A DNA stretch of 63,318 nucleotides, counting the filler, from Octopus bimaculoides (taxonomy: Eukaryota): the NCBI RefSeq assembly GCF_001194135.2. It is 6 parts of 5 records of this genome, joined end to end, with 100 filler letters (N's around TTAATTAATTAA, not from the genome) between each part and the next. Parts side by side here need not be neighbours in the genome. Positions count along the whole stretch, not along the records: positions 46,857 to 53,998 come from NC_068981.1; 5 more parts are not named here. The stretch is one strand, 5' to 3'. The notes beneath the pieces are model-generated. The model made no database searches and was not told the DNA's origin. It saw only the letters and a program-made list of their open reading frames with translations. Below are positions 1-63,318 of the stretch, one piece after another. Both the position numbers and the translations under genes were made by a program. The stretch's first letter is position 1; every line of letters begins with the position of its first letter.

Positions 1-1449
1 GTGTGTTTGTTATAGAGCAACAGACAGCAGGAGAAAGAAGGGTCGGCGGTGGCGAAGGACAGCTAAACAGAGACAGCGTTAGGCGGAACTAATGCATCAA
101 TTATATTATTGCCAGTCGCCGGCTGTAAATTTGAACAGGTGAGTAAGTTAGCTTAGCTTGCAAGATAGCGAGGGTGTAGAGGTGGGGGAGGAGGAGAGAG
201 AGAGAAAGAAATATAGAAAATACTACGGATATATAATAAACAAACTCAAAAGTGTGGTCGTCGCGTGGGAACCGGTAATTATTGAACTGTACACGCTCCT
301 ACAAATATTTATTACACTTAGATATACACACACACACACACACCATGTACACACGCATACACATTTACACAATCATATGCCTATCCATACACATATGAAC
401 ATGTATATGCGCACATACATACACATATACATACGCATATGATCATGTATACACATATACTGACAGAGGCTCCGACGCACATCTATCCATGCGCACAGCC
501 ATATATACTGGCAAACAGGTAAAGGAGATGAGCTGTCTACCTGTCTGTCTATTGTATTTTCTCACGGACTGCGATGTGAGCAAGATAACAGCACATTACT
601 CATACAGCGGCAGATTTTATAACGAAACAAATTGCAAACAAACATAAAACAAAATGACTAAAAAACATAATAGACAAATAAAAAAAAAACAAATATATAC
701 AGGTGTAATTATAAGCGTTTCTCTATTTTGCTTCATTGAATATATTAATTATCATTACGGGTTGGCGGGAGAGGGGGAGGGGGAGAATGGCAGATAGACG
801 CCTCTTTTAGTGCGTTACTGTCACAAGATGCTTCTATTGCATTCTTTGAAAGAGGAAGATGGTTAACACTACTGCTGAGCTTGGGGACAACAGTCAACCA
901 TTATAGACTGGTAGGTATACACTCACTCACGTATACATACATACATATATAAGTTAAATAAATACGAAAATATATTCGTGTTTGTATACACACACTGATA
1001 CATATATACATGCACACGTGTGTTTATACATTCACGTATATATATATATATATATATATATAAGCATTCGTGTATAAATGTATGTGTGCGTGTGTATGCA
1101 TATATACATGAGTATATGATTGTCTATATATGTATGTATGGCACCAGCCTGATCATTGTTTTATCTTACACATTCCCACGCTAGCATGGGTCAGGTGGAT
1201 TTCGTTGAGGCAGATTTTCTATAGCTAACTGTCCTTCCTGTCTATGCACACAAACACACACATTATGTGTGTGTATATTATTTATATACACACACATAAG
1301 TATACATTTATACATAAAAGTGTATCTGTTTGTGTGTGTGTTTACCAAGAGCTAAGTTTGAATTCCCCCACCCCAACCATCGCTATCTTGATAAAGAATG
1401 GTCCTCATTTCGAAATACCATCACTGGAACAGTAAAAAGTGTCATTGAT

Positions 1450-2430
1450 TTCACCAAAAAGGGATTCAGTATTGGTTCGACAACAACAACGATGAAAAGC
1501 GCAACACGAGCATGACCAAAGATGGCGTCTTGAAAAGACCGGTTGTCAAAAATTCAAACATCAATATCAAGTCTAAAACAGAGTAAAACAGAACGACTGG
1601 TGGCAACAGAAGGCAATAAAGCTTTAGGACTTCAGCAGATCTTAGAAATATCTTCGCTTGGACGATACAATTGTTTGACTCAGAAGATTGTCCATTGACG
1701 ATTGCACTAACTGCAGACGACACCAACAACCTGACAGATTCACGAGATAGCGTCTCTCGAACGCTGGGGGGAAAACTCATTTTCCTCACTGTTGAAAGAG
1801 AAGTTGATAACAGCAGATGGTTTCGTGAGAAATGTCCCACGTGAGTCCGAGCAACTATGAATGGGTGCACAACCATTTTTTCCAGAGTGTGGAAACTCCA
1901 TGAACAGAGTGAAGCCACAAAAATCCCCAGGAGCTCACAACATTTCTCTTGAATCACTGAAACACGGAGTGAGGGGCTACTTCTCAAAACCAGGCTTTTC
2001 TCTTTGATCCTAAAAGCGCTGGAAGATCGCAGAGTCCCAAATAAATTTTGCAATTATTATCGTCGTCTTCAAGAAAAGAGGTCGAAAATCTTGTGGAAAT
2101 TATTGTAGAATGTTATTGCTGCCCGCTGCAGGATAAAATATTTCAAGATTCGTTGTACAATTGACGAGTTTCAGAGTAAAAGAGAAACAGAACAACAGAA
2201 AGCACTTTTCCTTGTCTTCTATGAACGACAACAGGCTTTTGATAGCTTTATCAAGAGAAACCATGTGAATGGTTCTAAATGCTTTGGTTAACCAAACGAC
2301 TTCACCTCAATGGTTCAAGTATTGTATGAGGGTATGTAGGGTCATGTTGCTTTTTATCAAAATAATCTTTCTAAAGTTCCCGATTATATGTAGAATGAAG
2401 CGGAGTTGCATTCTTGCACCAATGCCTTTC
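1450..2430 (+). mobile_element. Decayed RTE-clade LINE, linker to RT domain
   Basis: Frameshifted translations YWFDNNNDE, NDWWQQKA, KSPGAHNISLESLKHG, FKKRGRKSCGNY, VFYERQQAFDS, PNDFTSMVQVLYEGM and GVKQGCVLAP-like sequence, in RTE ORF order. Confidence 0.8.
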
Positions 2431-3994
2431 TTATACTTGTGTCTGTGACGTATTTTTAACATCGTCCAGGCAAACCAGAGGGAGCCTCTGTATGGTTGCT
2501 CTGTCCGCTAGACATAAAACCTAAATCTATAAACTACATCCTCACTTTTAGCACTGTGATCGATAAATGTAATATGAAAAAAAAAAAAGATACTGGATAG
2601 TCCTGGTTGGAACGCCTTCGGTCATAGGTCTGCCCAAGGGTCAGGGCTGACCTGGAGTAAAATAATTTTAAGAGAAAGACGATATCTCCCTTATAACGAA
2701 CTGCTTTCGAAGCTCAAGAACTGAAAGATTGGCTGAGAGTATTGTATTGTCCGTGCATTCTCTGTCTGCCAACCCTCTTCACTTTGATTGTCAATATTGA
2801 CAAATGGACAATGGTCAGCAAAGTTTAGGACACGTTTAGAAACGTGTAGCAACTCACCTGATAAAAAGAAAACAGTGTGTTTGCTGAAACGTGCTGAGAA
2901 GACGAGGGTCTGTAATAAAGTTCGAAGATAAAAAGTAATAGGTTGGTAACACAATACAGTGTCAATACCTTTCGTGTAAGCTTCATTTCATATTAATTGG
3001 AATGGAAGTTGTGGCTTTCATTAACTGTTTCTTCACCTTATTTGCTTCCGGGTATATAAAGATGCTAGCCATGCACACACACACACACACACACACACGT
3101 ATTTACTAACGTTTGACGTCTACAGAAAACGTGGGCTCGTGTCCCACGGGTAGCCTTCGACTTTTTCTATCCCAAGGGGTTTTAATCCAATATTTACACG
3201 CTATTATTTATAGTCCTATCTACTTCGAGTCCCACCGATAAAACCGAATTATTTCATGTCCTTTCAAAATCTCCAAATTCACTCACTCACAAAAACATTA
3301 AGTCAGTTTCTGAAAGTATAGTTTGAAAAATCTATTTCGCTAAACTCTGGAACCATTCTCACTTAGAGGANNNNNNNNNNNNNNNNNNNNNNNNNNNNNN
3401 NNNNNNNNNNNNNNNNNNNNNNNNNNNNNNNNNNNNNNNNNNNNNNNNNNNNNNNNNNNNNNNNNNNNNNNNNNNNNNNNNNNNNNNNNNNNNNNNNNNN
3501 NNNNNNNNNNNNNNNNNNNNNNNNNNNNNNNNNNNNNNNNNNNNNNNNNNNNNNNNNNNNNNNNNNNNNNNNNNNNNNNNNNNNNNNNNNNNNNNNNNNN
3601 NNNNNNNNNNNNNNNNNNNNNNNNNNNNNNNNNNNNNNNNNNNNNNNNNNNNNNNNNNNNNNNNNNNNNNNNNNNNNNNNNNNNNNNNNNNNNNNNNNNN
3701 NNNNNNNNNNNNNNNNNNNNNNNNNNNNNNNNNNNNNNNNNNNNNNNNNNNNNNNNNNNNNNNNNNNNNNNNNNNNNNNNNNNNNNNNNNNNNNNNNNNN
3801 NNNNNNNNNNNNNNNNNNNNNNNNNNNNNNNNNNNNNNNNNNNNNNNNNNNNNNNNNNNNNNNNNNNNNNNNNNNNNNNNNNNNNNNNNNNNNNNNNNNN
3901 NNNNNNNNNNNNNNNNNNNNNNNNNNNNNNNNNNNNNNNNNNNNNNNNNNNNNNNNNNNNNNNNNNNNNNNNNNNNNNNNNNNNNNNNNNNNNN

Positions 3995-4334
3995 AGCAAA
4001 TCGACCCCAGGACTTATTCTTTGGATGCCTAGTACTTATTCTATCGGTCTCTTTTGCCGAACCGCTAGGTTACGGGGACGTAAACACACCAGCATCGGTT
4101 GTCAAACGATGTTGGGGGACAAACACAGACATACACACACACACATATATATATATATACACATATATATACGACGGGCTTCTTTCAGTTTCCGTCTACC
4201 AAACCCACTCACAAGGCTTTGGTCGGCCCGAGGCTATAGTAGAAGACACTTGCCCAAGGTGCCACGCAGTGGGACTGAACCCGGAACCATGTGGTTGGTA
4301 AGCAAGCTACTTACCACACAGCCACTCCTACGCC
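3995..4334 (-). mobile_element. tRNA-derived SINE family A (head, internal TA/TG tract, 3' module)
   Basis: Reverse complement of the copy at 48881-49280; A box TGGCTGTGTGG, B box GGTTCAGTCCC. Confidence 0.9.
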
Positions 4335-4446
4335 TAAAGTGGATTTATATATATATAATTATTAGTTATTAGATAATAAAACGAGTGGTTTATACCTGGT
4401 AGCTTACTGATAAAGCACGCTCACTTTTAGTGTTCGTTATGTATTT

Positions 4447-4823
4447 GGTTAATGAGAGCGGAAGATGGAAGATAGAATTTTTATTAATCACCGCAATTGT
4501 TTCGACCCATCTTGCATCGATCCCTCGCGTGTGAGATACTTAGAAACTGGTTCAGGAGCATCCGACGATGTAGATGTGTCACTTCGGGTGATAAATGAAG
4601 ATATATCCTTTAATTTATTGCTTTTCTTTACACGAGCTGGGAAGATACAACTCGTTAAAATAACAGTTCCGCAATGTATCTATTTATCAGCCGGAGAGAC
4701 ACATCTACATCGCCGGATGCTCCTGAACCAGTTAAGTGTCACACACGTGAGGGATCGATGCTAGATGTGTCGAAACAATTGTAGTGATTAATAAACATTT
4801 TCGTATCTTCCATCTCTCGTTAA

Positions 4824-4825
<2 letters not shown>
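4447..4825. repeat. Foldback element: ~135-140 bp inverted arms around a ~100 bp spacer
   Basis: 4447-4587 is the reverse complement of 4691-4825 with scattered mismatches; right end abuts (TA)n. Confidence 0.9.
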
Positions 4826-4862
<37 letters not shown>

Positions 4863-5070
4863 NNNNNNNNNNNNNNNNNNNNNNNNNNNNNNNNNNNNNN
4901 NNNNNNNNNNNNNNNNNNNNNNNNNNNNNNNNNNNNNNNNNNNNNNNNNNNNNNNNNNNNNNNNNNNNNNNNNNNNNNNNNNNNNNNNNNNNNNNNNNNN
5001 NNNNNNNNNNNNNNNNNNNNNNNNNNNNNNNNNNNNNNNNNNNNNNNNNNNNNNNNNNNNNNNNNNNNNN

Positions 5071-5106
<36 letters not shown>

Positions 5107-5784
5107 ACACACACCCGCGCGTGCATATATGGGTACAGGACGTCACAAAACGTTAACATGAAATACGAAAAAACTTTCCTTTGCAAATAACGAGAGAAAC
5201 AAATGGAAAACAGGACAAGTAACATAAAGAACGACCCTTCATCAGTTGTCGGTTGTTTATCTATTCTACATTTCGATCAGATAATTTTTATGTCCACCTT
5301 AACATTGACGCCCTGTTAGAACACCAACAATTTGTAATTTTGAAATTCTGTATATGGACATCAGCGTCTGAAACGTAACTGCTACCTTAACTGCTGTCAT
5401 TAAAAGATTCGTGAATACTTCATTTATTATCCTCACATCTGCAATTAAAAGTGGAATGATTGCTTCTGATATTTAGAATATTTCAAAGAGAACATACCTG
5501 TGTTTCGGTTTATTTCGACCTTAAATCCACTGTCAAATATCTCTTACAGAAATACATTATCTGTGTCTCATGATTCACGACAGCAAAAGACACTAAAGTA
5601 ACCTTGGGGACGATCCAAAAATCGTTGTTGTTAACCAAATTCCAGCGATGGGGATCTGTTTCTTTGTTGGAAACCAGTGCCTTCCTTCATACAGGAATTC
5701 TAATAAAGAGAAAAAAAAAGGAAGGAACCTGCATAAATTTAAGCAAGTCTTGTCGGTAGTCCAAGGGTTCCTACGTTGCCCGTT

Positions 5785-5985
5785 TTATTTTTTGGCGTTT
5801 AAGTGACCGTGATCAGATGAACCCTTCCCTCTTGAATGGGACGTCAGTGCGTCCCAGGGTCGTTCTTTCACAGCTAAGAGAAGAATCCAGTAACGAGGAA
5901 TTTTGCTCAAGGACACGACGCACTGCTCGGTCCGGGGATCGAAACCGATCATGAGCGCTACACCTAAACCACTTGGCAACGCACC
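5785..5985 (-). mobile_element. tRNA-derived SINE of another family
   Basis: Minus strand has tRNA-like boxes (ccaagtggtttagg, ggtttcgatccccgg) followed by the common SINE body motif gtgtccttgagcaa. Confidence 0.7.
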
Positions 5986-6100
5986 TTTACACACACATAC
6001 CTGTGTGCACGCCATTATCTACCTTTTCTCCTCTTACGCAGGTATGCTTAACTCATTATTATTCATTTGCTACGGCTCGGCAGAGAGGTGTACAGGTGAG

Positions 6101-6134
<34 letters not shown>

Positions 6135-7211
6135 TATGTTGATTATGGTCTTGTTACTAAGGTGTTTTCCCGCGACCCGACACCGCCGCCACCATGACCG
6201 CATTAGCAATAACAACAACAACGATGATAATCAGGACGACAACAATAAGAAGCATTTCGTTGTTTCTCTTGCACGTGGGAACGTGAGGCAGAGACGGTCT
6301 CCACGCCTCACCCAACCTGTAACCCGACTCCATCTGTCACATCATTAAACAACCTCTGTTGCATTCACTTTTTTCTAGCGCCACATCCCCCCATCCCCCG
6401 TCACCGCCTTCCATTATGGCTTTACGCATTTTGTTTCAATTCTAACTTCATCACACACACACACACAATTGTGTATGTATTTCTTTTTATTTTCTGATTT
6501 CATTTACTATTATTATTATTATTATTATTGTTGTTATTATTATTATTATTATTTCCTTTTCATTTTTCTGTTTATCTTTCATTCACACATTTTTTCTTGT
6601 CCTTTTCTTTCCTTCTGTTATTTCGTTTTACTATCACTTCTCTCTCTCCCTCTCCCTCTCTCTCATATATACATATATTTATTTACCTATCTTTCTGTTT
6701 ACCTATCAATCTTTATCCATATTTACCTATTTACCCCCNNNNNNNNNNNNNNNNNNNNNNNNNNNNNNNNNNNNNNNNNNNNNNNNNNNNNNNNNNNNNN
6801 NNNNNNNNNNNNNNNNNNNNNNNNNNNNNNNNNNNNNNNNNNNNNNNNNNNNNNNNNNNNNNNNNNNNNNNNNNNNNNNNNNNNNNNNNNNNNNNNNNNN
6901 NNNNNNNNNNNNNNNNNNNNNNNNNNNNNNNNNNNNNNNNNNNNNNNNNNNNNNNNNNNNNNNNNNNNNNNNNNNNNNNNNNNNNNNNNNNNNNNNNNNN
7001 NNNNNNNNNNNNNNNNNNNNNNNNNNNNNNNNNNNNNNNNNNNNNNNNNNNNNNNNNNNNNNNNNNNNNNNNNNNNNNNNNNNNNNNNNNNNNNNNNNNN
7101 NNNNNNNNNNNNNNNNNNNNNNNNNNNNNNATACCTATATACGCGCGCACACACACACACACACACAAGTGTATAAATAGACACATATGTACATACATAT
7201 ATATATATATA

Positions 7212-7242
<31 letters not shown>

Positions 7243-7309
7243 GGCAGTGCCCCAGTATGGCCACAGCTCATGAGCTGAAACTAGATAAAATGAAAAATAT
7301 ATATATGTA

Positions 7310-7510
7310 TACTCTTATTCTTTTACCTGTTTCAGTCATTTGATTGTGGCCATGCTGGAGCATCGCCTTTAGTCGAATAAATCGACCCCAGGACTAATTC
7401 TTTGTAAGCCTAATACTTATTTTATCGCTCTATTTTGCTGAACCGCTAAGTTACAGAGACATAAACACACCAACATCGGCTGTCAAACGATGGTGAGGGT
7501 ACAAACACAC
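7310..7510 (-). mobile_element. SINE family A, 3' half
   Basis: Matches the 3' module of 48881-49280; lies tail-to-tail with a + strand variant tail at 7243-7290. Confidence 0.85.
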
Positions 7511-7766
7511 ATACAAATATATATAAGTGTTCAATAAACCATGTTTACAGATGTAAGACATTATAATATATAAAGTGCTTATGTGACATTTGGTTACTCT
7601 AGTAACTATATCTGCGGATCTTCCCTTGAAAATTATACATACATACATACATGACTAACCCGTTTGATGTTGTCTAAATTCTACGGAAAGTGTCTTGTTT
7701 CTAAGCTAGAAACAGATTCTTTCTCCATTGCAGAGAAATTCGAAAAATAAAATCAAGAATGAATAT

Positions 7767-7797
<31 letters not shown>

Positions 7798-8931
7798 AAC
7801 AAAAAAAAACAGATATATCGAATACCATACAACATAAATCTTGGAGTCAATAAAATTAGCTCTGCCTGCAGAGGAAATGTTTCAATTTCGAAATGGCAGT
7901 TGAGAAAATCTCCATCGGAGGAAAAATAATCTCAAGAATAAAATATTCTCCAAAATTGAAATACCGTTAAAGAAAAGAAGAGGCCGAAGATAAGTGGTCA
8001 GTCATGGACACGTGTTTCTGCTGACAGTTGCCCTGTTTCTAGAAAGTAAAGGATTTATACAAAATGAGTAGAACACAGTTACGACCTGGGTAATTCCCGT
8101 TAATTAAACAAAAATGAGCTTAGAGAAACAACACAGAGTGACCAGTGGTTTGTTTATGAACAACACTGACCGATAAAGGTCTATCAAATACCATACAACA
8201 AAAATTCTTGATGTATTAAAACTATCTTCACCTCTAGAGGATATGACACAATTACTAAATGTAAATTAACAACGGCCCAATTTGAAACGAACAACATCAA
8301 TGAGGTCGTTTGTTTTCTATTCTTTCTAATATACATACATACATATTTATTTATATTNNNNNNNNNNNNNNNNNNNNNNNNNNNNNNNNNNNNNNNNNNN
8401 NNNNNNNNNNNNNNNNNNNNNNNNNNNNNNNNNNNNNNNNNNNNNNNNNNNNNNNNNNNNNNNNNNNNNNNNNNNNNNNNNNNNNNNNNNNNNNNNNNNN
8501 NNNNNNNNNNNNNNNNNNNNNNNNNNNNNNNNNNNNNNNNNNNNNNNNNNNNNNNNNNNNNNNNNNNNNNNNNNNNNNNNNNNNNNNNNNNNNNNNNNNN
8601 NNNNNNNNNNNNNNNNNNNNNNNNNNNNNNNNNNNNNNNNNNNNNNNNNNNNNNNNNNNNNNNNNNNNNNNNNNNNNNNNNNNNNNNNNNNNNNNNNNNN
8701 NNNNNNNNNNNNNNNNNNNNNNNNNNNNNNNNNNNNNNNNNNNNNNNNNNNNNNNNNNNNNNNNNNNNNNNNNNNNNNNNNNNNNNNNNNNNNNNNNNNN
8801 NNNNNNNNNNNNNNNNNNNNNNNNNNNNNNNNNNNNNNNNNNNNNNNNNNNNNNNNNNNNNNNNNNNNNNNNNNNNNNNNNNNNNNNNNNNNNNNNNNNN
8901 NNNNNNNNNNNNNNNNNNNNNNNNNNNNNNN

Positions 8932-8966
<35 letters not shown>

Positions 8967-9626
8967 GCATGCATGAATATATGCATATGAATGTATAGGA
9001 CGAGTTTCCGTACAGTTTCACCGAAAGTGAAACAGTGTAGTACGCCGATTTATCCACCAACCACAACTTAACTGGCTTTGAAGTGTTAACAGGAAACACG
9101 TTCAAAAACTGCATGCACCAACACAAAAGCTCATTCCGTCACGATGAAACAATATTTCAACACGTTTTGGAATTAAAAAATGCAGGAATAAGCACAAACA
9201 GAGCGTGAACATTGACAGTCAATACTCCTGTATATGGAAACGGGTCCAAGATTCCCCTAATCCAAGCCCAAAACAAACGATCCGACCTCAATCTCAGTCC
9301 CATCTTACTGCCACAGATCAAAGTTCCTGCTGACCAACTTAAAAGCAGACTCGCCCCCTCCTAATACCTGATGAAAAACTGGACACCGGACAACACGCCG
9401 TCACACATACGCGTCCATGCGCACTCACATTCGTATGCACGCACACACATGTATAGATACATATACACATAAAAATCTTGTGTGTGCGTGTATATATGGG
9501 CATACATACATACATACATACAGACAGACAGACAGATGGGTGGGTGGCGAGATGAATGAAAATCGAGAATTGGTAATGGTAAACATGAAGACGTAATATT
9601 GTTGAAAGGGTTGGCAAGTAAGGAGA

Positions 9627-9627
<1 letters not shown>

Positions 9628-9661
<34 letters not shown>

Positions 9662-9770
9662 GAGAGAGAAAGAGAGAGAAAGGGAGAGAGAGAGAGAGAG
9701 AGAGAAAGGGAGAGAGAGAGAGAGAGGGAGAGAGAAAGAGAGAGAGAGAGAAAGAGAGAGAGAGAGTGAT
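9628..9770. repeat. (GA)n microsatellite
   Basis: Direct inspection. Confidence 0.95.
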
Positions 9771-10272
9771 CTGAGTGAGTGACTGAAATATTCCGGAAGA
9801 AATTGAAGCAGTTCGACAATGATGATGACGATGATAATGATGTTGATGAGGATGGTGACGAGGATGGAGTTTGTGGTGACAGTGTTTTGATTAGGGAGGG
9901 GGATGCGGTGAGTGGTTGTTCATGTGGTATGGATGGTAGTTGAAGTGGTGAAGATGAGACAGCCGAAGCCGTTGAAGTAGTAGTAGTAATGGTTGTGGTG
10001 GTGGTTATGTGTACACTACTCACGCGGTCGCGCGTATCGGAAAAGAAAGCAAGAAAGAACGTGAATAAAGAGAATTAAAACAAACAATACACGAAAAAAA
10101 AAAGAACGACAGGCAGAGCATGGAGAGAGAGAGAGGAGTGGGGGGGAGAGCAGTGAGGCAGAGGCACGTGGGAACCACGGCAGTGAGCCGGACTCACGCT
10201 CCGCTTTCGGTTTACAAGCGTTTGCCGAGCTCAGGCTGCTTGTGGCGGCGGCGGCGGCGGCGATAAAGAAAG

Positions 10273-10372
10273 NNNNNNNNNNNNNNNNNNNNNNNNNNNN
10301 NNNNNNNNNNNNNNNNTTAATTAATTAANNNNNNNNNNNNNNNNNNNNNNNNNNNNNNNNNNNNNNNNNNNN
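10273..10372. other. Assembly spacer N44-TTAATTAATTAA-N44 (12-mer also at 31100, 40416, 46801, 54043)
   Basis: Identical palindromic 12-mer with stops in all six frames, centred in ~100 bp of N, five times. Confidence 0.95.
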
Positions 10373-10399
10373 TATATATATATGCAAATATGTATATCC

Positions 10400-10476
10400 A
10401 TCTATCTATGTATCTATGTATCTATCTATACATATATAGATAGATAGGTAAAGAGATAGATGTATACATACATAGG

Positions 10477-10513
<37 letters not shown>

Positions 10514-10514
10514 G

Positions 10515-10556
<42 letters not shown>
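10400..10556. repeat. (GATA)n-type microsatellite
   Basis: Direct inspection. Confidence 0.95.
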
Positions 10557-11504
10557 CACATATATGCACGAGTATGGTGTGTGAGTCTGTTGGTGCATAC
10601 CACTATATAATGTGAATGCATGTGCGTGATTACTTCATAGTGTATTTATTTACATAAATGTTACATAAATTATTATATGTGTGATTTTTATTTGTTTCAA
10701 CTCTCATCATTACATTCAATTACCTATGTGTTCTTTCTCACATTCATCCTCTCCTTCATTCATTTGAATCTGCATGGCTCTTATTCTATCACTATATATG
10801 TAAGCGTATAACGAAAGAGATAAATAATTATATATTGATGATTACGATGAGATATTTGTGTCTCAAATATGCGTGTTATTACTTTACATACAACGCAATA
10901 TGTGACAAATGATAAACTTACAGAAATCCTCTCAAAAAGCAGCAATGGAAATGAGAATTTAGATGAAAAACAAAATAATATATATCAAAAAATAAAGCAT
11001 AACTAAAATGTTACCATGAAAGGTATCTGGCTATTACAATCTCTGTTGAAAATGTTATTACTTTTCCTCACTAAAAAACAATTAGGCAACATTATATTTC
11101 ATTTCATTTTCCGTTTTAAATGTTAACGCTATCCTATGTAGATCTATCTACTGATATATTTACACACAAACACACAGCCAAACACATACACACATATTTA
11201 TACTTGTACATATATATATATATATATATATANNNNNNNNNNNNNNNNNNNNNNNNNNNNNNNNNNNNNNNNNNNNNNNNNNNNNNNNNNNNNNNNNNNN
11301 NNNNNNNNNNNNNNNNNNNNNNNNNNNNNNNNNNNNNNNNNNNNNNNNNNNNNNNNNNNNNNNNNNNNNNNNNNNNNNNNNNNNNNNNNNNNNNNNNNNN
11401 NNNNNNNNNNNNNNNNNNNNNNNNNNNNNNNNNNNNNNNNNNNNNNNNNNNNNNNNNNNNNNNNNNNNNNNNNNNNNNNNNNNNNNNNNNNNNNNNNNNN
11501 NNNN

Positions 11505-11543
<39 letters not shown>

Positions 11544-11942
11544 TACATAATAGTTATTGGGAAATTACGCCAAGCATGATAACGCTATGGAAATTTATTT
11601 GATAATCACCAACATAACCTGTGATCAAAAGAATGCGATTAAAAGTGGAGATGTAATTGATATGAAAGGGGAATTATGAAAGCGAAATTTTATATTGATG
11701 ATATCATTGTCCATGAAAATAATCATTATCAACATTCAAAATGGAACCATTCAGAGGAATCGATAAAGAATGATGTATTCCTATTTATTAGGGAAGTGAA
11801 TTATTTTCTGATATAAAATAGATATTGAAATAGAGATAAAGGTATGCATACTAACCGCGAAATATATACATATATACATACATATATTAAGCACATCACA
11901 CGCATGCACATCATTGAATTCCACACGATCATACACCTAGCT

Positions 11943-11989
<47 letters not shown>

Positions 11990-12002
11990 TCTGTGTGTGT
12001 GT

Positions 12003-12033
<31 letters not shown>

Positions 12034-12439
12034 CCTGGGAGAGAAATTGCGCGTAGAGATGACGATAACATGATAATATTGCAACCCATTCACTGCATGC
12101 CCTAAATAGTGGACGTTCATATGTAATTATATAGTTGACAAGGAAAGACGGAGGCTTGACAGAATTTTGTCCGACTCAATATTTTGAAATTAAATCTCCC
12201 CATGTTCGAAATGGCTGTCATCACTTCGGAATCGATTAAATAATTTATATATGAGGCCAATGAAGCGACTCGACCCATTCTGAAAATTTCAGTTCGTTTG
12301 TTTAGATTAGAAAGTATTTAGTTAACACGGGTGTTTACTTAACATATTGTGGCAAATTTCATGTCACTCCAGTAACGAAATATGTGAAATCAAGTGTACT
12401 AAATATGGTTCAGTTGCAGCAAATATTCCCATCTGTGGA

Positions 12440-12790
12440 ATATAACTTCGATTGATTTCGGCTAGTTTAGGCCCAGGCCATGTCCAACATAATAGCACCA
12501 CCTGGTGATGTCTTTTAGTCACCACGGCCTACACTTGCAAAGAGTTACTTTTGTTGGAGGCATATCCGAGTGTAGGAGGTTGGTCCCATATTTTTTGAAG
12601 AAATTTGTCCTGTGAACATTTGAATTTTATAGAATCCGTTTCCGCTTTGACGTATTTTGGTATGGTATTAAAGAGAGCTGGACCGGTTGAGGTAGAATAC
12701 TTGTGGTGTAAAGTTATTATGTGTCCTGAGTTTGGTATTTGTAGTGAGCCGATAACACGGGACCAAGTCTTGGGTGGATAACATATACTG
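12440..12790 (-). mobile_element. 3' end of a CR1/L2-group LINE
   Basis: Minus translation HPRLGP...GPALFNTIPKYVKAETDSIKFKCSQDKFLQKIWDQPPTLGY, the typical C-terminal segment, then 3' UTR. Confidence 0.75.
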
Positions 12791-13063
12791 ATATAGAATT
12801 AACAAAAGCAATAAAACATACAAAACAACGTTGCAGATAAAATAAGAAAATTACGGAGACTATAATTAATGTTTTCAAATGGAATTTCAGTAAAATTTTG
12901 AATATAATATTAGAGGGAAACTGAAGTTTGTGAGTAACAACAGCAAAACTTGCCATTACAAGGTACTTCATGTTTATTTAAGAAACGTGTCCCGGTGCTC
13001 CAGCAAAAGAATAATTTTAAAGGATTGAAAAATTATAATGCTTCCAATATTTACAGAATTTTG

Positions 13064-13345
13064 AAGGCGCATATTTCAGTGTTTAGTGCATCGGGCTCAA
13101 TGTCATTAGGTAGTGACTTCGATTCCAGGACCGGACTGTGTTGTATTCTTGAAAAAGACACATTATTTCACATTGTTCCAGTTCACTAGTCTGTAGAAAT
13201 ATTTGCGACGTCACAGGTGCCAAGCTATATCGGCGTTGGCCTTTCCCTTGGCTAATATCGGTGGCGTGGAAAGGGTGGTTATGCATGGGCGACTTCTAGT
13301 TTTCAATAAACAAACTTGTCTAGACTTCATGACGGAGGTGGAGGC
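13064..13345 (+). mobile_element. tRNA-derived SINE family C
   Basis: Head ggcgcatatttcagtgtttagtgcatcgggctc...gacttcgattccaggaccgg, then gtgttgtattcttgaaaaagacac body. Confidence 0.75.
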
Positions 13346-14763
13346 TCCTCTTAATTCTCAGAAATTATATAACTAATTTATTATACAGAGGTTTCATTTT
13401 TCAGTGTATCTATCTTGTCACCAGGTTTCTAAATGTCCACCTTTTCTTTTTTTTTTTTTTACGTTTGGCCAGTGTCGATACTCTGAACGAGTATTCAAAC
13501 AAGAGTGATGGTGCTACATTGTTTTGTTCAATTTCGTGAATGAAGAAAGGCTGGAATTTGTTGTTTTTAGTTGTTGATACGCCAGTAACCTAGTTTGATA
13601 ACTTATTCGAAATCAAACTTCAGCTTATACGATAAGTATCTTATTGAGGTAGACTAACTGTATAGTCCACAACCGTACTTGACAGCTTGCGTTCCGAATT
13701 ATAACTTCAAAATATTTGCTTAAACGACGTAACTACAAAAAAAAAATTGTTGCCAGGGATTTAGAATCCATTATTAGGTTTCCTATTAGTTTGTGACTTG
13801 TTAATGTCCCTGGTTATTCATTGAGACTATATAGATTATCATGTAGTAGATATTATTGGTATTTTTCTCTCCACCTCCATATTTTGTTCTGAGATGAGAC
13901 TGAATAAATCGTTATGGTAGGAAAAGTTATTATTTGCACTAGCTGAAAAATCTCATTTGGAACAAAGAGCAAATATTTTTATTGAAACAGATATTCATCT
14001 GTTTCCCTCCTATGAGAAACCGGCGATGTATAATAGAAAAATACTCATGAAATATAGAAGAAATTGTCATATATATACACAAGAAAAGAACGATAAAATC
14101 ATCATCAGTTGCATTTGTAATCATACAACCGATTTCTCTCATAAGCGGGAAAAACAGACAAACGTCATGTGTTAGACGAGAAAAATCGATGGCAGCACAA
14201 AAATATTACTTCAATTTTCGACCCAGAAACTGTGGGATATTGAATTAACTTTGGTAAGATTTAAAGAACAAACTATTGGGAACGGCAACGATAAAGCAAA
14301 TCAATCTCTGCGACACTCCAATGCCTATGACAAAAGAGATCCAGCTGTCAAAAGAATATACTATATGGGTGAGATCAGTGAGCCCTGCGGTTCAAACTTC
14401 ACTCTATTAAGACAATTTCAAATAATTATATCAGAAGAAAATCGCAACCTTGTATATTCGACCAAAAGATGATAACTCAGTTTTCTTTAGAGAGCGTAAC
14501 GTGTCTATCATGATCATGTTGGTGAACGGTAGAAAGATAAATTTCATGCAGCCCTAAGGTAATAGGCTCGTTACACTTTCTTTTCCATGATAGCTTGCCA
14601 ATTACTGCAATCTCCTTATTCGCTTGGCGTTGGAACCGTAATATTTGGCATAATCTTTGACCAGTTTCATGGAAACATCTCCGTCTCCTGATACTTTAAT
14701 TTTCCATCCGATTCTGGTTCTCTGTACGATGTGATATCTAACACTACATATATTTGTCTGTTG

Positions 14764-15800
14764 TACGAGGATCGGCTGATGAGAACTTAGGCGAAATAAC
14801 ATGCTCTCACGGATTGTAAAGAAATGGTGGTTTAATTTTCATAAAGGTACACACACGTTTTGGATCAGTGTTGCATTGCTTGCATCCCAATGGTATAGAC
14901 GTTTCCATCCTGTTGATGCACTACTATTTCCCAGCCAATGGCTCTTTTTAGTCTTGCATTTGGGAAACAAATTACAGTCAGATGCAGCCAAATCTGGAGA
15001 ATAGAGAAGGTGATCAACAAGTTCAAATCCAGTGTCACGCTTGAGCATTGTCTGATGAAAGAAGAGCGTTTCACCTTTTGTAAACGCTTTTGACACAGTA
15101 CTCTCCATCGATGGGATCTTTGAAGATAGTCAATACACACAATGTCCTGTGCATCCCCCAAAGAGTGAGGTCATCCCCTTAACTGTGAATGAAATAACCT
15201 TGGTCAGTAGGGAACAGGTGAGGAGTGGTGTTTCCACTGCATTGATTGTCTCTTTGTCTCTGGCTCACATTTATAAGCAAACCACTCACTCTGGATAAGC
15301 AAACGTCCAAGGAAAACAAAGCTGCCTCAAACAATGTCAGATTTGTCCGTCATGTTATCAGTGTGATGAGCTTTTTATCAGGTTTCAGTGGACATGGCAT
15401 CCACTGAGTAAAATCGTGATGCAAAGTTCTTTGAAATAACGAAGTTCTTTGAGCAGTATATTCTCAAGTCTCTCACGGGGTATGCTAATGGCATTGTTTG
15501 TTTGATTTGTCGCCAGTCGCCTGTCATCTAACAGGATGTGATAAACATGATCAAAATTTTCCTCGATATAGGCAGTTTAAGGACATCCAGACCTTTGGTT
15601 TTCTTCAAAGCTCTCTCTTCTGCTCCTAAACTCAGCTTCCCTCTTGCACTATCGATGAAACTGGTAACATCATACTCTAATGTTGCAACCATCGCAGCAT
15701 GAATTTTCTTGGGTTTAATCCCCTTTTCTGCAAGTACTTTATAACACCATGGTGCCAAATTTTGTCCATTTTCAAGGGAAGGAGCAACCAGTAACATTTA
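14764..15800 (-). mobile_element. Decayed mariner (DD34D) transposon
   Basis: Fragments LAEKGIKPKKIHAAMVATL (HTH region), DAQDIVCIDYLQ and LVDHLLYSPDLAASDCNLFP; TACGAGG terminus at 14764; many stops and frameshifts. Confidence 0.88.
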
Positions 15801-16535
15801 AAATTTACTTTTACCAGTGACATATCAGTTAACCTGAAGGGAAACAATGCACATATTACATATTAAGAATTAGGGATGAAATTAATGCTTGTAAGATTCA
15901 ACAACTCTAGCTTTCTATGGTAGCCTTCCCCAGCTAACTAACTTATACTACTCCAAAATCATCTGTAGTCTTCCTGGGTTGTTAATACATGCAAAGACCA
16001 TACATCCAAAAATCCACATGTTGATTAATGCAAAGATGACGAAATGAAAGTGGAAAGCTTTCCTATTTACTCTGACCGTGAGACGTATATTTTGTCACCT
16101 CAAGTAGTCAGTAGTCAGGTGTTTAAACCACTTCACCATTTCTATATAGCATGTTCAGATTTCTACGCCTACTTTCTTGTCGATGATGCGTATATATCCA
16201 CTACATCCGTTACTATGTTTTGTTATAGCACACTGGTGGCATATCTTGAACTCTCCAAGTTTAGGGAAATGATGAACATCAATTTCATATTTACTAGTTT
16301 TGCAGTGAATATGTTGGGCAATATCGAACTACCTTTATGTCATAGATTCCCCAGTTATTTTGATCTCAGAGCTGATTAATACATAACGTGCTGATATTTT
16401 GCAATAACCTGTACTATCTTCATATGCTGTTTAATTATTACGAGCAAGAAGTGAAGCAATGTCTAAACTTATGTGATATAACAGTTCCACTTTAATACGG
16501 TTTCACTTTCAATAGTTTCACTATGTATATACACG

Positions 16536-16571
<36 letters not shown>

Positions 16572-17380
16572 ACACACACACACATATATATATATATATA
16601 NNNNNNNNNNNNNNNNNNNNNNNNNNNNNNNNNNNNNNNNNNNNNNNNNNNNNNNNNNNNNNNNNNNNNNNNNNNNNNNNNNNNNNNNNNNNNNNNNNNN
16701 NNNNNNNNNNNNNNNNNNNNNNNNNNNNNNNNNNNNNNNNNNNNNNNNNNNNNNNNNNNNNNNNNNNNNNNNNNNNNNNNNNNNNNNNNNNNNNNNNNNN
16801 NNNNNNNNNNNNNNNNNNNNNNNNNNNNNNNNNNNNNNNNNNNNNNNNNNNNNNNNNNNNNNNNNNNNNNNNNNNNNNNNNNNNNNNNNNNNNNNNNNNN
16901 NNNNNNNNNNNNNNNNNNNNNNNNNNNNNNNNNNNNNNNNNNNNNNNNNNNNNNNNNNNNNNNNNNNNNNNNNNNNNNNNNNNNNNNNNNNNNNNNNNNN
17001 NNNNNNNNNNNNNNNNNNNNNNNNNNNNNNNNNNNNNNNNNNNNNNNNNNNNNNNNNNNNNNNNNNNNNNNNNNNNNNNNNNNNNNNNNNNNNNNNNNNN
17101 NNNNNNNNNNNNNNNNNNNNNNNNNNNNNNNNNNNNNNNNNNNNNNNNNNNNNNNNNNNNNNNNNNNNNNNNNNNNNNNNNNNNNNNNNNNNNNNNNNNN
17201 NNNNNNNNNNNNNNNNNNNNNNNNNNNNNNNNNNNNNNNNNNNNNNNNNNNNNNNNNNNNNNNNNNNNNNNNNNNNNNNNNNNNNNNNNNNNNNNNNNNN
17301 NNNNNNNNNNNNNNNNNNNNNNNNNNNNNNNNNNNNNNNNNNNNNNNNNNNNNNNNNNNNNNNNNNNNNNNNNNNNNNNN

Positions 17381-17434
<54 letters not shown>

Positions 17435-18019
17435 GGAGAGAGGAAAAGAAGAAGGAGGAAGATAGTTTGGAAGGGAGGGAATGACGGATGTGTGTAGGTC
17501 TTTTGGTGCAGAACTCCGAGCGTTGTGATAGTTTTCGGTATAAGAAAGAGGTTAATTGTATAAAGGAAGAGACTACCTATATATGAGAAGCGATTTCTGT
17601 CACAAGAGAAGGGATTTCCGGTATTGGTGGTGGCGGCGGGAAAAGTTTGGCGCATCGCATCACTATGCGATTAATTGTACAGTCATGCTAATATACCACT
17701 AAATGTACTACAAAATTAACGAGTATTGTATAATTTCAAAAATCAAGTGAGGAAAGGTGCTTCTCAAACCATAGGCTCATATGACTTGTCTTTAATATTT
17801 GTTTGGCATATTCGTTACTACTTAGATTCTAGTTATCATATATTCCCTTTCCTGATGGCTGACCGTCTTGCATCGCTGTTGAATAGTATACACATAAAAA
17901 TACAAAAACTAACGAAAACGCCTAGTCATAAACGTTATCGTTTATAATAAAATCGTTTTTTTTTCTTTCGTTTTTTTTTTTTTTTCACAACTTAAAAACA
18001 TTGGTCAGAAGGCCCAATG

Positions 18020-18135
18020 AAAATACCTATCGACCCCGGCATGATGAAAAGCAAAGTAGATCTCGGCAGCAGTTGAACTCAGAACGTAAAGACGGACGAA
18101 ATGCTGCAAATTATTTTGCCCGGCGTACTAAATGC
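18020..18135 (-). mobile_element. SINE family B, partial
   Basis: Reverse complement of the family B head (B-box-like gagttcaactgc, ctttgcttttcatc). Confidence 0.8.
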
Positions 18136-18599
18136 TTAGCGGTATTTCAAACATCTTTAGTATTAATATTTTATAAACTTTAATGCTGAGGGTCATATGC
18201 TGACAGTCACATTATATTTTCAACATGCATTAACACAAATGTTAGAGTTGATAGGTTACTTTAGGATTTGTGCTACTGAGCAGCAATAAAACTGTTGAAG
18301 AAAATACGTTAAACAATTTGCACTCGTTGATATTATTATACTGATTGAATTGTGTTGCATTATGTCTATAGATTGAATTATGTTTATAGATTGGAATAAT
18401 TTAGAGTGCATACTATATTTTCAACTCTAAAAGCGTTAAATACTGTATATATGGTGCAGTAATATTTTTCATTTGGACCAGTCAGCACCTATGCTTGTCA
18501 GATTACGTAATTTCACTGCAATACCTACAGTATATTCATGTCTGTAAATAAAACAAAATGTAGCAGGTAATTAAATGATACTAACATGATATTAGCTAC

Positions 18600-18780
18600 C
18601 AAGGCCAGCAATTTCACGCAAGAGGTAAGTCGATTACATCAACACTTCACTGATATTTATGTTATCGACCCCTATACCATGAAAGGCAAAGGTGGAATTT
18701 GAATTCAGAACCTATAGACGGAAGAAATAACGTTAATCATCTTACCCGGAGTGCTAACGATTCTACCAACGCGCTGCCTT
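18600..18780 (-). mobile_element. SINE family B, near full length
   Basis: Reverse complement of aaggcggcgagctggcagaatcgttagcac...aggccttg consensus seen at 56395 and 57206. Confidence 0.82.
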
Positions 18781-21639
18781 AATAACTTTTATATTACGAC
18801 ATATATTTTTACCATTCGAAACTGTTTGTTAATAAGATCTGAAGCAACTCATTCCTAAAACAATACCCCATTTCTTAACCAGTTTAGTTGTAATAAAAAG
18901 AAATAATGCTCACTAAGTTTTGACGAATATACGTAATTGAAATACGCATAATCGTGCATAGCATTATGTCGATACCAATCGGCGTATTCGTGTTTGATTA
19001 TTAAATTATTTATTATTTTAATGGCAGTTATATAGGATAGGATTGCAGAAACAGCAGATATTGTGCATGTTGCTATATCACACTTTGCTCTAGGTTGAAA
19101 CAAACAGCCAAATTAGCTATCCAGCTGTTATCCTGGTTCGATAGATTTTATATTACTTTTGCAGTAATAACTCTGATTTTTCGTGGTCAGCTCTGAATAT
19201 GAACGTAAGTTTTAAAGAGTGTATAACTCTTTATTGAGTCAACTATTTTAAAGATACGGTGTAAGTTTGCAATGAATACATCTTGCAAATAGTTGTTTCA
19301 GAGGTAATCCATCTCACCATACAACTCGGTTTGAATCTCTGCACATTTGTGTCTTTACGCGCTTACGGCAATGAAAGGAGATAAATTCTCCTATTACTTA
19401 TTTTGTTTACATACAAGTAACGTAAAAATTTAGGTCGAGTTTCTTAGTATGAGATATAATGAATTTCAAATATAATGATTAATGATAGGTGCTGAGTGCA
19501 AATCGCAGCAGCCTGCAAGATATTGTCTTCTAAGTTGAAGAGAAGACATTTGAGAAATAGAGCCTTATACAAAGAACTAACAATGCGATTTATGCACACG
19601 GAATTGATTTCGTTAAATAGTTTAATGGCTTCACAAACTTACATTAATGACTATTATTTCAAACGGAATGCTAATTATTGAGCTGATATTTCCCTTAACA
19701 CCAAATGCCATGTTTCGCGCCGATTTACAAGTAAATAAATCCGTTTGCAACTCTTATCTAAGCTCAAATCAAATTAATCCTCTAATCGAATGACTGCCTT
19801 AAGCAAAACTAGCATATTTTTACAAGTGGATTTTCATGTATATTAAGTTGCGTAGTTTATTTCCTTAGGAAACAAGTGTTATTGTATGCCAATACACTTT
19901 GTAAGAGTTATCTATGCCACGCCTTCATGCAATCAAGAATACTATGACAAAGCAAGAATTAAACAGAAAATATCACGGGGACGAAATAAATCAAAAGAAA
20001 TGTAAATGTTTCGCAACCAATATTGCACATTGTTTATTACATATAATGCATATCATTTCTACTTAAACATTATTGATTTGTCACTCTGCTTTAATCTCAA
20101 AATTAAGCATGTTGAATAGAAACGGATAAAAATGAAAACTCTGCATCGAGACGATGAATACTCTGAAATGTATGTTATAATTTTATATTATATTGAAGAA
20201 CCGAAAACACAAACACACACTTACTTATTCACGTACGTGTGCTTCTGTATATTGTATGAATTAGTGGACAACTGTGACTTGTTGAGTGGTATCAATTTGT
20301 GTGCCAGCATGTATGTGCACATGCAACTTGTTCAATAATTTGGGGCTTTTGATTGTGAAAGTATTTACCTCTATATACATAGTGCATGGAATTGGATATT
20401 TGTGTAATTTAAATCCCGTATATAAGGAATTAAATTAATATGATATGTAATCGTCTCAGTTTTTTTAGATCCTTGTTTTTTTTCTATAAAGAGTAGTAGC
20501 TCCTCAGTTGGTGAATGTGATGGGAGAAATGTATTTACTTCTACATGTTTGAGTATCGCAGAATGGACACCAAAAACTCATTTGGCGGAGACTTTGACAC
20601 CGGTCTTGTGTTTTGCGGCAGGATTTTGAAAAACATATCTATTAATTAATAGATATATCTATTTTTATTTTTTGTCAGAGTTTAATAATATGCAGCCTTG
20701 AAATAATTTTCTAATTGCACTCGATCTTGATTTCCCGAGACAAACTCGTATATATTCTTGCTAAGACCCATTTACAAACAATATATCTGAAAAAAGTTTC
20801 TACAGAAATCTCGCTTATATTTTAAATATTTTACTTGGCTTAACAAAAAGATGAATATACGAAATGGTATTTTTCAATATACAAATTTACATTTCGAAAT
20901 TGTATTTCACCGTTTATAAATTTATATATTAAATGTGATTTTATCTTGCACATAACCTGAAAAATCTTTCTCCTTCCATATAGAACTGAGATGTGCCTGC
21001 AATATATCAAAATTTCGGCGAATAAATACAGAACACATGTTACACAATTCTCACAAATACTTATTTATTTGACAGGTGAAACAATAGAATTTTCTCTAAA
21101 TTTTCATTGCATTTCCTTCGGGAGCGCTTAAATATTTTCGCTGAATATTCATGCTAAAATGTACTATGACAATATATCAAAACAATATTTCCATTTTACA
21201 CTTTTATTTTTGTAGTAAATCATTTACTTAAATTTCAGATTGAATAGGTAGTATATGATTGTATAGTTGCCGCAGAAATTCTGTACGATGAAACAATAGG
21301 AAGTAATGTACTACATATGAACACTGGCCAGTCAAGTATCAAAAGCAAAACGCAAGGAAAAATATATTGTTATTGATAACGTTGCATTGTGGTAAGCAGT
21401 TATTGAGACTCATCTAGTTAATATTAACTATAAGTTATAAATAGCTCGATTCATGAGTATTAGTATTATTGTAGAATAAATTACTTCGTTCAAATTGCAT
21501 TTGATATCACCCTTTGACTCAGGTATGGAGTACTCTTGCTAGAAATTTCCTCTTCGTCTACTTTTTCTTTTTCTTCTTTTTCTTCTTTTTTTCTTCTTCT
21601 TATTCATCTTCTTTTTCTTCTTCCTCATCTTTACACCGC

Positions 21640-21694
<55 letters not shown>
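21640..21694. repeat. (TAC)n microsatellite within a pyrimidine-rich tract
   Basis: Direct inspection. Confidence 0.95.
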
Positions 21695-22939
21695 ACTTCT
21701 TCCTTCTTCCTCACATCTTCCCCATTCTTCCTCTCATCTTCCCCATCCTTCCTCTATCACTTTTCTTTCTCCTCTCCTCTTCCTCTCTTTAACCGTATTC
21801 TAAGTTATTGTATTAGAGTCTTTTGGAAATTTTCTTTTTCGTACATGCATTTGACATTTTTAATTCCTTTCCACATCAACGTGTCGCCTGTTTCTCAATA
21901 CAGACAGCGTTCAATCCGATTGCATTACTTTATGTAACCTAACTTTGCAAAGCTGGATAACCAGAAATTACATTCTCAATCATTGTACTGATTATATTAT
22001 TCTCGTATTATTTGTGTTACTGATATTCTTATGCTAAAATATGACCTTTCTTTTCTGCTTCAAATCCACCGATTTAGAGGCATCGTTGCACTTTACTCTC
22101 ATTTTATTCCATTCTGTCGAGTATTTAGTATATTGGTCACATATTGATTTTTGTCAACATTTATATTTTAGTGTGAATGGAATTGTATTCAGACTGTGTC
22201 ACTCTTTAAAACGCTCCTACTGTTTTATCTGAATCTAAGTAGCTCTCTGCAATTCGCGTAGTTTAGGCGTTCTACATAAAGCGTGATTTGCTTTTTTTCC
22301 CCCTTTTCACGCAAAATGTTTACCTCTTGATTATGTTAACTTATATTGTAAGATAAGCTGGTGTCACATTGCAGCACTTGTATCACAATTCAGCGATCAT
22401 TTAATTGCTAATATTACTATTGAGAAATGGATAAAATTTAAACTTGTTTGATATGTTCATATCTACCTATCATCTTTTACTGGTTAACTTGTTCTGTTCT
22501 TCATGCTGTATTCATGGTAGACATATTAGCACTAAAGCCCACTTTTTACGCCAATGCGCTTGGGACGCAAGAAAGAGGAATGTTATTTTAATTCCAGTAG
22601 CTTAACCCTTCCGTTGGAACAGAGTGGACTCCGCTAGTAGCCTCAGGTCCTTTTAACTGTCGTCATAATTTCATTACCATTCTCTTTGCTCGCTATCAGT
22701 ATCCTTACTAATACTTGACCTGTAATAAAATATTGGCATCATACTCATAGTTGATTAAATTTTATTTATTTACACTTGTGTTAAATATTTCTTTTGTTTT
22801 TCATAAATGGTACGAAATTTAAAAAAAATCCAGGAATTCAATTTCTATCTAGTTTATTAGCTATTGTAGAGTTTAGACTTAAGATGTCTATAAAGTTGAT
22901 ATGTCACAGTGGCAATATTGTCCGAACCCTCGTCACCAC

Positions 22940-24790
22940 TGATATGTCCCATGATAACAACGTATTTCGCCGTCTCTTTGTGACTGGTTTGAACGGCGCA
23001 ACTTTGCCAACGGTATCTATTTTATTTGGCACACAAGCTATGAAACAAAGGGGACATTACAACGACAGACAGAACAGCAAAGTGGGAACAAAAATACATA
23101 AAACGAATGAATGAGGGATGAATATAATTAATGGGAATGTAATGGCTGCATTGAACCCCAATTTCAAGCAGTACCATTTAACTGCTTCAAAAAAGTTTTT
23201 TATAATATGTTTCCTTTGTTTTCCCCTCTTTTCTTCCCTTTTAGCCTCGTATTTATCGTCTTATTTAAAAACGCTTACTCAGGCTTTCGTGTTTAGATAT
23301 GATTTCAAATCTTTAAAATCCTCCACAGGCGGCAGGTCATTGAACTCCACCTCCACTCCCGATGGGTCTATACTGGTTCCAACAACTCTTCCAATTTTCC
23401 ATACATCTCTTGGTCTACCACTATGCCTTTTGTATTTTCTGTGCAAAGCTCTATTGGCAATTCTACTCCAATCACCGATTCAAATTTGGCAACTCTCCCC
23501 TCCACCGCCGTACTTCTTGTATATGCAACCACACACCGTTTATCCTTCCTGGCCATTCCAACTGCTTGTTTGTGCGGCAACCTGGGCTGTCCTGGTAGAT
23601 TTCTTCACTATGTCTCTTTGTTGGTGATGCTGCTGGAGGTCCCTGCCGCCACATCTCCACAATGTTCATCTCTCCCTCCTTCTCCCTCTCTTTCGGTCTC
23701 GTCGGCGGCGAGTTCACCCATACTCGCCTCCTTTTCCTGATCATCCCGCCAATATATCCTCCACCTGCCCCGTACATTTCTGAACAGCCAGAGCCACCAC
23801 TTCGGCATTCTGCTCCTGTTGGACTTCCTCACTATCTCTGTGGGGGCACCTCAATCCCATGTTCCCCCTATCCCAACCACCACGACTCTCAACCCCACGG
23901 CTTCCGGTAAAATCACAGCTTCAGCGATCTCGTTCAAATCCCCCTGTCCCACCTGAACGACCATTTAATGGCCACATCCCCATCAGTTCACCTTTCTCGT
24001 CCCCGTCATCCCCAAAATTCCTACATCCTCCTCGGTTCCACGCATCACGTATGCCACCAGCCACGCTTCCCTGCCCACTCTCACTCCAGCCATTCCCTTG
24101 CCGCAGGAAGCCGGCAGAACCACTAACTCTTGCGTCCTGAGCGTCATCGTGGAGTAATTTATCGCCTCTTGCTCCTTGGTGAACCTCACATCCACTGTGC
24201 CGTATTTCTTCTTCTTGTGTTGCATGTCGTCAGGTTTTTTATTTCCTTAAGATATTCTTCTATTGCCTCCACCGTGGCTGTTTCAATTTTCTTAGTTGTT
24301 GCAGATGTACTTGCTGTCACTTCGTCTGGTGGAGTCGGCTTTAAACTGGATCCTTCCTTTTGAATTAGTCTATTATATTCCTTCAGCATTTTTTGCTCAA
24401 TTTTAACCTCTCGCACCTCTAGCGCATCTGAAGTTACACCACTTCCCACCGCTGAAGCATAACATCCAGCCTGTGCTGTAGCTGGTTCGCAATCCATTAT
24501 TATTCTTTCCTTTCTCACTTCGACCCAAAATGGGTAAGGCGACAAACAAAAAATTACAAGCCCGCAGGCAAAAACAACACTTAACACATTTGACGATTCA
24601 AATCATGGGCTCACGCTCGTGGGAGACCCCTCGAAAAATGTACAACACGATCGGAATCAAAAAATTAACAGCAACAAAAATATCTTCGCGGACCGACTCT
24701 ACTGACTGTGTCAGTCCGCTATTTATTAGTAGAGGACCAGCCCACTTCTCGCTCGGGGGCGTCCGCCAAAACATATGCACTCCTTAAGTC
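22940..24790 (-). mobile_element. ~1.9 kb element with GC-rich 5' UTR, one disrupted gag/ORF1-like reading frame and AATAAA; no RT
   Basis: ATG at 24497 (MDCEPATAQAG...), frame continues through frameshifts (KKKKYGTVDVRFTKEQEA, LRVVVVG, GNMGLRCP as a knuckle remnant, acidic tail); AATAAA on minus near 23021-23026; GC-richer than flanks. Confidence 0.55.
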
Positions 24791-26169
24791 TGCATTATTC
24801 CATTTGTAATCAGAACAATTCAAATTTGACTCATATACAAAATGCTATGATCGCAAGGAAACGAGAGGTATTGCAATAAAGATGTATTATTTCATAATTC
24901 TTCCATTGATATTATTTTAGTTATGCTTGTCGTAGGATATTTGTCGTTGGAGTCTCTGAGGAAAATTGTTTGACTGTATAACAACTCATACGTTTTGATT
25001 TTACTTATTTTATTTGATTTTATTTATTTTATTTAATTTGGTCATACTGCCCAAATATACGTTTTCCTTGTAAATCTTACATATCTAATTTATTGTGAAA
25101 AAGTCAGAGTGAGAGAAACACGCGCAGTGTGCTTACCTCTCATGCGTTATTACGTTATCTAGCTTCCTGGTTACCAAGGAATTTTCATTTACGATTCTCT
25201 AACCTCCATTCAGTGCACCACAGATAAACAATGTCCATTTTTCTTCGCATTTAATACACTCCTGTTTAGTTTTCAAGGACACAAGATATATTGAATGTCA
25301 AGCCATGTAACTGCTTAAACATTAGATGCTTCATTTTAAATCTGTTTTAATCTTAAATTTTCTGAGAGAGTTGTTTGGACGTAGATATTTCATAATGTAT
25401 AACCGTTTATATGATTCCTTTTCCAAAGAGTTACTCAATAAGTACCTACTCTCAGCATATGACATTGTTGTCATCTACAACATAAGTACTATTTTGTATT
25501 TTACAAGTGTGCGCATGTGCGTCTGTGTGCGTTTGTGTTTGTGTGTGCGAATGCGCGTGCGAGTGCGTTACTTGATTAAGGAATTCAGACCATTTTCTTC
25601 ATTTCTTTATATAGAGAGCTATATGGGGTAATAAGCCTAAAACACTGTTCAAGAAATACAAAATACACGAAATAATTAATATAAAATGATGATTCTTTAC
25701 GTATTCTTACAGATATTTTGTCACTATTCTTAATAAACATTTGCATTATTGCGGATCGAATGACAAAGATTTGATGTATTTGAACATATATATTACCCTG
25801 CACATAACTATAAGTTTTCCTGAAAGAATATTCCATGTAAACGTTGCCTCAAATATTATATTAATTTGTAAGGACATTCGATGAGCTTTGCTCGAAATCA
25901 GTGTTTCTAAAATTGTGATTCCCTAAGAACTACTGAAGTTAAAATATGTCCAAAGAATTTATCATAGGAAAAAAAAGGATAAGCGATATTCACTGCTGCA
26001 CGCCTGCATTCACGTTTGAAATTGATTTAGATTTAATTAGCTGTTTGTCTTGCCCTTCTTACTTAAGTACGCAAAAAGTCTTGTTTGTGTGTCTGTGGTC
26101 ACTGCATCATATATTTCAACTTCATTTGCGGTCTATATCTTTGCATAATTCAAATGCTTAAAGAGAATG

Positions 26170-26420
26170 CTCAATATCAAGTATCTGCAAAGAGTCAGAA
26201 ATGGCACAATTGGGATGACAACTCGCATCAACAGGCCAGTGAGGAAATAAGATCCAAACGCTAGAACCTTATCGAACACATCCTCAGGCAAGATCAAGAA
26301 AGCGATTCCGTGATGAAACCAAATGGAAAGCCTGGGGGGGGGGGTAAGGTTTTGTAGGACACCCAAAAATCACTTGACAAAGAAATTAGACAAGGAGTGT
26401 GGGGAAGCTGGAATGAGACT
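26170..26420 (+). mobile_element. RTE LINE 3' fragment
   Basis: EEIRSKR*NLIEHILRQDQES...GHPKIT*..DKECGEAG resembles the RTE C-terminus (RWxWIGHxLR...GRPKxTW). Confidence 0.65.
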
Positions 26421-26949
26421 AGAACAGCAGTATAAAATAGAACTTATTAGAGAGGTCGAGCTGTGGTCTTATGTGCCTCTTGTCACGAAGAGAACTAACT
26501 ACCATCTTATAGTGACTATCTTCCTTTTCCTTTCATATGACTTTGCTGGCTTAAAACTTTATTCCACTTGTATTTGTAATTGCTTTGTGACTGAACGATG
26601 TGGAAGAATTATCACAAGATATTTACATAATAATATGATTTAATACTACTAACTTAGATCGTTTAATTGCATCTAATATAATGTTTTTACAATATTTGCA
26701 ATGAAATGTGTTTAATAGAATGCAGATGATTGCGGAATATACAAATTTTATGTATTGATTGTTTCAAACTGTCTGTACGATTATCGCTTTTACATTAATT
26801 GATTTTCCTGAATATTTTATTGATTTGTATAATCGAAAATATAATAGGATTACATATTACTATTTACGTATTTTTTATACTTTCTAATTAAATATCCTGT
26901 TTGGTATATTCTATCCTCTTTAGTATTATTATATTTAAGTACAAGCGTT

Positions 26950-27146
26950 GAGCTAACAGACTCGTTACCATACCGGGCATAATGTTTAGCAGTATTTCGT
27001 CTAGCTTCCGTTCTGAGTTCAAATACTACCGAGATCGATTTTGCCTTTCATTCTTTCGTGGTCGATTAAATATGTAGCAGCTGAGCAGCTGTAATCACTC
27101 GCCCCCTTCCCTTATTTTCCTGGCCTTGTGCCGAAATTTGAGACTA
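26950..27146 (+). mobile_element. SINE family B
   Basis: gttctgagttcaaatactaccgagatcgattttgcctttcattctttcgtggtcgat...ggccttgtgccgaaatttgag. Confidence 0.85.
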
Positions 27147-28953
27147 AAATATTTAAGTACATAGTAATACTTTATATTAGAAATTCAAAAATATTGTTTT
27201 TATATATAAAAAAAGTATATCTTCATATGAATTTGTAACTTACTGTGCATAATGTAAATATGCTGTCATTTTTGTTAAGGGTTTATTGTCTTTTGCACGA
27301 AGTTTATTTTACAATGATACAATGTTGAATTTGTGAGTGTACATTATTAATCATCACAACAGTACCAATAAGAGCGACGTCATCGGAAATTGCAGACCAG
27401 GCACATCATGACCATATTTATGGCTATAGATAGAGAATCTTGCATTAATATATTATAGCACAAATGAATTTCGAATTTGGTTTACTATATAGTGATAACC
27501 TTAAAAACAATGATATGTATAGTGCTAATAATAGGTCTACTAAAATAATTAAATTATTGCGATTACATTTGTACATCTGCATTATCATCAGTAGCATCAA
27601 CATCATGCATATTCCAGCCGTGGTCCATGGCTTTATCGTTCTTCGGAAGACTTTTCAGATATGAGTAATTGCTTTATGGGAATCATTACATCGTCATCTG
27701 GTCCTGAAGTATATCCTTCCTTTGATTATTTTCCTATAGTCTGTCACGTTACAGGATGTCCTGTTTGCAATTTTCGTGGCACCAACATTGGAGACGTTGA
27801 CTAATCCCTCAAGACTAAAGGAACATCACAACCCTGAACTTCTGCTCCTCTACCAAACACTTTACAACATATATTGAGTACATTTTATCACGATTTTAAT
27901 CAATATTAGTCAAATATTTGTCCAGAAATTTAGATGTATAACAAACCAGGAATTTTTAAGCAACGGTTAATTGTTTTAATTGATTCGATATGAATATCAA
28001 ATAATGAGATACTCAAAGCTCTGTGTTGTTCAAGTACAAAATCAGACTATCAGTTGCTCTTCATGAATCATGTTTTAAATTATGGTGAATTTCATCCAAT
28101 TCTCTATGATAACTAGGTAATCAACACGTGAGTACGGTGTAAAATACCGAGAAAAAAAAACATCAAATGTAAAATTGCAAATGATTGATCTCATCACACA
28201 CTTCTTTCATCTTTCATTCATATTTAACATACTTTCATCAGAAGTATCATGACATAAATACTACTAAATATATAAAAATATGTCTAAGAAAAATTGTTAA
28301 TTGTGAAATCAAAATTTGCACATAACGGGTTTTCTAGAATTTATGGTAAGATTTGTCAACTACATCAAAATTATCGAGAAATTTTCTGTTCTATGAGATC
28401 TATAATAATCTCTCGCCTCACATTTTCCTAAGGTTTGAATAATTATGGTCATACGATCAAAACGAAGCATTGACGTAAATAGGTTTCTCTGTTTCTGCGT
28501 TAGATATATTTCACAAAGTAACGAAAATAGTTTAAGTAACATATGTTGCCTGGCAAGAGATAAACATTATTATATCCCATTACGTATAATTATAGTACTA
28601 AACGTACAACATAATTTAATTGGTATAGATTACATTGATGTTTAGATCGAATGTAATTAAAATAATTATAGCTTAGTAACCAGGTAATTTTCTTAATTAA
28701 ATATCTCGTTTCCATTTGTTAACAAAGATCATCGGGACTTACGTAATCGAAGTTATCTGTAGGTCATTATATCTAAAAAGTAATGCGTAGAGATAGGCAT
28801 GCGAGAAAGATGTAACAAAAATAACTTCAGTGCTATAGTTGATGTTGTGGATTTTTAGTAATTTAATTTTCGCTCCGTTAATTGCTCGCTACGCTATCTC
28901 TGTTTTCTCATACACGTATTCATACATAAAATCATACGTGTGCGGACACAGAC

Positions 28954-29006
<53 letters not shown>

Positions 29007-29309
29007 CAATACTTCCGTTTGTTGCAATTGGTGTCTGCTCTTCCCTCAATACGTCATGTCTTCAAGCTCTGTGTAGCACTAGGCAATATATCTCAGACCT
29101 CATGTCTCTAGTCGGAAAAGGAATTTTGTAATCTACATATATTAAACAACTACATACTTTAACGCGTACATTTCACTTTGTACATACAGGAAACAGACTA
29201 CATGCACCTATAAGAATGTAAACGCACCCAAAACAAGGGAACACAATTATTCAAATCCGTTTTGGCAGTAAATACACTATCTGCCGTGAATCAATGAAGC
29301 CTTAAGTAT

Positions 29310-29495
29310 TTCCAGTGAAAGGACTAGTCGATTACATCAACCCCAGTACTCAACTAGTACCTGTTTTATCGATCCAGATAGAATATAAGTCAGAGTTGAT
29401 CTCGGCGGAATTTGAACTGAGAACCTAAAGCCGGAAGAAATTTTGCTAAGCATTTTTTCCGATATAGCAACAATGCTGCCACTTCGCTACCTCCA
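29310..29495 (-). mobile_element. SINE family B
   Basis: gatctcggcggaatttgaactgagaac is the reverse complement of the family B core. Confidence 0.8.
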
Positions 29496-30380
29496 CTCTG
29501 TAAAAGCTTCTCATACAATTCAATGCTAATCGTCCACTCAATTACTCACGTAAATTACTCATACACGTATACAAGTTACATACTGAAATCTCTGAGAAAT
29601 ACTGAAATACGCACAGACATATACAGATATTACGCACGCATCCACAATTTCAAAAGTGATAGCATTACTTATATTAACAGATAGGCACCTACATGGAACA
29701 ACAGTCAAGCTTATATAATAAGCGTGCTAATAATAATTAAAACCGAAACTATCCCGTTATAACACTACTCACTGCCCCACCAAGACTAAACGAAGAAAAA
29801 TACGCACGCAACTGTTATTTCATAACTATTCATTCATGCACATTAGCGCATAAGAACTGATTTATGATGCTTACTAACAAACTAACAGCAGCACTACATA
29901 ATTCACACTGCATTTTTATTCGTAGTTTCTTGACATTCTGTTCAGGTTAGATCTAAATGCATGCGTCGTTGCAGCGAGTTGCTGCATTCACTATTTATCG
30001 TTATATTCCCCATTCGTGCCGGATCCCCTTCAGCAGAGTCCCAGTCAGTATCTATACTTCCAAGACACCTCCTCATCAACCATGACGATGTGGTATGTAG
30101 TCGGCCAGAACGAGCCCTCAGCACAGCCGGAATCTTAGTGACGATTGTTCTAAAACGTATTTTCTACTAACTTTGTATATAATGACCAGCGCTAACAATA
30201 TGCCACACATGTGCATAAACATTTTGATGAACTATCAACCTTAAATTCTATTCCTGCTGTTTTTACGCAATTCAGAAGTTATTTTCTGGAATAAAACCTA
30301 AATAGCGCATGAACAATAATAACTCCGAAAATATTGCCTAATGAGTTAAGATGGATTATGTTGGAATATGACGAAACGGG

Positions 30381-30549
30381 CGTAGAAGTGGCTGTGTGGT
30401 AAGTAGCTTGCTTACCAACCACATGGTTCCGGATGCAGTCCCACTCCGTGTCACCTTGGGCCAGTGTCTTCTATTATAGTCCCGGGCTGACCAAAGACTT
30501 GTGAGTGGATTGGGTAGACGGAAACTGAAAGAAGCCCGTCGTATATATG

Positions 30550-30587
<38 letters not shown>

Positions 30588-30597
30588 NNNNNNNNNN

Positions 30598-30635
<38 letters not shown>

Positions 30636-30843
30636 TAAGTGTATGTGTTTGTGTGTCTGTGTTTGGCCCTCCAATATCGTTTGAGAACCGATGCTGGTGT
30701 GTTTACGTCCCCGTAGCTTAGTGGATCGGCAAAAGAAAACGATAGGATAAGTGCTAGGCTTACAAGGAATAAGTCTTGGGGTCGATTTGCTCCACTAAAG
30801 ACGTTGCTCCAGCATGGCCACAGTCAGGTGACTGAAACAAGTA
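30381..30843 (+). mobile_element. SINE family A, full length with expanded internal TA/TG tract
   Basis: Colinear with 48881-49280. Confidence 0.92.
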
Positions 30844-31011
30844 TTGAGCTGAAGTACTAATATAATTTGCTCACTGTTTTTTTTCATCATTGTCATTATA
30901 CTTTACTTTGCGATGTTTGTTAGAGTGAACATATAGACAAGAGGGTTACACCCTGCGAAGAACATACTTTATGTTAGTATGTATGTATGTATGCACTTAT
31001 GCATGCATATG

Positions 31012-31049
<38 letters not shown>

Positions 31050-31145
31050 TATATANNNNNNNNNNNNNNNNNNNNNNNNNNNNNNNNNNNNNNNNNNNNT
31101 TAATTAATTAANNNNNNNNNNNNNNNNNNNNNNNNNNNNNNNNNN

Positions 31146-31680
31146 NNNNNNNNNNCAGTCGTATATATGTATATATATATGTGTGTGTGTGTGTGTGTAT
31201 GTGTGTTTGTCCCCCTCCCCACTGTCACTTGATAACTGATGTTGGTGTGTTTACGTCCCCATAACTTAGCAGTTCGGCAAAAAGAGACCGATAAGTACTA
31301 GGCTTCCAAAGAATAAGTCCTGGGGTCGATTTGCTCGACTAAAGGCGGCGCCCCAGCATGGCTGCAGTCAAATGACTGAAACAAATAAAAGAGTAAAAAG
31401 AGTATATATATATTCATGTGTGTGTGAGTGTGTGTTACTGTCATCTTGCCTTGACATCACATGGTGGTTGTAAATGAATATCACTGTCATACAAGCAGTG
31501 TCCTTCGTTCCAAATCTTCCTCGAAATCATGTCTGGTTATGAGGAAATTTTACCTTACTTGGAAAACAGGTGTAGGGCTGGAGACAGGAAGGGTGGTATC
31601 CAGCCATAGAAAATCTGCCTCAACAATGCAAGCAGGGAAAAGTGGGTATTAAGATGATGATGATGATCAGAGGGGCCCAG
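31146..31680 (+). mobile_element. SINE family A 3' half followed by a second SINE/LINE tail ending in (GAT)n
   Basis: 31146-31400 matches the family A 3' module; 31420-31668 ends gaaaatctgcctcaac...ttaagatgatgatgatg, also seen inverted at 1150-1235 and 35880-35920. Confidence 0.75.
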
Positions 31681-31887
31681 GTAGGACAGAAAAACTTCAC
31701 TAAGCTATTGTTTGTATGCTGTTGTTGTTGTTGTTGTCTCTTTCTGTTAGGCTATATTGCAGAGTGTGCGTGTGTATGTGTGTGTGTGTGAGTGTTTGTG
31801 TGTGTGTATGACACTGTATAGTTGTATGTCATTGCGAGGCTATATCCGTATGTATGTGCTCTGTGTCTGTGCACACCTGTATATATG

Positions 31888-31933
<46 letters not shown>

Positions 31934-31994
31934 CGTGCGTGCGTGCGTGCGTGTGTGGTGCAGCATTTCATATTACCATGTCTTCTAGGAGTTA

Positions 31995-32210
31995 GGCTGT
32001 GAGATGGCCGAAATGTTAGTATACCAGGTAAAAAGCTTCATGGCATTATATCCAATTTTACATTCCGAATTCAAATTCTACCAGGTTCCACTTCTTTGCC
32101 TTTCATCCTTTCAGGGTCAATAAAATAGGTACCAGCTGGCCACTGGGGTCAATGTCATCAACATAACCCCCTCCCTTGAAATTACTGGCCTTGTACCAAA
32201 ATTTGAAACT
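31995..32210 (+). mobile_element. SINE family B, diverged
   Basis: gaattcaaattctacc...ctttgcctttcatcctttcagggtc...ggccttgtaccaaaatttgaaac. Confidence 0.8.
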
Positions 32211-32253
32211 GTTGTCTACTAGGAGTGTTTTTGTATCTTGCGGAGATGTAACT

Positions 32254-32308
<55 letters not shown>

Positions 32309-32597
32309 CTGTTGAGTCTGATGGTTGTATTCGATGGTTTCTGGTGCTGTTAATAAAAAGGGAGACTACAGATTTGGTAGATGTTAAAGTCTGTTGTTGT
32401 GGAGCCAAGTTTTTTAGGTGGTGCATTTAGTTTTGAAGTAGCTGTGTGCATATGACTTAAAACTGGATCCGACAGTGGGTCCCTGGTATGGAAGTTCCGT
32501 TATCATCATCACATCGAGTGCTGCATTGGAAATACTCTAATTTTCTACTCTTCAGGTATGGTCCTGAATAGGTATGTACATATGTGCATACATATGC

Positions 32598-32774
32598 ACG
32601 ATGGGCTTCTTTCAGTTTTGATCTACCAAAACCACTCACATGGCTTTGGCATTGGTTGACCCAGGGCTATAGTAGAAGACACTTGCCCAAGCTGTCGTGC
32701 AGTGGGATTAAATCTGAGACCATATATGGTTGGGAAGCAAGCTTCTCAATCACACAGCCACACCTGCGCCTGCG
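32598..32774 (-). mobile_element. SINE family A, 5' half
   Basis: gggcttctttcagttt...agaagacacttgcccaag...cacagccacacctgcgcc. Confidence 0.85.
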
Positions 32775-33168
32775 AAAAAAAAAATTTAAACAAAGTCACA
32801 CTGTATATGTCAAATGGGAAAATCCTTGGGGAAAAAAATACCAATAAAACTGGTGTAATATAAAGGAAGTTCTTGGAAATATTTGTTCCGGATCAAGTTG
32901 GATACTTCTGTTTCCCCGATTTCAATTTCTTTCTTATTTTACAGTTTTCTTACGTCAATCTCTTGCCAATACTTTCAGATCACAAAAGGTTTTCAGCATT
33001 TTTTCTCACTTTCATCTAAATTCTTCCTAATTTCCTCCAATCAAGATTTCCTCAAAAGATTTCATTTTCTTTCATTAATTCCCTTCATATTTTTTTTTTT
33101 ACATGTCCCTTCGTATTTTCTGGAAGTTTTTCTTTTCTTTAATCTTGGAATTACTTCTCATCTCATGC

Positions 33169-33201
<33 letters not shown>

Positions 33202-33658
33202 TGTACACACATACACACTTTTATAAATAAATACACACACACACACATATCCTATATAAGTAGTTATCATCTGCCCTATCCTCTTGTCTCTCTTTACCAA
33301 AATACGACATCTTTGCTCCAATATCCCTGCTCCCATGATATTAACCAAAAACCTGGCCGCTATCCAACGGGCTCCTGTTGATGTTTCCCTTTTTATGTAG
33401 ACAACTTTAGAACAGGGATGAAATGTATGTGTGTGTGTGTGTGTGCGTGCGAATGTGCCTGTGTGTATTATGTGTGCATGTGTATGTATATATATCTACG
33501 AGTGTGTATGTGTCTGCGCACGTGTGTTTGTGTTTGTTAGTGTGTGTACGTTGTGCGCTCGAGTTAATGGGGGGGGGACTAACTGGCTTTGTTCTGTCTT
33601 GGACAGAATCCAGATTTCTAACAGCTGTTTCATATTTGTCCCGAACGAATGATACCTG

Positions 33659-33722
<64 letters not shown>

Positions 33723-33887
33723 GAAAAGGGGGCTTCCTAAGATTCTCTGTAATTAATAGAGCAACGTACTTTAGGTGGCCGTGTTGAAAGGCTGTCAAAC
33801 TATCAACTGAAAGATTGGTGGTTCGTATCTTACCATAAGCACTGTGAAATGTCTTTGTACAAAACTACAAATTATTACTATAGTTAG

Positions 33888-34050
33888 AGGCATGGGTGTG
33901 TGATTAAGAAGCTCACGTTGCAACCAGGTCGTTTCAGGTTCAGTCCCACTGTGCAGTACTACCTTGGGCAAGTATCTTCTATAATCTCCGACCGACCAAT
34001 GCCTTGTGAATGAATTTGGTAGAGAGAAACTGTAAATTTATGTGTGTGTG
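33888..34050 (+). mobile_element. SINE family A, 5' half
   Basis: ggttcagtcccactgtgc...ccttgggcaagtatcttc...gccttgtgaatgaatttggtag. Confidence 0.82.
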
Positions 34051-36105
34051 TTTTACTCATACACATACAGAAAATGATTCACAGTTAATATGAAGGCCTA
34101 CTAATTTGCATTTTGTTTGTTATTTACTTGACAGCTTTTACCAAATTACCAATTATACCAACACACAGTAACATACCAGTGTTGAAATACCGAAGTATAT
34201 TTCTAACGCTACTTTGTGGTTGAGTGAAACTCAAAGAACTTAAGCTGCAAATTCTCAGCTGCAAAGCGCAGTTAATGACTGTAAAATTGCTTAACGTGGC
34301 TGTAGATATGGTTTTATTAACTTTTTAGTTGTTTTCTTCTGCCTACCTAACACAATCAGTTAACTTTTTCAGGCAATGAGATGTTTGGGTGTAGCTTGAG
34401 GGAAATTAGGCTGCTATTTCGGCGACCTTTCGTTTTATGTATATGGAAAGTCAGATAAGTTGAAAGAAAAACAACTGTCATAGTTAACCATGAGGTGCCT
34501 ACGTAACAGGCCGATATACCTGCAAGGAATAGCAGCGATCTTTTGTTTTAGGAGCATATAACGACAGGCAACGAATTAGAAGAAACCAACAAAAGAACCC
34601 TTTAATGATAAACCACAGTCTTTATTTTGTAGAGATCATTTTACATTACGTAGGGACTCAATAAAAGGAACATAGCATTTCATCAAAAGTAAATATGGCG
34701 CCATGCCATAGAATTCGAGACAATCTCTTTTTAACTTACGTAAATTTACCTGGTGTCATTTTCCCTAAACCTAAGGACGATCTTTTTATGAAATGAAGAT
34801 TTGGTTTACCATGTAATAATTTGACAGTTGTTTTCCTTTCACTTTGTTTGACGTTTCATGTACATAGAATGAAAGGTTGCCCAAATAATTTCCCCCTCAA
34901 ACTATACCCAAACATCTTTAAAAACAGATTATGAAGTTCCATATAAACTTTAACTGGACTTACAAAGATAGAACAGTTTTGGTCGTAAGTTTACTCAATC
35001 GACTCCTTTAAATATGTTTTCTACAACTTTCTGGAGTCAGTCAAAACCCTGTGAATGAAATTTGCTAGACGAAAACTTTGTGGAAGTCTGTTGAAGTGGC
35101 CAAGGCTTCGTCTGAGTTCAATTTCTTCCAACCACATGAGACATTTCAAACTTTTACCTGATAGTTTCCAAATTTTCTATATTGAAGTACTTTTATATAC
35201 TGACGACGAAAATCGCATTCATTTTTTTTTTTGTTTTCAAGAAAATAGTAAAGTGACAAGCATTTAAAATTGTGTAATTAATCCATGGACTCTGCTAGAT
35301 ACTCCAGAGCGCGCACACAGAAATACATACATACATGTTTTGCACCTATAAAGCTAGCTAAGTGCTTTAGGTACGAAACCAATGGTCATTCTCTGACCAG
35401 ACATAGCAACTTCCTAAAAAAAATGTAGAGACAGACAGCCAGATGCTGATATTTGATATCTTCAGCAAGACAGAAATTCCACACCTACCACTTTATCACA
35501 CTGAAATTGGTTTGACAACTCCGGACTCATTTGATTAATTAAATCTAATAATTTCAAATTACAGTACCTTATGCTTCTTGCAACTGGCTGATGTCATAGA
35601 GGTGGGCGGGGTGAACGGTCTGTCAGCTGTAAGGTCACTGGTTTATTAATGACGTCAGTACTTTGCTGTATCTACATTCTAAACTCTGAATTCATGTTAC
35701 CCTACACACCTTAACTTACTACATATGGAAGCTCAGCAAGGAACACTAAAATTCCAATTTGAGAGGAAGGGGAAGTCGATTACATCAACCCTTTGAACAC
35801 AGAACAAGAAGACGAAAGAAATTTCACTCAGCGTTTTGTTCTGTAAATTAGCAATTCTGCCAACTCACAGCCATATATGCCATAATCATTTTAATGTCCG
35901 TTTTTCCATGCTTGCATTGGTCTGCCTCGGGATATAGTTGAAGACACTTGCCCAAAGTTCAGTGGCACTAAACTCGAAATCACATGGTTTCTAAGCGAGT
36001 GTCTCTCGATAATTTGATCATTATACTTTTAATATTTTTAATAAGTGTTCTGTAGGTACTTATTTGTTTTCGTATGGAGTTTTAACCAACTCTGCTCTAA
36101 CCATT

Positions 36106-36319
36106 TTGTTTCAGTCATTTGAATGCAGCCATGCTGGGGCACTGTCTTGAAGGGGTTTTAGTCGAACAAATCAATTCCAGAACATATTTCTTTAAAGCCT
36201 GGTACTTATTTTATCGGATCTTTATGCCGAACCGCTAAGTTATGGGGTTGTAGACACACACACACACACACACACTGGTTGTCAAATGGTGAAGGGAGAC
36301 AGACATAGAACTCCTCCCT

Positions 36320-36369
<50 letters not shown>

Positions 36370-36888
36370 NNNNNNNNNNNNNNNNNNNNNNNNNNNNNNN
36401 NNNNNNNNNNNNNNNNNNNNNNNNNNNNNNNNNNNNNNNNNNNNNNNNNNNNNNNNNNNNNNNNNNNNNNNNNNNNNNNNNNNNNNNNNNNNNNNNNNNN
36501 NNNNNNNNNNNNNNNNNNNNNNNNNNNNNNNNNNNNNNNNNNNNNNNNNNNNNNNNNNNNNNNNNNNNNNNNNNNNNNNNNNNNNNNNNNNNNNNNNNNN
36601 NNNNNNNNNNNNNNNNNNNNNNNNNNNNNNNNNNNNNNNNNNNNNNNNNNNNNNNNNNNNNNNNNNNNNNNNNNNNNNNNNNNNNNNNNNNNNNNNNNNN
36701 NNNNNNATATATATATATATATATATATACGATGGGCTTCTTGCAGTTTCTGTCTACCAAATTCACTCACAAGGCTTTGGTCGGCCCAAGGCTACAGAAG
36801 AAGACACTTGCCTGAGGTGCCACATAGTGGGACTGAACCCAGAACCATGTGGTTGGGAAGCAAGCTTCTAACCACAGCCACGCCTGCA
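36106..36888 (-). mobile_element. SINE family A, full length, with an N gap inside its internal (TA)n
   Basis: 3' module 36106-36300 and head 36728-36888 flank the gap. Confidence 0.88.
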
Positions 36889-36960
36889 CCTATACAAAAA
36901 TAAAAGCTATGATGTATTTTGAGATACATATACAAAACATATGTAATTCCAAATACAAAG

Positions 36961-36991
<31 letters not shown>

Positions 36992-37329
36992 ATTCTTTGT
37001 ATTTGGAATTATATTTTGACCGTTAAACCAAGACTGCTGTATTTTAACTTTGCAGAAAGTAAAATAACAGACCCCTTCAAACATAAACAAAATGTATTTA
37101 TATGTTTCCAATGCGATTGGATTATGTTTATATTCCAGAAAAAAATGTACTGCAGCTGCAGATCCACTAATGTTAACCAGTTGCTGATTAGTGAAGAGAG
37201 AAATCTTTTAAAAGTTAAACCATTATTTTTTTTTTACAGGCTCTGATGTTCGAAACGTATTATGGATAGTATGTATGTGTGTGTGTTGTGCTAGTATGTG
37301 TGTATATATATATATATGTATGTACGTAC

Positions 37330-37360
<31 letters not shown>

Positions 37361-37419
37361 TGTATGTATGTATGTATGTGTGTATGTATGCATGCATGCA
37401 TGTATGTATGTATGTACGT

Positions 37420-38618
37420 ATGAGAGTTAGTCAAAAGTTATAGGCTCCCTTCTACCTTTAATTTATTAAAACAAAAGCAGGGTTGAACGATTACATCAAT
37501 TTTCGACATAGTCTCCTTACTTTGCGATGCATTTCTTCCTGCAGTCCACAAGCTTGCTTAGTCCATCAGAGAAGTTTTTGGCTGGTTGCATTAACCATTT
37601 ATGCACCGCTTCCTGCTCTTCTTCGGCCATAGCAAATCGAGGACCTCTAAAGAATATTTGAGCGGTCCTAAGAGGTGACAGTCGGAAGGAGCAAGATCTG
37701 GACTGTAAGCAGGATGTTCCAGTGAGCTGAAGTCCAATTTTCCAATGGTCTCAACGGTGCGAGCAGCCGCATGCGGATGCGCATTATTGTGCAACAATAA
37801 CACTTCCTTTGACAATAGACTTTGGCATTTGATGTGAATAGTTGGATTCAGTTTGTTGGCCAGCATTTCACTGGTGTCTGTCGAACCCCTTTTCAGGTAA
37901 TGTTCCAGTACAGGCCCTTTTACATCTCCCAAACAATTAGTATTACGTTTTTTTCTGCAGAAGGTTGAGTCTTGAATTTCTTATTCACTGGCGATTTCAG
38001 ATGCTTCTACTCTGTCTTTTGGATTCTGGCTCAAAGTCATGGGCCCATGTCTCATTTCCTGTGACTATTCCTTCCCGCAAAAAATCTTCACATTCATCAT
38101 TATAGCGGTCGAGTAAGCATTGACAGATCTCCACAAGACTGCACTTATGTACTTCGGTAAGCTCTTTTGATACCCATCTCGTGCAGACTTTATGGAAGTG
38201 AAGCTTGTCGTGGATGATTTCGTATGCAGAACCATGATTAATTTGCAGAGAACATGCCACCTCATCAATGGTCACTTGTGGGTACACTAGAACCATCTCT
38301 TGAGCTTGTCGAATCTTCACGTAAAAGGTGGAGATTGATGGACATCCTGCTCCCTCTTTGTGTTTCATGCTTGTCCAGCCATTTTTAAGCTTCTCAATTC
38401 ATTCACACACAAGTCTACACAGTAGAGCGCTGTTCCTGTATTGTACTGAAAATTTGAAATGAATTTCAACCACTGACACACCTTCAGGCCAGAGAAATTA
38501 AATCAACTGACCTCTGCTCGTCTTTGGTACACACCGCCAATGGAGCAGCCATGTTTACTCTGTAAACCTAAAACGAGGTTGGGCAAAAATGCGGGTGATT
38601 GTTGACTTTCCCTTGCAT
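37420..38618 (-). mobile_element. Decayed, near full-length mariner transposon
   Basis: RWVSKEL (WVPxxL), IVTGNETW, LLHNNAHPH, EHPAYSPDLAPSD; degenerate TIRs (tatgagagttagtcaaaag / gttgactttcccttgca); stops and frameshifts. Confidence 0.93.
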
Positions 38619-38690
38619 GCATATTTGAATGTATGTATTCCTGCATGTATGTATACATTTGTATGTACTTATATACATATATCTACATAC

Positions 38691-38865
38691 AGGTGCAGAC
38701 GTGACTGTGTGGCAAGAAGCTTGTTTCCCAACCACATGGTATCAGGTTCAGTTCCACTGCGTGGCACCTTGGGCAAGTGTCTTCTATTATAGACACAGGC
38801 CAGTCACAGGTCGACCAAAGCCAGTGAGTGGATTTGGTAGATGGAAATTGAAAGAAGCCCGTCAC

Positions 38866-38911
<46 letters not shown>

Positions 38912-39086
38912 TTATGTATGTATTTTTGTGTGTCTGTGTTTGTCCCCACCATCGCTTGATAACCGATGTTGATGTGTTTTTACTTAACAATTCGGCAAAA
39001 GAGACAGATAGAATAAGTACTAGGCTTACAATGAATAAGTTTTGGAGTCAATTTCTTTGACTAAAAACCCTTTAAGGTGGTGCAGT
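38691..39086 (+). mobile_element. SINE family A, near full length
   Basis: Colinear with 48881-49280. Confidence 0.9.
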
Positions 39087-39419
39087 CATACAATATCAAT
39101 ATATATATATGATACCAACAGCAAAACGACCATAAACCAAGAATCCTTTAACAAGTTCAACCATACGAAAATGAAAGGCCACTCAGAACAATGTGACTAC
39201 AAGTTATGAAAGATTTTGAAACAAGTATATCGATTAGAAATTAAACATACATGGTCTTCAACTTGTTACGTTCTTTGATTATCTCCCTTGAAAACATGTT
39301 CATCGTTTCCACGTAACCTATGGTGGCGTTGCTGTTTCCAAAGTTTATTTTTGTTTCTCTATTAGTAATTTTACTCGCGTATCTATCTTAAAATGAGCTG
39401 CTTGGCGGAGGTCTGCGGA

Positions 39420-39588
39420 GGATGACATGACAAGCCTTGACTATTGGGATCGACTCAAAAAGCTCAGGCTTTGCTCCCTCCACCGCCGTTGTGAGCTCTA
39501 TATCATCTGAATGATGTGGAAAATATTCCATCAATATTGCCCATCTTTAAAATTCGTCCGAGGCTTGGCCCCTGTGCCATCTGTCCAT
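39420..39588 (+). mobile_element. CR1/L2-group LINE 3' fragment, likely same family as 12440-12790
   Basis: DMTSLDYWDRLKKLRLCSLHRRCELYII*MMWKIFH...FKIRPRLGP; shares PRLGP with the other fragment. Confidence 0.72.
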
Positions 39589-40471
39589 NNNNNNNNNNNN
39601 NNNNNNNNNNNNNNNNNNNNNNNNNNNNNNNNNNNNNNNNNNNNNNNNNNNNNNNNNNNNNNNNNNNNNNNNNNNNNNNNNNNNNNNNNNNNNNNNNNNN
39701 NNNNNNNNNNNNNNNNNNNNNNNNNCTCTATCTTTGTATCTATCTCCTCCTCTCATTCTTCTTTATACTGTTCTTCGCCTCTCCCCTTCACTATTATATA
39801 TCTCTCTCTGTCTCTCGTTGCTCACTTATATTCTACTTCCTCCCCTTTTTCTCCCTCTACCACTCTTTCTCCCTACCCCTCACTGGTCACATGTGTCCAG
39901 TCACTCACTCTTTTCATATCTTGGTCTCCCCAAGCTCGCACGTACATTTTCGTCCTTCCAGTTCGTGCTGCACAGCGTTCAATATACCTATACTTTTTCA
40001 CGTCTGGCCGTATAGCCTTTTTTGTTTGTTTATTTCACTGTTTCGTTTTCCTGTCTTGTTTTCCGTCCGCCACTCCATTCCACCATGGAACAAATTTAAT
40101 TTGTGTCCGTGGGAAGACCCATTTTAACGATGCATCCTGCCCTAACTCTTCGAAACGCCAATGTTATAATGATGGCAGCTGATAAAGAAAATGTTCTCTA
40201 TATGACTTGTGTATTTTCTGTACCCTGTTTATTATTTTGTCCATATTTTTTTGCAACGTCATGTACCCAGATATGCATCTATATATACATGTAGATGAAG
40301 GTATGTACATACATGTACATATATATGCATATACTCATATATTATTTGTGTGTGTATATATATATATATATNNNNNNNNNNNNNNNNNNNNNNNNNNNNN
40401 NNNNNNNNNNNNNNNTTAATTAATTAANNNNNNNNNNNNNNNNNNNNNNNNNNNNNNNNNNNNNNNNNNNN

Positions 40472-40782
40472 GCGTATAATATCGAAATATATTCCTCACG
40501 TGTCCATTTATGCCGTTTTGGTTTTGTTTGCGGGACATGAGGAACACCGTCCGGTCCTTTATTTTGACGGTCATCGTTTTCGTAGGGTACCGGTTCGTTT
40601 AATTCTGTTGTCAGATTGTTTTGCACGTTCAGATCTTCGTATTTCTTTCGTAACAAGCTTACAGTACGCACCTCTCGGTTGTTATTCTTGGGTGTTATAA
40701 TACCGGTGTTATTTAATCTGTTTGTAATTTTTTTGTACATGGTGTTTTGGGGTTCGAAGATGGTTTGATTTTGATGTAACAC
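40472..40782 (-). mobile_element. Probable N-terminal fragment of an R4/Dong-type ORF
   Basis: KPKRHKWTREEYISILY resembles the Myb-like N-terminus of R4-clade proteins; runs into a gap. Confidence 0.5.
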
Positions 40783-41026
40783 GTGTGTTTACGATCGCTG
40801 TGCGGGTAGTGGCGGTATCAAGTTAAAATACATCATTATATTTGGAAAGATAGAAAGTAATTTCAATGGGTATTACTTACTCGGATATAATCCAACACTT
40901 TGTCAGCTATTTTTTGGCTCAATGCGATGTCTTTATTTCCGATGTTTTTGGATAAGTTTCGGTGCAGTGATTTATCGTTCTCACATGTTAATCTTCCCCG
41001 GTGTTATTCTTGTTAAACTTCACCGG

Positions 41027-41028
<2 letters not shown>

Positions 41029-41091
<63 letters not shown>

Positions 41092-41283
41092 TCACTGCCT
41101 GGAATCGAACTCGGAATCATGGGGGGTTAGTAGCCTGCGGTCTTAACCACTACGCCATGTTCTGAAACTCATTTTCTGTTTTCGTCACTAATACGCCATA
41201 TGCCCACGGACACATGGCGTAGTGGTTAACAGCGTGGGCTACTAGCCCCAAGATTCCGAGTTAGATTCCAGGCAATTTCCTGC

Positions 41284-41327
<44 letters not shown>

Positions 41328-41337
41328 NNNNNNNNNN

Positions 41338-41376
<39 letters not shown>
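41029..41376. mobile_element. Head-to-head palindrome of two short tRNA-derived units with outward (TAA)n tails
   Basis: + unit 41208-41283 catggcgtagtggttaacagcgtgggctactagccccaagattccgagttagattccaggca; - unit 41085-41158 is its reverse complement; (TTA)n on the left, (TAA)n on the right. Confidence 0.85.
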
Positions 41377-41377
<1 letters not shown>

Positions 41378-41519
41378 CACAACAGCATCGAGAAATAAGA
41401 TAAGGACACAGGAAATGTGTCAGTCCGACAGGAAGCGGTCCAGATTCCTATGGCTAAATAGCAGTAGTATATTCCCTTATTGGGACTGCCACATTAAGCT
41501 GGCAGTATACAACTACTTC

Positions 41520-41550
<31 letters not shown>

Positions 41551-42269
41551 TGCAGGCATGAATAAATAAGATAATATACATACATACATAAATATACGTG
41601 TATGTATATATGTATCTATGTATGCATGTTATTTATGTATGTGTGTTGTATGTATGTATGTATGTATGTACGTACGTATTTATATATGGTTAAGACTTCA
41701 GAATTTCAACTAAACAGTTTACCTCAGTTGTATTTCTATCAAAAACGCTGCACTTTGGAGTCTTAATATATGAGGATATTGCCGGTACTGAAAATATTCT
41801 CTTGTGCTTGAGAGAGGAAATAATGGAAGATAATATGTGCAATGCATTTAATAGTCAGAAAGAACTAAATTTATACAATGCTTTTTATATACTCAGAATA
41901 GTCAGATAATATTCTAGAACCAATTCCCAAATGCCACAGAGATACAAAAATGCTTTCTTACGAAAATCAAATTTTGTTCATAAAGTCAAACGATGATGAA
42001 AATATCTACCTGCATTGCGTTTGATATTCACATACTGTACGGAGAATCAACCGCCACATAAATAAATTATAAATTATTCATAATCTGCTTTGAAAAAGTA
42101 CCTTTTGGTTACCTGCGAAATATGTATATTAACAATATATGGTGTACTGGGTTAGAATATTCTACAATTGTTATATAGTAATCTTAATTCTTTGAAGACA
42201 TAACAAGAAAGAATACAGTGTAACGTGATATGTTTAATGCATGGAATAACGGGTGTGTCATAAAAATGA

Positions 42270-43180
42270 TGGCGTCATCAAAACTAAAAACTTGTGTAAC
42301 GAAAGAAAAATTTAAACAAGAAATGTACATGAAAAACATAAAAATACAAAGCATGGAAGGAAAAAAATATCAGTTTGCAAGTGATGGGAACGCCAAGACA
42401 GATACAGAGGACCAGTGGCTATGGATGAGGAGGAGCGACCTGAAGTCAAAGATGCAAGCACTAATATGCGCAGCTCAGAATCATGCGTTAAAGATCAACT
42501 ATATGAAGTACAGAATGGACATTACCGATAGAGACAAATGCAGAATGTGTGGTGGGTGAGAGGGCTTAAATGGTATGGCACATCGTTAGTGAATGCCCGA
42601 AATTGGCATAACACGAATACAAAAGACCCCCTGACAATGGGAGCCTTGTAGAAATCAAGGCTTACAAATAAGTAAGACGTGGCATGTGCAAAATCCAGAT
42701 GGAGTCACCGAAAATCACCCAGTGTGATCAGCCGACCGGACATCGGAAATCGGACACCGTTGTGGTCCATACAAAACAAACATGAATGCTGATCGACATA
42801 GCATAACTAGGTGACAACAAGATCAGTGATATAGAAGAAATAAAAATAAACAACTATGACAATTTAAAGTGGGAAATACGAGTTTGTGGTATACGAAGAG
42901 AATAGATTTGATATCATTATTAATTGGCACATATGGAAGTATCAGCACGCAATTACCAACATGGCTGCAAAAGGTTGATGCGCGTGTGAAGATAGAACAC
43001 CTACAAAACTCAGCATTGCTTGGAAGTGCAGGAGTTCTACGCAGGGTTCTCGAAGCATGACCAGTTAACAAGTGTCACCTTAGTCTGCTGGCCGTGCACA
43101 GCTGACACTTTCCATCGCACACAGCAAAATAAGCAGTTAGTTTTTATCACATGGTAATAATAATAATAATAATAATAATG
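42270..43180 (+). mobile_element. R4/Dong-clade non-LTR retrotransposon 3' end (CCHC finger, REL endonuclease, (TAA)n tail)
   Basis: WMRRSDLKSKMQALICAAQNHALKINY...CRMCG...HIVSEC...SLLIGTYG...LQNSALLGSAGVLRRVLEA*, then a 3' UTR ending in (TAA)n near 43157-43178. Confidence 0.9.
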
Positions 43181-43194
43181 GTTTTCATTTTAAA

Positions 43195-43380
43195 GGCACA
43201 TGGACTGACCCTTTGTGGGAGGGGCTAGTCGTGTCCATCGGCATCAGTACTCAACTGTGCTTTATTTTATCAACTTCGAAAGAATAAAAAGTAATGTCGA
43301 CCTCGGCAGGGTTTGAACTCAGAACGTAGGGAAAGTACGAAATGCCCCTAAGTATTTTGCTCGGCGTGCTAACGTATGTG
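43195..43380 (-). mobile_element. SINE family B
   Basis: gtcgacctcggcagggtttgaactcagaacgtag...ctcggcgtgctaacg. Confidence 0.82.
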
Positions 43381-43669
43381 TCAGGTAAACTTAAGTATAA
43401 TTACAATAATAATAAAATCCTCTGCGATTTTCCAATCCAAAGAGATCATGTACTAGAGAAAAACAAACCGGACCTGGTGGTGTTCGGCAAGACGATCCAC
43501 GTGCTTTATAGTTGAAGTTGCGTTCACCTTTAACCTACGAAAGAAGAAGGTGAAAACCAACAACAATAATAATAATAATTCAGTACTTAATATTAAAAAA
43601 AGGTAAGAAAACGGCCTGCAGAGGATTGCAATTACCATCATGGGAGACCTTGGGTTAACCCGACGGTAG

Positions 43670-43990
43670 TGGGAATAGATATTTAGGGATTTGGGGGCTG
43701 GATGACATTTTACACAGAGAAAAGAAGGTCAAGATCAGCGAGTCGTATCAGAAAAAGTGAAGATGGTGTTAAGATCCAACCTTGATGCCAAAATCTTGAT
43801 TACCGCAATGAAAATCTGGGTAGTCGCGGAGGTCAGATATAGTGGGTCCATCCTCAAATATACTAAGGGGGAAATAACAACACTGGATAGAATGACTAGA
43901 AAGCTGATGACGCTGCATTGAGCGCTACACCCTAAAGCAAACGTAAACAGACTTTATATGAAAAGAAAAAAATGGTGGCCGAGTATTTGA
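43670..43990 (+). mobile_element. R4/Dong-clade RT thumb fragment
   Basis: YLGIWGLDDILHREKKVKISESYQKKVKMVLRSNL...LDRMTRKLMTLH*ALHPKANVNRLYMKRK. Confidence 0.85.
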
Positions 43991-44912
43991 TGAGTAGTAA
44001 TGAAGACCTGCTGCATTATGCCGCGAAAGATATGGGTGCACACGCAGATGAAATGATGGGCAAGGAAGAGTTTAATCGACACATGCGTACTCATTTACGT
44101 ATTATCTTGTTGCTATACATAAAATTATTCAACTTTTGCATTCATATTTATATTTCGTTCGTACATACCAACATGACAAATAGGAACACGGGGTCCTTAT
44201 TTATCTATGGACAAGTATATATATTTCATTTTCCCTTTATCCTTCTCTGGTTAATTTATTATATTCTGATGGATATCTTTTTTATTATCGCACATATTAC
44301 GGTTTGCTCTCTGTCACTATGAAATGCGTTAATTTTCGCTTCTTGGTACGTTGCAATGCTCTCTTACGTTGTTGCAATTTGTCATTTCCAACGATATTCT
44401 GGAGTGCTTTGAAAATGATTTGTGCCAGTTCATTATAAAAATAGACATATCGATTAAATATTTCTAGTTACATAATAACCTCGAAATTGAAATATATCAT
44501 TGTTACGTGTGAAATGACAACTAAGTACATCAAAACCTCAGCGGTCTCATTTCATTGTTGATAACATTTGATGTACACCTTAAACCCGCGCGTTTCCACT
44601 TATAGGTGTATACACGAATACATCTAAGTAGAATCACACGCTCACACGCGCACGCACACAAAGAAGGTAACAAACAATCAGACACACACACACGCACACA
44701 CAAATATACAGGTACATATGTGTATACATATAGATGTTAGTATATGTTAGTATATATGCTTCAACATATTTACATGACCGTCAATATATATATATATATA
44801 TATATACATACAAGCACGCACTGACACACACACATACACAGACGCGCACACAAACACACACACAAACACACACAAACGTACACATATATATAGGCGCGAC
44901 CATGTGGCAATA

Positions 44913-45400
44913 TAGGTAGGTGTCGCTGTGTGTTTACAAGCTTGCTCCCCAAACACATGAATCCAGGTATAGTAACATTGTGAAGCATCTTGGATAAGTG
45001 TCTTGTTCTATAACCTCGGTCGACCAAATACTTATGAGAGGATTTTGTAGACGGAAACTGAAAGAATCCTGTCATATATATTTTTCATCCCAAATGGAGA
45101 CGAACAATATATCTCCACGAGATCAAATTCAAAAAGTGTTAAGATACCAGGATATATTTATTCATACGAAACCAATGGTAGCCTTAATATTCAAATAACG
45201 AAATTTTATTCAGCTATGCTCTGTTGAGCACTCAATCTCGATGTTGGCGTGTTTATGTTCCCATAACATACCGGTTCGGTACAAAGCTTGTAGAATAAGT
45301 TCTATGCTTCCAAAGAATAATTCTTAGGGTCGATTTCTTCGACGAAAATCTTTCAATGTGGTGCTCCAGCATTGCTGAAGTTACATGACTAACAGAATAA
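44913..45400 (+). mobile_element. SINE family A, diverged, ~130 bp unrelated insert in the middle
   Basis: Head 44913-45080; 3' module 45235-45400. Confidence 0.75.
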
Positions 45401-45411
45401 AATGAATAAGG

Positions 45412-45450
<39 letters not shown>

Positions 45451-46856
45451 AATAAGGATAAGATCGATATTTAAGTATCGATTTCATCAAGTGGCCAGCA
45501 CGGGAATAAAAAAGCATCAAAGATAACATTTATTTAAAATGAAGCAAAGCATTTCTTATGCAGAGCCAGAAATCCGTGATCTGGAATTATCCAGTTACTT
45601 TTCCTTGTATATTTTGTCTCTTCGTCTTCTCTCCTGGTGCTAAATGAACATTTATTGTACTTTTAGAGTCAAGCTTGGACTGGTATTTTCAGCGTGGCGG
45701 TATCTCTTAGATACCCNNNNNNNNNNNNNNNNNNNNNNNNNNNNNNNNNNNNNNNNNNNNNNNNNNNNNNNNNNNNNNNNNNNNNNNNNNNNNNNNNNNN
45801 NNNNNNNNNNNNNNNNNNNNNNNNNNNNNNNNNNNNNNNNNNNNNNNNNNNNNNNNNNNNNNNNNNNNNNNNNNNNNNNNNNNNNNNNNNNNNNNNNNNN
45901 NNNNNNNNNNNNNNNNNNNNNNNNNNNNNNNNNNNNNNNNNNNNNNNNNNNNNNNNNNNNNNNNNNNNNNNNNNNNNNNNNNNNNNNNNNNNNNNNNNNN
46001 NNNNNNNNNNNNNNNNNNNNNNNNNNNNNNNNNNNNNNNNNNNNNNNNNNNNNNNNNNNNNNNNNNNNNNNNNNNNNNNNNNNNNNNNNNNNNNNNNNNN
46101 NNNNNNNNNNNNNNNNNNNNNNNNNNNNNNNNNNNNNNNNNNNNNNNNNNNNNNNNNNNNNNNNNNNNNNNNNNNNNNNNNNNNNNNNNNNNNNNNNNNN
46201 NNNNNNNNNNNNNNNNNNNNNNNNNNNNNNNNNNNNNNNNNNNNNNNNNNNNNNNNNNNNNNNNNNNNNNNNNNNNNNNNNNNNNNNNNNNNNNNNNNNN
46301 NNNNNNNNNNNNNNNNNNNNNNNNNNNNNNNNNNNNNNNNNNNNNNNNNNNNNNNNNNNNNNNNNNNNNNNNNATATATATATATATACATATGAGTATT
46401 TTGTATGTAAGTATATGTGCGTGTGTGCGTATATGTATATGTATTCCTCATATATAAAATTCCAAGAGAGTTAATGGTTGTAAATCCAACCAACTAAAGG
46501 ATAATATCTATCCAATATACTGGTGGTAGAAAACCCAATTATTAATACGCAAGTGTTTTGTCATTGCATGGCAATTACACTACCGTATATAATAAATTTG
46601 TGAGGGGAAAAAGTTGTTTTACCCTTACTTTATAAAGCAATAAGAAAATGGGGGGGGGGATCACGAGGTGGTATTCAACATTTACATACTATATTATGCC
46701 TATTAATTTAAAAAAAAACATTATAACAATATACATACACGTACATATATAAAAATNNNNNNNNNNNNNNNNNNNNNNNNNNNNNNNNNNNNNNNNNNNN
46801 TTAATTAATTAANNNNNNNNNNNNNNNNNNNNNNNNNNNNNNNNNNNNNNNNNNNN

Positions 46857-46910
<54 letters not shown>

Positions 46911-47120
46911 GATATAAAATAAAAAGTCTCTCCTCAAACATTCATGAAGAACGTCTATAGCATACGTCTATAACATCACATCACTAAAACTGCAAATTAA
47001 CGCTCGACTTCCTCATCTGGGAAAAACGTTTATTCAATTCATAGTACCTTCTACAGAAGATAGATATAACTTGATTAGCGTAATACAGTTCTATATTTAG
47101 GAGATGAGGAATTATGTACA

Positions 47121-47243
47121 TTATTTACATTATTTACATTTGACGGATATTTGTCCTCATCTTGTTTGTTGTTAACACTTGTTTGGTGTTAACAACAAAC
47201 AAGATGAGGACAAATATCGGTCAAATGTAAATAACGTAAATAA
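47121..47243. repeat. Near-perfect hairpin: 58 bp arms, 7 nt loop
   Basis: 47121-47178 versus reverse complement of 47186-47243: 2 mismatches by eye. Confidence 0.95.
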
Positions 47244-47531
47244 AGTAAACAATGTTGATTCGCTTATTTCACAAATATCTGGATCAGTGCAGCTGGTGCT
47301 CATAAGCAATGTAGAACGGAAATTCACTATCGTCATCACCATCATCATCGTCGTCGTCATCATCATTATCACCAGCATCATCTTCCTCACATCTATCATC
47401 AGCATTATCATATACAATGTAAGAATTCCGCTCATCCTCAACATAATCAATATAACAATCCACATTATCTTCAACGCTCTTACTAAGCAAAAGCGCCCGT
47501 CGCCACCATCACCTTTACAGAAAATATCATT

Positions 47532-47565
<34 letters not shown>

Positions 47566-48880
47566 ACACCATCATCACCACCACAACCATCACCATCACG
47601 ACGACGACGANNNNNNNNNNCACCACCACCACCTCCACCACCATCATCATCATTTGTTAAAGTATTATTTGCAGCTGACGCATTAATTTATGCATGCATG
47701 TACGTACGTACGTATGTATGTATGCATGTATGCACGTATGTATATTATGTTTTATAAGTATATGAATTCTTCCTGTAAACACGACGCTACTCCTTTTATC
47801 GCTGGACTGTGTGCAACAACAATGAACGAGGTGTTACATGTTGAATTTCATAATAGTCTTGGGTGTGTTTTACTGTTCTGCTTACAGATCATATTATCAC
47901 AGCGAATTAGCTGTTAGCTTCCTTGTCTGAAGCTCACCGTTTTCGATATTATAACTTTGTCATTCATTATTTACACAAATAATTAGAGGCCCAAATTTCA
48001 AATTATAATCTAGGTATAAGTTGCAAGTTCTGTAGCATGTATCCTTAAATCCTGTCTTTCTTGCTGACATCCAAACATATGTTCACATCTGAAGTGCAGC
48101 TGACCTTTATAACGGTACCTCTTTTTTTCCTTCCGGTCGAAAGCAACTACATTAGGAATGTCGTATTTGTATTTGGTGAAGTTTTAATGAGAATATTTTA
48201 TAAATATTCGTTGTGTCGAAATTTATTTACTCAACAACAAAAATAAATATATTCTATATTTACGCCAGACCAAGTTTTTCCTCGGATGGCTTTGTAGATT
48301 CTTTTAGAAATATCTTGCTAGATTGGAAAGGAGTATATTTATGATATCTCTTCGTAGCATCTGGTCACATGTGCAAAATTTTCGACAGGAAAGATATAAT
48401 CTACTGCATTTTCAAGTTTCAAAGACTTTTCGTCTGTTTTATATGTTATTTTGTGGTTGTCTTCTGAATACGAATACCAAAAGCGTATCCTATAAAATGT
48501 CGCATATGTAACAATCCCAAATCTAAGAGAGTTACACTTCCTGTCAGGATAAACACTATCCTCAAATTATGCATACCCGTAGCATGTTGTTCCCTTCAAA
48601 TTTGTGCGCTTGTTTGATATATTCGTTTTAGCCCCAGTGTTTAACAGATGCGGTTTGAGTGACACCATAACAATTAAAGGCTGTTCATACCAATCTCTCC
48701 TTCCGCTTAGCATCTGAACCTTGCAATTGATATCGCAATACGACAGACTTTCATATCTATGGGGCAGATTTCCTCTACAGAACATTCAAATCCTGGTACC
48801 GGTATTGATATCCTAAATGCAAATGGACGTTTTTTTCTTTTATTTATTTATTTATTTTTTTGCCTTTTGATGTTCATCCG

Positions 48881-49280
48881 CAGGAGTGGCTGTGTGGTAA
48901 GTAGCTTCCTTACCAATCACATGGTTCCGGGTTCATTCCCACTGCGTGGCACCTTGGGCAAGTGTCTTCTACTATAGCTTCGGGCCGACCAAAGCCTTGT
49001 GAGTGGATTTGGTAGACGGAAACTCAAAGAAGCCCGTCGTGTATGTGTATATGTATATGTATGTGTGTGTATATGTTTGTGTGTCTGTGTCCCCCAACAT
49101 CGCTTGACAACCGATGCTGGTGTGTTTATGTCCCCGTAACTTAGCGGCTCAGCAAAAGAGACCGATAGAATAAGTACTAGGCATCCAAAGAATAAGTCAT
49201 GGGGTCGATTTGCTCGACTAAAGGTGGTGCTCCAGCATGGCCGCAGTCAAATGACTGAAACAAGTAAAAGAGTAATAGAG
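48881..49280 (+). mobile_element. SINE family A, best-preserved full-length copy
   Basis: tRNA-like A box (tggctgtgtgg) and B box (gggttcattccc), body, central TA/TG tract, 3' module ending gactgaaacaagtaaaagagtaatagag. Confidence 0.95.
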
Positions 49281-49416
49281 TATAGTTTCTTTTTTTTCTT
49301 TACCGAAATGGTTTTTAAATCTCCGAGAAAGAGTTCTATTTATGTAGATATTGTTTTACATCATCCGCCATAAATACAATTTATGAGTTTGAGACAAAGG
49401 TCTGGTTAATAATGGC

Positions 49417-49628
49417 TTCGAATTTTGGCACGAAGCGAGCAATTACGGGGCAGGGATTAATCGATTATATCGACACCAGAGATTAACTGGTACTTATTTT
49501 CTCGACCTCGGAAAGGACCTAAGACAAAGTCGACTTTGGCGGAATTTGAACTCAGAACATAAAGACGGACTAAATGTCGCTAAGCATTTTGCTCGGTGTG
49601 CTAACGATTCTCACAGCTCGCCACCCTA
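49417..49628 (-). mobile_element. SINE family B, full length
   Basis: ggcggaatttgaactcagaac...gctaacgattctcacagctcgccacc. Confidence 0.88.
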
Positions 49629-49659
49629 AGTTTGATTAATATTGATTTGTAGATTTAGG

Positions 49660-50058
49660 GGTATTTCGTCTGTCTTTACGTTCTGAATTCAAATTCCGCC
49701 GAGGTCGACTTAGCCTTTCATCCTTTAGGGGTCGATTAAATAATTACCAGTTACGCACTGGGGTCGATTTAATCAGCTTAATCCGTTTGTCTGTCTTTGT
49801 TTGTCCCCTCTATGTTTAGCCCCTTGTGGGCAATAAAGATATAAGAAACGTTAGCATGCCGGGCGAAATGCTTAGCAGTATTTCGTCGGCCGTTACGTCC
49901 TGAGTTCAAATTCCGCCGAGATCGACTTTTCTTTTCTTCCTTTCCGGGTCGATAAATTAAGTACCAGTTGCGTACTGGAATCGATCTAATTGACTCCCCC
50001 CTCCCGCCCCGCCTCCCAAAAAAGAATTCGGGCCTTGTGCCTAGAGTAGAAAAGAATA
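49660..50058 (+). mobile_element. Dimeric SINE family B (unit-linker-unit)
   Basis: Two family B units joined by the linker tgtcccctctatgtttagccccttgtgggcaataaagatataag. Confidence 0.88.
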
Positions 50059-50226
50059 TTGATTTGAAGATTTAGCGCTTTGCCACAGGCAACATTTTTC
50101 ACTCAACGTCATAAGTTCATTTTTCTCTTAAAACTATACACCTCAATAATTTGGAGTGAAGGTACTCTTTATGTTTTACTCAATGTCTGTATTACGTCTA
50201 AATGTATCATGTATAAATGTATATTT

Positions 50227-50345
50227 GCTTACGTCCATATCACGCTGAGAGCACCGGTTCTCGTCCGATCACCGAAGTTAAGCAACGTCGAGCCTAGTGA
50301 GTACTTAGATGGGTGGCCACTTGAGAAACTAGGTGCTGTAAGCGT
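50227..50345 (+). rRNA. Full-length 5S rRNA-like copy, probably a pseudogene or SINE head
   Basis: GCTTACGTCCATATCACGCTGAGAGCACCGGTTCTCGTCCGATCACCGAAGTTAAGCAACGTCGAGCCTAGTGAGTACTTAGATGGGTGGCCACTTGAGAAACTAGGTGCTGTAAGCGT, 119 nt. Terminal helix GCTTAC/GTAAGC, conserved CCGATC..CGAAGTTAAGC (box A), helix CCTAG/CTAGG. Box C region is altered and there is no T-run terminator. Confidence 0.92.
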
Positions 50346-50407
50346 CCCACACTAACGGTGGTTCATCAGTATGGCCGCATCTCTGAGCTGAAACTAAAAA
50401 AAAAAAA
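50227..50407 (+). mobile_element. Candidate 5S-derived SINE (5S head + SINE-type 3' tail + A12)
   Basis: After the 5S copy comes ...cagtatggccgcatctctgagctgaaact(A)12, matching the tail at 7243-7290 (cagtatggccacagctcatgagctgaaactag) and the family A SINE 3' end. Confidence 0.55.
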
Positions 50408-50929
50408 TGTTCACATATGTATGTAATAAGTATAAATCTAAATATGTATGTATTATGTATAAATCTGTATATGTATTCTCCCCGTTCATTGGCTGCTCGC
50501 CTTAAAGGCAAGGGAGAGAATCGTCATGATAGACTCCAGTTATTTTTCTCCTGTCAGAGAAAGGAAAAAATTGCATCTTTATGTATTTATTTGATTAAAT
50601 TTTCTCTTAATTTTTATTTTATTCATAGAGTGTTTACCGTATGTATCTGTGCATATAATATGTATTATATATAAATCTATACATGTATATATGTATATAT
50701 GTATATATTATATATAAATCTTTGTATGTATGTAATATACATGTATGTATGTATGTATCAAGGTATGTACGTATGTATGTATGTATGTATGTATGTCTAT
50801 ATGTGTATATGTTCCATTCAACATTTATCAGATATTATCAATTTCTGCCCCCACCCTGGGACCAGTAGTATATGGAGACGGGTGACTGAATGAGAGGATT
50901 TCGTTCAAGTCATTATTGTATCGTGTGTG

Positions 50930-51950
50930 GGAGGCGGTGGAGGAGGTAGTAATAATGTTGATGGTGGCCGCGGTGTTGGTGATGCCGGCGATGATGGCAG
51001 CGGCCGTGGTAGCGTTGGCGGCAGTAGCGGTGATAGTGGTAGCGGTAATAGTGGTAGCGGTGTTGTTGTTGTTGTTGTTGTTGGTAATGGTGGTGGAGGT
51101 AGCACTGGCGATGTAGTGGCTGTTGAAATAATAGTTCCATTGCTGCAGTTGTTATTGTTGATACTGCTGTTCTTGGCGGCGGTGGTCGTGGCGATAGCGG
51201 AGGCGGTGCGGTGGTGGTGGCGATAGCGGAGGCGGTGCGGTGGTANNNNNNNNNNNNNNNNNNNNNNNNNNNNNNNNNNNNNNNNNNNNNNNNNNNNNNN
51301 NNNNNNNNNNNNNNNNNNNNNNNNNNNNNNNNNNNNNNNNNNNNNNNNNNNNNNNNNNNNNNNNNNNNNNNNNNNNNNNNNNNNNNNNNNNNNNNNNNNN
51401 NNNNNNNNNNNNNNNNNNNNNNNNNNNNNNNNNNNNNNNNNNNNNNNNNNNNNNNNNNNNNNNNNNNNNNNNNNNNNNNNNNNNNNNNNNNNNNNNNNNN
51501 NNNNNNNNNNNNNNNNNNNNNNNNNNNNNNNNNNNNNNNNNNNNNNNNNNNNNNNNNNNNNNNNNNNNNNNNNNNNNNNNNNNNNNNNNNNNNNNNNNNN
51601 NNNNNNNNNNNNNNNNNNNNNNNNNNNNNNNNNNNNNNNNNNNNNNNNNNNNNNNNNNNNNNNNNNNNNNNNAAACTGTTGTTTATAGTTGTGACAGTGA
51701 TGACGAAGGTGTTTACAGCGGTCATGATGGTCATAGTGACCGTCATATGGATGATGATGGTGATGATAATGACGATGGTGAAGGTGGTGAAGATGATGAT
51801 GATGAGAAAGACGACGACGACGACAATGATGATGACGATGATGACGATGATGACGACGATGATGACGATGAAGATGATGATGATGATGATGATGATGACG
51901 ATGACGATGATGATGATGATGACGATGATGATGACGATGATGATGATGAC

Positions 51951-51980
<30 letters not shown>
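50930..51980. repeat. Trinucleotide low-complexity block (GGT/GGC/GTT, then GAT/GAC), with N gap
   Basis: Direct inspection; source of the spurious poly-D/H/S/M ORFs. Confidence 0.9.
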
Positions 51981-51983
<3 letters not shown>

Positions 51984-52220
51984 GTGTATCTGTCAATGAG
52001 TGCTTGTGCATAGGTGCACGCATACACCACATACACACGCATACACACACACACACACACACACACGTATACATATCTGTAGATGTCTCTCTCATTCTTT
52101 TTCTCTCACTCTTTCTCTTTCTCTCTCTCTCTCTCTTTATGTATTTGTAAATCTACGTATCTCTATCTCCTCTCACTTTCTCTCTCCTCTCTCTCTCTCC
52201 CTCTCTCTCTCTCTCTATCC

Positions 52221-52268
<48 letters not shown>

Positions 52269-53573
52269 ACATAGATAGATAGATAGATAGATACATACAT
52301 ANNNNNNNNNNTACATACATACATACATACATACATACATACATACATACATGCATATTGCATATATATTACATATACTTGCATATACATAAACATATCT
52401 ATTTGCATATAAATATATGCACAAAACCGCCATTTTTTCCCCAATTATTTCTGTTTGTGCTTTTGAGACATACAAGTAGAATCCAGTTTTTTTAGTGTTT
52501 GGTAACGAACATGGGAAAATCAAACCCTGATGTATGTATACAGCCACAGTTAGGTTTAGAGGCGGTGGTGGTGGTGGGAAGAACCCCTCCTACCTCCATC
52601 TTGTCGATGAGGTAGTACGAGTTTGAGAGGCTTTTGTACGTAGCGTTATAATGGGCCATACGATGTGTCGTGCATGTATGCGTTCTGTGCTGTTGTACGC
52701 AGTGAGATGTCATATGGTGTAGTGAAACGAGAGGAAACGGTGGCGGGGGCNNNNNNNNNNNNNNNNNNNNNNNNNNNNNNNNNNNNNNNNNNNNNNNNNN
52801 NNNNNNNNNNNNNNNNNNNNNNNNNNNNNNNNNNNNNNNNNNNNNNNNNNNNNNNNNNNNNNNNNNNNNNNNNNNNNNNNNNNNNNNNNNNNNNNNNNNN
52901 NNNNNNNNNNNNNNNNNNNNNNNNNNNNNNNNNNNNNNNNNNNNNNNNNNNNNNNNNNNNNNNNNNNNNNNNNNNNNNNNNNNNNNNNNNNNNNNNNNNN
53001 NNNNNNNNNNNNNNNNNNNNNNNNNNNNNNNNNNNNNNNNNNNNNNNNNNNNNNNNNNNNNNNNNNNNNNNNNNNNNNNNNNNNNNNNNNNNNNNNNNNN
53101 NNNNNNNNNNNNNNNNNNNNNNNNNNNNNNNNNNNNNNNNNNNNNNNNNNNNNNNNNNNNNNNNNNNNNNNNNNNNNNNNNNNNNNNNNNNNNNNNNNNN
53201 NNNNNNNNNNNNNNNNNNNNNNNNNNNNNNNNNNNNNNNNNNNNNNNNNNNNNNNNNNNNNNNNNNNNNNNNNNNNNNNNNNNNNNNNNNNNNNNNNNNN
53301 NNNNNNNNNNNNNNNNNNNNNNNNNNNNNNNNNNNNNNNNNNNNNNNNNNNNNNNNNNNNNNNNNNNNNNNNNNNNNNNNNNNNNNNNNNNNNNNNNNNN
53401 NNNNNNNNNNNNNNNNNNNNNNNNNNNNNNNNNNNNNNNNNNNNNNNNNNNNNNNNNNNNNNNNNNNNNNNNNNNNNNNNNNNNNNNNNNNNNNNNNNNN
53501 NNNNNNNNNNNNNNNNNNNNNNNNNNNNNNNNNNNNNNNNNNNNNNNNNNNNNNNNNNNNNNNNNNNNNNNNN

Positions 53574-53610
<37 letters not shown>

Positions 53611-54139
53611 CTTAAATACATGCACGCATACATAGATAGGTATATACATAAAAACAAACACACAGACATACACATATCTATATAGAGAGATAGAGATACA
53701 TATACAAATGTATGCACACATGTAAAGGTATACATATATACATATATGTATATAAATACATACATGCATACATGCCGAGCGTCATACTAATACATCCTTT
53801 TGTTATTTACACCACCTGTCCTCGTCTGTTGTTGTTTTTTTGTATATTCTCCCATATATATATATATATATAATACAAAGAACATATATATACATGTATA
53901 CACACATATATGTACATACTTACATCTACATGTGTATATACATGCATATCAGGGTACAGGACGTTAGAACAATAAACTACAGACAACGGAACGAACACNN
54001 NNNNNNNNNNNNNNNNNNNNNNNNNNNNNNNNNNNNNNNNNNTTAATTAATTAANNNNNNNNNNNNNNNNNNNNNNNNNNNNNNNNNNNNNNNNNNNNGT
54101 AAAGGGAAAAGAAGAAAGAAAAAACAGAACCTAATGCAA

Positions 54140-54540
54140 CAGAGGGGCGGGCTAGGGTTTATGTGTTTATCTCTTCTTCTTCATCGCAAATAAATAAATA
54201 AATAAACGAACAAATAAATAACTAAATACTGCCGATATTATCTTATTTCGCATTATTTGTTATTATCTTTCTCACTAAATATTTTCCTTTATTTTGTTAT
54301 GTTTTACATTACCTTTTTCTGTTGTTCTTTTTAATCTAAAATGGCGGACGTTGAATCTGCGCTCTGATTTCTTTTTTCTTTTTTTTTTTCTGTTTATGTC
54401 TTATTTTATCATTTCCCGAGAAGGAGGAGTTCTCATTAGAACCAATCGACTTTGAATAAATGATGTCTTTAGAGGGGGTGGGGCGGGGTCCCATGTCAGA
54501 TTAACCAATCATGTGACAGCAACAAAAAACTATAATGCAT
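54140..54540. promoter_or_regulatory. Putative PAH core promoter, possibly bidirectional
   Basis: GC boxes 54144-54151 and 54481-54488, CCAAT 54442-54446 and 54505-54509, TATAAT 54531-54536, YY1-type AAAATGGCGG 54338-54347; directly upstream of PAH exon 1. Confidence 0.6.
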
Positions 54541-54746
54541 ACGTGAAGGTTTTAAGGACTTCATCTTGTCATCCTCGTAGTCTTCATCGTCGTTATTGTT
54601 CTTATTGTTGTGGATATTGTTTATATCTTCGAACTATTTACAAGAGTTGAAAAATCAAAGAACCCTTTCTGTGTAGCAAGAACTTACAGTTCTACTAGCG
54701 TTAAACCGTCTTCGAATTTTATTAATTTTTAAAGAATTCAAAGAAA

Positions 54747-54767
54747 ATGAACGGAACCGTTTCAAAT
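54747..54767 (+). CDS. PAH: PAH coding exon 1 (MNGTVSN)
   Basis: gaaaATGAACGGAACCGTTTCAAAT|gtaagt: perfect donor, phase 0 matches the next exon, ~210 nt downstream of the CCAAT/GC/TATA-like cluster. Too short for homology support. Confidence 0.75.
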
Positions 54768-55955
54768 GTAAGTGTGTATCTTTCCTTTCGTGTCATAATG
54801 GTATTATTTCATTACAAACATATTGTAAACATATTGAATGTGTGTGTGTGTGTATTTGTGTACGTGTTTATGGGTGCATACGTGTTTATGTGTGAGTGTG
54901 TAAAGTTGTTTGTATTGGGTTGACTGGGACTTCGAATTTCGTGTCTTGTGGCATGTCCGACTAGATGTGTTTTTGATTTATCCATAAGGGTCGTCGAAAC
55001 CGATTGTTCCAGTCGGCACGATATAGCATGATAACTGTAACTCTGCTAAAAATTTTGCCCTTGAGGCAAAAATTTGAGATAATAATAATAATAATTATTA
55101 TTATTATAATTAACGAGGTGAGCTGGCAGAATCGTTAGCAAGCTGGCCGAAATGCTTAGCGGTGTTTCGCCCGTCGCTACGTTCTGAGTTCAAATTCCGT
55201 GGAGGTCGACTTTGCCTTTCATCCTTTCGAGGTCGATGAATTAAGTACCAGTTACGCACTGAAGTTGATGTGATCGACTATCCCCCTCCCCTCAAATTCC
55301 CGGCCTTGTGCCTATAGTAGAAAGGATTATTATTATGATGAAGGTGGAGAGCTGGCTGAATCGTTAGCACGCCGGGCAAAATGCTTAGCGGTATTTCCTT
55401 AAAATAATACCAGTTGCCCACTGGGGATCGTTGTAATCAACTTCGCCTCTCCCCCGAAATTTCTGGCCTTGTGCCAAAATTTGAAACCAATATAGAGAAT
55501 TTTCTAGTCAACTCCCTAACACTTCCACAAACCCTGCTCTTACCCAAAATCTTACTTAATTTTACTGTGTTTGCTTCCCAACCACATGGTTTCGGGTTCA
55601 GTCCCGCTGTGTGGCACTTTGGGCAAGTGTATCCTACTATAGCCTCAGGCCGAGAGGATTTGGTAGGTGAAAACTGAAAAAAGCCCGTCGTATATATAAT
55701 TGTGTGTGTGTGTGTGTGTGTGTGTCCACCACCGCTTGACAACCGGTGCTGGTGTGTTTATGTCTCCGTAACTTAACAGTTCGGCAAAAGAACCAATAGA
55801 AGATGTACCAGGCTTTAAAAAAAAATAAGTACTGGGGTCGATTCATTCGACTAAAACCTTTTCGAGGCGGTGCTCCAGCATGGCCGCAATCTAATAACTG
55901 AAACAAGTACAAGACCTCTACATCTACGTCTTCAAACTTAGTCTCTTCCTCTGTT

Positions 55956-55997
<42 letters not shown>

Positions 55998-58900
55998 TTT
56001 CTCTCTCTCTCACACACATATGCACATACACGCACACATACCCGTTCACTTTTACTAGCATTCATCTACCCACATCTGTTCATCTGAATTCCTCTCTATC
56101 TTTCCTGCTATGCCATTGCCACCCCACCCACTTCCCACCCCTTNNNNNNNNNNTCTGCTACTTGAAATCTTGAGATTTTTACCATCGAGTAGATATGAAG
56201 AGCTCTGGACTGTTGGACAGAATTAAATTTTTAGAAACAGATTTGTCATTTTCGTTTAATTGCTGAGTTGTTCACACCAGTCACACCACATTCCTTACAC
56301 ACGCACGCACATACATACGCACACATACAAACAAAGACAAATACACACACAAATATACACTCGATTACACTAATACATATATATAGACACACATTAAGGT
56401 GACGAGCTGGTAGAATCGTTAGCACGTTGGACAAAATTTCTTAGCGGCGTTTCGTCCGTCTTTACGTTCTGAGTTCAAATTCCGCCGGGGTTGACTTTGT
56501 TTTTCATCTTTTTGAGGTCGATAAAATAAGTAGCGGTCGATCTTATCGATTAGCCCCTCCCCCAAATTTCAGGCCTTGTGCCCATAGTAGAAAGCAATAT
56601 ATAGATACGCACACACATTCATTCATTCATTCGGTTCTCATTGTGCTTTGTGGTACTTGAGGCAACAACAAGATCATTTCATCTTCTAATACCGAGAGCG
56701 TCCTTGACAGCTTGTTCCATTGTTAACCTTCTGCTTTTAACATCTTTTGCTATTGTTCTCCGCTACGTTTCCTTTGGTCGGCCACGTCTTTTACTTCGTG
56801 GAACCCATTGCAAAACGATCCTGACAAATGCGTTCGGTTTATAGCGACAAACTCGATCCAGCCATTTCCATCTCCTTGCTTCAATAGTTTTCCTTATTAG
56901 TTTCACGTTAGCCTTGGTGTGTAGTTGGCTAGTCGAGATCATATTCGGCCAGTAGAACCTTCAAAATATTTCGTAAACATTTATTTTGAAACACCTCCAA
57001 TTTCTTTTCACCACAAATGCACAGTTCGTTATACTAACATAAATGCACGCACATACATGATCACATACAGATATCCAATTGTTTATACTGATATGTAAAT
57101 GCATACACACACATATGTTCACATATACGTACACACACACACGTGTACATTAACATATACACACGTTCATTCCTACACAAATGCACAATTTGTTATACTA
57201 ATTTACAAGGCGGCGAGCTGGCAGAAACGTTAGTACGCCGGTCAAAATGCTTAGCGACATCTCGTCTGGTTTTACGTTCTGACTTCAAATTCCGCCAAGG
57301 TCGACTTTGCTTTTCATCCTTTTGGGGTCAATAAATTAAGTACCAGTTACGCACTGGTGTCGATGAAATCGACTTTATCCCTTTGTCTGTCCTCTCTATG
57401 TTTAGCCCCCTTGTGGGCAATAAAGAAATAAGAAACGTTAGCACGCCGGTCAAAATGCTTAGTCTGGTTTCACATTCTGCGTTCAAATTCCGCCGTGGTC
57501 GACTTTGCTTTTCATCCTTTCGGGGCCGATAGAATAAATACCAGTTGAGCACTGGGGTAGGTGTAATCGACTTAGCCTCCACCCTACACTCCACCATCTT
57601 CGAAATTGCCGGCCTTGTGCCAAAATTTAAAATCACTGTATAAACACAAATACATACATTTAGATATATTGGTACCCTCAAGTATTTGGGGATTTGTGAG
57701 TCTTTTTAAAAGGGCTCCAGGTCCATTCGGGATTTTGTAATTGCTGATGATGAGGAAGACCGCATTGTTGATGATGATGATGATGAGGAGGAGGAGGAGG
57801 AGGAGGAGGAGGAGGAAGGGAAAGCGTTAGAAGAAGATGATGATGGAGTGTGATGATGTGATGGTGGTAGTGGTGGTGGTAGTTGTGGTGGTGGTGATGA
57901 TGGAGGAGGATGAAGGGTGGTGGTGGTGGTGGTGTTGATGATGGAGATGGGGGTTGTGGTGGTGGTCATGGTGGTGATGATGATGGAGGTTGGTGGTGAT
58001 GATGATGGAGGTTGGTGGTGATGATGATGATGGTGGTGGTGGTGGTGATGATGATGATGGAAACAGTGGTTGTGGTGGTGGTCATGGTGGTGATGATGAC
58101 GGAGGGTGATGGTGGTAGTGGTGGTGGTAGTTGTAACGCTTCTGGGAATGGGATGTTGTTGATAACGCTAATAACCATGTTGCGAATGCCAGTCTACATC
58201 TCCTTTCTCTACAATTTACCTTTTTCTTTTTTACCATTATAAACAGGGAGAGAAAAGGAACCCAGAGTTGAAGACCCACCACAGTTACATCGAAGAATTT
58301 TCGGATTTGGATTCTTCCGTCAGCATCTACTTCACCCTACCTGAGAAAGTTGGTGCCCTGGCCGAAGCTTTGGGAATATTCCAGGTAAGTTCTCAATTTC
58401 AACGAAACAAAAATGCTGGCACTCCGTCGGTTACGACGACGTGGGTTCGATTTGATCCGATCATCTGAACAGCCAGCTCGTGAAATATACTAATTTCTTT
58501 GTTGTTCTTTCTGTTGCAATTTTTTTTTTTACAGAATCACAAAGTCTCGCTTGATCACATTGAGTCTCGCCCATCACGAGAAGATAACAAAAGCTATGAT
58601 TTCTATGTGTCTTGCTCCAACAATGGAGACGAACTTAAAGAAGCCATCAAAGCTCTGAAACAGAAGAGTACATCTTTTCAGATTCTTACAAGGCAAGCTG
58701 AACATGGGGACAAAGCAGAAAGTTAGTTGTCCATTTTATTGTTTGTCGTTATTATTTTGTTCTTTTTCATTAATTTTATTGATTTTGTTATTTAAAAAAA
58801 TAAAATCGTTTTCATTGCACTCAAGTCACTGTAGGTCTATCGTATGCGCGTATACATAAATACATACATACATATATATATGTATGTACGTGTGTATGAT

Positions 58901-60541
58901 CGGATCCCAGCAGCAAGAGCTTCACATTAAAAAAAAAAACAAATGATATTTGCTACATCAACACTTGGTACTATTTGTGTAGGAACCAAACCAAACCCTG
59001 TGTTGTATATTTTATATTTTAGTTCCCTGGTTTCCACGTAAAATTTGCGATTTGGACAAATTTGCCAACATGATACTCAGCTACGGCTCAGAATTGGACG
59101 CCGATCATCCAGTAAGCAATTCTATTTCATAATTTCCCCCAACAAGAAACCCTCTACATGAGCGCCCAATCAGCTATTTCTAATCGATTGAACGAACATG
59201 TAGATGACCCTTGATTCTCATCATGATTCATTGTATCGGAAACATGGTACACTTTAAACTGAAAAGGCTTTATTCATGTAACACAGAACTCCTATTGGTT
59301 TATATTACAACGAAACAGCCCTCTGTTGTCGTTGTGTCTTACTTCCCCTTTACTTTATCTATACATGCCGAGCCATACACAAGTATGTATTTGTTTTTGC
59401 ATTTCAAATTTACGCATGCTGGACAAATCGTTAACATGTCGGATGCTTAGGGCCATTTTTTCCGAATCTTTAAGTTCTAAGTTCAAATACTATCAAGGTC
59501 GACCTTTCGTACTTTAATGGTTGTTAAAATAAGCATCAATTGAATATGGAAGATCAATGTAATCGACTTCCCCCTCAAAATTGATGGACTTGTACCAAAA
59601 TTAGAAAAAATTATTGTTAATAAAATTGTTATAATATAGGTTTCTCATCAGTTCCCCATGGTCGTTCTTGTTTACCCCCACTTTTCGATGACTAACTTAC
59701 AACCCGCAAGCAGCCGATCCTTAGGAAAATGCATAAATTTTGCTCTCTTGGCTCTTGGGCTTACATCGGATTGCTGTTTGAGTTGGAACATTTCACCAGC
59801 GTTCATTATTTTTAAATGTGAAGATATATTCTTGTTTAAGTATACCATTGGTTTAGCAATCAGGACAGTCCTTCTGCGTGTATTAATTTCTTCGTCTATT
59901 CACTTAGGCTTACATTATTAAAGGAGTTTTTTAGTAATATTTGTCTGTAGCCAGGCCACAAAGCCAAGCTAATTCGACATCCAAGAATCTATTGTGTGCC
60001 ACAACTTTACCAACCGGTTGCTTTCCAATCAATGAACCAAATTTTCTTTTATGTTACAGTTATATCAGCTGTAACACGTTCTATGATACATCTGTTTCAT
60101 TCGTTCTGCGTTACAGCTGCCATTCTGTTTCTGTCACATCTGTAACATTTTTTTTTTCTCTTTTGTTCTTCGTTACAACTTTACTTAACAAATTTTCTAG
60201 GGATTTACAGACCCTGTGTACCGAGCCAGGCGGAAAGAGTTTGCTGATATCGCTTACAACTATCGTCAGTAAGTATAAACTATGAATACATTAAAACCAA
60301 AACGTAAATTTTCAACCAACCAAACTGACGATAAGGTTTCGATTCTCAGTCAAAGCCACTTGATTTTAATGGTTTATTTCGCATCTGCTGGGCAATAGTT
60401 TGGTTGCTAAAATGCTTTCAGCAAGCCAGTTTCTGAGTAATTGTATTTCTGATGTCAAGAATGAAAAGGGATAGTTTGTAGCATTCGGACTGGACAAATA
60501 CCGCAAAGTGCATCTTTATTCGAAAGCACTGGTTTAACGAT

Positions 60542-60584
<43 letters not shown>

Positions 60585-60759
60585 TATATTATATTTGGCA
60601 CGGGCGTGGCTGCGTGGTAAGAAGCTTGCTTCCCAACCACATGGTTCCGGGTTCAGTCCCACTGCGTGGAATCTTGAGCAAGTGTCTTCTGCTTTAGTTT
60701 CGAACCGACTCCTTGTGTGTGGATTTGGTAGACAGAAACGGAAAATAACCCATCGACTA

Positions 60760-60792
<33 letters not shown>

Positions 60793-62552
60793 ACGTATGC
60801 ATGTATGTATGCTGCACGTACGTACATACATACCTTCAGACACGCACAATGATTTGTTTTGTTTCTTTTTTCTTTTAGTGGCCAACCTATTCCAAGAATT
60901 AAATACACAGATCTCGAGATCGAGACCTGGTAAGTATTGTGTGTGTGTGCGTGTGTAATGTGCGCGAGCGCCAGCGCATGCAAACGTAAGACGATGTTGA
61001 GTCCTAAAATTCATTTTTACATAAACATCTAACCCTTAAATAAGCTGGGAAAACAAATAAACAATTTATTCAACATAGATGATTTATTTACATATTGTGT
61101 TTGTACGAGGAGGTGTTGAAAAGTTCCTGGCTTTGGGCTAAAGAAAATAGAGGAGGATCAGTTAATTATGATTCTATTCAACATATTCCTCTCTCAGATT
61201 CACACACTTATTGCAGCGGTCCTTCAGTTTTTCTATGCCCAGTAAAGGAACTAGGAAGGTTGGGCCGCCAACCAGGTCTTTCGAGATACTCGTAAAGGCA
61301 GGAACCTTTCAGTACCCTCCTCGTAATCATGGCCCCTTTCCAAAACTGTATTACAGGAGGGCGGTATAGCTGTGTCCGAGATTATCATTATAATTGTTTG
61401 TGTTTTAAATGGAAGCAAATAATTTTATAGAAGCTAAAATACGAATTCCGATACTTTGTTTTTGAAAGGAGAACCATCTTCAGGGAACTCACAAATCTAT
61501 ATTCGACGCATGCGTGTAAACAATTTCGTCACATTTTCCCATTGCTTATGGACAATTGCGGCTATAATGAAAACAATATTCCACAGTTGGAAGATGTCTC
61601 CAAATTTCTTCAAGGTATTCTTCAATTCTTTCAAATCAATTGTGATCTGTATCGATTAACACAGTCAAATTACTGAAACAAATAAAAGAAAAGAATGTGT
61701 GGACATGTATCTATGTATGTATCTATGTGGTGCAATATCAGCGCCGAGCAGTGTTTAGGCCTAAGCGAACTTTAGGTTAGTTACAAAATGTTTGTGACTG
61801 ACAAATTTCGACTTCTAAAGGCAAATTCACTACAGTTAACATTGCGAAAATATTCTCTCTTACGGTAAAAAGGTTAAAAACACTGCATCTGTCCGGTGCT
61901 GCCCCTTGTCAGATTCCTAGACATGTGTCTAGCTCTTTAGCCGTTATCAATGGGAAATACCGAAGAGAGGCAACTCTGGGCAGACTTAAAGCCGTAGCTT
62001 TAACTAAAACGCAATCAACAGTATTGACTGCCTTACACCATTAGACAAGTATGTATGTATATGATGTAAAATATATATTAGGTTTAAAGCAGAAGAATTG
62101 TGGCCGTTTGAATGCCATTTGGCATATGAATATAAAATATTTCACTTAAACCAAATCAATCTAACCAACAATCTATTGTAAAATACCTATCTTGAAAACG
62201 AAACGAAACGAAAGATTTAGCCATTCCTAATCATTTTATATCATATTATATGTTATCTACTATATAACAGATTGTACTGGATTTCGTTTGCGTCCCGTTG
62301 CCGGTTTATTGTCCTCGCGAGATTTTCTGGCAGGTTTAGCTTTCCGAGTATTTCATTCCACACAATATATTAGGCATCCATCTAAACCACACTATACGCC
62401 CGAACCGTAAGTAATTTCTTTCTAGCTATGCTAAAATATTCGTTCAATTATTGTATTTCATATTCCATTTTGAGCAGGATTGAACCATTGAGCGTTTTTT
62501 TCCTTACGAGTTTCCAACGGCATCTGTATTGAAGATGTTAAGAATGATTTTA

Positions 62553-62588
<36 letters not shown>

Positions 62589-63171
62589 TGTGTTAATTTG
62601 CTCTATTCAAGGGAAGCAACTTACAAGAAATATCAGGCATGAGCTTTTACCCACAGTTGTGGTGTGCGAATTATAGAAAATTTACCACTCAGTGTGAATT
62701 GGATAGCCATACGTGTCATTTCATCAGCAATATTCAGCCGGTGAAACTAACAGTAGCAATTAATATGGCCATTCGTATTGTACAAATACACATGTCTATA
62801 AATCTCTCACGCGCTGAAATTTTCACTAAGTCATAAATTTTTCATAAGTAAGACTTAAAGCACAAACATAAAACGTCATCTCTCGTACTTATTCCATTAA
62901 ATACATAACAGCCCCGTTGAACAGATATTATTTTTATTCAAGAAGATTATAAAGGAAAATCGAACACGAATATTAGATAGAAGGTATTGAATAATCATTT
63001 TCGCCTTTCATGATTATTTTACTTTCTTTTTTTTTTTTTTCCAGAGACGTATGTCACGAACTTTTGGGTCACGTTCCTTTGTTTGCAGACCCAGCATTTG
63101 CACAATTTTCCCAAGAGATTGGTTTAGCCAGTCTTGGGGCGCCTGATGAATACGTACAAAAACTTGCAACC
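54747..63171 (+). CDS. PAH: Phenylalanine-4-hydroxylase, spliced and 3'-partial: join(54747-54767,58247-58384,58535-58721,59023-59111,60201-60268,60879-60929,61469-61614,62271-62406,63045-63171), 963 nt = 321 aa
   Basis: All nine exons have GT/AG boundaries and join in frame. ACT domain has GAL and HIESRP. Catalytic domain has [48 protein letters not shown] (two iron-binding His). HVPLF and GAPDEY are PAH/Henna-type rather than TPH (HVPLL, GAS..) or TH (HVPML). Exons equivalent to human 10-13 lie beyond the window. Confidence 0.96.
55112..55480 (+). mobile_element. Two tandem SINE family B copies in PAH intron 1
   Basis: gagctggcagaatcgttagc heads near 55120 and 55348; second copy internally deleted. 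Confidence 0.88.
55570..55910 (+). mobile_element. SINE family A in PAH intron 1
   Basis: Colinear with 48881-49280. Confidence 0.9.
56395..56600 (+). mobile_element. SINE family B in PAH intron 1
   Basis: aaggtgacgagctggtagaatcgttagcac...ggccttgtgcccatagtagaaag. Confidence 0.9.
56640..56950 (-). mobile_element. RTE LINE 3' end, antisense in PAH intron 1
   Basis: Minus translation WPNMIS...[14 protein letters not shown]...[21 protein letters not shown]. Confidence 0.8.
57206..57630 (+). mobile_element. Dimeric SINE family B in PAH intron 1
   Basis: Same unit-linker-unit layout and linker as 49660-50058. Confidence 0.9.
57765..58135. repeat. (GAT)/(GAG)/(GGT)n low-complexity block just upstream of PAH exon 2
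   Basis: Direct inspection. Confidence 0.9.
58247..58384 (+). CDS. PAH: PAH exon 2 ([17 protein letters not shown]...[12 protein letters not shown])
   Basis: Acceptor aaacag| after a pyrimidine tract, donor CAG|gtaagt; SYIE and GAL motifs; 3' boundary equals human intron 2 position. Confidence 0.92.
58535..58721 (+). CDS. PAH: PAH exon 3 ([15 protein letters not shown]...HGDKAE), ACT domain
   Basis: tttttttacag| acceptor, A|gttagt donor in phase 1, HIESRP motif. Confidence 0.95.
59023..59111 (+). CDS. PAH: PAH exon 4 ([30 protein letters not shown])
   Basis: 89 bp, same as human PAH exon 4; ttttag| and |gtaagc. Confidence 0.97.
59405..59605 (+). mobile_element. SINE family B, diverged, in PAH intron 4
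   Basis: gttctaagttcaaatactatcaaggtcgacc...gtaccaaaattagaaaaaattatt. Confidence 0.72.
60201..60268 (+). CDS. PAH: PAH exon 5 ([23 protein letters not shown])
   Basis: 68 bp, same as human exon 5; ttctag| and |gtaagt. Confidence 0.97.
60597..60790 (+). mobile_element. SINE family A, 5' half, in PAH intron 5
   Basis: gggcgtggctgcgtggtaagaagcttgcttcccaaccacatggttccgggttcagtcccactgcgtgg. Confidence 0.9.
60879..60929 (+). CDS. PAH: PAH exon 6 ([17 protein letters not shown]), 5' part of human exon 6
   Basis: 51 bp; tcttttag| and TG|gtaagt. Confidence 0.96.
61104..61325. mobile_element. Mariner-derived MITE in PAH intron 6
   Basis: TA-flanked ~31 bp imperfect TIRs: tacgaggaggtgttgaaaagttcctggcttt / aaaggcaggaacctttcagtaccctcctcgta; no ORF. 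Confidence 0.9.
61469..61614 (+). CDS. PAH: PAH exon 7 ([16 protein letters not shown]...[12 protein letters not shown]), 3' part of human exon 6
   Basis: 146 bp (51+146=197, the human exon 6 length); tttgaaag| and G|gtattc. Confidence 0.96.
62271..62406 (+). CDS. PAH: PAH exon 8 ([46 protein letters not shown])
   Basis: 136 bp, same as human exon 7; taacag| and CC|gtaagt. Confidence 0.98.
63045..63171 (+). CDS. PAH: PAH exon 9 ([42 protein letters not shown])
   Basis: 127 bp = human exons 8+9 (70+57) fused; polyT-ccag| and ACC|gtaagt; HELLGH iron ligands. Confidence 0.98.
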
Positions 63172-63281
63172 GTAAGTAAAGTAGAACCACAATATTTTGT
63201 AGCACTTTTTGGTATGTTCTTTCCAGATAAAAATGCAGATAAAAATTTGCGGTTGTTGTTTCATATTGTGCTGACCGTCGG

Positions 63282-63318
<37 letters not shown>

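What the first reader, a model, noticed from the sequence alone, without database searches (positions are those of the whole stretch)
50227..50407. 5S rRNA fused to a SINE tail: candidate cephalopod SINE3
Seen: a complete 119 nt 5S sequence, solitary and not in an array, lacks the oligo-T terminator and continues through ~10 nt into ...cagtatggccgcatctctgagctgaaact and A12. This tail matches 7243-7290 and is a variant of the tRNA-SINE family A 3' end (cagcatggccgcagtcaaatgactgaaac). Helix I and the CCTAG/CTAGG helix are kept, while box C shows GGATGGG>AGATGGG and there is a 1 nt deletion against the recalled mollusc consensus. Established: SINE3 elements use a 5S internal Pol III promoter and a LINE-derived 3' end. 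I know of none described in octopus. Inference: head swapping put a 5S promoter on the local SINE tail, either as a family or as a one-off template-switch chimera. No clear TSD seen.
Basis: partly seen in the sequence, partly recalled or inferred. Interest (0 to 1): 0.72.

Follow-up and report, generated by a model that had tools for sequence, protein, structure and literature searches.

The report
5S rRNA-headed retroposon copy in octopus
A complete 5S ribosomal RNA sequence in an octopus genome fragment is fused to the short 3' tail used by a local tRNA-type SINE plus a poly-A run and was inserted as one unit, so it is a reverse-transcribed 5S chimera; whether it is one copy of a real SINE family or a one-off accident could not be tested here.

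Summary
50227-50344 is a full-length 5S rRNA sequence (Rfam 102 bits; real 5S genes score 107-120). It has no oligo-T terminator. A 6-nt linker follows, then a 44-nt tail (50351-50394) that is 78% identical to the 3' end of a tRNA-type SINE in the same piece (49217-49261; far above shuffles), then T and A12. The 181-nt unit interrupts an AT-rich minisatellite present on both flanks, so it arrived as one insertion. No target-site duplication is visible.

This is the architecture of a SINE3, and it parallels the moth HaSE3 (5S head on the 3' part of a tRNA SINE). The defining test, many dispersed copies with the same junction, could not be run. A control pattern for the abundant octopus SINE tail found nothing in the searchable DNA collections, so they hold no octopus DNA. 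Protein-route searches reached no second copy.

Internal evidence does not separate a SINE family from a one-off template-switch chimera. The head carries 7 substitutions at otherwise invariant positions, 5 of them in box C.

My estimates: SINE3-type family copy about 0.5, one-off chimera about 0.33. If it is a family, it is a new member of a known kind. A 5S-headed SINE is already described in a scaphopod mollusc.

The parts
50227..50344 (+). 5S rRNA-derived head, full length (118 nt)
   Evidence: Rfam RF00001, 102.2 bits, model 1-120. 106 of 120 aligned columns match the closest real 5S gene found, L001.
50276..50298 (+). Box A (head 50-64) and intermediate element (head 67-72) of the type 1 Pol III promoter
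   Evidence: Box coordinates come from established Xenopus 5S numbering (my knowledge). The sequence is identical to the real gene L001 except head position 63, where it agrees with L003 and L006.
50306..50323 (+). Box C (head 80-97), carrying 4 substitutions (81, 90, 93, 95) at positions invariant in three real 5S genes; a fifth lies at 98
   Evidence: The arm still folds.
50345..50350 (+). 6-nt linker TCCCAC between the 5S end and the tail homology; it stands where a 5S gene has its T-run
50351..50394 (+). 44-nt 3' tail, shared with a tRNA-type SINE and presumed to be the LINE reverse-transcriptase recognition region
   Evidence: Alignment to 49217-49261 has 36 matches in 46 columns, score 36 against shuffles 19.6 +/- 1.9.
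50396..50407 (+). A12 tail (preceded by T at 50395)
   Evidence: Direct reading.
49217..49261 (+). Homologous tail at the 3' end of the tRNA-type SINE 'A' (element about 48879-49280); comparator, not part of the insertion
   Evidence: The same SINE 3' end is exonised in an Octopus bimaculoides protein.
50184..50226 (.). Upstream flank: AT-rich degenerate minisatellite (TGTAT.. / TATAAAT units), the target of the insertion
   Evidence: 17/19 direct match of 50202-50220 to 50448-50466; repeat family D4.
50408..50480 (.). Downstream flank: the same minisatellite (~27-nt units), continuing at 50657-50758
   Evidence: family D4.
50543..50547 (+). First T5 run downstream; where a Pol III transcript started at 50227 would be expected to stop (~320 nt)
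   Evidence: The termination rule is established knowledge, and its use here is inference.

Best explanation
This is a copy of a SINE3-type retroposon. A 5S rRNA-derived head carries the internal type 1 Pol III promoter (box A, IE, box C). It is joined through a 6-nt linker to a ~44-nt tail of the kind carried by an octopus tRNA/CORE-type SINE, which is presumably the 3' end of their shared partner LINE, and it ends in poly-A.

The proposed cycle has three steps. Pol III starts at G1 of the head, reads through the tail and A-run because the 5S terminator is missing, and stops at a T-run in flanking DNA. The partner LINE's reverse transcriptase recognises the tail and/or A-run. It then copies the RNA into a new site by target-primed reverse transcription.

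The founder most likely arose by reverse-transcriptase template switching from a tail-bearing LINE or SINE RNA onto 5S rRNA, as proposed for HaSE3.

Shown: the anatomy, the tail homology, the missing terminator, and insertion as one unit into a minisatellite. Inferred: transcription, the identity of the LINE, the existence of sister copies, and the origin by template switch. This particular copy is probably inactive, because box C has 4 changes and there is no conserved upstream context.
For: The 5S head is full length with a near-intact fold, only slightly below real genes. Box A and IE are unchanged. There is no T4 in 181 nt. The tail homology to a resident SINE's extreme 3' end is highly significant and ends at the same CTGAAAC. 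A12 follows. Both flanks belong to one minisatellite, so head, tail and A-run entered together. The tail is a distinct variant (78% identity, one replaced 9-nt block), not a fresh copy of the neighbouring SINE, which fits a separate lineage with its own tail. [quoted passage not shown] SINE3 families have arisen repeatedly (PMC7245038, PMC10886601), and one occurs in a mollusc (PMC5804259). Size-biased sampling (inference) also favours a family: an element met by chance in 7 kb of a ~2.7-Gb genome is more likely to be from a multi-copy family than a singleton.
Against: No second copy was seen, and copy number could not be tested. No TSD was found. Box C carries 4 substitutions at positions invariant in real genes, and these could equally be post-insertion decay of a pseudogene. 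The fold-preserving pattern of those changes is not significant, since 42% of random transition sets do as well. Type 1 promoters depend on upstream context, so retroposed 5S copies are poor founders (argument quoted in PMC3272025). I found no cephalopod SINE3 in text searches, although octopus repeats have been surveyed several times.
Confidence: 0.5

Rival explanations
1. One-off (or few-copy) chimeric retropseudogene. A LINE reverse transcriptase began copying a tail-bearing SINE or LINE RNA at a nicked target, jumped after ~45 nt onto a cellular 5S rRNA molecule and copied it to its 5' end. This is the Buzdin-type bipartite chimera known from mammalian genomes. It has no progeny and is not a family.
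For: It predicts the same anatomy as the family reading: a full-length small RNA at the 5' side, a 5'-truncated retroelement end plus poly-A at the 3' side, and a single insertion. The 7 private substitutions and the 1-nt deletion in the head are compatible with neutral decay of a dead copy. No other copy was found by any route, though those routes were uninformative. Template switching to small RNAs is documented (cited in PMC4824008, PMC4758252).
Against: Singletons are far less likely than family members to be hit in a random 7-kb piece (inference). Such chimeras normally carry TSDs where the LINE makes them, and none is seen. A non-templated 6-nt linker has to be assumed.
Confidence: 0.33
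2. Two independent events: an old solitary 5S pseudogene or orphon, and later a severely 5'-truncated SINE or LINE insertion that happened to land right at its 3' end and removed the terminator.
For: The octopus piece is dense in SINE insertions, with four other copies within 1.4 kb. No TSD brackets the whole unit.
Against: It requires an insertion within about 6 nt of the 5S 3' end by chance. The minisatellite abuts exactly the 5S 5' end and the A-run 3' end, as expected for one insertion. A solitary 5S still needs its own origin.
Confidence: 0.08
3. A functional variant 5S rRNA gene, or the normal 5S rDNA repeat unit.
For: Strong Rfam score and intact box A and IE.
Against: It is solitary, not tandem. 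It has no T-run terminator for 200 nt beyond the 5S end, whereas all real genes examined have one within 0-10 nt. It has five substitutions in or next to box C at invariant positions.
Confidence: 0.02
4. Assembly artefact: a chimeric join of reads in a draft, gap-rich assembly.
For: The piece has several N gaps and is repeat-rich.
Against: The nearest gap is more than 800 nt away. The junction has no shared repeat that would mislead an assembler. The structure is biologically coherent from head to A-tail.
Confidence: 0.03

Closest known systems
HaSE3 (Helicoverpa armigera and related moths), a SINE3 family; PMC3272025, PMC5786205
   Same: A 5S rRNA-derived head is joined to a 3' region shared with a tRNA-derived SINE of the same genome (HaSE1). 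A template switch from SINE RNA to 5S rRNA is the proposed origin. Some copies lack TSDs, and abundance is low relative to the tRNA SINE.
   Different: HaSE3 shares both body and tail with HaSE1 at 94% identity, and its partner LINE (HaRTE1) is identified. Here only ~44 nt are shared at 78% identity, no body is present, the tail ends in poly-A rather than an RTE-type short repeat, and the LINE is unknown. HaSE3 is shown to be multi-copy; this element is not.
SINE3 of zebrafish and other vertebrate 5S-headed SINEs (Kapitonov & Jurka 2003; cited in PMC7245038)
   Same: A 5S head with box A/IE/C serves as the internal Pol III promoter. The 5S terminator is lost, and a LINE-type 3' tail is present.
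   Different: The vertebrate families have long bodies (Deu domain and others) and CR1/L2-type tails. This element is a minimal head+tail unit of 181 nt.
'Ante' SINE of the scaphopod Antalis entalis (PMC5804259)
   Same: A 5S RNA-derived head in a mollusc.
   Different: Ante is 388 bp with CORE and V domains. It belongs to a different molluscan class.
Simple L1-mobilised 5S SINEs of fruit bats and springhare (MEG-RS, Ped-1; Gogolevsky et al. 2009, cited in PMC10946416)
   Same: Short 5S-headed elements ending in an A-rich tail.
   Different: Those lack a LINE-specific tail and rely on the poly-A (my knowledge). This element carries a specific 44-nt tail.
Bipartite chimeric retrogenes made by LINE RT template switching (Buzdin et al. 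2003; cited in PMC4824008, PMC4758252)
   Same: A full-length Pol III small RNA (U6, 5S and others) is fused to the 3' end of a retroelement plus poly-A.
   Different: Those are individual events, usually with L1-type TSDs. They are not transcribed and propagated as families.

Membership tests
SINE (SINEBase definition, PMC3531059) | Short (<1 kb), interspersed, non-tandem repeat | tested here: met
   181 nt. It is the single 5S match in the 7-kb piece, with no array. 'Repeat' status itself was not shown.
SINE (SINEBase definition, PMC3531059) | [quoted passage not shown] | not testable with these tools
   A control pattern matching the abundant SINE-A tail found 0 hits in metagenome and viral contigs and 1 chance bacterial hit, so no octopus DNA is searchable. 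The junction scan and the protein routes are therefore uninformative.
SINE (SINEBase definition, PMC3531059) | At least 60% identity to tRNA, 5S rRNA or 7SL RNA over at least 60 nt | tested here: met
   106/120 columns match a real 5S gene. Rfam 102.2 bits over the full model.
SINE (as opposed to an RNA pseudogene) | Extra non-RNA-gene sequence, or diagnostic substitutions shared among copies but absent from the cellular RNA gene | tested here: inconclusive
   An extra 44-nt tail is present. There are 7 private substitutions relative to three real 5S genes, but neither sister copies nor the true octopus 5S sequence were available.
SINE3 | Intact internal type 1 Pol III promoter (box A, IE, box C) | tested here: inconclusive
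   Box A and IE are conserved. Box C has 4 changes at invariant positions. The effect on TFIIIA binding was not tested.
SINE3 | 3' tail shared with a partner LINE | not testable with these tools
   The tail is shown to be shared only with a tRNA-type SINE. No octopus LINE sequence was reachable.
SINE3 | Pol III transcription of the whole element | not testable with these tools
   Only the absence of an internal T4 was shown.
LINE-mediated retroposon (general) | Target-site duplication | tested here: not met
   No direct repeat abuts both ends. The best repeat is 41 nt beyond the A-run and is explained by the flanking minisatellite. A TSD is not obligatory for several LINE clades, and some HaSE3 copies lack one (PMC3272025).
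Functional 5S rRNA gene / rDNA unit | Oligo-T terminator directly after the gene; tandem organisation | tested here: not met
Template-switch chimeric retropseudogene | Full-length small RNA at the 5' side, 5'-truncated retroelement end plus poly-A at the 3' side, single copy | tested here: inconclusive
   The structure criteria are met. Single-copy status is untestable.

The most novel reading that the evidence does not exclude
Octopus carries a genuine, multi-copy 5S-headed SINE (the first cephalopod SINE3). It would have been born independently by placing a type 1 Pol III promoter on the tail lineage used by the dominant octopus tRNA/CORE SINEs. That would be a lophotrochozoan parallel to the moth HaSE3, and a natural test of how promoter type affects SINE success in a genome famous for SINE expansion.
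Probability: 0.45. Interest if true: 0.45.

Novelty: new member of a known kind. Interest (0 to 1): 0.35.

Why it matters
If it is a family, it adds cephalopods to the short list of lineages with 5S-headed SINEs: vertebrates, some insects, fungi and one scaphopod. It would also give a second clear case, after HaSE3, of a 5S head grafted onto the tail lineage of a resident tRNA SINE. In practice, such copies would need masking in 5S rRNA gene annotation of cephalopod genomes, because this one passes the Rfam threshold by a wide margin. If it is a singleton, it is an ordinary by-product of LINE activity.

Tried and rejected
1. **Finding sister copies.**
   - Translations of the element in all six frames were searched against the 5.8-billion-protein set. 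They hit only generic 5S-derived ORFs from metagenomes and a moth, and none covered the linker or tail.
   - Exact look-ups of four window ORFs found no record.
   - DNA scans for the junction (metagenome contigs) and for the tail variant (viral contigs) returned 0.
   - A control pattern matching both this tail and the abundant SINE-A tail also returned 0, plus one chance bacterial hit. These zeros therefore say nothing about copy number.
2. **Sampling octopus genomic DNA.** SINE-derived peptides gave one hit, an O. bimaculoides UniRef protein with an exonised SINE-A 3' end. This confirms the taxon, but no contig is on record.
3. **True octopus 5S sequence.** The 1983 Walker & Doolittle paper (PMC326244) is not held. 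Text searches for sequence strings found nothing.
4. **Selection on the head's fold.** The five changes in helix IV keep the arm stable. Random sets of five transitions do so in 42% of trials, so this was rejected as evidence.
5. **Conserved hairpin in the tail.** The folds of the two tails differ and are not better than shuffles, and the whole-element fold is unremarkable.
6. **TSD search.** Only minisatellite-derived repeats were found.
7. **tRNA detection.** ARAGORN and Rfam did not call the heads of the neighbouring SINEs. Calling them tRNA-type rests on box A/B-like motifs read by eye.
8. **Spurious hits.** The many miRNA-family 'hits' are all far below their gathering scores and lie on microsatellites or a palindrome, so they were rejected.

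Full report
**What is there**

The piece (46857-53998) is repeat-rich, gap-containing draft sequence. Rfam's 5S_rRNA model matches 50227-50344 on the + strand over its whole length (model 1-120), at 102.2 bits and E=3.5e-22, with only three non-canonical pairs. It is the only 5S match in the piece. For scale, four bona fide 5S genes recovered from metagenome contigs, each followed by a T-run, score 107.5-120.5 bits.

Right after helix I, where those genes have their oligo-T terminators, the element reads GT CCCAC and continues without any T4. The first run of T>=4 is at 50543-50547.

From 50351 to 50394 the sequence aligns with 49217-49261. That is the extreme 3' end of a tRNA-type SINE ('SINE-A', about 48879-49280) lying 1 kb upstream in the same orientation. 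Both stretches end in CTGAAAC.
- The alignment has 36 matches in 46 columns.
- The local score is 36, against 19.6 +/- 1.9 (maximum 25) for 300 dinucleotide shuffles searched against the whole piece on both strands.
- T and A12 follow at 50395-50407.

The 5S is 118 nt, the linker is 6 nt, and the shared tail is about 44 nt rather than 29.

**Taxon**

A peptide translated from the SINE-A 3' end hits a UniRef protein of Octopus bimaculoides in which that SINE end is exonised (...LAKETDRISTRLTKNKSWDRFARLKAVLQHGRSQMTETSKRR...). The 'octopus' assignment is therefore sound.

**Insertion context**

No target-site duplication abuts the two ends. The best direct repeat (50202-50220 vs 50448-50466, 17/19) lies 41 nt beyond the A-run. 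It is explained by a degenerate ~27-nt AT-rich minisatellite (TGTATGTATTATGTATAAATCT...) that occupies both flanks and recurs at 50657-50758 (family D4).

The minisatellite stops exactly at G1 of the 5S and resumes exactly after the A-run. Head, linker, tail and A-run therefore entered as one 181-nt unit. This is what reverse transcription of a single chimeric RNA, or a template jump during one reverse-transcription event, would give. It argues against a 5S pseudogene and a truncated SINE meeting by chance.

**State of the head**

Against three real 5S genes, box A and the intermediate element are unchanged. Seven substitutions fall at positions invariant in all three genes (head 8, 23, 81, 90, 93, 95, 98), and there is a 1-nt deletion near position 102. 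Five of the seven lie in or next to box C / helix IV.

The helix IV-V arm still folds to the canonical shape, at -14.5 kcal/mol against -14.9 for the closest real gene. I tested whether that is evidence of selection. After reverting the five changes and applying random sets of five transitions in the same 21 nt, 42% of sets fold at least as well. It is not evidence of selection.

The real octopus 5S sequence could not be obtained. Some of the 'private' changes may therefore be native to cephalopods. From memory, Drosophila 5S carries the 81A/95T pair, which is a lead and not a test. Box C changes may weaken TFIIIA binding in this copy (inference).

**Is it a family?**

This is the decisive question and I could not answer it.
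- Six-frame translations of the element found only generic 5S-derived ORFs, and none spanned the linker or tail.
- Window ORFs are not on record.
- The junction and tail-variant DNA scans were empty.
- A control pattern that also matches the very abundant SINE-A tail was empty in the metagenome and viral collections, and gave one chance hit in a bacterial MAG.

These collections simply contain no octopus DNA, so the negative results carry no weight.

**Mechanism and rivals**

The architecture is that of a SINE3: a 5S head supplying an internal type 1 Pol III promoter, loss of the terminator so that transcription runs through a LINE-type tail, and an A-rich end.

The closest described analogue is HaSE3 of Helicoverpa. 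It has a 5S head on the 3' part of the resident tRNA SINE HaSE1. Its authors attribute it to template switching from SINE RNA to 5S rRNA, some copies lack TSDs, and it is much rarer than its tRNA sibling (PMC3272025; PMC5786205).

The octopus tail is only 78% identical to SINE-A's, with one 9-nt block replaced (GTCAAATGA vs TCTCTGAG). The two tails more likely descend from related LINE or SINE subfamilies than one directly from the other. No conserved tail hairpin is detectable.

The main rival is a one-off Buzdin-type chimera made by a single template jump. It predicts the same anatomy and would leave a decaying, unique copy. Nothing in this single copy separates the two readings.

I lean slightly to the family reading (0.5 vs 0.33) for three reasons. 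An element met by chance in 7 kb is more likely to be multi-copy. The tail is a distinct variant. SINE3 births are recurrent (PMC7245038, PMC10886601).

The other rivals are unlikely: two independent insertions (0.08), a functional 5S gene (0.02; no terminator and no array) and an assembly artefact (0.03).

**Comparison with what is known, and novelty**

Reviews list 5S-headed SINEs in fish, reptiles, mammals, insects and fungi (PMC7245038, PMC10946416, PMC5063351). One mollusc case exists, the scaphopod element 'Ante' (PMC5804259).

Text searches found no cephalopod SINE3, but Repbase and Dfam could not be consulted. At best this is a new member of a known kind. At worst it is an ordinary retro-chimera.

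Interest is modest (0.35). Such copies pass Rfam's 5S threshold and would be mis-annotated as 5S genes.

Noticed in passing
window 47111-47253: Near-perfect 143-bp palindrome with 68-nt arms, 93% complementary, and a 7-nt loop. It looks like a foldback or MITE-like element, or a hairpin-RNA locus. It produced a spurious below-threshold MIR841 hit.
   Followed up: no
window ~49420-49630 (-), ~49655-49800 (+), ~49845-50060 (+): Three copies of a second octopus SINE ('SINE-B'...GAGTTCAAATTCCGCCGAG...GTCGATAAATTAAGTACCAGTT...) are packed within 650 nt just upstream of the 5S element, one of them inverted (D5, I1, I3). Its antisense frame is open for about 70 codons in two copies.
   Followed up: partly
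window 48879-49280: SINE-A carries ACCTTGGGCAAGT, the CORE-domain signature (CCTTGGG is quoted as conserved in PMC5786205), so it is probably an OR-type octopus CORE-SINE. It also has an internal (TGTATG)n microsatellite at 49039-49089. Its 3' end is exonised in an O. bimaculoides liprin-alpha-like UniRef protein.
   Followed up: partly
window 50184-50226, 50408-50480, 50657-50758: A degenerate ~27-nt AT-rich minisatellite (TGTATGTATTATGTATAAATCT...) that the 5S element interrupts.
   Followed up: yes
window 47319-47673, 50920-51245, 51700-51985: Long imperfect trinucleotide tracts (CAT/CAC; GGT/GGC; GAT/GAC) that give long spurious ORFs. There are assembly gaps at 47612-47621, 51246-51672, 52302-52311 and 52751-53573.
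   Followed up: no
P0002 (Eumeta japonica hypothetical protein, NCBI/UniRef): An annotated 407-aa moth 'protein' is largely the translation of eight or more tandem 5S-like units, from either a 5S array or SINE3 copies mis-annotated as coding.
   Followed up: no
L003 1670-2163 and 3473-3591; L004: In an unidentified eukaryote from a metagenome, a 5S gene sits about 1.3 kb from a histone gene with its 3' stem-loop. This is a 5S-histone linked repeat unit.
   Followed up: no
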